A stretch of 64,000 bases of DNA, taken from Candidatus Hydrogenedentota bacterium. Lineage in GTDB: Bacteria; Hydrogenedentota; Hydrogenedentia; Hydrogenedentales; SLHB01. The stretch lies in NCBI GenBank assembly GCA_036769985.1, contig DAIPKA010000019.1, positions 24,843 through 88,842 on the forward strand, given 5' to 3'. The translations under genes and the position numbers were made by a program. Below the pieces are notes generated by a model. It was not told the origin of the DNA. It made no database searches and saw only the letters and a list, made by a program, of their open reading frames with translations. Shown here one piece after another: positions 1-64,000 of this stretch (within the stretch, counting starts at the first letter, position 1; the number at the start of each line of letters is the position of its first letter).

Positions 1-108
1 GGCCCAGATAAACAACACCGGACTCAGAACCACCGCGAGCACGCTCGCCAACAGCGATCCCGCGGCCACCAGCGGCACACCCAACGCCAACGAGAAGTCC
101 TTCTCCAT
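1..108 (-). CDS. partial CDS: first 36 codons of a membrane protein running off the left edge
   Basis: The reverse complement of 1..108 reads ATG at 108..106, then MEKDFSLALGVPLVAAGSLLASVLAVVLSPVLFIWA with no stop. This is one hydrophobic helix. A GGAG-like RBS lies just upstream (reverse complement of 109..125 = gagggagattccggag). The ORF is not in the track because its stop lies outside the window. Confidence 0.4.
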   Translation of the reverse strand, partial: MEKDFSLALGVPLVAAGSLLASVLAVVLSPVLFIWA

Positions 109-363
109 CTCCGGAATCTCCCTCTGAGGTCTTCGCCTCGTTACCCAACCTACTGGCCACGGACATCGTAGAGCACCGGAAGTGCCGTGTCAAGCATCTT
201 CGGGTCCGGCCCGAACAAACCATTGGACAGCACGTGTCCGGACTCGCTAGACTGCCCGGCAGCCCTGTGGGGTCTCCCTTTCTGCGCATGCCGAGGCGCG
301 ATCGGGGCAACCATCGGGCCTTGCACCATAGCCCCAGTCACTCGCAGTCGAGCACGAACGGTG

Positions 364-1116
364 ATGCCCATGAAACGCCTGTCCCTCTTGACAGTCCTGA
401 TGAGCATGGCCTGCCCGGCGTTCGCGCAGGAGATCCGCTGCCCGGGCGCCTACGGCGGCCATCTCCAGGGCGTGGCCGCCGACGCCAACGGGAACATCTA
501 CTGGTCTTTCACCCTTGCCTTGGTGAAAACCGACGCGCAGGGAAAGCTCCTCAAGAAAACCACCGTTCCCGCCCACCATGGCGACCTCTGGACCGACGGC
601 AACACCGTGTACGCGGCGGTCAACCACCCCGCACCCAGCGGTGGCCCCGGCGCAAGAGACTCCTACATCTGCGCCTACAGGACAGACGACCTCTCCCTCC
701 TGTGGAAGAAGGCGATTCCCGAAGTCGTCCACGGCGCGGGCGGCATTGCCATGCGCGACGGCCACTTCTTCGTGGTCAGCGGCCGTCTCTTGAAGAGCCA
801 GGACGAGAATGACATCTACGAGTACGACGCCGACGGCGTCTTCATCAAGCGGCACGTGCTCGAGAGTGGCCACACCCACCTCGGCATCCAAACCATGGCC
901 TACGCCGACGACGCCTGGTGGTTCGGCTGCTACGGCGATCCCCCCGAGACCCTCCGCGCGAGTGAAGACCTCACCTTTCAGCAGAGATTCGCCTACGATT
1001 GCACCCTCGGCATCGCCCCGATCCCAGGCGGCGGCTTCTACATCGGCCGCGGCGACAAGAATGAGGAACGCCAACATACCGGGTGGGTAATCAAGATCGA
1101 CCGGCTACTCCCGTGA
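364..1116 (+). CDS. hypothetical secreted protein
   Basis: ORF 187..1116 trimmed to ATG 364, giving a signal-peptide-like start (MPMKRLSLLTVLMSMACPAFAQE). No family recognised. Repetitive G/D/W/Y-rich segments suggest a beta-rich fold. Confidence 0.55.
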   Translation: MPMKRLSLLTVLMSMACPAFAQEIRCPGAYGGHLQGVAADANGNIYWSFTLALVKTDAQGKLLKKTTVPAHHGDLWTDGNTVYAAVNHPAPSGGPGARDSYICAYRTDDLSLLWKKAIPEVVHGAGGIAMRDGHFFVVSGRLLKSQDENDIYEYDADGVFIKRHVLESGHTHLGIQTMAYADDAWWFGCYGDPPETLRASEDLTFQQRFAYDCTLGIAPIPGGGFYIGRGDKNEERQHTGWVIKIDRLLP

Positions 1117-1136
1117 GCTGCAACAACACGGGGGCC

Positions 1137-3155
1137 TCACGGGCATTGCGCCAGGGCATCCGCTGAGAGCGGCACGTGAACCGTCTCGGCGGGGGCGTCG
1201 CCTACCTGGACGCGCACATTGACGCTGTCGGCGGTCTCGGACTCGATGGCCGCCGTAACGCTCGGCACAACGCCTTTGGCGGGCACGATCACCCACGCGA
1301 AGGAGATCGAGGCGTCGATGGTGGCCGTGTAGGCAACGCACGGACTGGGTTCCTTGAGGTTGTACTCGCGGCTCCACCAGCCCTGAATCGACGGCGTCTC
1401 GCGCCCCTTGATGATCTCGACGTTCCAATCAAGCGCCGACGCGGGCTGGATCCGAACGTTGCCCTGGCCCTCGTCCGTCGAGACGGCCTGCCCGTCCTCG
1501 ACCGCGACGGTGCACGTGGGATGGAAATGCCAGAGTGGCTGGATCGTCCTCGGGCGATCCGTGTCGATGCGGTCGACTACGACCCAGTACCGGCCGCGCA
1601 GGTAGGCCACGGCCCGCGTGTGCGCAACCTGGCCCTCGACGTCCGAGAAGGATCCGTCGAAGGCGCCGAAGGCGAGGTCCATCTCAGGCGAGAGGCGGTA
1701 CTGACCGGTGACGGGCGCTTCCGCCTCGTAGGCATGCGGCCGCTGACCGTTACCGTCCACGAGCACGAGGTTATGGCTCGCCGACCCGACAAAATAGTCA
1801 CGCCACGGCCCGCCCACATACGTGAACCGACCGCCGTCCACCAAGATGTCGCGTCCGTACGCCGACACGGAGAGATGGAGCTTGTCGAAGTGTCGGTGGC
1901 CGCTGCCCATGGGCCCAATGTCGAAGAAGGCCCAGTGCGCGTCGGCATCCCATCCACTGCGCATCACAACCTGCCCGGCCCACGGAAACACGACCGACGG
2001 CAGTCCCTCGGGCGGTGTGCCTTCGGCGCCGTTGGTGGCAATGTATGTCCAGTCGGGTCGCGCGAACCGCTCGACCTGGGCCAGCACCTCGGGCCGCGTG
2101 AAATCCAGATCCGAATCATTGTTCATGGGGCCGAATCCGCTTGGCCGCATGGCGTAGGCCAGATAACCGTACATCGGCTCGAGCCCTTTCTTATAGGCCT
2201 CGGGCAGGGGCCGTCCTGCGCGCTCGGCGAGGGCTTGGAAGTCGTCGAACTTGCGCAGGGCAACGCGGTGATAGTGGGACGTGAGTTCTTTCTGTACGCC
2301 GTCCGGATACACTTGGGCCGTGATTTCGGGCGCCATCCGATTGAACGCATAGGTGAACCACGCGTCGGCGTCGCGGAACTCGGGCCAACAAGCGCCTGCC
2401 GTGGCCGCTCCGGACAACTCCATGGTGATCCAATTGCCGCCGCTCGCATGGAAGCTCACGTTGTAGTGGGCGTGGTCCGGAACGCTCGAGAGCATGAGGA
2501 TGCGCAGGGCCGGCGTGAATTCAGGCACATTCTGGAGACCGAAGAACACCGCCGGCCAAACGTGGGCGATCCGGAAGAACACCTCGAGGCCGCGCCACTG
2601 CGGCGTGTTGCTCTTCTCTCCGGGATAGGGACTCGACACAATCCAGTCCGACAACATACGGTTCAGGCCCCGGATGTAGTCGCGGTTGCCCGTCAAGCGA
2701 TAGGTATCGAAAAGCGTCGTGACCCAGAACTGCCGGTTGATGCCCCAGCCCCACTCGAGATCGCCATCCGGACCGTTGTAGGTCCAATCAAGACCGCCGT
2801 CGGCCCGTCGAGGAACCCGCGCGGTCAGGCGGTAGGCCGAGAAGGTGCCGTCGAGTATCGCGTCCGCCGACTCGACGCGTCCCTCTCCTTCGGCCACGGC
2901 CTCGATCCGCAGCCATCCCGCCGTCGCGGCGCCTTCGTAGTACGCGAGCAGGGCCGTGCAGGCTGCCGGCTCATCGCCGGCCTCGAACGCCGCCTTCACG
3001 GCCTCGAGTCCCGGATAGTCCAGGTTCAGCGCATCGAAAAGATGCTCCACGCGCTCGGGGTACTGCGCGCAGACGGCCTCGACACTCCTGAGCTCCGCCG
3101 CTTCCGACGCCTGAACACCAAGGCAATGCGTCACCAAGAGAATCCCTGCCACCAT
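1137..3155 (-). CDS. heparinase II/III-like polysaccharide lyase family protein
   Basis: 672-aa ORF with a signal-like N-terminus (MVAGILLVTHCLGVQA). The C-terminal half carries the heparinase II/III-type region GPMGSGHRHFDKLHLSVSAYGRDILVDGG. The antisense ORF 1176..3218 is a shadow. Confidence 0.7.
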   Translation of the reverse strand: MVAGILLVTHCLGVQASEAAELRSVEAVCAQYPERVEHLFDALNLDYPGLEAVKAAFEAGDEPAACTALLAYYEGAATAGWLRIEAVAEGEGRVESADAILDGTFSAYRLTARVPRRADGGLDWTYNGPDGDLEWGWGINRQFWVTTLFDTYRLTGNRDYIRGLNRMLSDWIVSSPYPGEKSNTPQWRGLEVFFRIAHVWPAVFFGLQNVPEFTPALRILMLSSVPDHAHYNVSFHASGGNWITMELSGAATAGACWPEFRDADAWFTYAFNRMAPEITAQVYPDGVQKELTSHYHRVALRKFDDFQALAERAGRPLPEAYKKGLEPMYGYLAYAMRPSGFGPMNNDSDLDFTRPEVLAQVERFARPDWTYIATNGAEGTPPEGLPSVVFPWAGQVVMRSGWDADAHWAFFDIGPMGSGHRHFDKLHLSVSAYGRDILVDGGRFTYVGGPWRDYFVGSASHNLVLVDGNGQRPHAYEAEAPVTGQYRLSPEMDLAFGAFDGSFSDVEGQVAHTRAVAYLRGRYWVVVDRIDTDRPRTIQPLWHFHPTCTVAVEDGQAVSTDEGQGNVRIQPASALDWNVEIIKGRETPSIQGWWSREYNLKEPSPCVAYTATIDASISFAWVIVPAKGVVPSVTAAIESETADSVNVRVQVGDAPAETVHVPLSADALAQCP

Positions 3156-3197
3156 GCTCTCGACCCCTTCCCATCACGACTCAAGCCTACAACACCT

Positions 3198-3238
3198 AGG
3201 GCGGGAACAGCCCCTTGACATGGGGCCGTTCCCGCCCT
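3198..3238 (-). terminator. GC-rich hairpin downstream of the outer-membrane barrel gene
   Basis: agggcgggaacagcccc / ggggccgttcccgccct pair at 16 of 17 positions around the loop ttgacat. The hairpin sits about 28 nt past the stop at 3266. There is no clear U-tract. Confidence 0.45.
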
Positions 3239-3265
3239 GGTCAATCCGTCATCACGTCGATATCG

Positions 3266-4810
3266 CTAGAACTTCAACACCGCACCCGCATACACGTAAT
3301 CGGCATCTTCATCATCCGTGCCGCCCGTGAACAGCAGGCCGTTGAATCGCGAGTACTGGCCGTCCGTGAGGCCGTCATCCGCGAAAAGATGCGCCCACCC
3401 CAGCTCGAAGGTGAGATCTTCGCTGTACTGATACCACACGAAGAGGTCGGTCTCGACGCCCAACGACGCATCGTTCTCTTCCGTCCAGAAGCTGAACGGC
3501 GTCGGAATCCGCCACGGGCCCACATCCAGCGTCCACGGCGCATCGAACTCGTCCACAGCCTCGAAATACGACACCATGAGCAGAACACGCAGTTTCTCGA
3601 CCGGCGAGGCCAGCGCCCCCACCCGGCCAATCCACGCGTTGGAAAGGTCATTGGTCAGATCGAAGAAACCGCTGTAGATCTGATTCGAGAACAGGCGGTT
3701 GAAGCTGACGCTCGCCTTAGGACTATCAAACGGATTCAGCCACTCCAAGAAGCTGATGTCGCGGTTGTCCTCGCCATCCAAGTAAATCACGCCGGCGAAC
3801 AGCCGAGGCTTGCAGGTATAGTCGAACGAATAGCCGACCTCGACCGTACCGCCGAAGGTGTCGAAGTCCGCATCGTCATCGCCATAGACGGCCGGCTTGA
3901 AGAGGAAGCCCTGCTGGGCCGCCTCGCCGAACTGATACGAAACCTCCGCGTTGTAGTCGAAACCGCCGATGACGCCCGCCCCGCGCAGGCCGACCGTGTG
4001 AAGCTGCGTCGCGTCGTAGTCATCGACACCCAACAGATTCTCGATCCAATCCATGCCAGCCGTGTCGTTGAGACCCGCCGCGTCGCGCACATACATCCAG
4101 TACGCATCCAGCGTGAGGTTCTCGACACCGGTGTAGCTTCCATACACGCCATAGAAATCCGTGTCGCCGTCCTGCTCAAGGGGACTCAGCTCCGCCAGCT
4201 TGCTGGCCCACGCGTCGACGGTGAAATCCTCGCCGGCATAGGTCAACCGAACCGCGTCAAACGACAAGCCCGTGAAGAAGAACGCGAAATCGCCCGTGCC
4301 CACCAGCCACTGGCTGCCAAACGCCAGCTCCTGGCGGCCCAGGCGCAACCGCAACGGCTGGCCCCACATCTCATTGGCCTCGACATAAGACTGAAACACC
4401 TCGACGTCGTCATTTGAGACGGCGGCCCGGTCCACGCCCGTGACGTAGTTCGAGCGGAAATCCTGGCCCCACCAATCGTAGCTATCCAACTCGACAAACG
4501 CGCACACGGAATCCGTGAAATCGGCTTTCACATGCAGCCGCGTCCGGTGCTCGACAAACTTCATGTCCGGCGTATTCCCCCCGTCCCAATCCCAGGCGCT
4601 CAGTACGTTGTTGCCGGCTCCCCCGATGGGACGTCCGACGAGCAATGCGCCCGGCCATCGCACTTGCGGCGCCGCCGTGAGGCAGTCGCTGATATAGTTG
4701 CCGCGCAGGCGAATCTCGCCGCCCACCTCGACGTTCTGCAGCTCGGCAAAGGCCGGCCACACCGTCAACACACACGACAGCACCATCAGACACAACACTC
4801 GTCTTCGCAT
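3266..4810 (-). CDS. outer-membrane beta-barrel protein, alginate-export (AlgE)-like
   Basis: ORF 3266..5116 trimmed to ATG 4810, giving the signal peptide MRRRVLCLMVLSCVLTVWPAFA. It has an amphipathic Y/G/D-rich strand pattern. The N-terminal GGEIRLRGNY resembles alginate-export porins. The C-terminal ...YAGAVLKF ends in an aromatic residue, as is typical of OM barrels. Confidence 0.6.
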   Translation of the reverse strand: MRRRVLCLMVLSCVLTVWPAFAELQNVEVGGEIRLRGNYISDCLTAAPQVRWPGALLVGRPIGGAGNNVLSAWDWDGGNTPDMKFVEHRTRLHVKADFTDSVCAFVELDSYDWWGQDFRSNYVTGVDRAAVSNDDVEVFQSYVEANEMWGQPLRLRLGRQELAFGSQWLVGTGDFAFFFTGLSFDAVRLTYAGEDFTVDAWASKLAELSPLEQDGDTDFYGVYGSYTGVENLTLDAYWMYVRDAAGLNDTAGMDWIENLLGVDDYDATQLHTVGLRGAGVIGGFDYNAEVSYQFGEAAQQGFLFKPAVYGDDDADFDTFGGTVEVGYSFDYTCKPRLFAGVIYLDGEDNRDISFLEWLNPFDSPKASVSFNRLFSNQIYSGFFDLTNDLSNAWIGRVGALASPVEKLRVLLMVSYFEAVDEFDAPWTLDVGPWRIPTPFSFWTEENDASLGVETDLFVWYQYSEDLTFELGWAHLFADDGLTDGQYSRFNGLLFTGGTDDEDADYVYAGAVLKF

Positions 4811-5141
4811 GGGTCCCAATCCTTTCCTTTTCAGAACTCCACCCGGTCCCTTGTGCGCCCTCCGGCATCCCAGAAACCCCGACACCGAACTACCCCGGCT
4901 GCCTGCCTCCGGACAGACAAGCCGCGGATACTGCGCAACTGAGGCGCAATCTATCACATCGCCTGTCTCGTTGCAAGGAGTTTTGTGCGAACTCGGCCGA
5001 CGATCCGAAGCCCCCCCCCACGCCCATGCTCCTATTCCGAACCGCCGGAACAGGCATGGGGCCCGTTCAAGGCATTTGCACGACCTTGAACGAGCCCCAT
5101 CCGCACTGTGGAACAACGTCGGAGTGAGAAAAGGACAAACC

Positions 5142-6005
5142 TCAGATCCCGAAGATATCCAATCCGACGAGCTTCCACTCGCCGGCCAGTCGGCCCAAGT
5201 AGAGCGTCAACGTAGCTTTGCCAAACGTGCCCTCGGCGTCGATCGGCTTGACCGTAGCCTTCGAGCCGTCATCCTCGAACGACACGACCGCGTCCTGGGC
5301 GGTTACCTCCATACCGTCGAGGTAACCCATGTCGGCCGCCATGATGAGAAACTGCTTGAGACCTTGCTTGTCACCATACTCATAATGATTGAAGCCGTCA
5401 GCCACGGCCGTCATCGCACCCTCGATGTCCTTCGCTATCAACTGAGCGCTGAACCCCTCGATGCCCTTCCGGATGGTCGCTTCATCCGAAACCGCCTCGG
5501 CGGCCTCGACCGCCGCCGGTGCGGCTTCCGCGTCAACCTTCGGTTCCGATTTCGGCGCCAACGCGTCCCGAACGCGTGACGCAACCGCGTCGAAATCCGT
5601 CACCACGAGGTAAAGCTGCGCCTGCTCCGAAGCACTCAGCACCGATCCCGCCTCGCGGATCGCGTCCTGTTTGGCCGTCAGGATCCGGCGGTCAACCTCC
5701 ATCAACGCATTCAGCTTGCCCGTCAGATCGTAGCCGGCCTGTCCGCCGGCAACCGCTTGCTCGATCTCGGCCTTCAGCGCCCCATGCTCTTCTTCCAGCG
5801 CGTCCATGGCCTCACGGTATTGGCGGTATCCCGCGAACACGTCCGCCATCGCGTACGAATCCAGTTTCGCTTGCTGCACCAACCGAAGCAGCAGCAACTG
5901 CTCGATCGCCTGATTCGGGTCTTCCTCGATACCGAACTGCGCCGACGCCATCGCCGCCGACAGAACTGCCGCCACAATCATCGCTGCAATGCACCACAAC
6001 CGCAT
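5142..6005 (-). CDS. hypothetical periplasmic protein
   Basis: ORF 5142..6032; the likely start is ATG 6005 (MRLWCIAAMIVAAVLSAAMASAQ signal peptide). The N-terminal half is helical and coiled; the C-terminal half resembles a small alpha+beta domain. No family recognised. Confidence 0.5.
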   Translation of the reverse strand: MRLWCIAAMIVAAVLSAAMASAQFGIEEDPNQAIEQLLLLRLVQQAKLDSYAMADVFAGYRQYREAMDALEEEHGALKAEIEQAVAGGQAGYDLTGKLNALMEVDRRILTAKQDAIREAGSVLSASEQAQLYLVVTDFDAVASRVRDALAPKSEPKVDAEAAPAAVEAAEAVSDEATIRKGIEGFSAQLIAKDIEGAMTAVADGFNHYEYGDKQGLKQFLIMAADMGYLDGMEVTAQDAVVSFEDDGSKATVKPIDAEGTFGKATLTLYLGRLAGEWKLVGLDIFGI

Positions 6006-6236
6006 GCTCTTACTCCTTCTCGTTAGATCCATCGTTCATGACGTAGCCCACCGGGCCTCTTCTGGCGCCATGGGATTCGACTCGCCCTGCGTCCGGATCG
6101 TTTCAACGAATGTGCGCGTGCACCAGGATCGGTGCTCGAAAGGATGAAAGGACGAGCGGAAACGATGGATCTCGGGTTCCGCCGCACGCGCCCGAACCTG
6201 TTCCATCCGGGCGATTCGAGACAAATGCGGGACGGA

Positions 6237-7559
6237 CTACTCGCCGTAGAGGTACTCGTTCAGCAGGTTCTCAAGCATTTCCTGTCGGCCGCTTGCCACC
6301 GGTGGCTCGCCGTGGGCCAGGACGTAGGCTTCGAGTTCCTCGAATCCCAGCGCCCCCTTCTCGATGTCCGCCCCGATACCGCTATCCCACCCACGGTAGC
6401 GATTGGCCACGAACTTCTCGAAGGTCCGGCCCTTGATCATCTTCGCCGCGATCTTCAGGCCGCGCGCAAAGGCGTCCATGCCCCCGATATGCGCGTGGAA
6501 CAGGTCAACGGGATCGATCGATTGCCGACGCACCTTCGCGTCGAAGTTCAGGCCGCCCGTGCTGAAGCCCCCGGATCGAAGAATGGTATGCATCGCCAAC
6601 GCGCAATCGTAGAGATCCGTCGGGAACTGGTCCGTATCCCAGCCCAGCAGATAATCGCCTCGGTTGGCATCCACCGAACCCAGGATCCCGTTGGCGGCGG
6701 CAAACTCGAGCTCATGAACAAACGTATGCCCCGCCAACGTCGCATGGTTGGCCTCGATGTTCAGTTTGAAGTCGTCGACAAGTCCGTACTTCTGCAAGAA
6801 GGCATAGCAACTTGCCGCATCGAAGTCGTACTGGTGTTTCGTCGGCTCCTTCGGCTTGGGCTCAATGTAGAACTGCCCGGTAAACGGGATCTTCTTCTTG
6901 TACTCCACCGCCATCCGGAGGAACTGGCCCAGATGGTCCAGCTCACGCCTCATATCTGTATTCAGAAGCGTTTCGTATCCCTCGCGTCCCCCCCAGAATA
7001 CATATCCAGCCCCGCCCAGTTCCGCCGTCACCTCGAGCGCTTTCTTCACCTGAGCCGCCGCGTACGCGAATACCTCGGGAAACGGGCTTGTCGCCGCGCC
7101 CGACATGTACCGGCGGTCAGCAAACAGACACGCCGTGCCCCACAGTAGCCTCAAACCGGTATCATCCTGAAGCTTCTTGGCCCGTCGGACCATAGCATCC
7201 AGGTTGCGGTTCGCCTCCACCAGCGTGCCGCCGGCCGGCGCGATGTCGCGGTCGTGGAAACACCAGAACCCCACCCCAAGCTTCGTGAAGAACTCAAAGG
7301 CCGCCTCGAGCGTCATCTCGGCCACCCGTAGCGGATCCGACGAACGCGTATAGCCCCGCTCGAAGATTGCCGGGCCGAACATGTCTTGGCCCATGCCCTT
7401 GAAAGTGTGCCAATAGCAGACGGAGAACCGCAAGTGTTCGGCCATAGTCTTCCCAAGAATGCGCTGCTTCGGATTGTAGTGTTTGAACGCCAGCGGATTC
7501 TTGGAGTCCGGCCCCTCATAGGCAATGGCCTTCACTTCTGGAAAGAACTCGGTCATCAC
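6237..7559 (-). CDS. xylA: xylose isomerase
   Basis: 440-aa ORF starting MMTEFFPEVKAIAYEGPDSKNPLAFKHYNP. It shows full-length resemblance to class II XylA, including FHDRD, WGGREGY and IEPKPKEPTKHQYDFD. Confidence 0.93.
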   Translation of the reverse strand: MMTEFFPEVKAIAYEGPDSKNPLAFKHYNPKQRILGKTMAEHLRFSVCYWHTFKGMGQDMFGPAIFERGYTRSSDPLRVAEMTLEAAFEFFTKLGVGFWCFHDRDIAPAGGTLVEANRNLDAMVRRAKKLQDDTGLRLLWGTACLFADRRYMSGAATSPFPEVFAYAAAQVKKALEVTAELGGAGYVFWGGREGYETLLNTDMRRELDHLGQFLRMAVEYKKKIPFTGQFYIEPKPKEPTKHQYDFDAASCYAFLQKYGLVDDFKLNIEANHATLAGHTFVHELEFAAANGILGSVDANRGDYLLGWDTDQFPTDLYDCALAMHTILRSGGFSTGGLNFDAKVRRQSIDPVDLFHAHIGGMDAFARGLKIAAKMIKGRTFEKFVANRYRGWDSGIGADIEKGALGFEELEAYVLAHGEPPVASGRQEMLENLLNEYLYGE

Positions 7560-7821
7560 GGCATCTCCTGTTATGTACGGTCGCTCCCCACGGCGCGAAG
7601 TATAGCACGGTCGCGGACGCGAGGGAAAACGGACGAAGCCGCGTCCTTGAGGCGCCTCCGCTCATGGAGACGCCGCCGGAACGAAGCAACGGAATCGCCT
7701 GCTTAGTGGGGCATCGAGGTTTTAGTAGGATTCTTATTTAGATCACATATAAATACACGAGACCGCCCCAGAAGGGTTGACTTTGGACCCAGAGATATTT
7801 TAGCCTTTTTCTTGTTCTGTC

Positions 7822-7837
7822 TGTGAAGTTATTCACA
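7822..7837. promoter_or_regulatory. CRP/FNR-family-type palindrome TGTGA-N6-TCACA upstream of the hydrogenase locus
   Basis: Exact sequence is tgtga-agttat-tcaca at 7822..7837. It lies in an AT-rich intergenic region about 105 nt upstream of ATG 7942. Confidence 0.4.
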
Positions 7838-7941
7838 GAACTTTCGGAGTTTTGTTGGCGCATGAGCTCCCACGACTCTGAAAAGTAACAAAGACTGGGC
7901 TGTTTTGGTCTGTAGCGGAAGCAAAGGGAAAGGGAAGTAAT

Positions 7942-8313
7942 ATGGCCAGAATTCTCGTAGTGGACGACGACCCGGACATCGTGGATAGCGTCCGCCTGTT
8001 CCTCGAACAGGACGGCCATGAGGTCGCCTCGGCCTCCAACCGGGACGATGGCATGGGGCAGGTCAAGTCTTTCAAACCCGACTTGCTCATCCTTGATGTC
8101 ATGATGGAACAACCCGACGATGGCATTGCCATGGCTCAGGAGCTCAGGCGCCAGGCCTTCACCGCGCCGATCCTCTTGCTGACCAGCATCAGTAAGGCCA
8201 CGGGGAGCACCTATGGCAAAGACGAAGAGATGGTGCCGGTAGACGCCTTCCAAGAGAAGCCCGTTGTGCCCGAGAAGCTGGTGGCGCTGGTGAAAGAGCT
8301 GCTCTCGAAGTAG
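7942..8313 (+). CDS. stand-alone response regulator receiver (CheY-like)
   Basis: 123 aa. Motifs: ILVVDDDPD, the phospho-acceptor context DLLILDVMM, LLTS and EKP. There is no output domain. Confidence 0.9.
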   Translation: MARILVVDDDPDIVDSVRLFLEQDGHEVASASNRDDGMGQVKSFKPDLLILDVMMEQPDDGIAMAQELRRQAFTAPILLLTSISKATGSTYGKDEEMVPVDAFQEKPVVPEKLVALVKELLSK

Positions 8314-8334
8314 GCAACCACGGAGGAAACCCGC

Positions 8335-8850
8335 ATGCTAGTTACCGAAAGAGAACGACTGAGGGAAGACATTGAGGCGTGCGTCGCCAAGCACGGCGCC
8401 CACCGCAGTGCACTGCTTCCCATCTTGCAGGACATTCACCGGCAGTCCGGCCAGGTCTCTGACTTTGCCATGCAAGTGGTGTCCGACCTCCTGGATATCC
8501 ATCCGGTCGAGGTCTATGGCGTGGTTTCGTTTTACAGCTTCCTCAACCACGAGGTGAAAGGGAAATTCGTCATCCGCCTCTGCAAAACCCTCTCGTGCGA
8601 GATGCAGGGTAAAGACCGGGTGGCACGGCAACTGAAGAACGACCTCGGCATCGACTTCGGCGAGACGACGCCGGACGGGAAGTTCACATTGGAGTGGGCA
8701 AGTTGCCTGGGCATGTGCGATCAGGGCCCGGCGATGTTGGTTAACGACCAGGTGTTCACGGGCGTAACGCCCGAGAAGGTGCATGCCATCATCGAAGGAT
8801 GCCGCCGCGTGTTCAAGCCGTACGCCACCAGCCACAAGGAGGAGCACTAG
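8335..8850 (+). CDS. NuoE-like [2Fe-2S] thioredoxin-fold subunit of an NAD(P)-linked [FeFe] hydrogenase (HydC/HndA-like)
   Basis: 171 aa with the Cys pattern CKTLSC...SCLGMCDQGP that is typical of NuoE/HydC. Confidence 0.88.
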   Translation: MLVTERERLREDIEACVAKHGAHRSALLPILQDIHRQSGQVSDFAMQVVSDLLDIHPVEVYGVVSFYSFLNHEVKGKFVIRLCKTLSCEMQGKDRVARQLKNDLGIDFGETTPDGKFTLEWASCLGMCDQGPAMLVNDQVFTGVTPEKVHAIIEGCRRVFKPYATSHKEEH

Positions 8851-8851
8851 T

Positions 8852-10015
8852 ATGACCTCGAAACAGCTCACATTCAGCGGCGCCCAAGCCGATGCCGGGC
8901 TCAAGGCCGCGCTTGGCAAGAGCCGACCGGACGTCATCGCCGAACTGCGCACGTCCGGGATTAGGGGCCGAGGTGGAGCAGGGTTCCCGGTGCACGTGAA
9001 GTGGAACCTGGCCGCCGCCGCCCAAGACGACGTGAAGTTCGTGGTCTGCAACGCCGACGAGGGCGAGCCCGGAACCTTCAAGGACCGCGTTATCCTGTCG
9101 GACTACGCCGACCTCGTGTTCGAGGGAATGACCATCGGCGGCTATGTCCTCGGCGCCGAGAAGGGCATCCTCTACCTCCGCGGCGAGTATGCCTACCTGC
9201 GCCGCCATCTCGAGGGGGTCCTCGAACAGCGACGCGCCGACCACCGGCTCGGCCACGGCATCTTGGGCAAGAAGGGCTTCGATTTTGAAATCGAGATCCG
9301 CATGGGCTCCGGCGCCTACGTATGCGGCGAGGAGACCGCCCTCATCGAGTCGCTCGAAGGCCAACGCGGTGAGCCGCGCAATCGCCCCCCCTTCCCCGTG
9401 GACACCGGATTCGAAGGACATCCCACCATCGTGAACAACGTCGAGACGTTGGCATGGGTGTCGTGCATCCTCGCCAAAGGCGGCGCGTGGTTCAAGGCAA
9501 TCGGAACGGACAAGTCGACCGGTCTGAAACTCTTCAGCGTATCGGGCGACTGTACCCGCCCGGGCGTCTACGAATTCCCCATGGGCATCACGATCAAGCA
9601 GTTGCTCAAGGAAGTCGGCGGCGAAGAGGCCAAGGCCGTTCAGGTGGGTGGCGCGTCCGGTCGGTGCGTACCGGCGGCCGAGTTTGACCGAACCATCGCG
9701 TTCGAGGACGTGGCGACCGGCGGTTCCGTGATCGTACTTGGCCCGAATCGCCACATGCTGGACGTGGTCGAGAACTTCATGGAGTTCTTCGTCGAAGAGT
9801 CCTGCGGCCAATGCACGCCCTGCCGCGAGGGCAACGTCAAGCTACTCGAAGGCATCCAGTTGCTCAAGGCGGGCCGCTGTTCAATGGCCTACCTGAACGA
9901 GCTGTGCTCCCTGGGCGAGTCGATGCAGCTCGCGTCGAAATGCGGCCTCGGGCAGTCCAGTCCGAACGCGTTCCTCTCCATTGTCCAACACTTCAAAGAC
10001 GAGATCATGGGTTAG
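8852..10015 (+). CDS. NuoF-like FMN/NAD(P)H-binding subunit (HydB/HndC-like)
   Basis: ORF 8783..10015 trimmed to ATG 8852, one nt after the preceding stop. Motifs: GRGGAGFPVHVKW, ADEGEPGTFKDR, GSGAYVCGEETALIESLEG and ESCGQCTPCREG. Confidence 0.9.
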   Translation: MTSKQLTFSGAQADAGLKAALGKSRPDVIAELRTSGIRGRGGAGFPVHVKWNLAAAAQDDVKFVVCNADEGEPGTFKDRVILSDYADLVFEGMTIGGYVLGAEKGILYLRGEYAYLRRHLEGVLEQRRADHRLGHGILGKKGFDFEIEIRMGSGAYVCGEETALIESLEGQRGEPRNRPPFPVDTGFEGHPTIVNNVETLAWVSCILAKGGAWFKAIGTDKSTGLKLFSVSGDCTRPGVYEFPMGITIKQLLKEVGGEEAKAVQVGGASGRCVPAAEFDRTIAFEDVATGGSVIVLGPNRHMLDVVENFMEFFVEESCGQCTPCREGNVKLLEGIQLLKAGRCSMAYLNELCSLGESMQLASKCGLGQSSPNAFLSIVQHFKDEIMG

Positions 10016-10043
10016 GCCGGGCAGGCAAAACGAGGAGTCAGGT

Positions 10044-11975
10044 ATGACACAGAAGACACGCGAAGCAGATTCGTCCCGGACCCCGGTCAGCCAGCGGCCG
10101 TTCTCGGTGGATGCACCGAACGGCAGCACACAGACCATTGGCGGCCTGGTTTCGGTCACGATTGACGAAAAGGAACTCAAGGTGCCGCTCGGAACCACCA
10201 TTCTCGAAGCGGCGAGGCAAGTCGGTATTCGCATTCCGACCCTGTGCCACCACGATGACCTGTGCGTGGCCGGGGTGTGCCGGATTTGCGTAGTCGAAGT
10301 CGAGGGCCAGCGGACGCTCCAGGCGGCCTGCTGCTACCCCGTCACCACCCCCATCAAGGTGAAAACCCATACCCGGAACGTGCGCCAGGCGCGGCGGCAC
10401 ATTCTCGATCTCCTGCTCTCGAAGCACTACGGCGAGTGCTACGCCTGCTTCCGCAACAACAACTGCGAGTTGCAGAGCCTCGCCAAGGAGTACGGCGTCG
10501 ACTTCTTCCGGTTCGGGCACCCGACCGAGCCCATGTACGAAGTGGACCGTTCGAGTTACGCCGTCGTGCGTGACATGAACAAGTGCATCCTGTGCCGCCG
10601 GTGCGTGCGGACCTGCATCGACCTCCAGGAGGTCGGCGTCCTCGAGGCCATTGGCCGCAGCGCAAGCACCAGGATCTCGACCTTTGTCGACAAGCCCTTG
10701 GCCGACGTCATCTGCATCAACTGCGGCCAGTGCATCAACCGATGTCCCACCGGCGCCCTGCGCGCCAACGATCCCACCGACGACGTGTGGGCCGCCATTG
10801 ACGACCCCACAAAACACGTCGTCATCCAGACGGCGCCCAGCCCTCGGGCCGGTATCGGCGAGTACTTCGGCCTCGAGCCGGGTATCCCGCTCACGCTCGA
10901 GATGAATACGGCCCTGCGCCGGTGCGGATTCGATAGGGTGTTCGACACCAACTTCAGCGCAGACCTCACCATCATCGAGGAAGGCACCGAGTTGATCTTG
11001 CGACTGTACAAGGCATTGGTCCAGAAAGACCCCTCGGTGTGCCTGCCGCAATTCACGAGCTGCTCTCCCGGCTGGGTGAAGTTCATCGAGCACTTCTATC
11101 CCGAAATGCTCGGCCACGTCTCGTCCGCCAAGAGCCCGCAGCAGATGTTCGGCGCGGTCATCAAGACCTACTACGCGCAGTTGCACAACATCGATCCCAA
11201 AGACATCGTCACCGTCGCACTGATGCCCTGCTCGGCGAAGAAGTACGAGTGCAATCGGCCCGAGATGTGCGACAGCGGCCTCAAGGATATCGACTATGGC
11301 CTGACGACGCGCGAACTCGGCCAGATGATCAAGGAAGCCGGCATTCACCTGCCCGACATGCCGAAATCGCCCTTCGACGCCCCCTTCGGCCAGGAAACCG
11401 GCTCCGGCGTCATCTTCGGCGCCACCGGCGGCGTCATGGAAGCGGCATTGCGCACGGTCATCGAACTGGTGTGCGGCATCAAGGTCGAGAATCTGTTCGA
11501 CCATGCCGACATCATCCCGGTGCGTGGCTTCGACGGCATCAAGTACGCGGAACTCACGGTACCGGATGTCGGGCCTGTGCCGGACATCCTCAAGCACCTC
11601 GTGCCGAACTGGGATTGGCTCAAGGGCGCCACACTCAAGGTCGGCGTCGCCCACGGTACGGCCAACGCCAAGAAGGTGCTCGAGGACGTCAAGGCCGGCG
11701 GCACGTTCAGCAAGTGCCACTTCATCGAGATCATGGCGTGTCCGGGCGGGTGCCTGGGCGGCGGTGGCCAGCCGATTCCGACCACGCCCGAGATTCGGGC
11801 CGCGCGCGCCAAGGCGATCTACGCCGAAGACACGCGATCCGAAGTGCGCAAGTCGCATGAGAACCCCGCCGTCCTCGAACTCTACCGCAAGTTCCTCACC
11901 GACGGACCTTGCGGTCACCTGAGCCACAAGTTGCTGCACACCGGTTACATGGCACGCGGCAAGTACATCGCCTAG
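10044..11975 (+). CDS. hydA: [FeFe] hydrogenase catalytic subunit (HydA/HndD-like)
   Basis: ORF 9981..11975 trimmed to ATG 10044, which is preceded by GGAG. It has an N-terminal 2Fe-2S domain and ferredoxin-like Cys clusters. H-cluster motifs: FTSCSPGW (a variant of TSCCPxW), MPCSAKKYE and EIMACPGGCLGGGGQP. A small-subunit-like tail is also present. Confidence 0.9.
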   Translation: MTQKTREADSSRTPVSQRPFSVDAPNGSTQTIGGLVSVTIDEKELKVPLGTTILEAARQVGIRIPTLCHHDDLCVAGVCRICVVEVEGQRTLQAACCYPVTTPIKVKTHTRNVRQARRHILDLLLSKHYGECYACFRNNNCELQSLAKEYGVDFFRFGHPTEPMYEVDRSSYAVVRDMNKCILCRRCVRTCIDLQEVGVLEAIGRSASTRISTFVDKPLADVICINCGQCINRCPTGALRANDPTDDVWAAIDDPTKHVVIQTAPSPRAGIGEYFGLEPGIPLTLEMNTALRRCGFDRVFDTNFSADLTIIEEGTELILRLYKALVQKDPSVCLPQFTSCSPGWVKFIEHFYPEMLGHVSSAKSPQQMFGAVIKTYYAQLHNIDPKDIVTVALMPCSAKKYECNRPEMCDSGLKDIDYGLTTRELGQMIKEAGIHLPDMPKSPFDAPFGQETGSGVIFGATGGVMEAALRTVIELVCGIKVENLFDHADIIPVRGFDGIKYAELTVPDVGPVPDILKHLVPNWDWLKGATLKVGVAHGTANAKKVLEDVKAGGTFSKCHFIEIMACPGGCLGGGGQPIPTTPEIRAARAKAIYAEDTRSEVRKSHENPAVLELYRKFLTDGPCGHLSHKLLHTGYMARGKYIA

Positions 11976-11993
11976 TTCGCGACCGGAGAGAAT

Positions 11994-12031
11994 CCTGGGC
12001 GCCGGGCGGAGATTTCCGTCCGGCGCCCAGG
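11994..12031 (+). terminator. hairpin after hydA (possible terminator or attenuator)
   Basis: cctgggcgccgggcgg / ccgtccggcgcccagg pair at 15 of 16 positions around a short loop, 19 nt after the hydA stop. There is no U-tract. Confidence 0.35.
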
Positions 12032-12075
12032 AAGTGTACAATGGCCGTCCTCGAGGCCCCGCTCCCAGCGGGTCC

Positions 12076-13386
12076 ATGGAGTTCGCCGTGCCTGCAGGGC
12101 CGTCATCCATAGCTTATCTCGACGCCGCCGATCCCAAGGTGGCCTACGCCGCCTGCTCGGAAGACGAGCGCCGCATCCTCGATCGCATCAACCAGAAAGT
12201 GGCGGCAGCGGAATCGCTCGAGGACATCATGAACTTCGTGTTCGATGCGATTCGGCCCATCAGCCCGTGCGATCGCGTCGGCTTGGCCTTCCTCGAGGAG
12301 AACCGCGCACGCGTGGCCGCCCATTGGGCCCGCGCCGACTACGAGCCCATGCTGCTGACCAAGGGCTACGCCGAGGACCTCCACGGGAGTTCGCTCGAGA
12401 CCGTCCTCGAGCGGGGCGTCCCCCGCGTCATCAATGATCTCGATGCCTATCTTGACGCTCATCCGGAGAGCCGATCCACCCGGATCATCGTCCGGGAAGG
12501 TGTGCAGTCAAGCATGACGTGCCCACTTATCGTCGAGGGGCGCCCCGTCGGATTCCTCTTTCGGAGTTCACGGTTGAAGAACGCCTACGACGAACACCAG
12601 GTCAACATGCAAACGGCTATTGCCGAGCGCTTAAGCCAGGCCGTCGAGAAGACGCTACGCATCGAGCAGTTGGCCGCCGCCAACCGGGCCTATACCGAGA
12701 CCCTCGGCTTCGTCAGCCACGAACTGCGTAGCCCGCTGGCCGCTATCGTCATGAACGCCCAGGCGTTGACCGGCGGTTACCTGGGGCCATTGACGGATCC
12801 CCAGCGCGAGCGTATCGGTCGGATGGTTGTCAAGGCCAACTACCTCCTCGAACTCATCGAGGAATTCATGACCCTCTCCGGACTCGAGGGCGGGGAACTC
12901 GAGGCCTGCATCGGGACTGACATCGACTTTGTCGGCGCCGTACTGAATCCTGCGCTCGACATCATCGAGGAAGCGCTCAAGGCCAAACGGATGACGCTCA
13001 CGTGGAATGTCCCGAAGGCGCCCGTCCCTGCGGCATGCGACCCTCGCCTCATGAAGATCGTCGTCGTGAACCTGCTCGGAAACGCGGTGAAATACGGCGA
13101 CGAAGAGGGCGAGGTCCGCGTCAGCGCCACCGCGTCCGAAGCCGGCATCGAGGTGAAGGTATGGAACAGCGGCCCCGGATTCCCTGAGACTGAGCACCAC
13201 AAGCTGTTCCGGCGATTCTCGCGCGTCAACACGCCCGAACTGATGAAACGCAAGGGCACCGGCATCGGCCTGTTCACATGCTGGCGCATCATCCAGTTAC
13301 ATGGAGGCCGGATCTGGGCCGACTCGCGCGAGGGCGAGTGGGCCGAGTTCACGTTCCGCCTGCCGGAGCCCGGCACCAAGCGCTAG
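12076..13386 (+). CDS. cytoplasmic GAF-domain sensor histidine kinase
   Basis: ORF 12034..13386; ATG 12076 is preferred because GTG 12034 lies inside the hairpin. It has a GAF-like N-terminal half, the H-box FVSHELRSPL and the HATPase motifs NLLGNAVKYG and GTGIGL. No TM segments. Confidence 0.85.
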   Translation: MEFAVPAGPSSIAYLDAADPKVAYAACSEDERRILDRINQKVAAAESLEDIMNFVFDAIRPISPCDRVGLAFLEENRARVAAHWARADYEPMLLTKGYAEDLHGSSLETVLERGVPRVINDLDAYLDAHPESRSTRIIVREGVQSSMTCPLIVEGRPVGFLFRSSRLKNAYDEHQVNMQTAIAERLSQAVEKTLRIEQLAAANRAYTETLGFVSHELRSPLAAIVMNAQALTGGYLGPLTDPQRERIGRMVVKANYLLELIEEFMTLSGLEGGELEACIGTDIDFVGAVLNPALDIIEEALKAKRMTLTWNVPKAPVPAACDPRLMKIVVVNLLGNAVKYGDEEGEVRVSATASEAGIEVKVWNSGPGFPETEHHKLFRRFSRVNTPELMKRKGTGIGLFTCWRIIQLHGGRIWADSREGEWAEFTFRLPEPGTKR

Positions 13387-13520
13387 GATTCGGAACGAAG
13401 GACTGTCGAAGGCGCAAACCGCGAACCATGGCAAAGGAATAGGACCTCGCCGACGTTCGTTACTAGACAGAAGAGGTGGGTTGTGAATTGCGCAACAACC
13501 TCCGTGGGAGAAATAGGATC

Positions 13521-14927
13521 ATGACGCATGTAGTCAAGAACACCGCAGACACTGTACCGATCAACGAAGAAGAGATAGAAGCTTTCCTCGATGCCGAACG
13601 GCACGCCGACTCGGGCCGTGTGCGTGAGGTTCTCGCCAAGGCGCGCGAGCTCAAGGGGCTCTCGCCCCGCGACGTCGCCGCTCTCATGCCCGTGAGCGAC
13701 CCGGAACTTCTTACCGAAATGTTCGCCACAGCCCGCGCCGTCAAGGATCTCATTTACGGCCGGCGGCTTGTTCTGTTTGCGCCACTGTACATCTCCAACC
13801 TCTGCAAGAACGAATGCCTGTACTGCGCGTTCCGGGCCAAAAACACCGCCGTGAAGCGGCGCGCCCTCACACAGGAGGAGATCGCTTCCGAGGTGAAGAT
13901 TCTCGTCGAGCAGGGCCACAAGCGGATCCTGCTCGTCGCCGGCGAGGCCTACCCAAACGAAGGGTTTGACTACGTTCTGAGATCCGTCGAGACCATTTAC
14001 AAGACCAAGAGCGGCAAGGGCGAGATCCGGCGTGTCAACGTCAATGTCGCGCCCCTGACGCTGGACGAGTTCCGCAGGCTCAAAGCCGCCCAGATCGGCA
14101 CCTATCAGGTCTTCCAGGAAACCTACCATCGCGGAACATACGCCTGCATGCACGTGAGCGGCCAGAAACGCGACTACGACTGGCGCGTCACCGCCATTGA
14201 TCGCGCCATGGAGGCGGGTATTAACGACGCCGGCATCGGCGTGCTGTTCGGGCTCTTCAACTGGCACTTCGAGATCCTCGCCATGATGCAGCACATCCGG
14301 CACCTCGAGGAACGCTTTGGCGTCGGGCCGCACACCATCAGCGTGCCGCGCCTCGAGCCCGCGACGGGCTCCGAACTCGCCACGCATCCGCCGCAGCCCG
14401 TCTCCGACATCGACTTCCGCAAAATTGTCGCGATCCTGCGCATGGCCATACCGTATACGGGCATCATCATGTCCACCCGCGAGACGCCCAATCTCCGGCG
14501 CGAGACCTTCGCCCTGGGCGTGTCGCAGATCTCCGCCGGAAGCCGCACCAATCCCGGCGGTTACACCGAGGACGAGTACGACGCCAGCCAGTTCTCCCTG
14601 GGCGATCACCGCTCGTTGGATGAGGTGATCCGCGATGTCGCGTCCCTCGGTTACATTCCCTCGTTCTGCACCGGCTGCTATCGCCTTGGCCGTACCGGCC
14701 AAGACTTCATGGACCTCGCCAAGCCGGGCGATATCAAGATGCACTGCGATCCGAACGGCCTCTCGACATTCCTCGAGTACCTGCTTGACTACGGAACGCC
14801 GGAGACGCGCGAGATCGGCGACAAGCTCATCCACGACACCCTCGAAAACATGGCCGAGGCGCCCCGCAATCGCTCGGAAGGCCTCCTGGCGCGCGTCCGC
14901 GCCGGCGAACGCGACGTGTACTGCTAG
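13521..14927 (+). CDS. hydG: [FeFe] hydrogenase H-cluster radical SAM maturase HydG
   Basis: ORF 13476..14927 trimmed to ATG 13521. It has the radical-SAM motif CKNECLYCAF and a ThiH-like core. The HydG-specific C-terminal Cys motif is SFCTGCYRLGRTGQDFMDLAKPGDIKMHCDPN. Confidence 0.9.
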   Translation: MTHVVKNTADTVPINEEEIEAFLDAERHADSGRVREVLAKARELKGLSPRDVAALMPVSDPELLTEMFATARAVKDLIYGRRLVLFAPLYISNLCKNECLYCAFRAKNTAVKRRALTQEEIASEVKILVEQGHKRILLVAGEAYPNEGFDYVLRSVETIYKTKSGKGEIRRVNVNVAPLTLDEFRRLKAAQIGTYQVFQETYHRGTYACMHVSGQKRDYDWRVTAIDRAMEAGINDAGIGVLFGLFNWHFEILAMMQHIRHLEERFGVGPHTISVPRLEPATGSELATHPPQPVSDIDFRKIVAILRMAIPYTGIIMSTRETPNLRRETFALGVSQISAGSRTNPGGYTEDEYDASQFSLGDHRSLDEVIRDVASLGYIPSFCTGCYRLGRTGQDFMDLAKPGDIKMHCDPNGLSTFLEYLLDYGTPETREIGDKLIHDTLENMAEAPRNRSEGLLARVRAGERDVYC

Positions 14928-14949
14928 CCGGCCAGCCCGAACCGCAATT

Positions 14950-14990
14950 CGCCGAGGCCCTGTCGCGCGACAGGGCCTCGGCGTCTTTCC
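14950..14990 (+). terminator. rho-independent-type terminator after hydG
   Basis: Perfect 17-nt inverted arms cgccgaggccctgtcgc / gcgacagggcctcggcg (about 15 bp of stem around a central cgcg turn), followed by tctttcc. It starts 23 nt after the hydG stop. Confidence 0.6.
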
Positions 14991-15002
14991 ACAGGGATTC
15001 CC

Positions 15003-15166
15003 TGCATTCAAGGTCCAAGTGCAACACCGTAAGTGGTTGAAGGAAGACCGGTTTCCCCCGCCCCGGCTCGTTCGGACACGCACAGACCCACGTTCGGGCG
15101 AAGACTGTGCGCATCCGAGCAAGCTGGGGCGGGGGAAAGAAGTGTTGCACTTGGACCTTGAATGCA
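15003..15166. repeat. 164-nt long imperfect palindromic element with 25-bp perfect terminal inverted repeats
   Basis: 15003..15027 (tgcattcaaggtccaagtgcaacac) is the exact reverse complement of 15142..15166. An inner 17-bp arm pair, 15052..15068 with 15122..15138, has one G-T mismatch. Further partial pairing lies inside. Confidence 0.8.
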
Positions 15167-15193
15167 CTTTCCACGTGTTCGGCGCGTTTGCAT

Positions 15194-15222
15194 TTGACGA
15201 ACGACGGGAAATGAGGTATCAT
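15194..15222 (+). promoter_or_regulatory. sigma70-like promoter candidate for the large secreted protein gene
   Basis: TTGACG (15194..15199), a 17-nt spacer, then TATCAT (15217..15222), about 140 nt upstream of ATG 15364. The consensus is assumed from model bacteria. Confidence 0.35.
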
Positions 15223-15363
15223 ATAAATAAGAATTCGGAGAAACTATAGGGTTCTCGCAGGGGGCGAAGTGGGTGTGGAGCAGTGCCTTCAAACCTGCGG
15301 GGATGTGCACGGGGACGTGAGGCCGTCTACGAAGCGACGTGCCCAAACGGGAAGGAGCGTGTC

Positions 15364-18300
15364 ATGAAAACCACCTCGTCGCTGTCCCATTTGCGCTGGA
15401 CACTGGCGGTGCTGCTACTCGCCGCGCCGGCCACAGCCGCCGTCGGAAACTTCATTCCAGGCGTCCACGACAACCTCCAGCCGCCCTCGAGCGGCGCCGC
15501 CAACTGGTGTAGTCCCACGGCAGCCCTCAACGTGGTGGCCTACTGGGAGCTGACCGCCGGTCACGCCAACGCCCAAGGCCTACTCGACCCGGTTGACCCG
15601 GCCATCCCGCCCGGAACGGGCCCCGGAAGCACAACCAGCACGCATGTTGGCTGGTTCATGGGCACAAACGGCGTCGGGAGTCCGGTCCGGCTGAACAATG
15701 TCGGGGCGGCGGGCACCTTCGACGTGGACATCATGCCCGGGCTCGACGAATTCGTGCGCTGGGACAAGCTGAACACGTTTGGATACGCCATACCCCCGTA
15801 TGCAAAGACGGCGCACACCTGGTGGCTCCAATACCACAACCGTCTGGCCTTTTCCGAGGCGCAGGGCTGGGGAGACATCGTCAACGAGATCGATGCAGGC
15901 CGCCCGCTGGTCACAAGTTTCGCCCACTGGACCTTGATGGGGGCGACGCAGGTGAATGTTGGCCTGTTGGGCGACCTTCCGGTGACCTTCTATAACTGGA
16001 GCGTGCCCGCCGCCGCCGGCGCGCCGGGAGGGGACGCGCCCACTGAACAATGGAATCAGTCCTGGCAGAACCCGGAGGAGATCGCCGGCCACACGGTGAC
16101 AACCGTCGGGTACTTGTTCGACTATGATCCCGACGGCGAGGGCGCGCTCCCTCAAGGCGCCTGGGTAATCGTCCACGATAACTGGGGCAGCACGCCCACG
16201 AACGTGGCCGTGCCGTGGATCGACATCGCCAACGTGCCTCCGAACAACCCCGCCACAAAGTGGGGCGATCCGACGGCCCGAACCTGGTGGGTCTCGAATG
16301 TCCTGGTCGGCCCCGACGATCCCATCGTCTCCCTCGGAGGCGTCAACTTCGCCGTCCGAACGGGCGCCTTCGGCCTGCCCGGCACCGGCGTCTCGAACGA
16401 AGTGGCCCTATCGGGCGATCCGGAGAATGACGTCTACAAGGGCGGCGCCTGCACCAATATGCTTCGCCTCGACGAAACACTTCTAGGGCTTGTTCCCCTC
16501 GACGACATCGACGCCGTGTCCTACGGCGACCCGTCCGTCATCGTGTTCATTGCCGATCCGTGGGAAGGTGAAGGCGGATGGGTAGACGTCAAAGGCCGGC
16601 CTATCTACTGGCATTTCTCCGTGGACCCCATGGCCACGGGCGCGTGGAATCCCATCCAGTCCGCGGTGAATGTCGAGGTCCAGATCGGCACGGCCTCCTG
16701 CGGGATGCTCGCCAACGCGCCCGAGGCCTACGGCGACTTCTTCGTCACGCATTGGGGCATCTTGGGCAACAACGCCCTGGTCGGCGACGAGGCCGAACTC
16801 GGGCTGATGATCCAGAAGAGCTTCGCCGATGACGACCTGAACGGACTCGATCTGATCGCGGCCACCATTCATCGTCCCGACAGTTTCCTGCAACCCGGCG
16901 ACGTGTTCTTCTCGCTCACCAACGGATCGCCCTCCCTTGTTGGGATGATCGACCCGTTCTTCCGGATTCCCATCAAGGGCGCCGACATTCTCACACCCGA
17001 CGGAAACGGCAGTTTCCGCATCGCACAGGCTACCGACCCCAATATCAATACGAACGGCGACCGAGGTACGTTGGGCATCAGCGCCGAGAATGACCTCGAC
17101 GCCCTCTTCGTCGATGGAAACGGCGAGCCGTTCTTCTCCGTGCGCGTGGCACAGCAAGGCAATCCAAAGAGCATCAACCCCGGGGACATCCTCGTCCGCG
17201 ACGGACGACTTCACGCCCTGTTAGACGGCACGGCGGATGAGCTGATCGCGGCATCCCTGCTCGGCCTACTCGACGCCGAGACCTCCGGTGGGCAAGATCC
17301 CGACGACAACCTCGATGCCCTGGATGCCGAAACCTTCATCGTTGATCCCGTGGAGGTGGTTCCCGACGGCGAGATGGACGAGGCCTTGGCAGGCGAAGGC
17401 GAAGGCGAAGGCGAAGGCGAGGGCGAAGGGGAAGGCGAAGGGGAAGGCGAAGGGGAAGGCGAGGGCGAAGGCGAAGGCGAGGGCGAAGGCGAGGGCGAAG
17501 GCGAGGGTGAAGGTGAAGGCGAAGGCGAGGGCGAAGGCGAGGGCGAAGGCGAAGGCGAAGGCGAAGGCGAGATCGATATCACCGCACCCAATGGCACCGA
17601 AGTCTGGCGCCGAGGGGAAGAGCATACGATCACGTGGACCAGCAATGGAACGGTCGGCTCAGACGTCCGCATCGCCCTCCATATCGGCGAGGCCACGTTC
17701 GTCGACTGGATCGTCCGCAAGACGAGCAACGATGGATCGTACGTGTGGTTCGTCCCGACGAGCACCACCGCGCGAACCGACTACCGCATCCGCGTGCAGG
17801 ACTACTACGACTCGACGATCCGGGACTTCAGCGACGCCGACTTCGAGATCGAGGCCGGTGAAGTCGAAGTTTCGACGCCGAACGGCGGTGAGCAGTGGGA
17901 GCAAGCGAAGTCGTATGACATAACTTGGGCCAGCAACGACATCGGCGTAGGGACTGATGTACGACTCGCACTGCACAAGGGCGCTTCCTTCGAGTATTGG
18001 ATCAACCGGAAAACAAGCAACGACGGCTCGTACACATGGACTGTGCCCACGTCCCAAACACCGGATGCCAAGTACCGCGTCCGCGTCCAGTCCTACTCGG
18101 ACTCCTCGTTGCGCGACTACAGCGACCAGCGCTTCGAGATCACGCAGCAGCCGATCACCGTGACGGCGCCCAATGGTGGTGAAGACTGGACTCAGGGGCA
18201 GACCTACAGCATCACCTGGACCAGCAATGACGCCGGCGTCGGTACGGACGTGCGAATCGGCCTGCACAAAGGTGCTTCTTTCGAGTACTGGATCGTTCGA

Positions 18301-18447
18301 AAAACATCCAATGATGGTTCCTACAACTGGATCGTGCCGTCCGGCCAAACGCCGGCATCGTCGTATCGGATCCGAGTTCAATCCTACGGCGATTCGTCCT
18401 TGAGCGACTACAGCGACGCGCGATTTACCATCAGCGCGGCGCCCTGA
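15364..18447 (+). CDS. large secreted multidomain protein: papain/C39-like cysteine peptidase-like N-domain, (GE)30 linker, 3 tandem Kre9/KNH-like Ig-fold repeats
   Basis: ORF 15283..18447 trimmed to ATG 15364, giving the signal peptide MKTTSSLSHLRWTLAVLLLAAPATAAV. A candidate Cys/His/Asn triad is seen in the contexts ANWCSPTAALNVVAYWE, AGHTVTTVGY and VIVHDNWG. The repeats are listed as separate features. Confidence 0.8.
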   Translation: MKTTSSLSHLRWTLAVLLLAAPATAAVGNFIPGVHDNLQPPSSGAANWCSPTAALNVVAYWELTAGHANAQGLLDPVDPAIPPGTGPGSTTSTHVGWFMGTNGVGSPVRLNNVGAAGTFDVDIMPGLDEFVRWDKLNTFGYAIPPYAKTAHTWWLQYHNRLAFSEAQGWGDIVNEIDAGRPLVTSFAHWTLMGATQVNVGLLGDLPVTFYNWSVPAAAGAPGGDAPTEQWNQSWQNPEEIAGHTVTTVGYLFDYDPDGEGALPQGAWVIVHDNWGSTPTNVAVPWIDIANVPPNNPATKWGDPTARTWWVSNVLVGPDDPIVSLGGVNFAVRTGAFGLPGTGVSNEVALSGDPENDVYKGGACTNMLRLDETLLGLVPLDDIDAVSYGDPSVIVFIADPWEGEGGWVDVKGRPIYWHFSVDPMATGAWNPIQSAVNVEVQIGTASCGMLANAPEAYGDFFVTHWGILGNNALVGDEAELGLMIQKSFADDDLNGLDLIAATIHRPDSFLQPGDVFFSLTNGSPSLVGMIDPFFRIPIKGADILTPDGNGSFRIAQATDPNINTNGDRGTLGISAENDLDALFVDGNGEPFFSVRVAQQGNPKSINPGDILVRDGRLHALLDGTADELIAASLLGLLDAETSGGQDPDDNLDALDAETFIVDPVEVVPDGEMDEALAGEGEGEGEGEGEGEGEGEGEGEGEGEGEGEGEGEGEGEGEGEGEGEGEGEGEGEGEGEGEIDITAPNGTEVWRRGEEHTITWTSNGTVGSDVRIALHIGEATFVDWIVRKTSNDGSYVWFVPTSTTARTDYRIRVQDYYDSTIRDFSDADFEIEAGEVEVSTPNGGEQWEQAKSYDITWASNDIGVGTDVRLALHKGASFEYWINRKTSNDGSYTWTVPTSQTPDAKYRVRVQSYSDSSLRDYSDQRFEITQQPITVTAPNGGEDWTQGQTYSITWTSNDAGVGTDVRIGLHKGASFEYWIVRKTSNDGSYNWIVPSGQTPASSYRIRVQSYGDSSLSDYSDARFTISAAP
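17392..17571 (+). repeat. in-frame hexanucleotide repeat (GGCGAA/GGCGAG/GGGGAA/GGTGAA) x30 encoding (Gly-Glu)30
   Basis: Read directly: 180 nt of GGN-GAR units inside the 15364..18447 CDS. The same tract creates the spurious SPSPSP and AFAFAF ORFs on the other strand and frames. Confidence 0.95.
17572..18444 (+). repeat. three tandem ~96-98-aa domain repeats (17572..17859, 17860..18150, 18151..18444)
   Basis: Each unit has xPNGGExW..G..YxITW.SN..G.DVRI.LHKG..F..WI.RKTSNDGSY.W.VP......YRIRVQSY.DSS..D.SD..F.I. This resembles the Kre9/KNH-like N-terminal Ig-like domain family. Confidence 0.85.
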
Positions 18448-18620
18448 ACTAAGGTCACCGTAACGGCGGCGGCGAGTCGGGCGTCAGGCGGAAATGGCTC
18501 CGGGGTGTCCGGCTCGCCGCCATTCCGCTTTCCCGGAATGTATCGCGCGCCACGCCCCCTCGCCGCAACGGGCATCGGCCTCCCAAACCCCGCAAGCGCT
18601 GCATTAACACATAGGTAGCG

Positions 18621-18650
18621 TTGCTTTCACCAAAAATCGGAGAGTATACT
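18621..18650 (+). promoter_or_regulatory. sigma70-like promoter candidate upstream of the DAHP synthase gene
   Basis: TTGCTT (18621..18626), an 18-nt spacer, then TATACT (18645..18650), about 50 nt upstream of ATG 18703. Confidence 0.3.
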
Positions 18651-18702
18651 TCCGCCACCCAAGCCGGGCACGGAATGCCCCGGCACTGAAGGATGAAGCA
18701 CC

Positions 18703-19716
18703 ATGATCATTGTAATGGCCTCACGAGACCGCAAAGACATCGAGTATGTCGTTGCGCGTGTCGAGGAGTTGGGATACAAGGCACACCTTATCGAAGGCGT
18801 AGAACGAACCGTGGTCGCCGCCGTCGGCGATGAGCGCGGCAAGTTCCGCCTCCAATCGCTCGAGTCGCTGCCTCACGTCGAGAAGGTGGTCCCCATTCTC
18901 AAGCCCTTCAAGCTGGCCAACCGCGAGGCACGGCCCGAAGACACCATCGTCAAGGTCGGAAGCGCCCAGGTGGGCGGGAATCGGTTCTGTGTGATGGCCG
19001 GGCCCTGCTCCGTCGAATCGCGGGAACAACTCATCGAGACGGCCGAGACCGTCAAGGCCTCGGGCGCAACCGTCTTGCGCGGCGGCGCGTTCAAACCGCG
19101 GACATCGCCCTACGCGTTCCAGGGTCTCGAGAAGGAAGGACTGAGACTGCTCGAGGAAGCGGGACACCAGTTTGGGCTTCCGTTCGTAACGGAAGTTGTT
19201 ACGCCAGAGCAGGTTCCGCTCATCGAGCAGTACGCCGATATGCTTCAGATCGGCGCCCGGAACACCCAGAACTTCGGCCTCCTCAAGGCCGTGGGCAAGG
19301 CCAAGAAGCCCGTATTGCTCAAAAGGGGCATGATGTCCACCATCAACGAAGTCCTCATGTCTGCCGAGTACATCATGTCCGAAGGAAACAACCAGGTTGT
19401 TCTGTGCGAGCGCGGCATTCGCACCTTCGAGACCGAGACGCGGAATACGCTCGATCTCAGCGCCGTGCCCCTGCTCAAGAAACAGACCCACCTCCCCGTC
19501 ATTGTCGACCCGAGTCATGCCACCGGGCACTGGGACCTCGTTGGCCCTATGGCCAAGGCCGCCGTCGTCGCCGGGGCCGATGGACTCATGATCGAGGTGC
19601 ATCCGAAGCCGGCCGAGGCTTTTTCGGACGGCCCCCAGTCACTGACGTTACCGCATTTCCGCGCATTGATGGACGAGATCCGCAAACTCCTGGAATATGT
19701 TGGGAAGACCTTGTAG
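18703..19716 (+). CDS. aroF: 3-deoxy-7-phosphoheptulonate (DAHP) synthase, type I-beta with N-terminal ferredoxin-like regulatory domain
   Basis: 337 aa. An ACT/FL-like N-domain ([29 protein letters not shown]) is followed by a KDO8PS/DAHPS-Ibeta core with [25 protein letters not shown] and DPSHATG. Confidence 0.88.
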
Positions 19717-19722
19717 CCGATC

Positions 19723-20301
19723 ATGACCGAAGAAACCCAAGAGCAGAACGAGTCGATCCCGGTACCCGAATCGCTAAGCCGAGAGGAGACCGTGCAGGCG
19801 TTGTACGCCCTTCTCTTCGCAAGCGACCGTCCCCTGAGTGCGAGTCGACTGGCCGAAACCCTCGGTGATATCGACAAGGACGTCGTGGCTACCTTACTCG
19901 AAGAGTTGCGCGCGTACATCGACGCCCTCGAGGTGCCCTACCGGGTCCAAGAGATCGCCGGCGGATACCAGCTCATCACAAAACCGGACTTCGCGCCCTT
20001 CATCCGGCGTCTATACCAGATCAAGGCGAACCCACGCCTCTCCCGAGCCGCCCTCGAGACGTTGGCCATCATCGCCTACAAACAGCCGGTCACCCGCGCC
20101 GAGGTCGAGGCCATCCGCGGCGTCAGCGTGGCCTACGCGTTCGACCTACTCCAGGAGAAGCGCCTCGTCAAGGTCGTGGGCATCGCCGAATTGCCGGGCC
20201 GGCCCCGCCTCTATCGCACCACGGATGAGTTCTTGCTCCATTTCGGCCTCAAGAGCCTCCGCGAACTGCCCTCCTTTGAGGAAATCCAGGACGCAACGTA
20301 G
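19723..20301 (+). CDS. scpB: SMC-Scp complex subunit ScpB
   Basis: 192 aa with two winged-helix repeats. Motifs: LSRAALETLAIIAYKQPVTRAEVEAIRGV and GRPRLYRTTDEFLLHFGL. Confidence 0.88.
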   Translation: MTEETQEQNESIPVPESLSREETVQALYALLFASDRPLSASRLAETLGDIDKDVVATLLEELRAYIDALEVPYRVQEIAGGYQLITKPDFAPFIRRLYQIKANPRLSRAALETLAIIAYKQPVTRAEVEAIRGVSVAYAFDLLQEKRLVKVVGIAELPGRPRLYRTTDEFLLHFGLKSLRELPSFEEIQDAT

Positions 20302-20308
20302 CACCGTG

Positions 20309-21022
20309 ATGCGCCTCCAGAAATACTTGGCCGCGTGCGGTATCGCCTCGCGACGCCAGTGCGAGCGCCTCATCGAGGAAGGCCGCGTCGGCCTCAACGG
20401 CGCCGTGGCCGCCCTGGGCGACTCCGTCGACGAGGCCAAGGACGCCGTCACCCTCGACGGCTGCCCTTTGCGGCTGAACGACAAAGTCTACATCGTGTTC
20501 AACAAACCCCAGGGCGTCGTCACCACGGCCAAGGACACGCACCAGCGCCAGACCGTCCTCGACTATCTGGACGGGGTCAGGGCTCGCGTGTTCCCCGTTG
20601 GCCGACTCGATATGGATGTTGAAGGCGCACTGCTCCTCACAAACGACGGCGAGTTGGCCCAGCGGCTCATGCATCCGCGATACGAGGTCGAGAAGGTGTA
20701 CGTGGCCAGCGTCGAGGGCCGTATGTCCCTCGAGACCGCGCAGCGCCTCGCCCAAGGCGTCGCGCTCGACGACGGCATGACGGCGCCCGCCGAAGTCCGC
20801 ATCCTCGAGCGTCAAGCCGACACGACGCGCATCCAGTTGACCCTGCACGAAGGCCGGAAACGCGAAGTCAAACGCATGTGCGCCGCCGTGAATCATCCGA
20901 TCCGCCACCTTCGCCGCGTCGCCGTCGGCGACATCAAGGCCGCCGGCTTGCAGCCCGGGGAGTGGCGGTACCTCGCCGACGACGAAGTCGCCGCCCTGCG
21001 CAGTCGCGTAGGCCTTCCATGA
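20309..21022 (+). CDS. rluB: RluB/RsuA-family pseudouridine synthase
   Basis: ORF 19838..21022 trimmed to ATG 20309. It has an S4 domain (MRLQKYLAACGIASRRQCERLIEEGRV) and the catalytic GRLDMDVEGALLLTNDG and HEGRKREVKRM motifs. Confidence 0.88.
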   Translation: MRLQKYLAACGIASRRQCERLIEEGRVGLNGAVAALGDSVDEAKDAVTLDGCPLRLNDKVYIVFNKPQGVVTTAKDTHQRQTVLDYLDGVRARVFPVGRLDMDVEGALLLTNDGELAQRLMHPRYEVEKVYVASVEGRMSLETAQRLAQGVALDDGMTAPAEVRILERQADTTRIQLTLHEGRKREVKRMCAAVNHPIRHLRRVAVGDIKAAGLQPGEWRYLADDEVAALRSRVGLP

Positions 21023-22422
21023 CCGCCCTCGACCCGGCGCTCACCTCCGGCAGCATCACGCGATCCGTCTGGCGCGTGGCTTGGCCCGTCGTCTTGCTCA
21101 ACCTCGTCAACGGCCTCCACGGCCTCGTCGATCACCTCCTCGTCGGCAACTTCGTGCCCAGCGAAACCAACGAAGCCAACGCCGGAATCGGCGTCGCGTG
21201 GCAGCTCTTTCTCGTCATCGTCGTATTCATGGCGTCCCTGTTGCAGGGCATGAACGTGCTCGTCGCCCGCTACACCGGCCGGCAAGACCGCGAGATGGTC
21301 AGCATGATCGTGTACCAGACCTTCCTCGTCTCGGCCATCATCCTCGTTCCCGTCATCGCCCCGCTTGGGTACTTCATGGCCCCGCGCCTGCTCGAGTGGT
21401 TCAACGCAACACCAGGCGTGCAGACCCATGCCCTCCCCTACATGCGCATTCTCTTCACCTGTGGCGCGCCCCTGTTCATCGCGTTCCTCCTTACCGGCGC
21501 CATGCAGTCCTCGGGCAACCCCAAGATTCCCCTGGCCCTCGGCGTGCTCACCACCGCCCTCAACGTCATCCTCAGCGCCTACTTCATCATCGTACTGCAC
21601 CTCGGCGCCGCCGGCGCGGCCCTCGGCACCTGCCTCGCTCCCTGCATCAGCCTCGCCTGTGCGTTCGTCATCATCCTCCGGGGCAAGACCGTCATCGCCC
21701 TGCCCAAACACATGTCGCTCAAACCCGATCTCCGCATCATCGCCGCCGTCGCCCGCATCGGCATCCCCACCGGACTCCAATCCGTGGCCATGAACGTAGG
21801 CGCGGCACTGCTCCTCGGCATCATCGGACGCGTCGAGCACAGCGCCGCCGCCCAAGCCGCCTACACCATCTGCTACACCCAGCTCTTCTCCCTCGTCCTC
21901 TGGACCTCATTCGGCCTCCGCGTCGCCGCCGCCACCGTCATCGGACACAACATCGGCGCCGACAAGATGGCCCGCGGCCGCCGAGGCGTCTACATCGCCG
22001 CGGCCATGGGCCTCGCCGCCGCCTGCGCGCTCGGCATCCTCTACTGGACACTCCCCCGCCCCTTGCTCGCCCTGTTCGATGCCACCGGCCAGGCCATCAC
22101 CCAGTATGGCGTCTCCCTGCTGCGCTACCTCAGCCTGTCCGGCCTCGCCTTTGTCCTCGGCCTCACCTTCACCGGAGGTCTTCAGGGCGCCGGCGACACC
22201 AAGAATCCCATGTACATTGCCATCATCACCCAGATCGGCGTCCTCCTCGGCATCTGCTGGATCGCCATCGCGCTCCACCGACTCTCCACAGACCTCATCT
22301 GGTCCGCCATCCTCGTGAGCCACATCTCGCGATTCCTCCTCACCTACGCCGTCTTCCGCCGAGGGCGATGGGCCACCATCCGCCTCGAGATCGCGCGCAC
22401 GCACACCGCCCCCAACGCGTAA
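21019..22422 (+). CDS. MATE family efflux transporter
   Basis: ORF 20878..22422 trimmed to ATG 21019, which overlaps the rluB stop as ATGA. It has about 12 predicted TM helices and a MATE-like N-terminus (ITRSVWRVAWPVVLLNLVNGLHGLVDHLLVG). Confidence 0.82.
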   Translation: MTALDPALTSGSITRSVWRVAWPVVLLNLVNGLHGLVDHLLVGNFVPSETNEANAGIGVAWQLFLVIVVFMASLLQGMNVLVARYTGRQDREMVSMIVYQTFLVSAIILVPVIAPLGYFMAPRLLEWFNATPGVQTHALPYMRILFTCGAPLFIAFLLTGAMQSSGNPKIPLALGVLTTALNVILSAYFIIVLHLGAAGAALGTCLAPCISLACAFVIILRGKTVIALPKHMSLKPDLRIIAAVARIGIPTGLQSVAMNVGAALLLGIIGRVEHSAAAQAAYTICYTQLFSLVLWTSFGLRVAAATVIGHNIGADKMARGRRGVYIAAAMGLAAACALGILYWTLPRPLLALFDATGQAITQYGVSLLRYLSLSGLAFVLGLTFTGGLQGAGDTKNPMYIAIITQIGVLLGICWIAIALHRLSTDLIWSAILVSHISRFLLTYAVFRRGRWATIRLEIARTHTAPNA

Positions 22423-22525
22423 CGCCCGTCACCCCAATGCTCAATCCGAAACCCATACCAGGCCAGATCCCCCCCAAAATCGAAAACGCCCCAAGGGGGA
22501 TACCCTTGAGGCGCGTGATACTCGA

Positions 22526-22603
22526 TGGTGGGCGACCGCGGGCTCGAACCGCGGACCTCCGCCGTGTGAAGACGGCGCTCTAAACCACCTGAGCTAGTCG
22601 CCC
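22526..22603 (-). tRNA. tRNA-Val (anticodon CAC), CCA encoded
   Basis: The reverse complement is GGGCGACTAGCTCAGGTGGTTTAGAGCGCCGTCTTCACACGGCGGAGGTCCGCGGTTCGAGCCCGCGGTCGCCCACCA. Acceptor stem GGGCGAC/GTCGCCC; D stem GCTC/GAGC; anticodon stem CCGTC/GGCGG; loop TT-CAC-AC; T arm CGCGG-TTCGAGC-CCGCG. Confidence 0.92.
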
Positions 22604-22617
22604 ATCCGCGAACCCAA

Positions 22618-22647
22618 ATCCTACCACAGCCCCGCGCTGGCCGTCAA
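22618..22647 (-). promoter_or_regulatory. promoter candidate for tRNA-Val
   Basis: On the minus strand: TTGACG (22647..22642), an 18-nt spacer, then TAGGAT (22623..22618), ending about 14 nt upstream of tRNA position 1. Confidence 0.4.
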
Positions 22648-22925
22648 ATGCTTCGTGGACACTGAAACGGGGAACGGACCGCCTCCGAGTCTTCGCTTGT
22701 CGCGCCGACGTGTCGCGCCCGTGAAACCTCCCGACGTCAACGAGTGATAGTGCGGCCACTGAGTGACCAATACTCTCCGCTCGCCGAGGTAACTCCGGAA
22801 AGCACGGACAATCCCGTTCTGGGTAACTTCACTGTTCCCATGTTCTCCTTGCATCCGATTACCTTTGTCTGCTATACGTAGAGTCTATTCTGTGCAGCGG
22901 AGTTCTGGTTCCCGAAAGGACCTTG

Positions 22926-23903
22926 ATGGTTGTGCGGGAAGAGCAAGGCAGAGGGGATGTCATATCGCTGGCCCAAGGCCTGAAGCACAAGATCGGTGAC
23001 CAGGAAGTCGTCCTCTTCCTCGGGGCCGGCGTCAACCGGGCCAGCGCCAACCGGGAGAACGGGCCCTCTTGGTCTGACCTGCTTCGCGATGTGCTTGACC
23101 ATGCCGTGTACTACCGGCTCGGCGGGGAGTGGTCTGCGGCGGAGTGCAAGAGGCTATTGGAGTATGTCCAGGACTCACAAAACGCCCTGTCGCACTACGA
23201 CCAAGCAACCCTGGCGAAGAGACTCCTCGGGAGACATTACCTACACGCGATTCGCGAGATGCTTTATAGAAACGTGGAGGTCGCTTACCCCACCGCTGAA
23301 GGCACGGCTCCATTCCTCAGGCTCGTCGCCAACCTCTGCCGTAAAGACCAGGTGAGGGCCGTCGTTACCTACAACTACGACGACTTCCTCGAGTGCCTTC
23401 TTCGCAGCATGGGGGTCCGAGACCCTGTCAGCATATACGGCCGGAGTCCGTCGCACCCCAAATACACAGGACCCCGTGCCCAGATTCCCATATACCATGT
23501 GCACGGCTTCCTGCCGAGAACCGCGCCGTTCGCCGACCTGGACGCCTCCGGTTTTGTCCTCTGCCATGAGGAATACTACCGAAGCCTTCTCGAGCCCTTC
23601 TCCTGGCAGACCGTCCAGCAGTTGTCCTTTCTCCGGTCCTACGTCTGCCTCTATCTCGGAATCTCCTTGCGCGACATGAACATGCTTCGCCTGCTCTGCC
23701 ATTCGGCCGCCTACGCCAGTGGGAGCAGCAAGTACATCCTCTGGTGTGAGAAGGATATCTTCCAATCAGAACCACCTGAGGGAATGAAGGCGCGGCTTAT
23801 CGCCGTTCGCCGCAGCTTGTGTGCCGATCTGTCGCTCGAACTGGTCTGTTGCGGACCCGAGTATGAGGACCTCTACGCAGTGCTGGGCGAACTCGGAAAG
23901 TGA
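22926..23903 (+). CDS. SIR2-like (SIR2_2-type) domain protein, candidate NADase effector
   Basis: ORF 22923..23903 opens with TTG and then ATG at 22926. Motifs in order: VVLFLGAGV, VVTYNYDDFLE (catalytic Asn context), IPIYHVHGFL (catalytic His context), FVLCHEEYY and CLYLGISLRDMNM. No zinc-ribbon Cys pairs of classical sirtuin deacetylases were noticed. Confidence 0.75.
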   Translation: MVVREEQGRGDVISLAQGLKHKIGDQEVVLFLGAGVNRASANRENGPSWSDLLRDVLDHAVYYRLGGEWSAAECKRLLEYVQDSQNALSHYDQATLAKRLLGRHYLHAIREMLYRNVEVAYPTAEGTAPFLRLVANLCRKDQVRAVVTYNYDDFLECLLRSMGVRDPVSIYGRSPSHPKYTGPRAQIPIYHVHGFLPRTAPFADLDASGFVLCHEEYYRSLLEPFSWQTVQQLSFLRSYVCLYLGISLRDMNMLRLLCHSAAYASGSSKYILWCEKDIFQSEPPEGMKARLIAVRRSLCADLSLELVCCGPEYEDLYAVLGELGK

Positions 23904-23987
23904 CCGGATTTCGACTCGGGAATGTCCGTGCACTGCCACCGAAGACGGGCGGGGCCCATTGACGGCCCCGACGAACGTAAAGGAGCG

Positions 23988-25760
23988 ATGATGAAGGAGC
24001 TCGAGACCAAAGTCCGGGGACTTGACGCCGTTCTCAGGAATGGGCTTCGGCTTCCGACGGCCCAGGAGGGCTTGGTACTCCTAATCAAGGGTCCGCCGGG
24101 CAGTGGGAAGACCACGCTGGCGTTGCAGCTTGCTCTGGCCGCGAAGGACTGGGATTGCGAGACGAGAGAAGCTATTGAGATTCGCAGTCACGAGCAGCAC
24201 TCCGACGATATCCGGGCCCTCCTGAAACGACTCGCCACGAGCCCCAACTCCACCGGTTTAGACGTACTGGGACGCGAGGTTCCCGAATCCGACACGGATA
24301 CCGTAGATAATCTCCTCCCGTCCGTCTCGTGGGCCCGCAACCTGGTTGCCAAGCTGAACACCGAAGACCGCGAGTTCCGCCTATTAATGATCGACGGACT
24401 CAACCTCGTCGTGGATTCAGAAAGGCACCTGGTCGACCTCGAAGTCATGGTCTCCGTTCTCCGGCGCAAGTCCACCGTGGGCATTCTCGTGTACGAGCCT
24501 GGGGGAAGTGGCATGGAAACCGTTGATTTCCTGGCCGACCTCGTCATCGAGATGAAAGGCGAGGCCATCAGCGAAGGCCCGAATATCCCGGAGTATTTCC
24601 TCCAGCACATTCGCGTCTGCAAATCGCGGTTTCAGCGCAGCGTCCTTGGCTGGCATCAATACAAGATACGAGAGACAGGCGTTGAGATCTATCCGTCCAT
24701 CCATTACCGGATTCAGGCGGGCGCACCGGAACAGAAACAGAGTCCGACGGTAGCGGCGAACTTCGACGGTTCGAAGCGCTCCGTCGCTGACCATGCGCAG
24801 GAAGCCCAGAAGACTCAATCCAAACAAGGCGGAATCGAAGAAGTCGAGTCGATCATCGGTCACATGCTCGGATCCTACACCTTGGCAGAAGGTAACAGCG
24901 TGACGGTGGTTCTTGGCGCGCGCCGCGCGTGGAAGACCATGTTGACGCTGGACTGGCTGCGGCAGGGCGCAAAGGAAGGTCAGCCGAGCTTGTTGGTCTC
25001 GCTCATGGATGACATACCGACCATCATTGAGCAGCGCGCGCAGCTCTGCAAATATATATGCCCAAGGAATGACGAATCGAAAGGAAACTGCAAGGGCTTG
25101 GACTGCTACAAGAACGTGTTTCCGTTCTACTTCCGCCCAGGCTGTATCGCCCCATGCGAGTTCTTCGACTATCTATGCCGACGAATCGAGGGGAAGGAGA
25201 AGAACGAGACGGGAGAGTATTACGGAAAGATCAAGCGGTTCCTCTTCTGGGACTTGGTCCAGCTCGAGTATCGCTTTCCCCTCCTGTCGTCCGATCCTCT
25301 GTTCCTGCCGGGCCTCATGGACTATCTGAAGTACCAGCGGAGGATTCCGGCCGTGTTCATGGGACCCGCGAGCTCAAGACTGGCGAAGGTCGCCTCCGCC
25401 ATCGCAGACAACGTCATCTTCTCCTGGCAAGACATGACAACCGAGGTCGCTGGCAAGGAATCCACGGAAGGTTGGTGTTTCTATGTGGACCGCGTCGCGG
25501 GCCAGCCGGAACGGGGCCGTCTTCACTTCATCAAGAAGCCCTCGGAAGGTCCCGCGCGCCAGGAGAAACTGGACGGCCAAGCCACCTACGAGACCCTGAT
25601 CGAAACCCATGGGGACAAGAAGGAGCCGCCCTTCGAGCGGGCAAGCGCCTACATCGAGGCCATCCAAGCCCTCCAAGGTCTGCCCCTTGGCATGGCGCCC
25701 AAAGAAGGACAAACCACGGGAACCAAGTCGGCCAGCAAACCCCGCCGTCCGAACTCGTAG
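23988..25760 (+). CDS. tandem KaiC/RecA-like (COG0467-type) ATPase: intact N-terminal domain plus degenerate C-terminal domain
   Basis: ORF 23922..25760; ATG 23988 is preferred because AAGGAG lies 5-10 nt upstream. Domain 1 has RGLDAVLRNGL, Walker A GPPGSGKT, Walker B FRLLMIDGL and the KaiC-like VCKSRFQRSVLGWHQYKIRETGVEIYP. Domain 2 has a degenerate P-loop GARRAWKT, RFLFWDL and a Cys-rich insert. Confidence 0.72.
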   Translation: MMKELETKVRGLDAVLRNGLRLPTAQEGLVLLIKGPPGSGKTTLALQLALAAKDWDCETREAIEIRSHEQHSDDIRALLKRLATSPNSTGLDVLGREVPESDTDTVDNLLPSVSWARNLVAKLNTEDREFRLLMIDGLNLVVDSERHLVDLEVMVSVLRRKSTVGILVYEPGGSGMETVDFLADLVIEMKGEAISEGPNIPEYFLQHIRVCKSRFQRSVLGWHQYKIRETGVEIYPSIHYRIQAGAPEQKQSPTVAANFDGSKRSVADHAQEAQKTQSKQGGIEEVESIIGHMLGSYTLAEGNSVTVVLGARRAWKTMLTLDWLRQGAKEGQPSLLVSLMDDIPTIIEQRAQLCKYICPRNDESKGNCKGLDCYKNVFPFYFRPGCIAPCEFFDYLCRRIEGKEKNETGEYYGKIKRFLFWDLVQLEYRFPLLSSDPLFLPGLMDYLKYQRRIPAVFMGPASSRLAKVASAIADNVIFSWQDMTTEVAGKESTEGWCFYVDRVAGQPERGRLHFIKKPSEGPARQEKLDGQATYETLIETHGDKKEPPFERASAYIEAIQALQGLPLGMAPKEGQTTGTKSASKPRRPNS

Positions 25761-25818
25761 GGAGGACATCAGAAGACCAACGCTCACCGGAGAAACGCCG
25801 GTCGCTCGATACGTCAGC

Positions 25819-28800
25819 CTACCCGTCGATGGCCTTGCGGACTTCTTGGGCCATAACGTCGGCGCGGAACGGTTTCTGGATGAACGAGCGCGCGCCGGAG
25901 CGCAGCAGCGCCTGAGCCGAGGGCCCGAGTTCGTAGCCGCTACAGATGATCACTTGCATGTCCGGACGCGCCTGCATCAACAAGGGATAGGCCTGGGCGC
26001 CCCCCATCACCGGCATGCCCATGTCGAGCACGCTCAGGTGAATCGGGCCGTCGTAGGTCTTGGCGATGTCCACGGCCTCTTGGCCGTCGTGCGCCAGCAG
26101 CACCTTGTATCCGAATCCCTCAAGCATCTGCCGCGTCACGGACAACACGACTTCCTCGTCGTCGATCACAAGGATGGTCTCGTCGCCTCGCGGCAGGGCA
26201 CTCTTCTTGCTCGGTTCGCTGTCGGCCACGGCCTCGGGCGCCTGCTGCACGGCGGGCAAATACACCTTGAACGCGGTGCCTCGGCCCGGCTCGCTGTACA
26301 CCGAGATGTGGCCGTTGTGATTCTTCACGATGCCGTACACGGCCGCCAGGCCCAGGCCGCGCCCCTGGAACTTCGTCGTGAAGAACGGCTCGAAGACCTT
26401 GGCCCGCACGTCCGGCGTCATGCCTTTGCCGGTATCCTCGACGGCGAGGTAGGCGTACGATCCGGTCTTGAGGCCGGGATGCATCCGGGCGAAGTCCTCG
26501 TCCACCTCGAGATTGCGCGTGACAATCGTGATCGTGCCTTGGCCCTCGATGGCCTCGACGGCGTTGATCGAGAGGTTCATGACCACCTGGTTGATCTGGC
26601 TGGGATCGGCGCGCACCGGCCACAACGCGCGCTCGAAGTCGCGCTCGATGCGGATGTTGGGCGGAAACGACCGCTCTTCGAGCTGGAGCGTTTCGAGAAT
26701 GCTCTCATTGAGGTTGAGGATCCTTGGCTGGTACTTGCCGCCCCGAGCGAAGGCGAGCAGCTTCTGGGCCAGTTCGCCGGCCTGCTGCGCGGACTTCGCG
26801 ATGCTGTTGAGCATCCGCTTGATGTCGGGCCGCTCCGGGAGCTTCATCTCGAGCAGTTCCGCGTTGCCCAGCACGCCCACCATCAGGTTGTTGAAGTCGT
26901 GCGCGATACCGCCGGCCAGCGTAGCCGTGGCCTCCATCCGCGACGCCGTACGCACGGCGCTCTCGGCCTGCTTCTGCTCGGTAATATCGCGCATGGTGCC
27001 CACGATGGAGTCGAGCCGGCCCTCTTCGCCCCACACCAGCGTGGCGCTCTCCGAGAACCAGCGATACTCACCGTTTTTGTGCTTGATGCGGTACTCGATG
27101 AGGTGAGGCACATTGTCGCCGGGCGACGACGCGCTCTGTCCTTTCCGATAGGCGAGCACGGCGGCGATATCGTCGGGATGGATCCGCTCGTCGATATCGT
27201 CAATGGTCATAGCGAGTAGCTCGCCGGCCGAGAAGCCGAGCAAGTCCCCGACACACGGACTCACGTACTCATAGGTCCGGGTGGCGACTTTCTGCCGGAA
27301 AGCGATATCGCGCGAATTCTCGAGAATCGTCCGAAGGTTCTCCTGCGTGACGCGCAACGCCTCCTCGGCCTCTCGACGTTTCGAGATATCCCGGCTCACG
27401 CCTACCAGACCAATCACCTCGCCCGACTGGTCGCGCAACGGGACTTTCAGCGCATGCACCCATCGCGACCGACCGGACTTGTACCCGAGTCGCTCCTCAC
27501 GATCTAGGGGCGGGCCCCCGGAGCGCATCAGTTCCTGCTCCGCTTCGAAGAGCCGTCGGGCATGGGACGGCTCAAAGAAATCGAAATCCGTCCGGCCCAC
27601 GATGTCCCGTTCGTCTTCGACGTGAAGCGCACGCAGATGGGCGCGGTTCGTCGTAATGAACCGGCTCGCGCGATCCTTGAGATAGATGGCGTCCGGAACG
27701 CTGTCCATGACGGTACGCAACAGCAGGCGCTCCTTTTCGAGCGCCTGCTCGGCCCGCTTGTGCTCGGTGATATCCGTCAACACCGCGAAACTGCCCCGGA
27801 AGACGCCGTTCTCGTCGAACAGCGGCGCCGGGGACATGATGGTCGAGAACGTGGTGCCATCGCGACGCGTGAACGTGATCTCATAGGGGGTCCGGTCGCG
27901 TTCCTTTCGCTTGGCCACTTCGCGATAGAAGATCTCGCGCGCCTCGCCGTCGATCAGCTCGATGGTGCGGCGGCCCAGCAGTTCCTCGCGACTGTACCCG
28001 AACATCCGGCACAGGCGATCATTCACCTGGATGAGCACCCCGTTCTCGTCCTGCACGCCCAAGCCGTCGTTCATCGCCTCGACAAGCATCCGGTGCCGCT
28101 CTTCGCTGATCTCCAGCGCCTTGAGCGCCCGCCGATGCTCCGTAATCTCGGTCAGGCAGTTGCGCATCCCGACGATCTGCCCGCCTTGGTAGATGGGGGA
28201 CGAGTTGACGACCACCTGGGCCTCGGACCCATCCTTGCGAAGCATGCGATACTCGGCGCTGAGCCGTTCCCCGCTCATCACCCGTAGCGCCCGCTCGGCC
28301 GCCCGAGCCCGGTCGTCGGGATGGATGAGGTCGAAAAGGCGAACCATGCCCTTGAGATCGTCTTCCGAGTACCCGGAAGTCTCGATGCCGAATTTGTTGA
28401 TATAGGTCAACCGCATGCTGAGGTCGACCTCGCACACCAAGCTCGGGAGCAGTTCCGTCATCTCACGGAATCGCTCCTCGCTCCGCGCCAGGGCTTCCTC
28501 GGTCCGCCGTTGCTCGGTAACATCGCGGGCAACGCCCAATACACCAAACTCGTGCCCCTCGCGGTCGCGGATCACGCTCGCCCGAAGCGCGATAACGACC
28601 GTCTCCTCACCCCGGGGCACTCGCACATCGCCTTGCCACGAGCCCTGCTCGAGCGTGGAGCGGACAACCTGATCGACGGTGGCCTGATTCTCGTTGGCCA
28701 GGAAGGACCCGAGGGGCTCGCCTTCGAGCCGGTCGGCGGATACGCCCAGCAATTCCTCGATGGAGGGCGTGGCATACAGGACTCGACCCTCCCGGTTCAC

Positions 28801-28908
28801 CGCAATCGCCCAGTCGGCAAGGCTATCCAGGATCGCCAAACGGAGTGCGTCAGGAACCGCATGTCCGGCCGCGTTCGGACGGCTTCGCGCTGTGCGCCCT
28901 TGGTCCAT
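25819..28908 (-). CDS. multi-PAS hybrid sensor histidine kinase with C-terminal receiver
   Basis: ORF 25819..28977; the start is uncertain (ATG 28908 or 28977). It has several PAS/PAC repeats, the H-box GGIAHDFNNLM, HATPase motifs (NLSINAVEA, GRGLGLA) and a receiver (ILVIDDE ... LSVLDMGMP). Confidence 0.88.
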   Translation of the reverse strand: MDQGRTARSRPNAAGHAVPDALRLAILDSLADWAIAVNREGRVLYATPSIEELLGVSADRLEGEPLGSFLANENQATVDQVVRSTLEQGSWQGDVRVPRGEETVVIALRASVIRDREGHEFGVLGVARDVTEQRRTEEALARSEERFREMTELLPSLVCEVDLSMRLTYINKFGIETSGYSEDDLKGMVRLFDLIHPDDRARAAERALRVMSGERLSAEYRMLRKDGSEAQVVVNSSPIYQGGQIVGMRNCLTEITEHRRALKALEISEERHRMLVEAMNDGLGVQDENGVLIQVNDRLCRMFGYSREELLGRRTIELIDGEAREIFYREVAKRKERDRTPYEITFTRRDGTTFSTIMSPAPLFDENGVFRGSFAVLTDITEHKRAEQALEKERLLLRTVMDSVPDAIYLKDRASRFITTNRAHLRALHVEDERDIVGRTDFDFFEPSHARRLFEAEQELMRSGGPPLDREERLGYKSGRSRWVHALKVPLRDQSGEVIGLVGVSRDISKRREAEEALRVTQENLRTILENSRDIAFRQKVATRTYEYVSPCVGDLLGFSAGELLAMTIDDIDERIHPDDIAAVLAYRKGQSASSPGDNVPHLIEYRIKHKNGEYRWFSESATLVWGEEGRLDSIVGTMRDITEQKQAESAVRTASRMEATATLAGGIAHDFNNLMVGVLGNAELLEMKLPERPDIKRMLNSIAKSAQQAGELAQKLLAFARGGKYQPRILNLNESILETLQLEERSFPPNIRIERDFERALWPVRADPSQINQVVMNLSINAVEAIEGQGTITIVTRNLEVDEDFARMHPGLKTGSYAYLAVEDTGKGMTPDVRAKVFEPFFTTKFQGRGLGLAAVYGIVKNHNGHISVYSEPGRGTAFKVYLPAVQQAPEAVADSEPSKKSALPRGDETILVIDDEEVVLSVTRQMLEGFGYKVLLAHDGQEAVDIAKTYDGPIHLSVLDMGMPVMGGAQAYPLLMQARPDMQVIICSGYELGPSAQALLRSGARSFIQKPFRADVMAQEVRKAIDG

Positions 28909-29242
28909 CGTCGATCCCTCGCTGGGAAGACACGGACCCGAAGCACGACATTGCCCTACTGTCACCGTGCCTTCCATTCATAATACTGCCCGCTACACCG
29001 GGAACTTGTCAATGATTTCCTGGAATGAACCTTCACTGGACGAGTTCTGATCACTTTTCACAGGCCCGACGCTCCGCGAACCATCCGCTTCAAACGGTGT
29101 CTCAATAAGCGGACTTGTTGAGACCGAGAAAAGTTGAAGCCAGCCCAAGGACAAGACAAGGGTTCCTGCGCCGGAGTCTGCGTCCAACATACCAACACCC
29201 GCGCGGCACCGGCCAAGGCCCGCGCCTAGAAGGGAGAGAACC

Positions 29243-31696
29243 ATGAACACCCATCTCATGCTCCGAAGAACGTTCACCACGAGTGTAGGGATAGGCTTGC
29301 TCGCGGCGCTGGCCTGCGTGACCGGCGCGTCGGCGCAACCGCCGGTTAGCGAAGGCCGCCTCGAAGCCTACGGCCCCGCTGGCGAGGAAAAGGGCATGTG
29401 TCCCCTCGAGCACACCGACGTGCGGGTCGACATCGCCGGCTTCATCGCGCGGGTAACCGTTGTCCAGCAGTTTGTCAACCCCTTCGACGAGGCCATCGAG
29501 GCCGTGTACGTGTTTCCGCTGTCCGAACGCGGTGCCGTCGACCAGATGACCATGAAGGTCGGCGACCGGACGATTCGCGGCATCATCAAGGAACGCGAAG
29601 AGGCCCGGCGGATCTACGAGGCGGCGCGCAACGCCGGCCAGACGGCCAGCCTCCTGGATCAGGAACGGCCGAACATCTTCACGCAGTCCGTGGCCAACAT
29701 CCTGCCGGGCGAGAACGTAGCGATCACCATCGCCTACGTCGAGTACCTCAAGTACGAAGAGAACCGATACGAGTTTGCGTTTCCCATGGTCGTCGGACCG
29801 AGGTACATCCCCGGGGTTCCGACCGGTGCCGGCACGGATCAGGTACCCGATGCCGAACGCATCACACCTCCCGTCACGCCCGAGGGAACGCGGGCCGGCC
29901 ACGATATCGCCTTAGAGGTCCATGTCGACGCCGGTCTGCCCGTCAGGGATATCCAGTCCGAGCTCCACACCGTCGACACCGAACGCCCCTCCGACACGAC
30001 GGCGGTGGTCAGACTCCGCAACCAGCGCGAGATCCCCAACCGCGACTTCGTGCTGCACTACAACGTGGGCGCAGAAACCATCGGGGACGCCGTGCTGACG
30101 CACGTGGGCGCGCACGGTGGCTTCTTCTCGCTGATCCTCCAGCCGCCCGCGCGCGTCACGCCGGAATCCGTAACGCCGAAGGAGCTCATCTTCGTGATCG
30201 ACTCGAGCGGCTCCATGCAGGGGTTCCCCATCGAGAAAGCCAAGAAGACCATGCGCCAGTGCATCGAGGACATGAATCCCTCCGACACCTTCAACCTCGT
30301 CTCATTCGCGGGCGGCGTCGGTTACTGCTTCGAGCGCCCCGTGTTGAACACCTCGGAGAACCGCGGCAAGGCCCTGGCCTATCTCGAGCAGCTCGAGGGC
30401 GGCGGCGGAACCGAAATGATGGGGGCTATCCGAGCGGCCCTGGGCGGTCAAGACGACCCCGAGCGCCTGCGGATCGTCTGCTTCATGACGGACGGCTTCA
30501 TCGGCAACGACATGGCCATTCTCGACGCCATCCAGAAGCATGCGGGAACGGCCCGCGTTTTCGCCTTCGGCATCGGCAACGGCGTGAACCGTTTCCTCAT
30601 CGAAGGCATGGCCCGCACCGGCCGAGGCGCCGCGGAGGTCGTAACCCTCGAGTCGGACGGCGACGCAGCCGCCCAGCGCTTCCAGGAACGTGTCCAGAGC
30701 CCGATTCTCACCGACATCACTCTCGATTTCGGCGGCCTGGCCGTCGAGGACATCTACCCGGATCCCGACGCCATGCCCGACCTCTTCGCCGCTCAGCCCC
30801 TGGTGCTCACGGGACGCTACTCCGGTTCCGGAGAAGGCACCGTCACCATCCGCGGCAACACGGCCCAAGGATCCTTCGAGCGTGCCATCCCGGTGGCCCT
30901 GCCCGGCGAGGCCCCCGAGCACGACGTTCTGGCACCCCTCTGGGCCCGCGCCCGCGTGGCGTCGCTCATGGATCAGGACTGGAGAGGCGCCCAGGAGGGC
31001 AAGCCCGACCCCCACATCAAGGATACGATCACCCAGTTGGGCCTTGACTTCGGGCTGGTCACGCAGTACACCAGCTTCGTCGCCGTCGAGGAGCGCGTCG
31101 TCAACGAGAACGGCCGCCCGAAGACGGTCCAGGTGCCCGTCGAGATGACCGACGGCGTGAGCTACGAGGGCGTCTTCGGTCGCGATATAAACGGAAATGC
31201 CCCGGTGCAGGCGCTCGGCTACCTTGGCAAGGGCGCCCCCGCGGCCGGCCGACAGTTTGCAGGAACTCCAAGTCCCTTTCTCCACCGGCAAACCCTGAGT
31301 GCGGAATGTGCTGCGGACCAAGCCGTTCCCGTGCCTAGTCCACCTCGCGCCCCCAAACCGGCCCCGGGACTCGTCGAGGAAGCCGAACGACACGACGAAG
31401 CGAAGGTGGTCGACAACGAAATCCTGGCGAAAATCGACTCCGCCCTCCGGAACCTCGAAGCCAAGCTGGTGAACGGCCACTACAAACGCGGCGATGTCGA
31501 GGTGAAAGACGGCAAGGTCAAGGTGTTCATCTTCGTGACGAGTGCCGAGGCGGAGGCCAAGCTGCGCCAGGCCGGTGTCCACGTGGTGGCCATGACCCAG
31601 TCAAGCCTGCGTGTGCTTGCCGAGGTAGCGGTGACCGACCTCGAGGCCGTAGCCGCCCTGGATTGCGTAACCCGGATTACGCCACCGACGCTCTAG
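29243..31696 (+). CDS. secreted VIT-domain plus von Willebrand factor A domain protein
   Basis: 817 aa with a signal peptide. It has a VIT-like N-domain (VRVDIAGFIARVTVVQQFVNPF...VYVFPL) and a vWA MIDAS motif (LIFVIDSSGSMQG). Confidence 0.82.
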   Translation: MNTHLMLRRTFTTSVGIGLLAALACVTGASAQPPVSEGRLEAYGPAGEEKGMCPLEHTDVRVDIAGFIARVTVVQQFVNPFDEAIEAVYVFPLSERGAVDQMTMKVGDRTIRGIIKEREEARRIYEAARNAGQTASLLDQERPNIFTQSVANILPGENVAITIAYVEYLKYEENRYEFAFPMVVGPRYIPGVPTGAGTDQVPDAERITPPVTPEGTRAGHDIALEVHVDAGLPVRDIQSELHTVDTERPSDTTAVVRLRNQREIPNRDFVLHYNVGAETIGDAVLTHVGAHGGFFSLILQPPARVTPESVTPKELIFVIDSSGSMQGFPIEKAKKTMRQCIEDMNPSDTFNLVSFAGGVGYCFERPVLNTSENRGKALAYLEQLEGGGGTEMMGAIRAALGGQDDPERLRIVCFMTDGFIGNDMAILDAIQKHAGTARVFAFGIGNGVNRFLIEGMARTGRGAAEVVTLESDGDAAAQRFQERVQSPILTDITLDFGGLAVEDIYPDPDAMPDLFAAQPLVLTGRYSGSGEGTVTIRGNTAQGSFERAIPVALPGEAPEHDVLAPLWARARVASLMDQDWRGAQEGKPDPHIKDTITQLGLDFGLVTQYTSFVAVEERVVNENGRPKTVQVPVEMTDGVSYEGVFGRDINGNAPVQALGYLGKGAPAAGRQFAGTPSPFLHRQTLSAECAADQAVPVPSPPRAPKPAPGLVEEAERHDEAKVVDNEILAKIDSALRNLEAKLVNGHYKRGDVEVKDGKVKVFIFVTSAEAEAKLRQAGVHVVAMTQSSLRVLAEVAVTDLEAVAALDCVTRITPPTL

Positions 31697-31717
31697 TCCC
31701 AGTCTCCTTCCAGAAGC

Positions 31718-31758
31718 GATGAGACGGCCCAGGCACCCAAGACCCGGGCCGTCTCATC
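31718..31758. terminator. 13-bp perfect hairpin between convergent genes (bidirectional terminator candidate)
   Basis: gatgagacggccc (31718..31730) pairs with gggccgtctcatc (31746..31758) around a 15-nt loop. It lies between the stops at 31696 (+) and 31773 (-). There is no clear U-tract. Confidence 0.45.
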
Positions 31759-31772
31759 CATTTCGTGCCCTC

Positions 31773-32150
31773 TTAGAGCGCCAAGGCTGGATCGAGAGAC
31801 GGGGGGATGGCACGTCCCAATCTGTATATCCTGACCTTTGCCATCCCTTTGGAGCCGGCCAACTTACGCATGGCCGCCCTAGAAAGATCGACAACGCGGT
31901 TCCGGACGTACGGACCCCGATCATTCAGACGACAGGCCACCGACCGGCCGTCGTCCGCAACGATCAGGTAATACGTGCCGAACTCGCCATCGCGCATGGC
32001 ACACGTGAACTCGCCATCGCGCAACGGCTCGCCCGAGGCTGTCATGCCGCCACTGCTGGCTACGGTATAGTACGAAGCGATGCCCTCCGCAACGGGTTGG
32101 AGGGGCTGCTGCGTAACCAGCAGCAACGCAACGATTCCGATCATGGCCAT
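31773..32150 (-). CDS. RlpA-like double-psi beta-barrel (DPBB) lipoprotein/lytic transglycosylase-like protein
   Basis: 125 aa with a hydrophobic N-terminus. Motifs: IASYYTVASSGGMTASGEPL ... CRLNDRGPYVRNRVVDLSRAAMRKL, as is typical of RlpA/3D-type DPBB domains. Confidence 0.72.
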   Translation of the reverse strand: MAMIGIVALLLVTQQPLQPVAEGIASYYTVASSGGMTASGEPLRDGEFTCAMRDGEFGTYYLIVADDGRSVACRLNDRGPYVRNRVVDLSRAAMRKLAGSKGMAKVRIYRLGRAIPPSLDPALAL

Positions 32151-32440
32151 TCGCCTCCCGTAATAGCGAACTGGACTGAGTCGTATACTGCTACCTGTGC
32201 AAACCCGGCATTCTACACTTTGCCGGGGCGAATGTCAACCTTCGGATCGGGGAAAACCATGAATACCCCCTTGAACCCGGAGACCCGGAACGTGTAGCCC
32301 ATCGAGTATGTCGTCGTAAATCATTCATATCAAATGAATTACAGGATTGAACCCATATCGAGTGAGGAGTCCGGTAGAACGTGGACGCGCCCGCGATGGC
32401 CATTGGCGGCGGGGAGGTCTATGTGCTACACTCTGTCGCC

Positions 32441-34120
32441 ATGGCGAACGCGGCAGATAGACCTCTGATTGTGCAGTCGGATCGATCCGTCTTGCTGGAG
32501 ACGGATGGTCCGGCCTTCGAGGATGCCCGCGACCGCCTGGCCACCTTTGCCGAGCTCCTGAAATCGCCCGAGCATATTCACACGTACCGCATCACGCCGC
32601 TGTCCCTGTGGAATGCGGCCGCCTCGGGCCTAACGTCACGCGAGATCCTCGACGGCCTGACGCGTTTCAGCAAATACGATGTGCCTCAGAACGTCATCGC
32701 GGACATTGAGGACAACATCGCGCGGTACGGCCGGCTCAAGCTGTTCAGGCAGCACGATGGCCAGTTGGTACTGCAGTCCGACGACTCGCTGCTCATCATG
32801 GAGCTGCTCAACCAGAAGGTGCTCCAGCCCTTCGTCTCCGGCACGCCGGATCGCACCCGAATCTACGTCAAGCCGGAGCAGCGCGGGAACGTCAAGTGCG
32901 CCCTTATCAAGATCGGCTATCCGGTCGAAGACCTCGCCGGCTACATCGAGGGGGCACCGCTCCATTTCGAGCTGCGCGACACCTCGCTGGCCGGCCAGCC
33001 GTTCGGTCTCAGAAAGTATCAGACGGACTCCGTAAATGCTTTCCACGCCAGGGGTTCGAACCACGGGGGCAGTGGGGTGATCGTGCTGCCATGCGGCGCC
33101 GGGAAGACCGTCGTAGGCATCGGGACCATGCACTGTCTCCAGACGGAGACGCTCATCCTGACAACCAACACCGTCGCCCTTCGTCAATGGAAAAGCGAAC
33201 TCCTTGACAAGACGACGCTCGAGGACGACCAAATCGGCGAGTACAGCGGCGACAAGAAGGTGATTCGCCCGGTTACCGTGGCCACGTATCAGGTACTGAC
33301 CTACCGCAAGGCGAAGCACGCCCCTTTCGTCCACTTTGGCCTTTTCGACGAGGGCAACTGGGGACTCATCATCTACGATGAAGTACATCTCCTGCCGGCG
33401 CCGGTGTTCCGGGCGACAGCGGCGTTACAGGCGCGACGGCGGCTTGGGCTGACGGCGACGTTGGTGCGCGAGGACGCGCGCGAGGACGACGTGTTCAGTC
33501 TGATCGGCCCGAAGAAATTCGACGTACCCTGGAAGGTTCTCGAGAAGCAGGGCTGGATTGCCCAGGCGGTATGCCACGAGATCCGCGTCGTTCTGCCCGA
33601 CGACGAGCGGTATCGGTACGCCGTATCGCCCCACCGCAGCAAGTTCCGGATCGCCTCGACCAACCCCGTCAAGGCCTCCATCTGTCAGGAGTTAATCGAG
33701 CGACACAAGGACGATAACGTGCTGGTAATCGGACAGTTCCTGGACCAGTTGCGCGTCCTCGCCAAGCAATTCGACGCACCCCTTATCACCGGCCGCACCG
33801 CCGTCCGTCAGCGGGAGTATCTGTACGGAGCCTTCCGGTCGGGGGAAATCAAACTGTTGGTTGTGTCCAAAGTGGCCAACTTCGCCATCGACCTGCCGGA
33901 TGCCAATGTGGCGATTCAGGTCTCGGGCACCTTCGGCTCGCGGCAGGAAGAGGCCCAGCGGCTCGGGCGCATCCTTCGGCCCAAGTCCGACGGCAGTATG
34001 GCCCACTTCTACTCGCTGGTCTCGCGCGACACCTGTGATCAGGACTATAGCGTCAAGCGTCAGCTCTTCCTCACCGAACAAGGCTATCGATACGAGATCC
34101 TGAACGCCGAGGATCTGTAG
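32441..34120 (+). CDS. XPB/Ercc3(Rad25)-type SF2 DNA helicase
   Basis: ORF 32381..34120; ATG 32441 is preferred. It has an XPB damage-recognition-like N-domain (LIVQSDRSVLLE...HIHTYRITPLSLWNA). Motif I is LPCGAGKT and motif II is IIYDEVHLLP. LGLTATLVRED carries the XPB RED motif. Confidence 0.85.
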   Translation: MANAADRPLIVQSDRSVLLETDGPAFEDARDRLATFAELLKSPEHIHTYRITPLSLWNAAASGLTSREILDGLTRFSKYDVPQNVIADIEDNIARYGRLKLFRQHDGQLVLQSDDSLLIMELLNQKVLQPFVSGTPDRTRIYVKPEQRGNVKCALIKIGYPVEDLAGYIEGAPLHFELRDTSLAGQPFGLRKYQTDSVNAFHARGSNHGGSGVIVLPCGAGKTVVGIGTMHCLQTETLILTTNTVALRQWKSELLDKTTLEDDQIGEYSGDKKVIRPVTVATYQVLTYRKAKHAPFVHFGLFDEGNWGLIIYDEVHLLPAPVFRATAALQARRRLGLTATLVREDAREDDVFSLIGPKKFDVPWKVLEKQGWIAQAVCHEIRVVLPDDERYRYAVSPHRSKFRIASTNPVKASICQELIERHKDDNVLVIGQFLDQLRVLAKQFDAPLITGRTAVRQREYLYGAFRSGEIKLLVVSKVANFAIDLPDANVAIQVSGTFGSRQEEAQRLGRILRPKSDGSMAHFYSLVSRDTCDQDYSVKRQLFLTEQGYRYEILNAEDL

Positions 34121-34121
34121 C

Positions 34122-37100
34122 ATGCCGAGCATCCAGCTCTTCTGCGGGACCGGGCGCTCCGCGCGTTCCCGTCACGTCGACGCCATCGTTCGTGCGCATT
34201 GGGGACGGTCATGGCTCATCGTACCGACGCGCCAGTATGCGCAACGGCGAACGGAGCAGCTCCTCCTCGAGGGTGATCTGCCGGGCGCCTGGGGCCGGCC
34301 CGTCCTCGCCTTCGACGATTTCGTGGTGTCCCTGTTGGCCGCCGAGGGCGTCGAGCCCAAGCGCGTCGGCGAGGCCGAGCGGCGATTCCTCTTCGAGCGG
34401 GTCGTCGTCGGCCTTCGTCGGAAGGGTCGGCTAGGCTCATTGGGCCCGGTTACGGCCACGGCCGGTTTCATCTCGCACCTGATGCGCACCGTCGCACAAC
34501 TGAAGCAGGCCGCCATCGAACCCAACGCGTTTCGCACACGGCTGGCGCGGCGGGCGACACAGTCGCCGGTCGACGACGCCGTGGCGGAAGTCTACGAGGC
34601 GTATCAGGCGGCCCTTCATGGACGCGGCCTGTACGATGTGCCGGGGCTATTTTGGCAGGCCGACCTCATCGCGCAACAAGGCCGGCCGGAAGTCCTGGCG
34701 GGTGCCGACACCCTCTGTCTGGACGGCTTCGACGACTTCACACCGTCCGAGTTCCGGCTCGTCTGCTCGCTCGCCCGCCACGTCGAACGGATGGCGTTTG
34801 GCCTGAACTACGACCCGGATCCGAACCGGCGCGACCTCTTCGAGATTGCCGCACGAACAGCCCATGCAATTCAGCGTCACTTCGATGTCGAGCCCCTCGT
34901 GCTCGAGGAACCGCCCGCCGAGACCTTCGTCGAGTTCGCCGCCGGCAACGTGTTTTGGCGTAACCGGCCCAAGGCCGTCGACGGCCTCGAACGCAACATC
35001 GAGATCGCGGCCTGTACCGACCCCGTCCAGGAGATCGAGGCCGTCGGCCGCCGCGTCAAACGCCTGCTCGTGGTCGACGGTGTTCCGGCCTCGGAGATCG
35101 CGGTGGTATTCCGCGATCTGGGAGCAGCCGCCGGTATCCTGGAACACGTGTTTGCCGAGTTCGGCGTTCCTATTCACATTATTCATAGTCCCAACGTACT
35201 CTCGAGCGCGTTGGCCGGTTTCGTGCTTGATGTGCTCGATGCCGCCGGATCGTGGTCCCGCGACGCCGTCGTCAGCATCCTGACCCGATCCTGGTTCAGG
35301 TTTGGCGCCGGGCCGTCTCGAGCGCACGCGGCCAAGTACTCACGGCTAGCGCGCGTCGCGCAGGTGATCTCCGGCCGTGATGAGTGGCGATCGCGCGTCG
35401 AGGCCCTGCGCGACCGGTTGGCAAAGGGGAGCGGCGAAGACATCGAGGGCCTTGTGGCGCAAATGCCGGACGCCGTTGAGGCCGTGGAAGCATTGCTCGA
35501 GGACATCCAGCGTTTTGATCGGCTGCTGGCCTGGGTTCCGGAAGCGGCCACGCCGGGCGCATTCGCCGTCGCGATCGAGCGTCTCGTGACGGACGCACAA
35601 CTGGCCTCGGCGGTGCAGACGCACGCGGTCGCTGAGGTGCGCAGGAATGAAGAAGCCGCGTTGCGAGCGGTTCGCGCCCTACTCGCCGCCATGGCGGCCT
35701 GGGAAGACCCCAACGCCGAGCACGAGCCGCGGGCCCAGTTCGCCGAACGCCTGCGGCGGGCCTGCGCCGACACCCCCTTCGCCAGGCCACGCGAGGCGGG
35801 CGGGGTGGCGTGCCTGGACGCCTTGGCTATTCGGCATCTGCGGTTCGACCACGTGTTCTTCTGCGGCGTCAACGAGGGAGAGGTTCCCCGACCGCCGGTG
35901 ACCAATGCGCTATACTCCGAGGATGACCTCGACGAATTGCGCCGAATTGGCATCGACATCGAAGGCAAACGTCTGCACAGCGCCCGAGAGGCCCTTCTTT
36001 TCCATCACGTACTAAGCGGCGCGCGCAAGCGGCTATGCGTGACATGGCACACCCTGTCGAGCCAAGGGCAGCCGAAGCTGGCCAGCCCGTACATCGACGA
36101 CCTGGTTGAGCTGTTTCCCGGTTCTCCCATCCACAGCGATGCGCCGCGTCCGGGCGCCTTCGTACCGCACACCGAGGAGGTGGCTTCGTGGCGCGACGCC
36201 GCCAACGCGGCCTGCGGCGGGTCGGCGCCGGCGTTGCGTGCGGCTTTGGGCGAATCCCTCGCGGCCATCGAGGCTGGGGCCGCCATCGAAACGGCACGGC
36301 ACGGCGTACGCCCCTTCGACGAGTACGATGGTGTCCTGGCCGATGCCGCGCTGCGGGCGGAGCTGTCGCAGCGATTCGGCGTCGACCACGTCTTCAGCGT
36401 GGGTCAGATCGAGACGTATCTTGATTGTCCGTTCCGGTTTCTCGTGGCGCGTGTGTTGGGCCTCGACGAGACCGAAACGCCCTCCGAGGAACTCGATCCG
36501 CGCCTACGCGGGGCGATCCTGCATGGGGTGCTCGAGTCGTTTCACCGGCACTTCCTAGGCATACCGGCTGCGGCGATTCCGGAAAACGAGGCACGCGAGT
36601 GCCTGTCGGCCCTGCTCGAGAGGCAATTCGGGCCGACGTCGCGTCGGAATCGCGACGCCGGGCCGGGCGTATTGGCCGTCGAGTGTGCGGCGATGGCGGT
36701 GCAGTTGGAGCGGTACCTGAACATCGAGCGCGATGCCCAGGACTTCACGTGGAAACCCGCGCATTTCGAGGTGTCTTTCGGCCGCACGCACAGTAGCTCG
36801 ACGGATCCGCTGAACCGTAATGAGCCCTTCGAGCTGACCATGGATGGCGAGGCGGTGCGGTTCGCAGGGCGCATCGACCGCGTGGATTGCGCCGGGAACC
36901 GCGCGCGGATCATCGACTACAAGACTTCCGCGGTGCCGAAGACGGCCGACATCCGCGAGGGCCGGGCGGTGCAGTTGATCGTATACGCATGGGCGCTTGA
37001 GGGCCTTCTCCTGCCGGAGGCGGTGTGCGCCGAGGCGGCCTATGTGGCGGTGGGCCGCGAGAGGGGCAAGGACGAGCTGAGACGCGAAGGCAACAAGCCA

Positions 37101-37286
37101 GAATGGCCCGAGCGTGAGGCCATGGCCAGGGCATCCATCACTCGAGCCGTGGCCGGGATTCGCGCCGGGCGTTTCCCGCCGACGCCCCACAAGACGTCGG
37201 AATCGTGTGGCTACTGTGCCGCGCGCCGCATCTGCCGCCACGAAGCGGGCCGCATCGAGCGCAAGGAGGGCGTCACCGGTGAGTAG
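34122..37286 (+). CDS. addB: AddB-type helicase-nuclease subunit B (PD-(D/E)XK nuclease with Fe-S cluster Cys motif)
   Basis: 1054 aa, starting 1 nt after the XPB stop. The C-terminal nuclease has YLDCPFRFLV, GRIDRVD and IIDYKTS, plus the Fe-S cysteines SCGYCAARRIC (C-x2-C-x5-C). The N-terminal P-loop position is degenerate (GTGRSARS). Confidence 0.8.
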   Translation: MPSIQLFCGTGRSARSRHVDAIVRAHWGRSWLIVPTRQYAQRRTEQLLLEGDLPGAWGRPVLAFDDFVVSLLAAEGVEPKRVGEAERRFLFERVVVGLRRKGRLGSLGPVTATAGFISHLMRTVAQLKQAAIEPNAFRTRLARRATQSPVDDAVAEVYEAYQAALHGRGLYDVPGLFWQADLIAQQGRPEVLAGADTLCLDGFDDFTPSEFRLVCSLARHVERMAFGLNYDPDPNRRDLFEIAARTAHAIQRHFDVEPLVLEEPPAETFVEFAAGNVFWRNRPKAVDGLERNIEIAACTDPVQEIEAVGRRVKRLLVVDGVPASEIAVVFRDLGAAAGILEHVFAEFGVPIHIIHSPNVLSSALAGFVLDVLDAAGSWSRDAVVSILTRSWFRFGAGPSRAHAAKYSRLARVAQVISGRDEWRSRVEALRDRLAKGSGEDIEGLVAQMPDAVEAVEALLEDIQRFDRLLAWVPEAATPGAFAVAIERLVTDAQLASAVQTHAVAEVRRNEEAALRAVRALLAAMAAWEDPNAEHEPRAQFAERLRRACADTPFARPREAGGVACLDALAIRHLRFDHVFFCGVNEGEVPRPPVTNALYSEDDLDELRRIGIDIEGKRLHSAREALLFHHVLSGARKRLCVTWHTLSSQGQPKLASPYIDDLVELFPGSPIHSDAPRPGAFVPHTEEVASWRDAANAACGGSAPALRAALGESLAAIEAGAAIETARHGVRPFDEYDGVLADAALRAELSQRFGVDHVFSVGQIETYLDCPFRFLVARVLGLDETETPSEELDPRLRGAILHGVLESFHRHFLGIPAAAIPENEARECLSALLERQFGPTSRRNRDAGPGVLAVECAAMAVQLERYLNIERDAQDFTWKPAHFEVSFGRTHSSSTDPLNRNEPFELTMDGEAVRFAGRIDRVDCAGNRARIIDYKTSAVPKTADIREGRAVQLIVYAWALEGLLLPEAVCAEAAYVAVGRERGKDELRREGNKPEWPEREAMARASITRAVAGIRAGRFPPTPHKTSESCGYCAARRICRHEAGRIERKEGVTGE

Positions 37287-40200
37287 AACGCCCGAGCAAC
37301 AGCAGGCCGTGGTCGCCGTATCCAAGTACCTGTGCGTCGACGCCGGAGCCGGGTCAGGCAAGACGCGCGTGCTCGTCGAACGCATTGTCCATTTGCTCGA
37401 GACTCGCGCGGCGCGCCTCGAGGAGATCGTCGCTATTACCTTTACGGAAAAGGCGGCCGCCGAAATGAAGATGCGGCTGCGCAGGGCGTTTCACGAGAAG
37501 GCGCCGGCATACGATCCGGAGGCCATGAGCTTCTGGCGCGATCTCGAACGGCGCGTCGAGACGGCACGCGTGTCGACCATTCACTCGTTTTGCGCGGCAC
37601 TGCTCCGCGAAAACGCCATACGGATAGGCCTGGATCCCGACTTCGCCATCCTGGCCGACGCAGAAGGCAAGCTCTTCCGGAGCGATACGGTGTCGGAGGC
37701 CCTTCACGGCCTCATCGAGGCGGGCAACGCGGCGGCGCGGCGCGCGGCCGTCGAGTTCCGCATGGTCGGTCTGGCGCGACAGATCGAACGCTGCCTGGAC
37801 CACGCGGCCGTTATGGCGGACATCGTCGTCGAGCACCCCGTAACCAATCCGGAGGCGCTGCAGCAGCACTGGGCGCAACTGGCCCGGGCGGACTACGAGG
37901 ACCGGCTCTCGACGCTGGCGTCTGCGCCAAGCATCCGTTGGTTCCGGAACAGGCTGGCTGAATTCGACGGGCAGTGTAGAAAACCCGCGGATCCGCGCGA
38001 GATCCTGCGACGGGAAATGCTGGCCTCGCTGGATGCAATCCTCGTGGGCGCCGGCGTGGACGAGATCGAGACGCACCTCGAACGAATTCTCGATCTGAGC
38101 ACGCGAGGAACGCGGAGCGACCACTGGGATTCGCCCGCCGACGCAGAGGCACTGAAGAAAGTCGAGGAACGTTTCAAGGACTTCTGCAAGGAGCACCGGC
38201 CCTTGATCATGGATGGCGACATCGAGCGGGCCGCAGCCGAGGTCACATGCGCATTCTACGCCACGTATGCCGAGGTCGCCTCGGTCTTCGCCAAGGCCAA
38301 AGCGGCGCGCACATCCATGGATTTCGACGACCTCATCGCCGGCGCGCTCGACATGCTGCGGGAACGCGAGGACGTGCGACGGCGCGTCGCCGGCGGCATC
38401 AAGCACCTCCTCATCGACGAGTTCCAGGACACGAACTCGCCGCAACTCGAGATCGCGCAGTGGCTGGCACGCGAGGAAGAGGGGCCAAACCTGTTCATCG
38501 TCGGCGACGCCAAGCAGTCGATCTACGACTTCCGCGGCGCCGAGGTCGAGCTCTTCCAACAGGAAAAGGACTGCGCCGAGGCACTCATCACGCTCGATAG
38601 GAACTTCCGTTCCGTGCCGGAAGTCATGGCGTTTGTGAACGATTTCTTCGCGGCCTCGGACATGCTTGCGGCAGTCGAAGGCAACTACCATCCGCTACGC
38701 GCGCACCGACCGGCATCGAACGCGCCACGCATCGAGTTCCTCATTCCCGAGGTCGATGAAGGCCGCAACGCCGAAGCGTACCGAAAACGGGAAGCGGCAC
38801 TGATCGCGGATCGCATTTCGGCGTTCTGCGACGCCGCGGGGCCGGTTCGAGTCCAGGATCCCGTGTCGGGCGAGGATCGCCCGCCGGCCTTCGGCGATGT
38901 GGCCCTCCTCTTTCGGGCCATGGGCGATGTGCACCTCTACGAGGAGGCGCTCCGCCGCAGCGGCATTCCCTATCAAATCGAGGCCGGCCAAGGCTTCTAC
39001 GAACGTCAAGAAGTGATTGATCTCCGGAATCTCCTCGGTGTCGTCTTGGACGCCTGGGACGAAACAGCGCTGGCCGGTTTCCTTCGAGGGCCGATAGCGG
39101 GCCTTTCCGACGATGGCCTCGTCCGGCTCTGTGCGCACGGCGGCCTGGTGGGCGCTTTCGAGTCAGACGGCGCGCCCGAAGGTCTTGATGATGTTCAGGT
39201 GCATCGTTTGGAACGGGCACGCGCCCTGGTGGCCGACCTGCGCGCGCACGTCGACCAGTCGGTGCCGGCGTTCCTGCGCTACATGCTCGCCGCGACGGGT
39301 TTCGAGGCGATCCTGCTCAGCCAATTTCTTGGCGTGCAGAAGGCCGCGAACGTGCGCAAGACCTTGGACTTGGCCGAGGACTTCTCGCGAACGCGGCCAC
39401 CGAGTCTAGGGGCATTCGCGCGGTATCTCGAGGAAATGGCCCGCTATCCCGACGTGCGCGAGGGCGAATCCGCCGCCGCAATCCAGGGTCAAGGCGCGGT
39501 GACGCTGATGACGATTCACAAGGCGAAAGGCCTCGAGTTCCCTGTAGTCTTCGTGCCGGATTGTTCGAGAGGACGCGGCAGCGAACACGACGGGCCCGTC
39601 GTGTTCGACCGACGGCTCGGTTTGGCGGCACGCGTGACGAGTCGCGCCGGCGCCTCGGCATCGCCGGTGGTGTTTGACGCCATCACGCGCGCGAAGAAGG
39701 CCAGGGACGAGGCCGAGCATGCGCGCGTGCTGTACGTGGCCATGACGCGCGCGAGAGACTGGCTCTTCCTTTCCGGCGCGCCGGAAACCCAGCGGAAGCA
39801 AGGCGCATCCTGGCTCGACGCGCTCGATGCATGCTACGGCGTGGTGGGCATGGCGGATGGCGAGCGTGTGTCCGGCGCCGGCTGGGAAGCCGTCGTGCGC
39901 CGGCGTCCGGCCACGGCACGCGTGGCCAGCTACGACCGCACCGGAGCGAGCGCCGCCGATACGGCGCCAGATCTCGCGCGACAGGTGAGCCCGGTCAGGA
40001 CTGCGGCCATCGCGCGACCTACCGTGGCCGTGACGCGGCTGTTGGACGCTACGGGTTTCGCCGAGGATCGTGACGAGGCCACAGGGCCCAAACGGCTCGT
40101 GGATCCGCTCACGCGCGGCACGCTCGTGCACGCGCTGTTCGAGCGCTGGTCGCCGACGGTCGATGTGGCCGCCCTGGCGGCCGCGCTGGCGACGCGCGAG

Positions 40201-40623
40201 TGTCCGGGGGCCGATGAGTCCGAGGTCTTCGCGGCGGATATCGAGGCGGTGGCGGCCCGATTCGCCGATTCGGCCGTGGCCACGCGCCTCACCCAGGATG
40301 CCGGCGCGATGCGAGAAGCGCCCTTCCTGTTGCGGTTGGGGAACTACCTCGTGAGTGGGACAATCGATGTACTCTTCTCCGACGGGACCATCATCGACTA
40401 CAAGACGGGCCTTCGCCACGCCGAGCGTGAGGCGCGCTACGAGGCACAGCTTTGCTTGTACGCGGCCGCCGTGCGGGCGCTGCTGAAACGCGACGTGCCC
40501 GAGGCGTGTCTTTACTACGCGGATACGGGAGCCCTATGCCGCGTAGACGTGACCGAAGCAAAGACCGCGGCCATTTTGCATCGCGCCGAAACAATGCTCG
40601 AGAAGAATCATGGCCGATCCTAG
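37279..40623 (+). CDS. addA: AddA-type UvrD-like helicase / PD-(D/E)XK nuclease subunit A
   Basis: ORF 37114..40623 trimmed to GTG 37279, which overlaps the addB stop by 8 nt. Motifs: VDAGAGSGKT, HLLIDEFQDTN, GDAKQSIYDFRGA, TIHKAKGLEF and YVAMTRAR. The C-terminal nuclease has GTIDVLFSDGTIIDYKTG. Confidence 0.85.
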   Translation: MSRTPEQQQAVVAVSKYLCVDAGAGSGKTRVLVERIVHLLETRAARLEEIVAITFTEKAAAEMKMRLRRAFHEKAPAYDPEAMSFWRDLERRVETARVSTIHSFCAALLRENAIRIGLDPDFAILADAEGKLFRSDTVSEALHGLIEAGNAAARRAAVEFRMVGLARQIERCLDHAAVMADIVVEHPVTNPEALQQHWAQLARADYEDRLSTLASAPSIRWFRNRLAEFDGQCRKPADPREILRREMLASLDAILVGAGVDEIETHLERILDLSTRGTRSDHWDSPADAEALKKVEERFKDFCKEHRPLIMDGDIERAAAEVTCAFYATYAEVASVFAKAKAARTSMDFDDLIAGALDMLREREDVRRRVAGGIKHLLIDEFQDTNSPQLEIAQWLAREEEGPNLFIVGDAKQSIYDFRGAEVELFQQEKDCAEALITLDRNFRSVPEVMAFVNDFFAASDMLAAVEGNYHPLRAHRPASNAPRIEFLIPEVDEGRNAEAYRKREAALIADRISAFCDAAGPVRVQDPVSGEDRPPAFGDVALLFRAMGDVHLYEEALRRSGIPYQIEAGQGFYERQEVIDLRNLLGVVLDAWDETALAGFLRGPIAGLSDDGLVRLCAHGGLVGAFESDGAPEGLDDVQVHRLERARALVADLRAHVDQSVPAFLRYMLAATGFEAILLSQFLGVQKAANVRKTLDLAEDFSRTRPPSLGAFARYLEEMARYPDVREGESAAAIQGQGAVTLMTIHKAKGLEFPVVFVPDCSRGRGSEHDGPVVFDRRLGLAARVTSRAGASASPVVFDAITRAKKARDEAEHARVLYVAMTRARDWLFLSGAPETQRKQGASWLDALDACYGVVGMADGERVSGAGWEAVVRRRPATARVASYDRTGASAADTAPDLARQVSPVRTAAIARPTVAVTRLLDATGFAEDRDEATGPKRLVDPLTRGTLVHALFERWSPTVDVAALAAALATRECPGADESEVFAADIEAVAARFADSAVATRLTQDAGAMREAPFLLRLGNYLVSGTIDVLFSDGTIIDYKTGLRHAEREARYEAQLCLYAAAVRALLKRDVPEACLYYADTGALCRVDVTEAKTAAILHRAETMLEKNHGRS

Positions 40624-42079
40624 CATCGAGAACGCCATTGCGCCGACGCCTCGCGTCGTCTTCCTACGCCTGGCCCTCGTGTTCGCGGCCGTTCACGCCA
40701 TCTTCTACGGCTTGGGGGGCCGGTTTGACGCGACAACGCTCGACGAAATCATGCATTTCATGGATCCGGAGTTGCTCCGGCACCGCCTGATCGAGACCTG
40801 CTTCTACCTACACATCCAGCCGCCGTTGATGAATCTCCTCGTGGGTTTGGTGCTGAAACTCCCCGCGGCCGTTGGTTGGGCGATCTTTCACAGCGCCTTC
40901 CTGGTATTCGGACTGACGCTCTACCTTTCCGTATTCTTGCTCCAAGTGCGGCTCGGCGTGTCTCAGCGCATCGCCGCGGTCCTGGCAACGCTCTTCCTGG
41001 CCAGCCCGTCGTTCTTGGTGTTCGAGCATTGGCTCTTCTACACGTTCCCATGCGGCATGCTGTTAGCGGTGGCTTCCCTGCTGTTGTTCGAGGTGCTCGA
41101 CAGGCGCCGATCCTGGGCCATCGCGGGCTTCGCCTTGGCGGTGATGACGCTGTGTGGATTGCGGAGTATGTTCCACCTGCTCTACTTCGTGCTTGTGTTG
41201 GCGGTAGGCCTCATCTTCTGCCCAGGCTACCGCCAACGCGTACTGGCTCTATCCCTCGTTCCCCTGTTGCTCGTGGCCGCCGTGTACGCCAAGAACTATG
41301 CGGTGTTCGGCAGGTTCAGCGCCTGCACCTTCTCCGGCAAGAACCTATGGATCATGACCGTAGGGAACCTGAGTTGGCCTCAACGCGAGGCGCTGATCGA
41401 ATCCGGCGCGATCTCGGAGTTGTCGCGCATCAACCGGTGGTCGTCGGTCGACGAGTATCCGACGCCCTACCGAGCGGTCCGCGGCTTCGAGGGGGTTCCC
41501 GTGCTCCGGCAGACGCACAAGTCGACGGGCGGCGTCAACTACAATCACCTCGCCACCATCGCCATCAGCGATCAGTACGGCAAGGACGCGCGCTATGTGC
41601 TCTTGCATCATCCGCGAGCGTTCTTGATCGCCGTCGCGATATCCTCGTTCCGGTACTTCGCGCCGGCCACGACACTGCCGGTGTCATCCGGTAATCGCGA
41701 GGCACTCCGGTGGCCGATGGCGTTTTACGACAACGTGCTCTACGGCCGGTGGCCTTTCGACACGACATCGTGCCGATTCCTCGAGATGGCCCAGGCGGTG
41801 CCCTACGTGTTTCTGCTGATCGGCTTGCCCGCGGCCGTTCTCTACGGGTTGATCGCGGCAGCGCGCGGCCAGGCGGGGCCGGCGCGCCTGTCGCGCACGC
41901 AACGGATCGTCATCCTCTACCTCTGCTTCAACATCGTGTTTGTGGCCGTGATGGGTTGCTGTCTCGACGCGCGTGAGACGAGTCGGTACCGATTCATGAC
42001 AGACGGGCTGTCGGTGGCGCTCATCGGCCTCTTGGCTCAGCGCATCATCGCGGCCCTGCGCGCGAAAAGGACCGCCTAG
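40610..42079 (+). CDS. polytopic integral membrane protein, possibly a GT-C-fold glycosyltransferase
   Basis: 489 aa with about 10 or more hydrophobic helices, and an acidic motif in the first loop (TTLDEIMHFMDPE). Overlaps the addA end by 14 nt. The functional call is weak. Confidence 0.45.
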   Translation: MADPSIENAIAPTPRVVFLRLALVFAAVHAIFYGLGGRFDATTLDEIMHFMDPELLRHRLIETCFYLHIQPPLMNLLVGLVLKLPAAVGWAIFHSAFLVFGLTLYLSVFLLQVRLGVSQRIAAVLATLFLASPSFLVFEHWLFYTFPCGMLLAVASLLLFEVLDRRRSWAIAGFALAVMTLCGLRSMFHLLYFVLVLAVGLIFCPGYRQRVLALSLVPLLLVAAVYAKNYAVFGRFSACTFSGKNLWIMTVGNLSWPQREALIESGAISELSRINRWSSVDEYPTPYRAVRGFEGVPVLRQTHKSTGGVNYNHLATIAISDQYGKDARYVLLHHPRAFLIAVAISSFRYFAPATTLPVSSGNREALRWPMAFYDNVLYGRWPFDTTSCRFLEMAQAVPYVFLLIGLPAAVLYGLIAAARGQAGPARLSRTQRIVILYLCFNIVFVAVMGCCLDARETSRYRFMTDGLSVALIGLLAQRIIAALRAKRTA

Positions 42080-42080
42080 C

Positions 42081-43148
42081 GTGTTGCACACAGCGCCACA
42101 CCATCGACTCGTACGCGGCAGCCTCGGCCGAAGCCTGCCTTCTCCTTGGAGAACGCCGAGGACCGACCGGGCCGAACACGCCGCTCGGTGGAGGGTATGG
42201 GGTGTGGTGGCAGCCTGCCTGATCGTCGCATCACCGGGCGCACCAGGCGCGCGCATCGAGAAATCGCCGTTCATCATCGAATACCAAGATGACGCAGAAA
42301 CGCTCGCCGAAGAGACGCTGGCGATTCTCGAGAAGGCACGGGCGGAGTTCCAGCGCTGGTTACCTACCGGAAACGAGCCCATTCGCGTGATCGTATGCTC
42401 GACGATGGGCGCGTTCCAGGCCGCCGCCGAGCGCATGGGCCGGTTGCCGGTCGAGGGCATCGCGCGGTCGGAGGGCGGCGTGATCGTTGTCAAAGCGCCG
42501 GCCCTCCGGAGCGATCCATTCGACTACTCCGGGACGCTCCGACACGAACTGGTACATGTTCTTCTGGCGCGCAACACGGACACGGCGGTGATGCCGCGCT
42601 GGCTCGATGAGGGCATCGCGATGACGGTGGGCAAGGATTTCCGCTGGGAAAGCATGCTGCACGTCGCCAACATGTACGTTCGAGGACGCATCATCGAGTA
42701 TCACGCGCTCGATTTCGCCTTCGTAGCGCCCGAAGACGACTCCCAGTTCGGCGACGCCTACGCGCAGAGCCTCTCGATGACGCGGTTCCTGATGGGCCGC
42801 ATAGGCGAGGAGGCCTTTTGGGAAATGGTGTATTCGCTGAAGACGAGGACCTTCCCCGAGGCCCTGCGCGCCGTCGCGGGCCTGACGCCTCGCACGCTGT
42901 ATGACGGATGGGTGCAATCGCTCTGGAAAGTTGCCCTCATCTCATCGCTTGTGTCAGGATTCTCCGCGTTCCAAGTAGCGGCGGTACTGGTTATCGTGGC
43001 CTATTTCCGCAAGCGGCGGCGCGGTCAGCACATCCTGCGTCGGTGGGCCGCCGAAGAGGCGGATGATGGGTTAATCATGTTTCCGAGGGAACTGGAGGAT
43101 CAGGAGGGGCCGTATCCCTGGGAGAACGACGACGAGGAGAGTTGGTGA
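42081..43148 (+). CDS. peptidase MA-like metalloprotease domain protein with C-terminal TM anchor
   Basis: 355-aa ORF with a GTG start whose position is uncertain. It has an HExxH motif (LRHELVHVLL), a later acidic ligand region (WLDEGIAM) and a C-terminal helix (ISSLVSGFSAFQVAAVLVIVAYF). Confidence 0.55.
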   Translation: MLHTAPHHRLVRGSLGRSLPSPWRTPRTDRAEHAARWRVWGVVAACLIVASPGAPGARIEKSPFIIEYQDDAETLAEETLAILEKARAEFQRWLPTGNEPIRVIVCSTMGAFQAAAERMGRLPVEGIARSEGGVIVVKAPALRSDPFDYSGTLRHELVHVLLARNTDTAVMPRWLDEGIAMTVGKDFRWESMLHVANMYVRGRIIEYHALDFAFVAPEDDSQFGDAYAQSLSMTRFLMGRIGEEAFWEMVYSLKTRTFPEALRAVAGLTPRTLYDGWVQSLWKVALISSLVSGFSAFQVAAVLVIVAYFRKRRRGQHILRRWAAEEADDGLIMFPRELEDQEGPYPWENDDEESW

Positions 43149-44113
43149 TGGCGTCTGAGGGCCGACTCCGCGTAGCGGTAGTGGGAGCCAGTGGCATCGG
43201 CAAGCACCACGCCAAGTGGTGGCACATTGAGGGCGCCGACGTTTGCGGCTTCGTGGGCACTTCACCGGAGTCGGTGGCGCGCACGCACGAAGCCATCAAG
43301 GCTATGTTCCCCTTCTCTGGCCGTGGCTACGTGTCGCTCGACAGACTGATCGAGGCCGAACGTCCTGACGTGGTGGACGTCTGTTCGCCGCCGTCCACCC
43401 ATGTGGCCCTGTGTCGCATGGCCCTGGCCGCCGGCTGCCATGTATTGTGCGAGAAACCACTTGCCTTCGATCCCGGCCAGTCGACGGACACCCTCCTTGC
43501 CGAAGCGCGGAACCTAGTGGCCTTCGCCGAGGAACAGGAGCGCCTGTTCGGCGTTTGCACACAGTACTCCGTCGGAGCCGATGGTTTTGTGAAGATCTGG
43601 CGCGAGCGCCGAGGCGCGGAACCGATCGAACGATACCACGGCCACCTCGAGGCGCCCGCGAAAGGACGCGCCGCGGATCCCTTCCGGATCTGGGTGGATC
43701 TCTCACCACACCTGCTCAGCGTCCTGCTGCGGGTGGCGCCGAACGGACGGGCCGATTGGTCGACGCTGGAGGTCCGGTTCGACGGCTATGAGGCGCGCGC
43801 CTCATTCGATGTGATTGCGGCGGCGGGCACACGAATAGCCTGCGATTTGATCACGCGCAATACGACACAGCCGCCGGCGCATGTGCGCCACTTCAAGTTG
43901 AACGGATACGCCTTTGTCGTCGAGGGCGAGACGAATCCGGAGGGCGTGTACGGCGCGCGCATCGAGACCCCGGACGGTGATTACCACGAAGCCGACGCGA
44001 TGCGTTTGCTGATCCGCGGCATGGCGGCCGGCCAGCCGCCCGCCGGCGGCCGCGAGGCCCTCGTTAACCTGGAATGGATGCTTCGGATCCGAGACGCGGC
44101 GGCGGGCACCTGA
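43148..44113 (+). CDS. Gfo/Idh/MocA family oxidoreductase
   Basis: ATG 43148 overlaps the preceding stop. It has an N-terminal Rossmann motif (LRVAVVGASGIGKHHAKWW) and EKPLA, both typical of the family. Confidence 0.78.
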   Translation: MASEGRLRVAVVGASGIGKHHAKWWHIEGADVCGFVGTSPESVARTHEAIKAMFPFSGRGYVSLDRLIEAERPDVVDVCSPPSTHVALCRMALAAGCHVLCEKPLAFDPGQSTDTLLAEARNLVAFAEEQERLFGVCTQYSVGADGFVKIWRERRGAEPIERYHGHLEAPAKGRAADPFRIWVDLSPHLLSVLLRVAPNGRADWSTLEVRFDGYEARASFDVIAAAGTRIACDLITRNTTQPPAHVRHFKLNGYAFVVEGETNPEGVYGARIETPDGDYHEADAMRLLIRGMAAGQPPAGGREALVNLEWMLRIRDAAAGT

Positions 44114-44159
44114 CCGTCCGCCGTATCACCGAATCCAAGCACAAACGGTGTTTGCTAGG

Positions 44160-46226
44160 ATGCTCGACAGACAACGACTCGACAGGAAGTTGCTGCACGC
44201 GCTGCCGGGGCATCCGTATCCCCTGGGCGCATGGGTCCAGAAGGGCGGCGTTCGGTTCGTCGTCTTTTCACGACACGCCACGCGCGTGTCGCTGCTGCTA
44301 TTCGAATCCGCCGACGACATGCTCCCCGCCGTCGAACTGCCCTTCGATCCGGAACGGCACCGCACGGGCGATATCTGGAGCCTCTTCGTACAGGGTCTGG
44401 ACGCCGGGACGATCTACGCGTATCGCATGGATGGCCCCTTCGATCCTGAGAGCGGCCATCGTTTCGACGCCGACCGGACCCTATTGGACCCCTACGCCAC
44501 GGTTCTGGTGGGTGACGTCAGCGGGGGCCACGGCAAGTGTCTGGTCGTGGACGACGACGCGATCTGGTTCGACGAGCCCCGTCGCGAAGTCGAGATGGAT
44601 CGAACGATCATCTACGAGACCCACGTCCGCGGATTGACCGTTCATCCCTCGTCCGGTGTTGCGTGTCCGGGAACCTACCTGGGCCTGATCGAGAAGATCG
44701 ACTACCTGAAAGACCTTGGCGTAACGGCCGTGGATCTGCTTCCGGTGCATGAAGTGGGCGAGCGCGGCTTGGGCCGATTCGACCCCCAAACGCACGAGGA
44801 GCTCAGGAATTACTGGGGCTACAACACCATCGGATTCTTCGCGCCCACCGACCTGTACACGACAAGCCCCGGTGAAGGGCTACAACTCGTCGAGTTTCGC
44901 GAGATGGTCGGCGCCCTCCACAGCGCCGGTATCGAAGTCATCCTCGACGTCGTGTTCAACCACACCGCCGAGGGAAACCACAACGGGCGTACGCTCAGCT
45001 TTCGAGGCATCGACAACGCCATCTACTACCTCCTGGACGAGCAGGGCCAGTACCTCAACTTCTCCGGTTGCGGCAACACGATGAACTGCAATCATCCGCT
45101 CGTGCGTCAGTACATCATCGACTCGCTTCAGCACTGGGTTACCTCGATGCACGTCGACGGGTTCCGCTTCGATCTGGCCTCGATCCTCGGCCGCGACCGA
45201 AAGGGCCGAGTCGTGGAAAACGCGCCCCTTATCGAGACCATCGCCGAGGACCCCCTCCTGCGCCGCGTCAAGCTCATTGCCGAGGCCTGGGACGCCGGCG
45301 GCGCCTACCAGGTGGGATCCTTCGGCGACGGACGCTGGGCCGAATGGAACGGTAGATTCCGCGACGACGTGCGTCGCTTCTGGCGCGGCGATGCCCACAC
45401 CCGATCCGACTTTGCCTCGCGGCTCACAGGCAGCTCCGACCTCTACCAGAAGGCAGGCCGATCGCCCGTGCACAGCATCAATTTCGTGACGGCCCACGAC
45501 GGGTTCACCTTGCGCGATCTCGTTTCATACAATGAGAAGCACAATCTCGACAACGGCGAGAATAACGCCGACGGGCAGCGCGAGAACTTCAGTTGGAACT
45601 GCGGCGTCGAAGGCGAAACCGACGATCCGGCCATTAACGCGTTGCGCGTGCGTATGCGCAAGAATCATCTGGCCGCGCTCTTCCTCTCGCTGGGCGTGCC
45701 GATGATGCTCGGGGGCGATGAGTTCGGCCGCACCCAACGCGGCAACAACAACGCGTACTGCCAGGACAACGCCATCTCGTGGTATGACTGGACCTTACTC
45801 GAGGCCAATCGGGATCTGCACCGGTTCTGCCGCGAAGCGATTCGGTTTCGCCGGGAGAATCCGGTATTTATGAGAAAGGCCTTCTTCACAGGACAGCCGG
45901 TCCGAGCGGCCGCCCATCCCGACATCCTTTGGTTCGACGCCTCGGGCCGAACGCCGCAATGGCACGAGTCCGAGTCCGATCTGGCGTGCCGCATCGACGG
46001 CTCGGTGAATGCCGGCACGTCGCTCTACCTCATGTTCAATCCGTCGGACAAAAAGCTCCTGTTCCGCGTTCCCGAAGGGCGCTGGAGCGTCCGGATTGAT
46101 ACGGCTGCATCGCCGCCGGACGACATTGTGTCGATGCATGGGCTTCGAGCCGGGAGCATCCTAGACACGTACCCCGTGTCCCCGAGGTCGATGGCCGTTC
46201 TCTCCTCGAACGACCTCATCGCATAG
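44160..46226 (+). CDS. glgX: glycogen debranching enzyme GlgX (isoamylase-type GH13)
   Basis: ORF 44148..46226 starts at GTG 44148 or ATG 44160. Motifs: YPLGA...GVRFVVFS, YWGYNTIGFFAP, DVVFNHT, GFRFDLAS, EAWD and FVTAHDGFTL. Confidence 0.9.
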   Translation: MLDRQRLDRKLLHALPGHPYPLGAWVQKGGVRFVVFSRHATRVSLLLFESADDMLPAVELPFDPERHRTGDIWSLFVQGLDAGTIYAYRMDGPFDPESGHRFDADRTLLDPYATVLVGDVSGGHGKCLVVDDDAIWFDEPRREVEMDRTIIYETHVRGLTVHPSSGVACPGTYLGLIEKIDYLKDLGVTAVDLLPVHEVGERGLGRFDPQTHEELRNYWGYNTIGFFAPTDLYTTSPGEGLQLVEFREMVGALHSAGIEVILDVVFNHTAEGNHNGRTLSFRGIDNAIYYLLDEQGQYLNFSGCGNTMNCNHPLVRQYIIDSLQHWVTSMHVDGFRFDLASILGRDRKGRVVENAPLIETIAEDPLLRRVKLIAEAWDAGGAYQVGSFGDGRWAEWNGRFRDDVRRFWRGDAHTRSDFASRLTGSSDLYQKAGRSPVHSINFVTAHDGFTLRDLVSYNEKHNLDNGENNADGQRENFSWNCGVEGETDDPAINALRVRMRKNHLAALFLSLGVPMMLGGDEFGRTQRGNNNAYCQDNAISWYDWTLLEANRDLHRFCREAIRFRRENPVFMRKAFFTGQPVRAAAHPDILWFDASGRTPQWHESESDLACRIDGSVNAGTSLYLMFNPSDKKLLFRVPEGRWSVRIDTAASPPDDIVSMHGLRAGSILDTYPVSPRSMAVLSSNDLIA

Positions 46227-46361
46227 CGCGCCATGGGGCCGGGTGTTGTCTCGGCGTCCGTGTTGACGCTATACTCTCGCCACTGCCGCCAAAACGTGGA
46301 TCCGATCCATGAACACGCGTCCGGATTCGGGGCGGCGCCGGTCGTGTTCGACAAGTGTGGC

Positions 46362-47831
46362 ATGCTTTTCAATTCCCTGCACTTCGCTATCTTCTTTGCT
46401 GTCGTGGCGGGCGTCTACTTCGCCCTGCCCTACCGATGGCGCTGGTCCTTTCTGCTCGCCGCCAGCTACTACTTCTACATGGCCTGGATTCCCAAGTACG
46501 CCTTCCTGATCCTCGCCTCGACCCTGGTCGACTACGTCGCCTCGAATCTGATGGTACGTACGGAGAACCTGAAGACACGTCGGCGTTACCTGTACTTCAG
46601 CATCTTCGCGAATCTCGGCATGCTGTTCTTTTTCAAGTACTTCAACTTCTTCGGCGATACCGTCCGGCAGGTGTTCGAGTACTTCTCCCTGCCCTACCAC
46701 GTCCCGAGATCGCGCGTGTTGCTGCCGGTCGGCATTTCGTTCTACACATTCCAAACCCTCGGCTACACGATCGACGTGTACCGCGGCCACATCAAGCCCG
46801 AGAAACACTTCGGCATATTCGCGCTGTACGTGGCCTTCTTTCCTCAGCTCGTGGCCGGGCCCATCGAGCGCGCGGTCAACCTGCTCCCGCAATTCCGCAA
46901 GCAGTTCGACTTCGACTACCATCGCGTGACGGACGGCATCAAGCTGATCGCGTGGGGACTGTTCAAGAAGGTCGTCATCGCGGACCGAGTAGCGGTACTC
47001 GTCGACTACGTCTACGGCGATCCGCAGGCCCATACCGGCCCCGGGCTCGCCCTGGCCACGCTCATGTTCGCCTATCAGATCTACTGCGACTTCTCGGGCT
47101 ACTCGGATATCGCCATCGGCACGGCCCAGGTGCTGGGCTTCGACCTCATGGTGAATTTCCGGCGGCCCTATGCGGCGCGGTCATTGCCGGACCTGTGGCG
47201 GCGCTGGCACATCTCCCTCACCTCGTGGTTCCGCGACTACGTGTTCATTCCCCTCGGTGGCACGCGCGTGCCCGTGCCGCGGATCGCCTTCAATCTCTTC
47301 ATCGTGTTCCTCATCACGGGCCTGTGGCATGGCGCGAGCTGGACCTTCATCATCTGGGGCAGCGCCCACGGCCTCTTGCTCGTACTCTCGTTTCTCACGC
47401 GCGACGTGCGCAAGCGCCTCGCGGCCGCCCTGCATCTCGAGCGCATCCCACGCCTTCACACCATCTGGCAAGTCGCCGTCACATTCCTCATGTTCTACTC
47501 CGTCGGCGTCTTCTTCCGCGCCGAGAGTGTTGGCGATGGCGTCTATATCCTGAGACACCTCCTCGACGGCTGGGCCAATCCGTGTCGCGGCATGCCGGTC
47601 ATGCGTTTCATCCGGAGTCTGGGTTTCCGCGCCGACGAAGACTTCTACGTGGCCGTCATTGCCATCATCGTGCTCGAGGTAGGCCATTTCCTCCAATCCC
47701 GAGGCTCCGTGCGCGACCGCCTCTCAACCTGGCGGTGGTACGTCCGCTGGCCCCTCTACTACCTCTTCATCGGCATCATCCTCGGCTACGGCGTCTTCAC
47801 CCACTCCCCCTTCATCTACTTCCAGTTCTGA
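46362..47831 (+). CDS. MBOAT family O-acyltransferase (AlgI/DltB-like)
   Basis: ORF 46233..47831 trimmed to ATG 46362, giving MLFNSLHFAIFFAVVAGVYFALPYRWRW. A polytopic protein with the conserved MBOAT His region (LITGLWHGASWTFIIWG). Confidence 0.85.
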   Translation: MLFNSLHFAIFFAVVAGVYFALPYRWRWSFLLAASYYFYMAWIPKYAFLILASTLVDYVASNLMVRTENLKTRRRYLYFSIFANLGMLFFFKYFNFFGDTVRQVFEYFSLPYHVPRSRVLLPVGISFYTFQTLGYTIDVYRGHIKPEKHFGIFALYVAFFPQLVAGPIERAVNLLPQFRKQFDFDYHRVTDGIKLIAWGLFKKVVIADRVAVLVDYVYGDPQAHTGPGLALATLMFAYQIYCDFSGYSDIAIGTAQVLGFDLMVNFRRPYAARSLPDLWRRWHISLTSWFRDYVFIPLGGTRVPVPRIAFNLFIVFLITGLWHGASWTFIIWGSAHGLLLVLSFLTRDVRKRLAAALHLERIPRLHTIWQVAVTFLMFYSVGVFFRAESVGDGVYILRHLLDGWANPCRGMPVMRFIRSLGFRADEDFYVAVIAIIVLEVGHFLQSRGSVRDRLSTWRWYVRWPLYYLFIGIILGYGVFTHSPFIYFQF

Positions 47832-47857
47832 CGAGGCATCCGGCCAGCGCCAAGATA

Positions 47858-48208
47858 TCACTCGAGAGGACGCACCCGGATCCGCCGGCGGTCCACGGTC
47901 ACAATCGCGGCCGACTCGAGGGCCGCTCCGTGCGTGGCTAGAACACGAAGGCATACCGCGCCCTGCTCTCGCCCCGAGAACCCCACCAACCGCAGAATGC
48001 CTGCATGGGGACGCCGCCGGACAATCGCCAGTTCCCCGAAATCCTTGTCCAGTGTGATCAACACCCGGTTTTCACAATAGGCTTGCGCAAGGATTTCGTC
48101 ATCCCCCGGATCCCGGTCCCAATCGCCGGCCCATACCACCTCGTGGCCGGCGTCACGAAGCACCGCCTTGGCGCCGCCCCACACGCACGCATCCAAGAGC
48201 AGCTTCAT
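47858..48208 (-). CDS. DUF5615-family PIN-like putative toxin
   Basis: ORF 47858..48277 trimmed to ATG 48208, giving MKLLLDACVWGGAKAVLRDAGHEVVW...ITLDKDFGEL. The start overlaps the stop of the upstream DUF433 gene as ATGA. Confidence 0.75.
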   Translation of the reverse strand: MKLLLDACVWGGAKAVLRDAGHEVVWAGDWDRDPGDDEILAQAYCENRVLITLDKDFGELAIVRRRPHAGILRLVGFSGREQGAVCLRVLATHGAALESAAIVTVDRRRIRVRPLE

Positions 48209-48462
48209 CACACCGATTCCAGCACGACGGGCTCCACTCGCTCGTGCCCAACAAGCCGTTGCGCATACACGAGGCACGCGCGAATGTCTTCGGGCTCAAG
48301 CCACGGATAGCCTTCCAGAATGGTCTGTTCCGTGTCGCCGGCAGCCAACATGCCGAGCACGTGCTCGACCGCCAAGCGCCGTCCCCGGATAACGGGTTTG
48401 CCGCCGAAAATGTTGGGATCCACCATGATCCGTTCCAACAGGTTAGTCTCATCCATGGCCAA
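48208..48462 (-). CDS. DUF433-family putative antitoxin
   Basis: 84 aa. The sequence IMVDPNIFGGKPVIRGRRLAVEHVLGMLAAGDTEQTILEGYPWLEPEDIRACLVYA is the typical DUF433 signature. Confidence 0.78.
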   Translation of the reverse strand: MAMDETNLLERIMVDPNIFGGKPVIRGRRLAVEHVLGMLAAGDTEQTILEGYPWLEPEDIRACLVYAQRLVGHERVEPVVLESV

Positions 48463-48853
48463 GTCCTCTCAGGCTGGCGATATCGCTTCCACGTATTATA
48501 CTCAAAAACCTGGCGCTGGCGCGGCTTACGTTCGTCGTGCTCGTTGCGTCGTCGTGGTTCGGATCCCAAAAACAAACCACTACGAACACAACGCGGTCCT
48601 CCGCTGCGGCCGGCCCATCCACACTCGCGAGGGAGCCCTCTCCCACCGCGGATCGCATTGAACGACACAGGACCAGACCTTGCGAAGTTCCGTACTACTA
48701 TCTCCAAGAATCGCTGCTTCCTGCAAAGGTTTCTCGCGTATGTCCTGTAGCAAGAGTAGGATACGTGGACCTCGCAAGGCTTGGTTGCGGCTCCGCTGCG
48801 CTATGGATTCCGTGCATTCGGTGGTTGATGAACGCCTCTGCGCCATCGCCAAC

Positions 48854-48882
48854 TTGACAGGCACGAGCGACTCACGTAAGTT
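48854..48882 (+). promoter_or_regulatory. sigma70-like promoter candidate for the sugar ABC operon
   Basis: TTGACA (48854..48859), a 17-nt spacer, then TAAGTT (48877..48882), about 50 nt upstream of ATG 48931. Confidence 0.35.
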
Positions 48883-48930
48883 CATCTCCTATTCCGCCGC
48901 ATTATTGGGCGATCACTACAGGAAACGCTC

Positions 48931-50505
48931 ATGCGTGTTCGATGGATATCCTTGGCGCTGGTCGTGGCCCTCGGCGCATGGCTGCTCTGGCCGCAGCCGT
49001 CGGATGAGGCACCGAACGACACCGCGCCCAAGCAAGGCCACGCGGCCCATTCCCAGGACGTCCGCTACGTACTCCGGTTCTCGCCCGGCTACTTCTTCAT
49101 GCCCGACAGTGTCCCCTACGGCATCGGCAAGCCGCTGCAAGGGCTCAAGACGGTGGTGCGCGAGTTCGAGGCCCGTTTTCCCGACACGCGGGTCGAGTTC
49201 CTGAACGTGCCCGGCGTTCGCGAGTACCTCGTCACGCAACTCAGCAGCGGCCGCGCACCGGACATCATCAACGTGAATGTCGAGGATGTCTGGACGGATG
49301 TGCAGAAGGGCTGGTATGTGGCCCTGGATCCCTATCTCGAGCAGCCCAATCCCTTCGTGGTCGAGAAGGGCGATCCCAACGCGCCCGGCTACAAGCAGTG
49401 GTGGGACATCTTCCGCTATCAGGCTATCAGCCGAGGCAAAGCAGCACCCGACGGATTGGTGTATTGCCTCAGTTATGACATGATCGAGACGGGGATCTTC
49501 TACAACAAGGACATCTTCGGGAAGGTCGGTATCGAAGCGCCGGAGGACTGGGAGTCCTTCCTCGAGGTCTGCCGGAAGGTACAAGCCGCGGGCTATACGC
49601 CGGTACTCATGAGCATCGACATGTTCAGCGACTGGTGCACGGACCTCTTCTTCGATCAGGTGTACAACAACCTGCTGCCGGGCATCGACTTGCTCAAAGA
49701 TCCCAAGCGCGAACCGTATTTGCAGGGATATCTCGATTGGGACGAAATTTGCTTCCTTCACAATCTCGGTTTCTTCACGTCAAGCGATCCGCGCTATGGC
49801 GAGATTTGGCGGCTCATGAAGGAGTTCCGGCAGTACGTCAACAGGAACCTGGCCACAACGGATCTCACGCGCGAGTTCGTGACGCAGCGCGGGGCCATGC
49901 ACTGGAACTCGAGCAATTTCACCTATCGTCTCCTGGCCGACAAGCAGTTGGGATTCGAATGGGGCGTGTTCTACCCGCCGCCGTTCACGGATAGGACGAC
50001 GCCCCACGCATCCCATGTACCCATGTGCGTCATTGGCGGTTCCGCCAATCAGATCGAGGTCACCAACAGCGCCTTTGGCGATACCGGCGATCCGAACACG
50101 TCCGAGCGGCTCCAGCGCGTCATCGCCTTGCTCCAATTCCTAACGCTGCCCGAGAATTGTGAACGGGTCGTGAATGAGTACCCCTGTCTCATTCCGAACG
50201 TGGTCGGCGTGCCCGTGCTGCCGCCGCTGAAGCCCTTTGAGGAAATTCTTGAGCGTCCCTATACCACAACGAAATGGGTGTACACTTTCGATCTGAAGTT
50301 CTCCGAGATCCAGCGGCGCATGCTCGAACTCTATCTCAACGACGGCATTCCCTTTGAGGAATTCCTGGCGTGGCAAGAGAAGAACCTGGGCGCCGCGTGC
50401 CACAATCTCGTCATGCGCAAGCCGATCGATATCCCGCGCATGCAGGCCGCGTGGGATGCGCAGGCGGCCGCCCGGGCCACGATGAAAGATCTACCGAATG
50501 AATAG
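48931..50505 (+). CDS. ABC transporter extracellular solute-binding protein (carbohydrate type)
   Basis: 524 aa with an N-terminal anchor or signal (MRVRWISLALVVALGAWLLW). It shows family-1 SBP-like features and is followed by two sugar-type permeases. Confidence 0.75.
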   Translation: MRVRWISLALVVALGAWLLWPQPSDEAPNDTAPKQGHAAHSQDVRYVLRFSPGYFFMPDSVPYGIGKPLQGLKTVVREFEARFPDTRVEFLNVPGVREYLVTQLSSGRAPDIINVNVEDVWTDVQKGWYVALDPYLEQPNPFVVEKGDPNAPGYKQWWDIFRYQAISRGKAAPDGLVYCLSYDMIETGIFYNKDIFGKVGIEAPEDWESFLEVCRKVQAAGYTPVLMSIDMFSDWCTDLFFDQVYNNLLPGIDLLKDPKREPYLQGYLDWDEICFLHNLGFFTSSDPRYGEIWRLMKEFRQYVNRNLATTDLTREFVTQRGAMHWNSSNFTYRLLADKQLGFEWGVFYPPPFTDRTTPHASHVPMCVIGGSANQIEVTNSAFGDTGDPNTSERLQRVIALLQFLTLPENCERVVNEYPCLIPNVVGVPVLPPLKPFEEILERPYTTTKWVYTFDLKFSEIQRRMLELYLNDGIPFEEFLAWQEKNLGAACHNLVMRKPIDIPRMQAAWDAQAAARATMKDLPNE

Positions 50506-51415
50506 GGAACGGATTCCGAATCACCGACTGCGTGCCACGCTCTCGTGCTACGCGATTGTGGCCGTCCCCGTCTTGTTGCTGACGCTATTCGTCTACTTGC
50601 CGGTGATCTGGGCCTTCAGCAAGTCACTCTACCAGTTCGAGATCGGCGGCGAGTCCGTCTTTGTCGGCCTCGGGAACTACGTCGAGTTCTTAACGGCCGA
50701 TCCGGTCACGTGGCCATCGCTGGGGCACATGCTGCTGCTGACGACGTTTGCGGTGTGCATGCGCCTGTCGGTCCCGCTGCTGGTCGCGAAGCTCGTCCAC
50801 TCGATTCCCGTCGAGCGTTGGCGTTACGTGTACCGTATCGTGTTCCTGACGCCGATTGTGGTGCCGGGTGTGGCCGTGCAGCTCATCTGGAGCGGCCTGA
50901 TCTACGCCGATAACGGCCTGGTCAACGAGACCTTGCGTTCGCTGGGACTCGACTCGCTGGCGCGCGGCTGGCTGAGCGATCCGACAACCGCGTTGCCGGC
51001 CGTTGCCTTGATCGGCTTGCCCTTCGTGGGCGGATTCGAGGTGCTCATCTACTACGCCGGCCTATCGGGTATCCCGGAGAGCGTGAACGAGGCGGCCCGG
51101 CTCGAAGGGTGCACCGGCCTCCGCAAGTTCTTCCTCATCGATATCCCGATGGTCATGAGCCAGCTCAAACTCGTTCTCATTCTGACGATCATCGGAGGCG
51201 TCCAGGGATTTCAGGGCCTGTTTATCGTGACGCGCGGCGGCCCAGGCTTCAAGACCACGGTTCCGGGCCTTTGGATGTACTACAATGCCTTCAGTTTTCA
51301 GCGCATGGGCTATGCGTGCGCCATCGGTGTATGCCTGTTCGTACTCATCTTCGGACTCACCTTGCTCAACATGAAATACTTCCGTTCTACCGAGGAGTTG
51401 GAGGGCGGCCGATGA
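50498..51415 (+). CDS. carbohydrate ABC transporter permease (MalF-like)
   Basis: 305 aa with 6 TM segments and an EAA-loop region (YYAGLSGIPESVNEAARLEGCTGLRKFFLIDIPM). Overlaps the SBP stop by 8 nt. Confidence 0.85.
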   Translation: MNRERIPNHRLRATLSCYAIVAVPVLLLTLFVYLPVIWAFSKSLYQFEIGGESVFVGLGNYVEFLTADPVTWPSLGHMLLLTTFAVCMRLSVPLLVAKLVHSIPVERWRYVYRIVFLTPIVVPGVAVQLIWSGLIYADNGLVNETLRSLGLDSLARGWLSDPTTALPAVALIGLPFVGGFEVLIYYAGLSGIPESVNEAARLEGCTGLRKFFLIDIPMVMSQLKLVLILTIIGGVQGFQGLFIVTRGGPGFKTTVPGLWMYYNAFSFQRMGYACAIGVCLFVLIFGLTLLNMKYFRSTEELEGGR

Positions 51416-52356
51416 ATCACGGCAAACAGATCCTACTCCACGCACTGATACTCGCCTTCGCCGCGGCCACGTTGCTCCCCTTTGTCTTCGTGATGAACAA
51501 CTCGCTGCGTTCCAACGCGGAGCAATACCATGCCTTCTTCGGCTTGCCCCAGTCGCTCGAGCGGATCATCGTGACGATCCCGGCAGCACTGCGGGGCGCT
51601 ACGGAGCCGATGACCGTGGAAGACGAGGAGGGAACCCTGCGGCAGGTAGCACCCGCGAAGGCGCTCGGCGTGTCCGTGCTCACAGCAACGAAGGGTTACC
51701 GCCACGCCTGGCACGTCATCCGCCCCTACATGCTGAATTCCTTGTTTGTCTCCATAACAACGGCGGCCGGCGTCCTGCTCCTGGGCTCTCTGACGGCTTA
51801 TGTTCTCTCGCGCCAGCGGTTCTTCGGAGCGAAGGCCTTGTACCTCTACATCATCGGCACGATGATGTTCCCGGGCGCGCTCACGCTGGTGCCCAGCTTC
51901 ATGTTGGTGAAGAAGCTGGGCCTGCTGAACACGTACTGGGCCATGATCCTTCCCTACATCGCCGGGGGCCAGGTGTTTGCCATCTTTGTGTTCAAGAGCT
52001 TCTTTGACGGGTTGCCCGAGGAGCTGTTCGAGTCGGCGCGCCTCGACGGCGCGGGGCATTCCCAACTCTACCGCTACATTGTTCTGCCGCTGTCGAAACC
52101 GGTGCTCTCCGTGGTTGCGGTGATGTCGATTCTGGGCACCTGGAACGAGTTCCTGTGGCCGTTCATCACGAACACCGAAGGCAAGTACCACGTCATTGCT
52201 TCGGGCCTGTACGTACTGGCCACCTCGCCGTACGCTTCTAACTTCAGCACCTTGTTTGCGGCGTACCTGATCTCGAGCGTGCCGTTACTGCTGCTCTTCA
52301 TCTACGCCACCAAGCCCTTCATTCAGGGAGTGACTTCCGGGGCCTTCAAGGCCTAA
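51412..52356 (+). CDS. carbohydrate ABC transporter permease (MalG-like)
   Basis: ORF 51109..52356 trimmed to ATG 51412, an ATGA overlap with the upstream stop. It has an EAA loop (FDGLPEELFESARLDGAGHSQLYRYIVLPLSKP). Confidence 0.85.
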   Translation: MNHGKQILLHALILAFAAATLLPFVFVMNNSLRSNAEQYHAFFGLPQSLERIIVTIPAALRGATEPMTVEDEEGTLRQVAPAKALGVSVLTATKGYRHAWHVIRPYMLNSLFVSITTAAGVLLLGSLTAYVLSRQRFFGAKALYLYIIGTMMFPGALTLVPSFMLVKKLGLLNTYWAMILPYIAGGQVFAIFVFKSFFDGLPEELFESARLDGAGHSQLYRYIVLPLSKPVLSVVAVMSILGTWNEFLWPFITNTEGKYHVIASGLYVLATSPYASNFSTLFAAYLISSVPLLLLFIYATKPFIQGVTSGAFKA

Positions 52357-52419
52357 TGTGCCGCCCGGATAGCGGCGGCTTCGCGGGGTTGACGGCCATG
52401 GCGCGGCCCTGGCTGGGCG

Positions 52420-55341
52420 TCATGCATTGCTGGATGGCGCCGGCGCGTCGAGCACCTCGCGCACCTTGCGCAACAGCACGTGCGGCGAGTAGGGCTTCTG
52501 AATCAGCGTGATGCCCTTATCAAGCACAAAGTCGGTGCCCATGGCATCGCCGCTGTATCCGCTCGAGAAGAGGAACCGCAAGCCCGGGCGTCGATCATGC
52601 AGGACATCGAACACGGCCTTGCCGCCCATCTTCGGCATGATCACGTCGGACAGAATCAGATCGATCCTGTCGGGATGTTTCTCGAACAGGGCCAGCGCCT
52701 CATTCCCGTCGGCGGCCAACAGGACGGTGTAGCCGGCACGCGAGAGAATACGTTCCGCGAGTCGCCGCAGCATCGCGTCATCCTCGGCAACCAGAATGGT
52801 CTCGGAGCCGCCTCGGGCGTCTTCCGCGGCCGCGACCGCAACCGACGGTGTCGCGGGTTCACTGCTCGGCAGATACACACTGAATGATGCCCCATGTCCA
52901 AGCTGGCTGTCGACCTGCACCATGCCTTCGTGTTGCCTCACGATGCCGTAGACCGTGGCGAGTCCGAGTCCCGTCCCCTTACCTACCTCCTTCGTGGTAA
53001 AAAACGGATCGAAGATGCGCGCCAGCGTCTCATCGTCCATGCCGCAGCCGGTATCCGTGACGGTGATCCGTACGTATCGTCCGGGAACGGCCCATGCGTG
53101 CGATTCGCAGTACCCTTTGTCCATCCGCACATTGCGGGTCTCGACCGTCAGGGTACCGCCTGCCGGCATGGCGTCGTGCGCGTTCACACAGAGATTCATC
53201 AGAATCTGCTCGACTTGCCCGCGGTCTGCGCGCACCGTATCGAGGCGTTCGCCTGGAACTACGACCAGTCGAATGTCTTCTCGGATGACCCGATTGATCA
53301 TCTTGGCGAAATGCCCGATGACCTCATTGAGGTCCAGCGCCTCAATGGAGAGGACCTGCCGGCGGCTGAAGGCCAGCAGTTGGCGGGTCAACCGGGCGGC
53401 GCGTTCCGCGCCCTGGAATATCCCCTCCGCGAATTCGTAGGCCTCCCCGCCCTCGGGAAGGCCTTCCATGAGCATGCGGCTGAAACCCATAATGGCCTGT
53501 AGGATGTTGTTGAAGTCGTGGGCGACGCCGCCGGCGAGCTGGCCGACCGCTTCGAGTTTCTGTGCTTGGCGGAGCTGCTCCTCGAGAAAACGATGCGCGG
53601 TGATGTCTCGGCCTATACCGACAAGTCCGATAACCCGACCCTGGTCGTCTCGGAAGGGGACCTTCGTGGTCAGCAGCCACTGCTCACGGCCTTCGCGATC
53701 TCGAGTCCTCTCTTCGCGGTTGAGCAGCGGTTCGCCCGAGCCAATCACGGCTCGTTCGTCGGTAAGGTACTGAGCGGCCAGTTCGGGGGCGTGGAAGTCG
53801 GCATCGGTCTTGCCGACAAGCTCTTCTTGCGTGGTGGCCCCCAGTTGGCGGAGATGGGCCTGGTTGCTGAGAAGAAACCGGCTCTCGGTGTCCTTGAGGA
53901 AAATATAGTCCGGCATGGCATCGATGACCGTCATGAGGAGCTGATGTTGCCGTTCGGTGGCCGCTCGCGCCGCTTTCAGCTCGGTGATGTCAATGAGTGT
54001 GCACAAGACGGCCCCCTCGCCGGCAAGGGACACATGCTGCGCGGCAATCACCACCCATCGTCCCTCGCCTCCTTTCGTGATCATCTTGGCTTCGTACAGA
54101 GAAGGCGGCGTCTCGCCCTTGGAACGGGCTTGGCCACGCCCCTTCACCAGGTCACGGTACTCGGGATCGACGAGTTCCCAGAACGGCATCCCGAGCAGTT
54201 CCGCCCGCGAATAGCCCGTGATGCGCTCCATGGCCGGATTCGCATCCAGGAGATGGTGCCCTCGATGCACGAAGACCGCCGCGGGAATGGTCTCGAAAAG
54301 CGCCCGGAACCGCTCCTCGCTCTCGCGCAGAGCATCCTCCGCCTGCCTGCGCTCGGTGACATCGGACAGGGCCACGATGACGTCGGCGTGGGGATCGGAT
54401 GCGTCGGTACGTGCGGCAAGCAGGAGGGCCGCGAAGGTGGTGCCATCTTGGCGCTTCAGACGCGTCTCGACCGACCCGACCCCGGTCGCGTTCATGCCCG
54501 CATCAAGGGCCTCGCCGACACGCCGGAATGTGTCGTCATCTTCATAGAGCAATGCGGTGCTGTGCCCCTGATACTCCTCGGGGGCGTAGCCGATCATGGC
54601 ACTCATCTGCTCGTTGGCCCACCGCATGGTGCGCCCTCGCACGACGCCGATGCCCAGCGGCACGGCCCGCAGAATACCGCGCATCAGGCGCTCGCTCTCG
54701 AATAGCGTCTTCTCCGCCTTTCGCCGGCGTTCGCCGTCCAGGAACACCTGGGCCGTCAAGAGGAAGCCTATCGGATAGAACACCAGAACCGCGCCGCCAA
54801 TACGCCGCATCACCTCCCAGCCCGTATTGGGAATCAGGAATTGCAGGCCGAGCATCCCAGTGTGCACAATCACGCCGAACACCCAGAGCTGCAACGGCCC
54901 GACCCACTTCTCATCGCGCCGCCGCAGGTAGTGGAGGACGGTACCGAGTGCGGCCGCCTCGACCACCACAGACACCCCCACCGTCGCGCCGGCTCCTCCT
55001 AGATACAACCGGTACGCACCACACATGACAGCGCCCAGCACCGCCGCCAACGGGCCGCCGAACAACCCAGCCAGACTCAGCACAATGGAGCGGCCGTCGT
55101 AGATTACGCCCGGCCCAAAATGCAGGGGGGTCATCATCCCCACCACCCCCGCGGCACCGAACAGAACCCCCGTCGCGACGCCATAGGCCACGCCACGCTT
55201 CTCCTCACGCCGGGCCAACGTCTGGACCCCCACCGCCAAGGCCACCAGGAGGGCCACGTTCTGAAACAGCTCGAGAATCACCGATCCCACCTCCCAACGA
55301 CGGCCCCGCATGCCATGAGCAATCGGAACGGTTCCATCCAC
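52420..55341 (-). CDS. hybrid sensor histidine kinase with 5TM LytS-type membrane sensor, PAS domains and C-terminal receiver
   Basis: 973 aa. It has an N-terminal 5-6 TM block, three PAS/PAC units, the H-box GGVAHDFNNIL, HATPase motifs (NLCVNAHDAM, GTGLGLA) and a receiver (ILVAEDD...LILSDVIMP). The start is uncertain by about 10 codons. Confidence 0.87.
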   Translation of the reverse strand: MDGTVPIAHGMRGRRWEVGSVILELFQNVALLVALAVGVQTLARREEKRGVAYGVATGVLFGAAGVVGMMTPLHFGPGVIYDGRSIVLSLAGLFGGPLAAVLGAVMCGAYRLYLGGAGATVGVSVVVEAAALGTVLHYLRRRDEKWVGPLQLWVFGVIVHTGMLGLQFLIPNTGWEVMRRIGGAVLVFYPIGFLLTAQVFLDGERRRKAEKTLFESERLMRGILRAVPLGIGVVRGRTMRWANEQMSAMIGYAPEEYQGHSTALLYEDDDTFRRVGEALDAGMNATGVGSVETRLKRQDGTTFAALLLAARTDASDPHADVIVALSDVTERRQAEDALRESEERFRALFETIPAAVFVHRGHHLLDANPAMERITGYSRAELLGMPFWELVDPEYRDLVKGRGQARSKGETPPSLYEAKMITKGGEGRWVVIAAQHVSLAGEGAVLCTLIDITELKAARAATERQHQLLMTVIDAMPDYIFLKDTESRFLLSNQAHLRQLGATTQEELVGKTDADFHAPELAAQYLTDERAVIGSGEPLLNREERTRDREGREQWLLTTKVPFRDDQGRVIGLVGIGRDITAHRFLEEQLRQAQKLEAVGQLAGGVAHDFNNILQAIMGFSRMLMEGLPEGGEAYEFAEGIFQGAERAARLTRQLLAFSRRQVLSIEALDLNEVIGHFAKMINRVIREDIRLVVVPGERLDTVRADRGQVEQILMNLCVNAHDAMPAGGTLTVETRNVRMDKGYCESHAWAVPGRYVRITVTDTGCGMDDETLARIFDPFFTTKEVGKGTGLGLATVYGIVRQHEGMVQVDSQLGHGASFSVYLPSSEPATPSVAVAAAEDARGGSETILVAEDDAMLRRLAERILSRAGYTVLLAADGNEALALFEKHPDRIDLILSDVIMPKMGGKAVFDVLHDRRPGLRFLFSSGYSGDAMGTDFVLDKGITLIQKPYSPHVLLRKVREVLDAPAPSSNA

Positions 55342-55506
55342 GAAACTGCGCTGAAGAACTCCCCGGACCTACCTCCACGCGTCGGACTTCCCTGCACCGA
55401 GCTCCACTCCTTCTCTACCCTCTCGCCCGCCTACGCTCACGCTCCTCCCTGCCCTCCGGCTCCGTCCGCCGGCGCGCGACCTCTTCCGAATCACACCCGC
55501 CGATCC

Positions 55507-56553
55507 CTAGGGCTGGATGATGGAGGGATCGAGGGGATGGCCGGGCTTCGGGCGGTCGATGGCCGCCGCGACAAAGGGCGTGATGGGGTAGTCGCCGGCG
55601 GTCTGGCCGTCCGGCACGCCTGAGGGATAGCGAATGAACTTCACGTGGCCGTCCATGTAGAGGACATTGCCGCCGCCGGGCATGTGGTTGAAGGCGATCG
55701 TTCCTACGCCGACGACGCCCGTCAGCGCCCCGCCGCTCGTGATGGTATCGAAGGCAATAGGCACCGTGCTCTGGGCGACCGCACTCGCGTCGGGATTGCC
55801 GATGTCCCTGATGAGAAACCGTTCGACACCATCGCGGAGGCGATAGATGGTCACCCGATTGCCGGTTTGACCACCGGAACCCGTCACGCCGACGTTCGGA
55901 TAGACGTTTGCCAGATGCATGGAATCGGCGCCGGCGACGCTCGCGGGATCGAACACCATGTCCGACGGTTCCATCGGGGCCGTGTTGTTCGGGCCACCAT
56001 ACTTCTGGCCGACCAGCATGCCGAAGTAGTCGGAGTCCTGCATGGTCACCCAGCCGAGATAGGCGTACGAGAGAAACTTGCCCATCACGTTCCAGTCCAG
56101 GAATTCCTGGACGGAACTCAACGTGCGGGTGAGGGTGCTGGCGCCCTGCGGATAATCCACGCTGATCACGTGCCCGTCCTGGAGCCATTCGAGGGCCTGC
56201 TGGGGACCTTCCGCCGTTGCCGAGGACGGGCAGAACAGCACGTTGAAATCCGTCAGATACTCGGGATAGAGCTGCCTCGGATACCAGAGGCTCTTCTGGA
56301 ATCCCGGCTGAAGCTGTCCCTGGCTGTTCAAGGTTAATGCGTTGGAGGGGAACAGACCGCCGTCTGCCTCACTCGAGTACATGCGGCAGATGGTTCCGAG
56401 TTGTTTGAGGTTGTTGGCGCAGCTCGCGCGGCGCGCCGCTTCGCGGGAACGCGCCAAGGCAGGCAACAGGATGGCCGCCAGTATTCCAATGATGGCGATA
56501 ACAACCAGAAGCTCGATGAGGGTGAAACCGTTTCGTTCACGGAGCTGCTTCAT
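55507..56553 (-). CDS. DUF1559-type protein with type IV pilin-like N-terminal cleavage/methylation signal
   Basis: The protein starts [53 protein letters not shown]. This is the canonical prepilin methylation motif plus the DUF1559 start that is abundant in Planctomycetota-like genomes. Confidence 0.88.
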
Positions 56554-56711
56554 GATGAACTGCCTTGCGCTGCACGCCCTTGCCTGTCTTCACTTCTTCT
56601 CGTAACCCGACTCCAGAAATCGCTTCGAGCCACTGCCGCGCAGCGCTCGATGGCTATTCCAACAGACCAAAGCCATGTCTGTCAAGGGCTTTGTTCGGGA
56701 ACAACCAGGTC

Positions 56712-57719
56712 TCACTCCGTGACCAAATGGATTCGCTCGGGAGGAAACACCACGCGCACGATTTCACCCGGTGCGTGAACGCGATCATCAACCAGGGCAA
56801 GCTGGACATCGCCGAGCGTCGCCCGGGTCAGCACCGCGTAGGGTCTGCGCTCGCTCGAGATTACCCGGCAGGCGTGGCCGGTGTCGCCCGTAACGACGTG
56901 CTCGGGCCGGATCACTGCGTGGTAGGCACCTGCGGGCGCGGCGGTTGCGGCAATCCCGATGCCGCCCAAGCGTATCATGCCCTGCGAGACCTCGACGGGC
57001 CAACTGTTCCTGCAGTGAGTGAACTCCGCCACGAACCGGTTGACGGGACGGTCCAGGACTTCGTCCGGCGGTCCCACCTGAACCAGGCGCCCCACCTCCA
57101 TCAGGGCGAGCCGGTCGCCCACGGTGAGCGCCTCGTCCAGGTTGTGGCAAACGTGCACCGTAGTCAGTTGGAACTCGCGCTGGAGACGCTTGAGTTCAAG
57201 ACAGACCTGGTCGCGCATGGACTCGGGCAAGGCCGACACAGGCTCGTCCAGCAACAGCACATCCGGATTGGCCATGAGGGCACGGCCCAGCGCGACGCGC
57301 TGCTGCTCGCCGCCGGACAGGGTCTGCGCGGGCTGGCGCAAGAGCGGCTCCAACCGGAGCATCCGGATCACCGAAGCAAGACGCTCGCTCGCATCGAAAC
57401 GTGAGGATTGGCGTAGCCGAGCCGCGAACCGCAGGTTCCATTCCGTTGTACGCGATCCGAACAACTGGTAGTCCTGCGGGACGTAGCCGATGTGACGCTC
57501 CGCGGGATCGGCATGGGTGACGTCTCGGCCGCCGATGTATACGCGGCCGCTCTGGGGTTTTCGCAGTCCACACAGCAGTTCGAGCAGGGTCGTCTTCCCG
57601 CATCCCGAGGGCCCGAGCAGGACGAGGTACTCGCCCTCGATCACGTCAAGCGTGACGGGCAAGAGCCGAAACGCGCCGACGGCCCCGGCCAATGCTTCTA
57701 TGCGGACGGGCGTACTCAT
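56712..57719 (-). CDS. ABC transporter ATP-binding protein with C-terminal TOBE-like domain (ModC/WtpC-like)
   Basis: ORF 56712..57812 trimmed to ATG 57719. It has Walker A GPSGCGKTT, the signature LSGGEQQRVALGRAL and Walker B LLLDEP. The C-terminal ~100 aa beta-rich tail looks TOBE-like. Confidence 0.82.
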   Translation of the reverse strand: MSTPVRIEALAGAVGAFRLLPVTLDVIEGEYLVLLGPSGCGKTTLLELLCGLRKPQSGRVYIGGRDVTHADPAERHIGYVPQDYQLFGSRTTEWNLRFAARLRQSSRFDASERLASVIRMLRLEPLLRQPAQTLSGGEQQRVALGRALMANPDVLLLDEPVSALPESMRDQVCLELKRLQREFQLTTVHVCHNLDEALTVGDRLALMEVGRLVQVGPPDEVLDRPVNRFVAEFTHCRNSWPVEVSQGMIRLGGIGIAATAAPAGAYHAVIRPEHVVTGDTGHACRVISSERRPYAVLTRATLGDVQLALVDDRVHAPGEIVRVVFPPERIHLVTE

Positions 57720-57723
57720 GGGC

Positions 57724-58521
57724 TCACCACAAGGGCCGCTTGCCGCGGCCCCGGACAATCGCGAGCGCCGTGCCCGCGATCGCCACCATCCAGAGGGACA
57801 CCACGAGGGCACGGTCGAGATTGCCCACCGAGAACTCCAGGAAGACCGACGAACTCAGGATCTCGGTGCGCATCCGCGTGATCCCGGAAAACAGTGCGAT
57901 CGGGCCGAAAGCGCCGAAGGCGATCGTCCAGGCCAACACAAGTGCCTCGACAAGCCCGCTACGCGCCTCGGCGAGTTCCACGCGGACGAAGGCCTGCCAC
58001 CGCGTGGCCCCCAGAGTGCGTGCTACGCCCGGCAGTTTCGGAGAGACATTGTCGAAGGCGAGTTTGCAGATGCGGGTTGCGAAAGCAACGCCCATAATGG
58101 TCTGCGCGAGAACGATTCCGGGAACCGAGAACGTGAACTCACAGAGATGGCGTTGGATGAACCTTCCAGGCCCTGTCTGAAAGAAGATCAGAAGGGCGAC
58201 GCCCATGACCAGCGGCGGCAACGCGATCGGCAGATAGAACAGCAAATCGAGCACCCGCCAGCCCGGCACCCGGTACCGGCTCAACAGATAGCCCGAAGGG
58301 ATCGCGAGAAACAACGCGATCAATGCCGACAGGATCGAGGTCACGAGGCTGAGCATGAGCGCGTGACGCAACGCCGGTTCCGACCAGAGCAACCAGGGAC
58401 TCACATCGCGCGGATACACGAAGCAGCATGCGATCAACACCGCGATGGAAACTGGATAGAGCACAGCCACGAGGGCCATGCTCACGGTGAACGCGCGGTT
58501 GCGCACGTCAAGCCGCATCAT
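57724..58521 (-). CDS. ABC transporter permease (ModB/CysTW-type)
   Basis: 265 aa with about 5-6 TM segments and an EAA-like loop (LPGVARTLGATRWQAFVRVELAEARSGL). Overlaps the SBP stop by 4 nt. Confidence 0.8.
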   Translation of the reverse strand: MMRLDVRNRAFTVSMALVAVLYPVSIAVLIACCFVYPRDVSPWLLWSEPALRHALMLSLVTSILSALIALFLAIPSGYLLSRYRVPGWRVLDLLFYLPIALPPLVMGVALLIFFQTGPGRFIQRHLCEFTFSVPGIVLAQTIMGVAFATRICKLAFDNVSPKLPGVARTLGATRWQAFVRVELAEARSGLVEALVLAWTIAFGAFGPIALFSGITRMRTEILSSSVFLEFSVGNLDRALVVSLWMVAIAGTALAIVRGRGKRPLW

Positions 58522-59981
58522 TGACCTCGCGGCGTCGAGGCGGAAACGATGCCGTACTTCTCAAAAACGGCGGCCGCCTCAGGGGCAATCGTCATGTCGA
58601 TGAAGGCGCGAGCGCATGCGGGGTTCTTGGACACGGCGAGGATGCCGATGGGCACACCGACGCTGGATTCCGCGTCGCCCTTGGCCACAACATCCAGCCG
58701 ATCCCCGAACTGCCACGCCGTGGCATCCCAGATGATGGCGGCATCCAAATGCCCCGAGGCGCATTGCACCGCAAGCTGATCGACGGTGCTGCCCGAGACA
58801 ATGACGTTCTTCTCGACATGCGCCCGAATCCCCAGCCGGTCCAAGTAGGCGCGGCACGCATGTCCGACGGCCGTGATCTTCTCGTCGCCCATCCCCACGC
58901 GTACGCCAGCCTTGGCAAGGTCCTGGAAACCGGTCAGCCCTGCGGGATTGCCCTTGGGCACGGCGAGCACGGGCGTGAATACGGCCATCTGCTCCGCCTC
59001 CGTTACGAGGCCCTTGTCCTGCGCCGTCTTCATGAAGAAGTCGTCGCCCGCGATGTAGAGATCGCCCACCTTGGCCAACTCGATCTGGGCCAACAGGGCA
59101 CCGGAGCCCTGATACATCATCTCGAACTCGGCGCCGGGACACTGCGCCTGAAAACGTTGGGCCAATTCGTCGATAGGCTTTTTGACCCCGCCCGCGCAGT
59201 ATACCAGCAGCTTCCCGGGCGTCACGGCCGCCAACGCCGTGCCGTAGCCCATAGCCCCGAACACGGCTCGGGACTCCGTACGCTCGATATAGTCGAGAAA
59301 CGCCACCGCGCCGTCCGGATTGGTGGGTTTCGCGAGTGCCGCAGCAAACACGGAAGCGCTCGGGAAGTCCATCTCCATCGGAATCTCGTCGAGGGCATCC
59401 TTGTGCATCGCCGCCACGAAGTTCCAGACAATGACGGCGTCCACGTTGCCGGTCAGGAGCGCGGTGGCGAGTTCCTGATGGGCGCGACTCGTGTAGACGG
59501 TTCGCGCTTGGATCGCGGCCAACAGACCGGCGTCGCCCGCGCCCTTCTCGAACATCTCGCCACAGGTCGAGTACCGCGCGTCGGGCATTCCCACCCGAAG
59601 GCCTTCGCGGCCCAGATCGGCAACCCCACGGATCGCCTTGGGATTGCCCTTGGCAACGACCAAGGTCGGCCGGAGCGCCCCGAGGATAACCAGCCGAGGT
59701 TGGCGCAAGCCCTTCTCGGCCAGCTTCTCTGCGAAGGGCGCATGGCCAACGAACACATCCGCGGGAAAACCGAGCTCCATCTGGGGAAACAGCGTCTCGC
59801 ACCCGCCCAGGGTTAACTCAACGCCAAGACCGGTATCCCGCTCGAACGCATCCGCGACCTTCTTGACCGGCTCGGCCATGGAGGCCCCGCACAGGACGCG
59901 CACCTTCGTCGCGTCGCCCAATGCGGCACCGGCCAACACAACGGCGAACGCCAACATCACGAGAGTCTTCTTCATGGACAA
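58518..59981 (-). CDS. fused tandem molybdate/tungstate-type (ModA-like) periplasmic binding protein
   Basis: 487 aa with a signal peptide and two consecutive ModA-like modules. Module 1 runs KVRVLCGASMAEPVKKVADAFERDTG ... FLDYIERTESRAVFGAMGYG. Module 2 runs KLLVYCAGGVKKPIDELAQRFQAQ ... FIDMTIAPEAAAVFEKYGIV. Confidence 0.7.
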   Translation of the reverse strand: MSMKKTLVMLAFAVVLAGAALGDATKVRVLCGASMAEPVKKVADAFERDTGLGVELTLGGCETLFPQMELGFPADVFVGHAPFAEKLAEKGLRQPRLVILGALRPTLVVAKGNPKAIRGVADLGREGLRVGMPDARYSTCGEMFEKGAGDAGLLAAIQARTVYTSRAHQELATALLTGNVDAVIVWNFVAAMHKDALDEIPMEMDFPSASVFAAALAKPTNPDGAVAFLDYIERTESRAVFGAMGYGTALAAVTPGKLLVYCAGGVKKPIDELAQRFQAQCPGAEFEMMYQGSGALLAQIELAKVGDLYIAGDDFFMKTAQDKGLVTEAEQMAVFTPVLAVPKGNPAGLTGFQDLAKAGVRVGMGDEKITAVGHACRAYLDRLGIRAHVEKNVIVSGSTVDQLAVQCASGHLDAAIIWDATAWQFGDRLDVVAKGDAESSVGVPIGILAVSKNPACARAFIDMTIAPEAAAVFEKYGIVSASTPRGQ

Positions 59982-60188
59982 ACCCTCACGCGTAACAGGC
60001 CAAGATCCGCCAAGAAAGACACCCTAGCAAACCAGGGTGGCGCGTTCAACACGCCCTCAACGCCATGTGTCTCGCACGTGGCATACGAATACGGGATTGG
60101 GTTGACCTCGCCAAGATACGATTGCTACACTCGCGAGGGTGCCGGCGAATGTGGTGGCAGAGGAGTCGCCCGAGAAAGGGAATGCCCC

Positions 60189-60782
60189 ATGGTGAACGCG
60201 CGGATGCATCTGGCGTTGCCGATAGTCCTGTTCGGCTCTTTGGTGGCGTTGCTGCCGATCCCATCCTTCTCCGAACCGGAGTACCCGCCGCGCCAGGAGT
60301 CCCTCACCATTCTCGACGTCGACGGCTCGTTGGTGAGACTGTCCATGGACGAGATCCGCGCGCTTCCGGCCGCGCGGGAGAAGGAATGCGTTCTGGTTGG
60401 CCGCCACGAGGGCCTTCTGGGAAAAGCGGACTATGAGGGGCCGGCGATTGCCGACGTACTCGAGAAGGCGCCGGCGGCCCAGGCGCTGGAGCAATACGTC
60501 CGGAACAACAGCTATGTCGTGTTCAAGGGAATCGATGGGTTCCAGGCGACGGCCTCGTGGGAAGAGCTCACAGAGTCCCTCGATGGCCACCATGCCATGA
60601 TCGTGCTGAAAAAGAACGGCGAGCCGTTGCCGGACGCCGAAGGCAGCATGCGAACCTACTTCCCCGGCGACCCGTACCTCTGCCGAAGCGTGATGTATCT
60701 GGACACCATCGAGATCCACGTAGTCCCGGGAGTCACGAAACGCCCCAAACGCATCGGCGAAGCCGAGGAGGAACAGAAGTAG
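60189..60782 (+). CDS. small secreted molybdopterin-oxidoreductase-like (Oxidored_molyb-type) domain protein
   Basis: ORF 60078..60782 trimmed to ATG 60189, giving the signal MVNARMHLALPIVLFGSLVALLPIPSFS. The family-like pattern runs VVFKGIDGFQATASWEEL...MIVLKKNGEPLPDAEGSMRTYFPGD...VMYLDTIEIHV. Confidence 0.55.
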   Translation: MVNARMHLALPIVLFGSLVALLPIPSFSEPEYPPRQESLTILDVDGSLVRLSMDEIRALPAAREKECVLVGRHEGLLGKADYEGPAIADVLEKAPAAQALEQYVRNNSYVVFKGIDGFQATASWEELTESLDGHHAMIVLKKNGEPLPDAEGSMRTYFPGDPYLCRSVMYLDTIEIHVVPGVTKRPKRIGEAEEEQK

Positions 60783-60905
60783 TCCGGCAAGAAGGGCCTG
60801 CTGTTCCGAACGCCCCGCGTCTACGATCCTGCTTGGCTTTGCCCGGTGCCGCCTGACGCCGGCGCAGTTTCGGCCCCCATTAGGCCTTGTCTGCGAAAGG
60901 AGCAC

Positions 60906-61391
60906 ATGATGGAACCGGTTGTCTACATTTGGGGTGAACGGTTGGCCCAGGTCAACGTCATCGTTCACCTGTTGACGGGTCTGGTGTTGATCGGGGCGGT
61001 GACCCATCACCTCTGGCTTGTCGTCCGAGGAAGGGGTATCACCCATGCCAAAGCCATACGCCGGTTCTCTTTCTGGGCTGCGGTGAGCTATCTCACATGC
61101 TTCGCCTGGGGCTGCTTCATCTACCCGGCCTACCGCTACTACGTTCGGTTTCTCGTTCAAGACGAGCGGGCGCCTTGGGCTACCGGCCTCTTCGAGATCA
61201 AGGAGCACTGGTTGGCGCTCGGACTGGCCCTACTGCCCTTTTATCTCGTGACCTCGCGGTCCGTCAAAGACCTGGACAAGCGGGAGCGGTGGTTCCACTA
61301 CGCGGCCGTGGTCGCGATGGCCGTGGTCGTCTGGTACTCCTTCGTGTTGGGCGCGGTGGTAGTAGACCTGAGAGGAGAGCTGTACCGATGA
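60906..61391 (+). CDS. small His-rich integral membrane protein (4 TM)
   Basis: ORF 60846..61391 trimmed to ATG 60906. Four hydrophobic helices contain His residues (VIVHLLTG, AVTHHLWL, EIKEHWLAL, WFHYAAV). No family recognised. Confidence 0.55.
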   Translation: MMEPVVYIWGERLAQVNVIVHLLTGLVLIGAVTHHLWLVVRGRGITHAKAIRRFSFWAAVSYLTCFAWGCFIYPAYRYYVRFLVQDERAPWATGLFEIKEHWLALGLALLPFYLVTSRSVKDLDKRERWFHYAAVVAMAVVVWYSFVLGAVVVDLRGELYR

Positions 61392-61720
61392 AACACCGCT
61401 GGGCATCCGTCTTTTGGCTGGGCTTCTTCTCCTTGGGCTACCTCGTGACCTTCGTGCATGGCTTCCCCGGCATCCGATACTACCCCGCCTCTCACGCATG
61501 GGGCCTCGGAGGCGCCTATGCGGGCCCGAGCATGGGCTGGTACGGCCGCGTAGCCGTCGGGTGCGTGGCGGGACTCGTTGGTTGGATCATCGGCGCCATC
61601 CTGGACAAGACACGAGGAACCGAATCCCGGCCGCCCTGGGCAGTACACGTCACGGCCTGGATCCTTCTCCTGGCCGCCGCGGCTTACGCGACCCATCATG
61701 AATGGGTTAAGTGGATGTAG
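61388..61720 (+). CDS. small integral membrane protein (3 TM)
   Basis: ORF 61097..61720 trimmed to ATG 61388, an ATGA overlap with the upstream stop. It starts MKHRWASVFWLGFFSLGYLVTFVHGF. No family recognised. Confidence 0.5.
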   Translation: MKHRWASVFWLGFFSLGYLVTFVHGFPGIRYYPASHAWGLGGAYAGPSMGWYGRVAVGCVAGLVGWIIGAILDKTRGTESRPPWAVHVTAWILLLAAAAYATHHEWVKWM

Positions 61721-61974
61721 TCCGGAACCCGCGTCTGGGCCGTCTGGGTCACGCGAAGGACTCCCCAGAGAATCGCATCATCCCCTATTCCTCCCATCCT
61801 CCCGCTGCCGCGTCCCAGGCAACGCGGGATCGCGCACGCGCCAACGAGTATCGCAGCGCCGAGTGCCACACGTCACGCATCGCCCGCCCGGCCATGGTAT
61901 AATGACATGGGTGGAAGTCGTTCCCGCCGAACGTAGGCAAGCACAACCAATTGCTGCATAGGGAGGGTCGGGCG

Positions 61975-64000
61975 GTGAAAGGCATTTCCGGTTTCCTATC
62001 CGTGGTTGTCCTCTTCGTCTTTCTCGTTGGCCAAGTCGACGCGGGGGCCACAGGACCGGAGAGAAGGGCTCCGGTTTACTTCAACATCATCCACCATGAG
62101 GAAGCCGTGGGCAACCCGTGCGACGGTCTTGCCGGCTTTCCGCTGTGGCAATCGTTCAAGAACAACCTGTATGACGAGTTGGCGTTGCTGGACTCCCGGG
62201 GCATTGTCTCGGACCAGTACTTCAGTGATTTCATCGTGTCCGTCGCCCAGTACCTCGAACTGAGCGGGCAGGACCCGACGGCAACCGAGATCTTCGATTG
62301 GTTCACAAATAGCGATCAGAACCTCGGCTATCACTTCCATCCCACGACCTGGGATGTCCCCATCCGGACAGACAGGATAGCAGGCAACGCGTCCTTCGAC
62401 GGCTCAGTCTCCGACTACGCCTACTGGGAAGCCGCCTACTACGACTGGGAACCGTGCCTGTTGTCCGGATACGGCCACCTCTGCATGACGTGCGGCGATC
62501 TCGACCCGCTCCGCGCGGGCGGACTGCAGTTCATGGAAGCGTTCTTCGGAACCGAAACCAAGAAGACGGTGGCGGAGTGCGGCCTGATGCGCTACGCCGC
62601 CGTCGGTCAGATGTTCCGGAACACCTACATTCTCCCGCGAGGTCGGCATATCGTCTGTTCGCAGGGCGCGCCCCATTCCTTTTCCGGCAGCGACGACGGG
62701 CTCCGGAAGATGTGGACCAGCGACCTCACGCTGGCATCCTCGGAGTTGTTTCTCTACGTGTACAAAATGATGGGACTCTACTTCGTGAAACACATATCGA
62801 GTGCCTCGATCGAAGGCCGGTACAGTCCCGTGTCGTTTCTCGATCAGAAGCTGGATCTACTACCCCGGAACACCCCACATTTCTTCGTCATCCATTTGGT
62901 GAATAACACGTCGCCCGGCGATCCGCTCATACCCTTGTTGGACTACCTTCAAACCGAATTCATCCCGGCCAACGTCGGGAGTCGATTCATCTCCCTGGGC
63001 GAGATCCCCAGCTTGGTCGAGGAAAACCCGCGGAGTTTCACTATGCCGGAACTCGAGGAGGCCGCCACATATTTCCTCCAGAATTACATGGGCCGCCCCC
63101 CGGCGTTCATCAGGTATGGCGAGGATTTCATGTCCAATGCCTCGCTCTTCAAGGCGCTGCAATTCGCCCTCTACGCCTACCTCTCCAATCCCAGCGGCGA
63201 CGAACAGAAATCGGGCATATGGCCTGAGCATGTGGATGTGGCCGACTTCATTAGGCCACCGATGGGAAACCCCTCGGACGGCGTCTCACGAGACTTGCGC
63301 GTTCCCGACGCAATGACCATGGCCACCTTCGCCACGGCCGTCACAGGCCTCCTCCTGGACGACTCCATCCCTTATCATGTGACCATTCATCTTCCCTTGC
63401 CGGCCGCGCCGCTCACCGTGAATCCCGCGGAGTTCCTCAACGGGATGTGCGCCATGTTCATCCGCCTGCGCAACGCTGCCGCGCCAATGCAGGAAACACT
63501 TCAACTGCCCATGCACCTCACGCCCGGGTACATCGTGCCTGCGTCGAATATCGAGCGGGAAGCGGGCAGGGATCCTGATGCCAGTTTCACCGCGCTCACT
63601 CCCCTGGAATGGTTCACCGATCTGCAGTCATGGACGCTCGAGCCCCTGCGCTTCAAGTACGACGCTCCGGTGGATAGCGATGGAGACGGCTACTTTGACG
63701 ATGAGGACGCGTTCCCGGATAATCCCGACGAGTGGGAAGACGTGGACGAGGATAGCCTTGGCGACAATTTCGAGCTGTTCATCATCGATTTCGATCCACT
63801 CGACGAGTTCACTGCCCTTGACGATGTAAAACCCGGAGATGACTTCGACCGAGACGGCAGGACCAATCTGGAGGAGTTCCTAGACGATTCCGACCCAACC
63901 GAGGCGCCCAATGATCTACCGGTCACCACCGTGGCAGGCCTCACCGCGCTTATTCTCTCGATAGGCCTTCTTTCCGTTCACTTCCGCAGAAGGTCCCGTG
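61975..64000 (+). CDS. large secreted protein (partial; runs off the right edge) with acidic Ca-binding-type repeats and a C-terminal motif-TM-Arg sorting-signal-like tail
   Basis: Absent from the ORF track because it has no stop in the window. GTG 61975 is preceded by GGGAGGG. My hand translation is open for 675 codons to position 64000. The signal peptide is VKGISGFLSVVVLFVFLVGQVDA. Late features are DSDGDGYFDDEDAFPDNPDEWEDVDED and the tail ...APNDLPVTTVAGLTALILSIGLLSVHFRRRSR. Confidence 0.7.
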   Translation, partial: MKGISGFLSVVVLFVFLVGQVDAGATGPERRAPVYFNIIHHEEAVGNPCDGLAGFPLWQSFKNNLYDELALLDSRGIVSDQYFSDFIVSVAQYLELSGQDPTATEIFDWFTNSDQNLGYHFHPTTWDVPIRTDRIAGNASFDGSVSDYAYWEAAYYDWEPCLLSGYGHLCMTCGDLDPLRAGGLQFMEAFFGTETKKTVAECGLMRYAAVGQMFRNTYILPRGRHIVCSQGAPHSFSGSDDGLRKMWTSDLTLASSELFLYVYKMMGLYFVKHISSASIEGRYSPVSFLDQKLDLLPRNTPHFFVIHLVNNTSPGDPLIPLLDYLQTEFIPANVGSRFISLGEIPSLVEENPRSFTMPELEEAATYFLQNYMGRPPAFIRYGEDFMSNASLFKALQFALYAYLSNPSGDEQKSGIWPEHVDVADFIRPPMGNPSDGVSRDLRVPDAMTMATFATAVTGLLLDDSIPYHVTIHLPLPAAPLTVNPAEFLNGMCAMFIRLRNAAAPMQETLQLPMHLTPGYIVPASNIEREAGRDPDASFTALTPLEWFTDLQSWTLEPLRFKYDAPVDSDGDGYFDDEDAFPDNPDEWEDVDEDSLGDNFELFIIDFDPLDEFTALDDVKPGDDFDRDGRTNLEEFLDDSDPTEAPNDLPVTTVAGLTALILSIGLLSVHFRRRSR

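Follow-up and report, generated by a model that had tools for sequence, protein, structure and literature searches.

We asked whether a SIR2-type gene and a KaiC-like ATPase gene, which lie side by side in a contig of a Candidatus Hydrogenedentota bacterium, form an immune system of an undescribed kind. Known partners of immune SIR2 NADases are HerA, SLOG, STAND, pAgo and DSR sensor domains; an earlier note, made from the DNA letters alone, had proposed an NAD+-depletion defence cassette in which a KaiC-family ATPase takes the place of HerA. We found that the pair is a real conserved two-gene module, most likely related to the SIR2-HerA anti-phage system but so far undescribed. The earlier interpretation is overall partly supported. 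The window (the whole stretch of 64,000 nucleotides that was analysed) contains the following features around the pair.

22526-22603, minus strand: tRNA-Val(CAC), Rfam 57 bits
22604-22925, plus strand: non-coding leader of 322 nt from the tRNA-Val gene to gene 1, presumed location of the promoter
22926-23903, plus strand: gene 1 ORF, 325 aa (326 aa with the alternative start at 22923)
23922-25760, plus strand: longest form of gene 2, 612 aa, from the first ATG
23980-23985, plus strand: Shine-Dalgarno-like AAGGAG, read from the sequence, preceding the ATG-ATG at 23988/23991
23988-25760, plus strand: gene 2 ORF in the public gene calls, 590 aa (589 aa from 23991)
25819-28977, minus strand: convergent PAS/HisKA/HATPase_c kinase

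Both co-directional genes were confirmed, with an intergenic gap that, according to the start chosen, measures 18 nt or 84-87 nt, in line with the 19-85 nt given before, and the proposed boundaries, tRNA-Val on one side and the convergent kinase on the other, are correct as well. The flanks in the window comprise tRNA-Val, a MATE transporter and the PAS kinase, with housekeeping genes on both sides, and we found the pair in identical context on 11 contigs. The tRNA-Val gene gives no sign of integration, because the pair lies on its 5' side and neither att-like repeats nor an integrase were found around the pair and the tRNA gene in the window. The 322-nt leader showed no sigma-70-like match on the plus strand and no Rfam match; it carries no comparative information because it is identical in two other samples. 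The pair had also been described as AT-richer than its flanking genes. This difference is real: the GC values of the two genes, 0.595 and 0.586, are among the lowest of 39 ORFs, whose mean is 0.626 (sd 0.023), and their GC3 is about 0.74 compared with about 0.80 in typical genes. It is nevertheless modest, and other 1-kb bins in the window are as low in GC as the pair.

The Pfam search showed that the SIR2 and KaiC domain calls of the earlier note were right. The gene 1 protein matches SIR2_2 (PF13289) with 40.2 bits against a cutoff of 24.5, and its translation contains all the motifs named before, VVLFLGAGV, TYNYDDFLE, IYHVHGFL, VLCHEEYY and YLGISLRDMNM. The codons of its NAD+-binding and catalytic residues are located as follows.

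23022-23030, plus strand: G33-A34-G35 of gene 1
23373-23375, plus strand: N150 of gene 1
23379-23381, plus strand: D152 of gene 1
23496-23498, plus strand: H191 of gene 1
23502-23504, plus strand: H193 of gene 1

We judged the conservation of the catalytic motifs over 34 partner SIR2s. A2, Y149, D152, H191, H193, G194, W227, Q232, G245, S247, D250 and R255 are invariant in this family alignment, and G33, A34, G35 and N150 are conserved in at least 90%. When the AF2 model (pLDDT 87.7, pTM 0.89) was compared with the PDB by Foldseek, the top 50 matches were all Avs5, KomC/KomBC, SIR2-HerA, ThsA, DSR2, SPARSA or FAM118B, with no housekeeping deacylase sirtuin among them, which rules out that assignment and bears out the immune-type call. 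Gene 1 falls in the immune SIR2 clade, and its residues for NAD+ binding and catalysis are intact. It consists of the SIR2 domain alone and is predicted to act as a stand-alone NADase effector (SIR2_2 / 'SIRim').

The PDB sequence search with gene 1 returned FAM118B alone (9r3e, E=0.006, residues 26-279), which is the nearest sequence match and agrees well in fold too (TM 0.62-0.67). FAM118B, however, is a vertebrate filament-forming protein without an ATPase partner, and the similarity does no more than place gene 1 in the immune SIR2 clade. FAM118B is a member of the immune 'SIRim' clade, whose bacterial members are reportedly 12-fold enriched near antiphage systems (bioRxiv 10.1101/2024.09.18.613514).

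Gene 2 encodes a KaiC-type ATPase of the RecA superfamily with two domains. The protein matches KaiC (PF06745) in three stretches with 49.2 bits against a Pfam cutoff of 26.6, NCBIfam KaiC_arch_3 matches residues 325-374 of the 612-aa ORF, in domain 2 (E=4.7e-8), and the top 50 Foldseek matches of its AF2 model (pLDDT 78.7) are all KaiC, with E of about 1e-22 over 530-580 aligned columns. GPPGSGKT, FRLLMIDGL and CKSRFQ..HQYKIRETGVEIYP, reported before, were all found in the translation. The protein is organised as follows.

Residues ~1-245: domain 1
Residues ~246-300: low-confidence linker
Residues ~300-520: domain 2, followed by a C-terminal tail
24090-24113, plus strand: domain 1 Walker A GPPGSGKT, residues 35-42 (K41)
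24192-24197, plus strand: domain 1 E69-Q70
24393-24398, plus strand: domain 1 Walker B-like D136-G137
24621-24671, plus strand: domain 1 K212/R214/Q216 and the LGWHQYKI block
24915-24938, plus strand: domain 2 pseudo-P-loop G310-A-R312-R-A-W315-K316-T317

All four of these domain 1 elements are invariant in 30/30 aligned ATPase family members. Judged by its motifs, domain 1 appears to hold everything required for ATP hydrolysis. With KaiC and the archaeal KaiC-like proteins, gene 2 shares the tandem RecA-like CI/CII architecture, and its first domain has the Walker A, the catalytic Glu, the Walker B and a KxR...H..YxI motif, which we take to be equivalent to KaiC's KLRGT.H block. Domain 1 also carries an insert that varies across the family from 63 to 374 aa.

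Domain 2 had been called degenerate. This is correct for the P-loop: a canonical Walker A (GxxGxGK[ST]) is present in domain 1 only and missing from domain 2 in every family member, whereas the true KaiC matches P0166 and P0167 have two. The domain itself is not decayed but strongly conserved. In its pseudo-P-loop G310, R312 and K316 are invariant, T317 is T in 29/30 ATPase family members, and W, F or L always takes the place of the Gly before the Lys (G-x-R-x-x-[WFL]-K-T). Further conserved positions are S338/N342, C373, P384-G385-C386, E391, W421-D422, A473-D474-N475 and D501-R502. An hhalign comparison of the two domains puts the pseudo-P-loop in register with the Walker A of domain 1, though at an E-value no better than 0.044. 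Gene 2 differs from KaiC also in its sequence identity of only 12-18%, in the score on the NCBIfam equivalog KaiC PRK09302 (25 bits against a cutoff of 408) and in its close family being always partnered with SIR2.

To what extent do the two genes belong together? At all 27 independent loci of the close family the SIR2 gene lies directly upstream of the ATPase gene on the same strand, with gaps of -14 to +19 nt, a strict adjacency that answers the question of conserved neighbourhood raised before. The loci come from about 13 phyla, patchily distributed and including Hydrogenedentota, Planctomycetota, Omnitrophota and Cloacimonadota; all are MAGs or metagenomes, no isolate, viral or plasmid carriers were found, and the nearest relatives of the Hydrogenedentes copy belong to other phyla. 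SIR2 and ATPase are the only genes common to the 24 loci compared, the flanking genes being unrelated from locus to locus, and the long family members examined included no SIR2-ATPase fusion. The two proteins diverge in a correlated manner (Mantel r=0.74, a value reached by 0/2000 permutations). Shared organismal phylogeny could account for part of this correlation.

The pair had been put forward as a SIR2 + KaiC-type system without a described counterpart. PADLOC v2 assigns it to no named system and gives only P-loop-length or partial-domain matches. On the SIR2-HerA-type model PDLC04087 the window SIR2 obtains 11.6 bits, compared with 448.8 bits for our control, the genuine SIR2-HerA SIR2 of locus L029, on PDLC04088, and no PADLOC 'SIR2' model is matched at E<=1e-3 by more than 1-3 of the 34 family SIR2s. 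The SIR2 part of the ThsA models is matched by 22/34 family SIR2s (best E=1.3e-14; window protein E=0.008), and mad8 is weakly matched by 21/30 ATPase family members (best E=4.7e-8; window protein E=4e-4), the latter match being confined to about 29 residues round the P-loop. Thoeris, which consists of a SIR2 fused to a SLOG/STALD sensor domain and of a TIR-domain ThsB gene, is ruled out, since gene 1 is SIR2 only, an adjacent TIR gene is absent and the ThsA match is limited to the SIR2 part. MADS (mad1-8), an eight-gene methylation-associated operon that includes mad8, is ruled out by the P-loop-only match and by the absence of any other mad gene or methyltransferase nearby in the window. With ThsA (SIR2-SLOG), DSR1/DSR2, Avs5, KomC and SPARSA gene 1 shares the immune SIR2 fold and the N/H catalytic signature, but it is without their SLOG/STALD, STAND, pAgo or large C-terminal sensor domains, and no ThsB/TIR, KomA/B or Argonaute gene is adjacent to the pair in the window.

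Among the closest known systems is SIR2-HerA (Nezha), in which a SIR2 dodecamer docks on an ATPase hexamer and the binding activates the NADase. As in SIR2-HerA, a separate SIR2_2 gene, here for a predicted NADase (~320-400 aa), comes immediately before the gene of an ASCE/RecA-like ATPase, here predicted to form a ring, the two making up an operon, and the SIR2 fold of gene 1 is similar (Foldseek 8wld, E=1.1e-9). At the same time gene 2 has two tandem domains, the second of them with a pseudo-P-loop, and on the PADLOC models the window SIR2 gets about 12 bits where a real SIR2-HerA SIR2 gets 449. Membership of gene 2 in the HerA/FtsK superfamily is ruled out, as DUF87 is absent among the Pfam matches listed (KaiC, AAA_25, generic P-loop); the PADLOC HerA models gave no gene 2 match at E<=1. 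As an analogy, the comparison with SIR2-HerA seems reasonable to us. HerA ring ATPase binding activates the SIR2 NADase in that system (PMC11514289, PMC11472057), and the logic proposed for the pair is the same, a ring ATPase that would allosterically turn on a NADase (PMC11514289).

Is the pair found near defence genes, as had been expected? Canonical defence neighbours occur in 3/12 Pfam-annotated loci and integrases in 1/12. McrB-McrC lies directly upstream of the pair in L066; in L064 the pair sits between SNF2/KilA-N and an N6_N4 methyltransferase with a ResIII helicase (type III-like R-M); in L029 it stands beside TIR-WD40 and side by side with a bona fide SIR2-HerA (HerA annotated DUF87/FtsK); and in L002 it is found beside two tyrosine recombinases. 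The picture is mixed and the association with defence genes weak: the 94 neighbours in 14 GTDB loci gave few PADLOC matches at 1e-5, some of them generic (SspA/DndA-like, subtilase), and their Pfam content, like the flanks in the window, is mostly housekeeping.

KaiC-like proteins are signal-transduction or timing hubs, and the pair might be a non-defence regulatory module in which such a signalling ATPase works with a SIR2 enzyme that modifies proteins (deacylation/ADP-ribosylation) or senses NAD+ in a stress or metabolic response. This would fit the housekeeping or signalling neighbours at most loci, window included, the stability of the locus on 11 contigs, the lack of mobile-element hallmarks at the window site and a domain 2 conservation that resembles that of a ligand-binding regulatory domain. 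Sensor kinases or GAF/PAS proteins are near the pair in 6 loci, a proximity that may be due to chance, given the great number of sensor kinases that these genomes contain. We nevertheless hold this explanation to be unlikely: gene 1 groups by structure and sequence only with immune SIR2 NADases and not with deacylase sirtuins, the patchy spread over phyla amid unrelated flanks does not resemble that of a core regulatory pathway, some copies lie inside clear defence islands, no third conserved gene that could be a partner or substrate was found across the 24 loci, and kaiA/kaiB-like neighbours were not found.

The pair may also defend by chemistry other than bulk NAD+ depletion, either with a SIR2 that ADP-ribosylates a phage or host target, makes a signalling nucleotide or adds nuclease activity, or with the ATPase, as a translocase or helicase on phage DNA, as the main antiviral activity. 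SIR2-HerA complexes are reported to unite NADase, nuclease, ATPase and helicase activities (PMC11472057), FAM118-type sirtuins process NAD non-canonically and form filaments (PMC12700824), and none of the hydrolysis motifs that typify RecA-family motors is missing from domain 1. Yet the nearest solved relatives, ThsA, DSR2, Avs5, KomC and SIR2-HerA, are described as NAD+-consuming, the active-site residues for NAD+ cleavage are conserved and Pfam detected no nuclease domain in either protein, which makes such chemistry distinctly unlikely. We regard it as very unlikely that the pair is listed elsewhere under a different name, be it in a recent DefenseFinder release or a large machine-learning prediction set, and hence is not new. 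The name check covers PADLOC v2 and full-text literature, and the mad8 and ThsA matches recur across the family; however, these matches span no more than the P-loop or part of a domain, while PADLOC v2 gives a real SIR2-HerA SIR2 449 bits, a full-text search for KaiC + NADase or PF13289 + PF06745 found nothing relevant and no described SIR2 + KaiC-type system, and the carriers are all from material rarely sampled by published screens.

Our preferred explanation is that the two genes make up an operon that is self-contained and moves horizontally, and that they probably act as an NAD+-depleting, abortive-infection-type anti-phage (anti-MGE) system. The HerA role would fall to a KaiC-type ring ATPase, though this is not a HerA homologue at the family level. 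Gene 1 would be a NADase effector held inactive until triggered, and the ATPase, by analogy with KaiC, would form a stacked double hexameric ring. The nucleotide-site remnant of domain 2 and the variable insert of domain 1 may provide a ligand-binding or scaffold ring and a sensor surface. If events follow those in SIR2-HerA, the ring would sense infection, perhaps by engaging phage DNA or a replication intermediate, the ATPase would then allosterically lift SIR2 autoinhibition, and the resulting loss of NAD+ would leave an infected cell that no longer supports phage replication. If confirmed, KaiC-fold double-ring ATPases would be a new regulator class controlling immune SIR2 NADases, and the design in which a ring ATPase turns on a NADase would have arisen at least twice, each time from another ASCE lineage. 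The practical value would be modest, one more NAD+-depletion system with an unusual, potentially engineerable switch.

A further reading, which we regard as possible rather than probable, treats the pair as an undescribed two-gene anti-phage family, seen so far in uncultured phyla only, in which the switch of an immune SIR2 NADase is not HerA but a tandem KaiC-type ring (an active first ring, a pseudo-nucleotide-site second ring and a hypervariable insert as sensor), and in which the same ATPase chassis works with a ~7-TM membrane effector in Bacteroidota. If it is true, the KaiC-fold ATPases would join the immune sensors or regulators as a new class, with the conserved pseudo-P-loop ring and the 63-374-aa variable insert as concrete, mutable candidates for infection sensing. 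The family may represent immune diversity missed by isolate-based screens, because it is apparently confined to MAGs of poorly studied phyla. In the distant Bacteroidota relatives the ATPase is paired with a ~7-TM protein in place of the SIR2.

At 22923-25760 we found the two co-directional genes described in the earlier note as a candidate NAD+-depletion defence cassette, and every motif that had been quoted for them is present in the translations. The features of the locus are as follows:

22526-22603, minus strand: tRNA-Val(CAC), left of the pair (ARAGORN; Rfam RF00005, 57 bits)
22923/22926-23903, plus strand: gene 1, a stand-alone SIR2 protein, 325 aa in the public gene calls of an identical locus
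23922-25760, plus strand: gene 2, the ORF of a tandem KaiC-like ATPase; public calls give 590 or 589 aa from 23988/23991
23980-23985: AAGGAG, preceding the ATG-ATG at 23988/23991
25819-28977: PAS/HisKA/HATPase_c sensor kinase, convergent, right of the pair

The intergenic gap, given before as 19-85 nt, measures 84-87 nt with the starts 23988/23991 and 18 nt with the upstream ATG at 23922. The tRNA and the convergent kinase lie on either side of the pair, as had been reported. An Rfam scan of the whole window (1-64000, gathering threshold) was empty, its speed filters having passed over the bona fide tRNA-Val; a local scan of 22300-24100 with permissive filters detected it with 57 bits, where the gathering score is 29. 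For the 322-nt leader, the Rfam search for structured RNA gave no match, and since the three available copies are identical they hold no covariation information. The flanks encode DAHP synthase, ScpB, a pseudouridine synthase, a MATE transporter, the tRNA, the PAS kinase and a VIT-VWA protein, an arrangement repeated on 11 contigs. The two genes had also been called AT-richer than their neighbours. Their GC (0.595 and 0.586 versus a mean of 0.626, sd 0.023, for 39 window ORFs) and GC3 (about 0.74 versus about 0.80 in typical genes) are indeed lower, but the shift is mild and several other 1-kb bins of the window are equally low in GC.

Gene 1 matches Pfam SIR2_2 (PF13289) with 40.2 bits (cutoff 24.5) and consists of the SIR2 domain alone, without SLOG, STAND, pAgo or DSR-type sensor region. 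In an alignment of 34 SIR2 proteins, a close homologue set of which many lie on the same contig as a KaiC-like gene, the GAG loop (G33-A34-G35) and N150 are conserved to at least 90%, while Y149, D152, H191, H193, G194, W227, Q232, G245, S247, D250 and R255 are invariant. AlphaFold2 models the protein with confidence (pLDDT 87.7, pTM 0.89). Among the 50 best PDB matches of this model in Foldseek there are only immune SIR2s and human FAM118B, including Avs5 (9jap, E=3.6e-10), KomBC/KomC, SIR2-HerA (8wld and others), ThsA, DSR2 and SPARSA, and no housekeeping sirtuin is among these 50. In the PDB sequence search FAM118B (9r3e, E=0.006) was the only relevant match; the second, at E=0.66, is not meaningful. 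Because the relevant structure and sequence matches are all immune SIR2s or FAM118B, the best alignment to housekeeping deacetylases that would have spoken against an effector-type SIR2 was not seen, and this assignment holds. FAM118B has been placed in the 'SIRim' immune clade, whose bacterial members are reported to be 12-fold enriched near antiphage systems compared with classical sirtuins (bioRxiv 10.1101/2024.09.18.613514).

Gene 2 matches Pfam KaiC (PF06745) with 49.2 bits across three stretches, and NCBIfam KaiC_arch_3 matches residues 325-374 of the 612-aa ORF, within domain 2 (E=4.7e-8); all other residue numbers follow the 590-aa version. The AlphaFold2 model (pLDDT 78.7) aligns to KaiC structures over 530-580 columns with E about 1e-22, and its best 50 Foldseek matches are all KaiC; the TM-score is only about 0.34, a low value explained by a different orientation of the two domains to each other. 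In an alignment of 30 family members, domain 1 conserves the Walker A residues G35, G38, G40, K41 and T43, E69-Q70, D136-G137, and K212/R214/Q216 with the block G221-W-H-Q-Y-K226, which we take to be the counterpart of the KLRGT.H...Y motif of KaiC. Between the EQ motif and Walker B sits an insert that varies from 63 to 374 aa across the family, as we infer would be expected of a recognition surface.

Domain 2 had been described as degenerate. This is right in so far as no family member carries a canonical Walker A there, while true KaiC matches have two. The domain is nevertheless conserved at least as much as domain 1, with an invariant pseudo-P-loop G310-[PA]-R312-x-x-[WFL]-K316-T317, in which the glycine before the lysine is always replaced by a bulky hydrophobic residue, and with further conserved positions at S338/N342, P384-G385-C386, E391, W421-D422, A473-D474-N475 and D501-R502. 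Four cysteines (C354 and C358, about 70% conserved; C373 and C386, at least 90%; window 24915-25150, residues about 310-386) surround a low-confidence loop at residues 360-367, and we speculate that they could form a metal-binding site. Sequence comparison does not prove that domain 2 arose by duplication of domain 1: in hhalign the loops fall in register with a score that is not significant (E=0.044), so that the KaiC-like nature of domain 2 rests on the NCBIfam match and the fold match. At the DNA level, a 20-nt direct repeat (24106-24125 and 24931-24950, 80% identical, 825 nt apart) covers the codons of KTTLAL in the Walker A of domain 1 and of KTMLTL in the pseudo-P-loop of domain 2; it may be a faint echo of a domain duplication, or chance.

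A word-indexed search returned 47 ATPase and 171 SIR2 homologues, and for at least 10 pairs the lengths of the two contigs agree; an exhaustive profile search with a limit of E<=1e-30 gave 551 family representatives, clustered at 50% identity. Scanning GTDB with one genome per species gave 22 loci, all in MAGs, from Planctomycetota, Nitrospirota, Omnitrophota, Myxococcota, Bacillota, Calditrichota, Hydrogenedentota, Proteobacteria, Verrucomicrobiota, Cloacimonadota, Bacteroidota, Actinomycetota and Chloroflexota. Using HMMs of both families and precomputed gene calls, we found the SIR2 gene immediately upstream on the same strand in all 27 independent close-family loci with the upstream region present (the window, 17 loci from genomes and 9 more from metagenomes; two others are cut at a contig edge). 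The two genes are thus conserved neighbours across genomes, as the earlier note had proposed to check. Their spacing elsewhere is -14 to +19 nt, and the 84-87 nt of the window is the largest. An all-versus-all ORF comparison of 24 loci left only the SIR2 and ATPase genes in common; recurrent candidates for a conserved third gene were traced to antisense shadow ORFs of the ATPase gene or to sensor-kinase domains of a generic kind. The pair thus stands as an autonomous module of two genes. SIR2 and ATPase pairwise identities are correlated over 21 loci (Mantel r=0.74, reached by 0 of 2000 permutations). This fits joint inheritance of the two genes, though the common phylogeny of the organisms can also add to the correlation. 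Among the long family members no SIR2-ATPase fusion ('Rosetta stone') was found, and their extra length is mostly insert inside domain 1. One homologue, P0293 (1364 aa), has a calcineurin-like metallophosphoesterase fused N-terminally to a KaiC of more canonical type (Pfam 136 bits), so KaiC-fold ATPases do combine with other enzymatic domains. In a Draconibacterium MAG from a long-read assembly (L017, 7729-11330) the SIR2 is split into two pieces and the KaiC-like gene into three, across frames; this copy is either pseudogenised or hit by long-read indel errors.

A Planctomycetaceae MAG is among the sources of the nearest relatives of the window proteins (identities of 52% and 45%), and the copy in another Hydrogenedentes genome is only 43% identical and lies in a different context. 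The patchy distribution points to horizontal spread of the pair. Integration at the tRNA can be set aside, since 22300-26100 holds no att-like or direct repeats and no integrase. The tRNA gene, on the minus strand, has promoter-like and terminator-like sites of its own, and the pair is found on its 5' side. The 5' side of a tRNA gene is not the usual side of island integration. A same-site comparison anchored on the adjacent MATE gene (one metagenome scan) gave 32 loci, 44-58% identical apart from one 71% fragment, that share no other flanking gene with the window. No viral carrier was found in IMG/VR (pattern and tblastn) and no plasmid carrier in PLSDB; INPHARED gave one weak partial match (25% coverage, 30% identity).

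Among described systems, SIR2-HerA is the closest functional precedent. There, the NADase is activated when the HerA ring ATPase binds and opens the active site of SIR2 allosterically, and the complex also has ATPase, helicase and nuclease activities (PMC11514289, PMC11472057). The present ATPase differs in having the KaiC fold instead of that of HerA/FtsK, and the present SIR2 fails to match SIR2-HerA-type profiles. Thoeris is excluded by the lack of SLOG and TIR, DSR and Avs5 by the lack of a sensor fused to the SIR2, and Kongming by architecture; for MADS, the mad8 similarity of the ATPase is confined to the P-loop, and for the clock KaiC, the ATPase has one P-loop, no kaiB and 25 bits against a cutoff of 408. 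The pair is also absent from the PADLOC v2 systems. A full-text literature search, its coverage ending short of the supplementary tables of large prediction studies, returned only unrelated papers for SIR2 with KaiC, including in defence; it gave no paper for SIR2, KaiC-like and phage, none for KaiC with NADase or PF13289 with PF06745, and for KaiC with anti-phage or defence terms no KaiC-containing paper among the matches listed. By comparison with these systems we classify the pair as a predicted immune SIR2 NADase under a ring ATPase from an ASCE lineage other than that of HerA.

The proposed association with defence islands is borne out at some loci only. McrB-McrC lies directly upstream of the pair in L066. 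In L064 the pair is flanked by an SNF2 helicase with KilA-N on one side and by an N6_N4 methyltransferase with a ResIII helicase on the other, and EcoEI_R_C and HD-CE genes follow at a greater distance. A metagenomic locus (L029, 1234-12802, JGI 3300063127) forms a compact defence island with a TIR-WD40 gene (1108 aa), a canonical SIR2-HerA pair (its SIR2 scores 449 bits on the PADLOC model), an unannotated 233-aa gene, the SIR2-KaiC-like pair, whose ATPase has 933 aa and a large insert, and KilA-N downstream. Two tyrosine recombinases follow the pair in L002. On the other side, the remaining eight Pfam-annotated loci have no recognisable defence context, and in the window the flanks of the pair are mainly housekeeping genes. 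The Pfam content of the neighbours in 14 GTDB loci is mainly housekeeping; of these 94 neighbours a handful match any PADLOC model at 1e-5, with one protein each (PDC-S15, a CARF protein, PDC-M43B, PDC-M58B, PDC-S01, a homing endonuclease, a subtilase and an SspA/DndA-like protein). Enrichment of defence genes around the pair is suggestive but unproven. Sensor kinase, GAF or PAS genes occur less than 10 kb from the pair in 6 of 24 loci (window 25819-28977; L003 2055-3488; L031 15386-16672; also L008, L009 and L012), probably by chance given their abundance in these genomes.

The SIR2 and KaiC-like pair that the earlier note had observed is thus confirmed, and what its parts are, their synteny and the lack of a PADLOC v2 assignment all stand; the defence role that it had read into them is plausible, from partial context and analogy. 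We lean moderately towards a defence system acting by NAD+ depletion. Going beyond the observed domain identities, motif conservation, synteny and co-divergence, we suggest an oligomeric state, protein contact, trigger, NADase activity and phenotype by analogy with SIR2-HerA. The KaiC-like protein would form a double hexameric ring in which domain 1 hydrolyses ATP and the pseudo-nucleotide site of domain 2 serves as a ring for scaffolding or ligand binding. The insert of variable length in domain 1 would help to recognise a cue of infection, which might be nucleic acid bound by the ring, whereupon SIR2 protomers docked on the ring would be freed from autoinhibition, NAD+ would be depleted and the infection aborted.

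Distant KaiC-like genes (24-27% identity) were found in Bacteroidota at L021 9047-12463, L023 7854-12449 and L025 105-3278, and their domain 1 Walker A is degenerate in the two that were read (GEKGTSKS in L021, GESGTYRT in L023). Upstream, L021 and L023 lack a SIR2, L023 encodes a DUF3825 protein, and L025 is truncated by the contig edge. Directly downstream, all three loci encode a homologous protein of about 7 TM segments and 370-430 aa. Defence systems typically exchange effectors while keeping a shared regulatory chassis, and these loci may represent an effector-swapped sister module. In L029, two different SIR2 plus ring-ATPase systems are neighbours. In L064 (17560-19935), past the pair and a type III-like R-M system, an HD-CE protein is followed, in this defence context, by a 1259-aa protein with two KaiC matches and faint SLFN-helicase and AAA_14 matches. 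In the window itself, 34122-37283 and 37465-40620 are neighbouring ORFs that run in the same direction, each of about 1050 aa.
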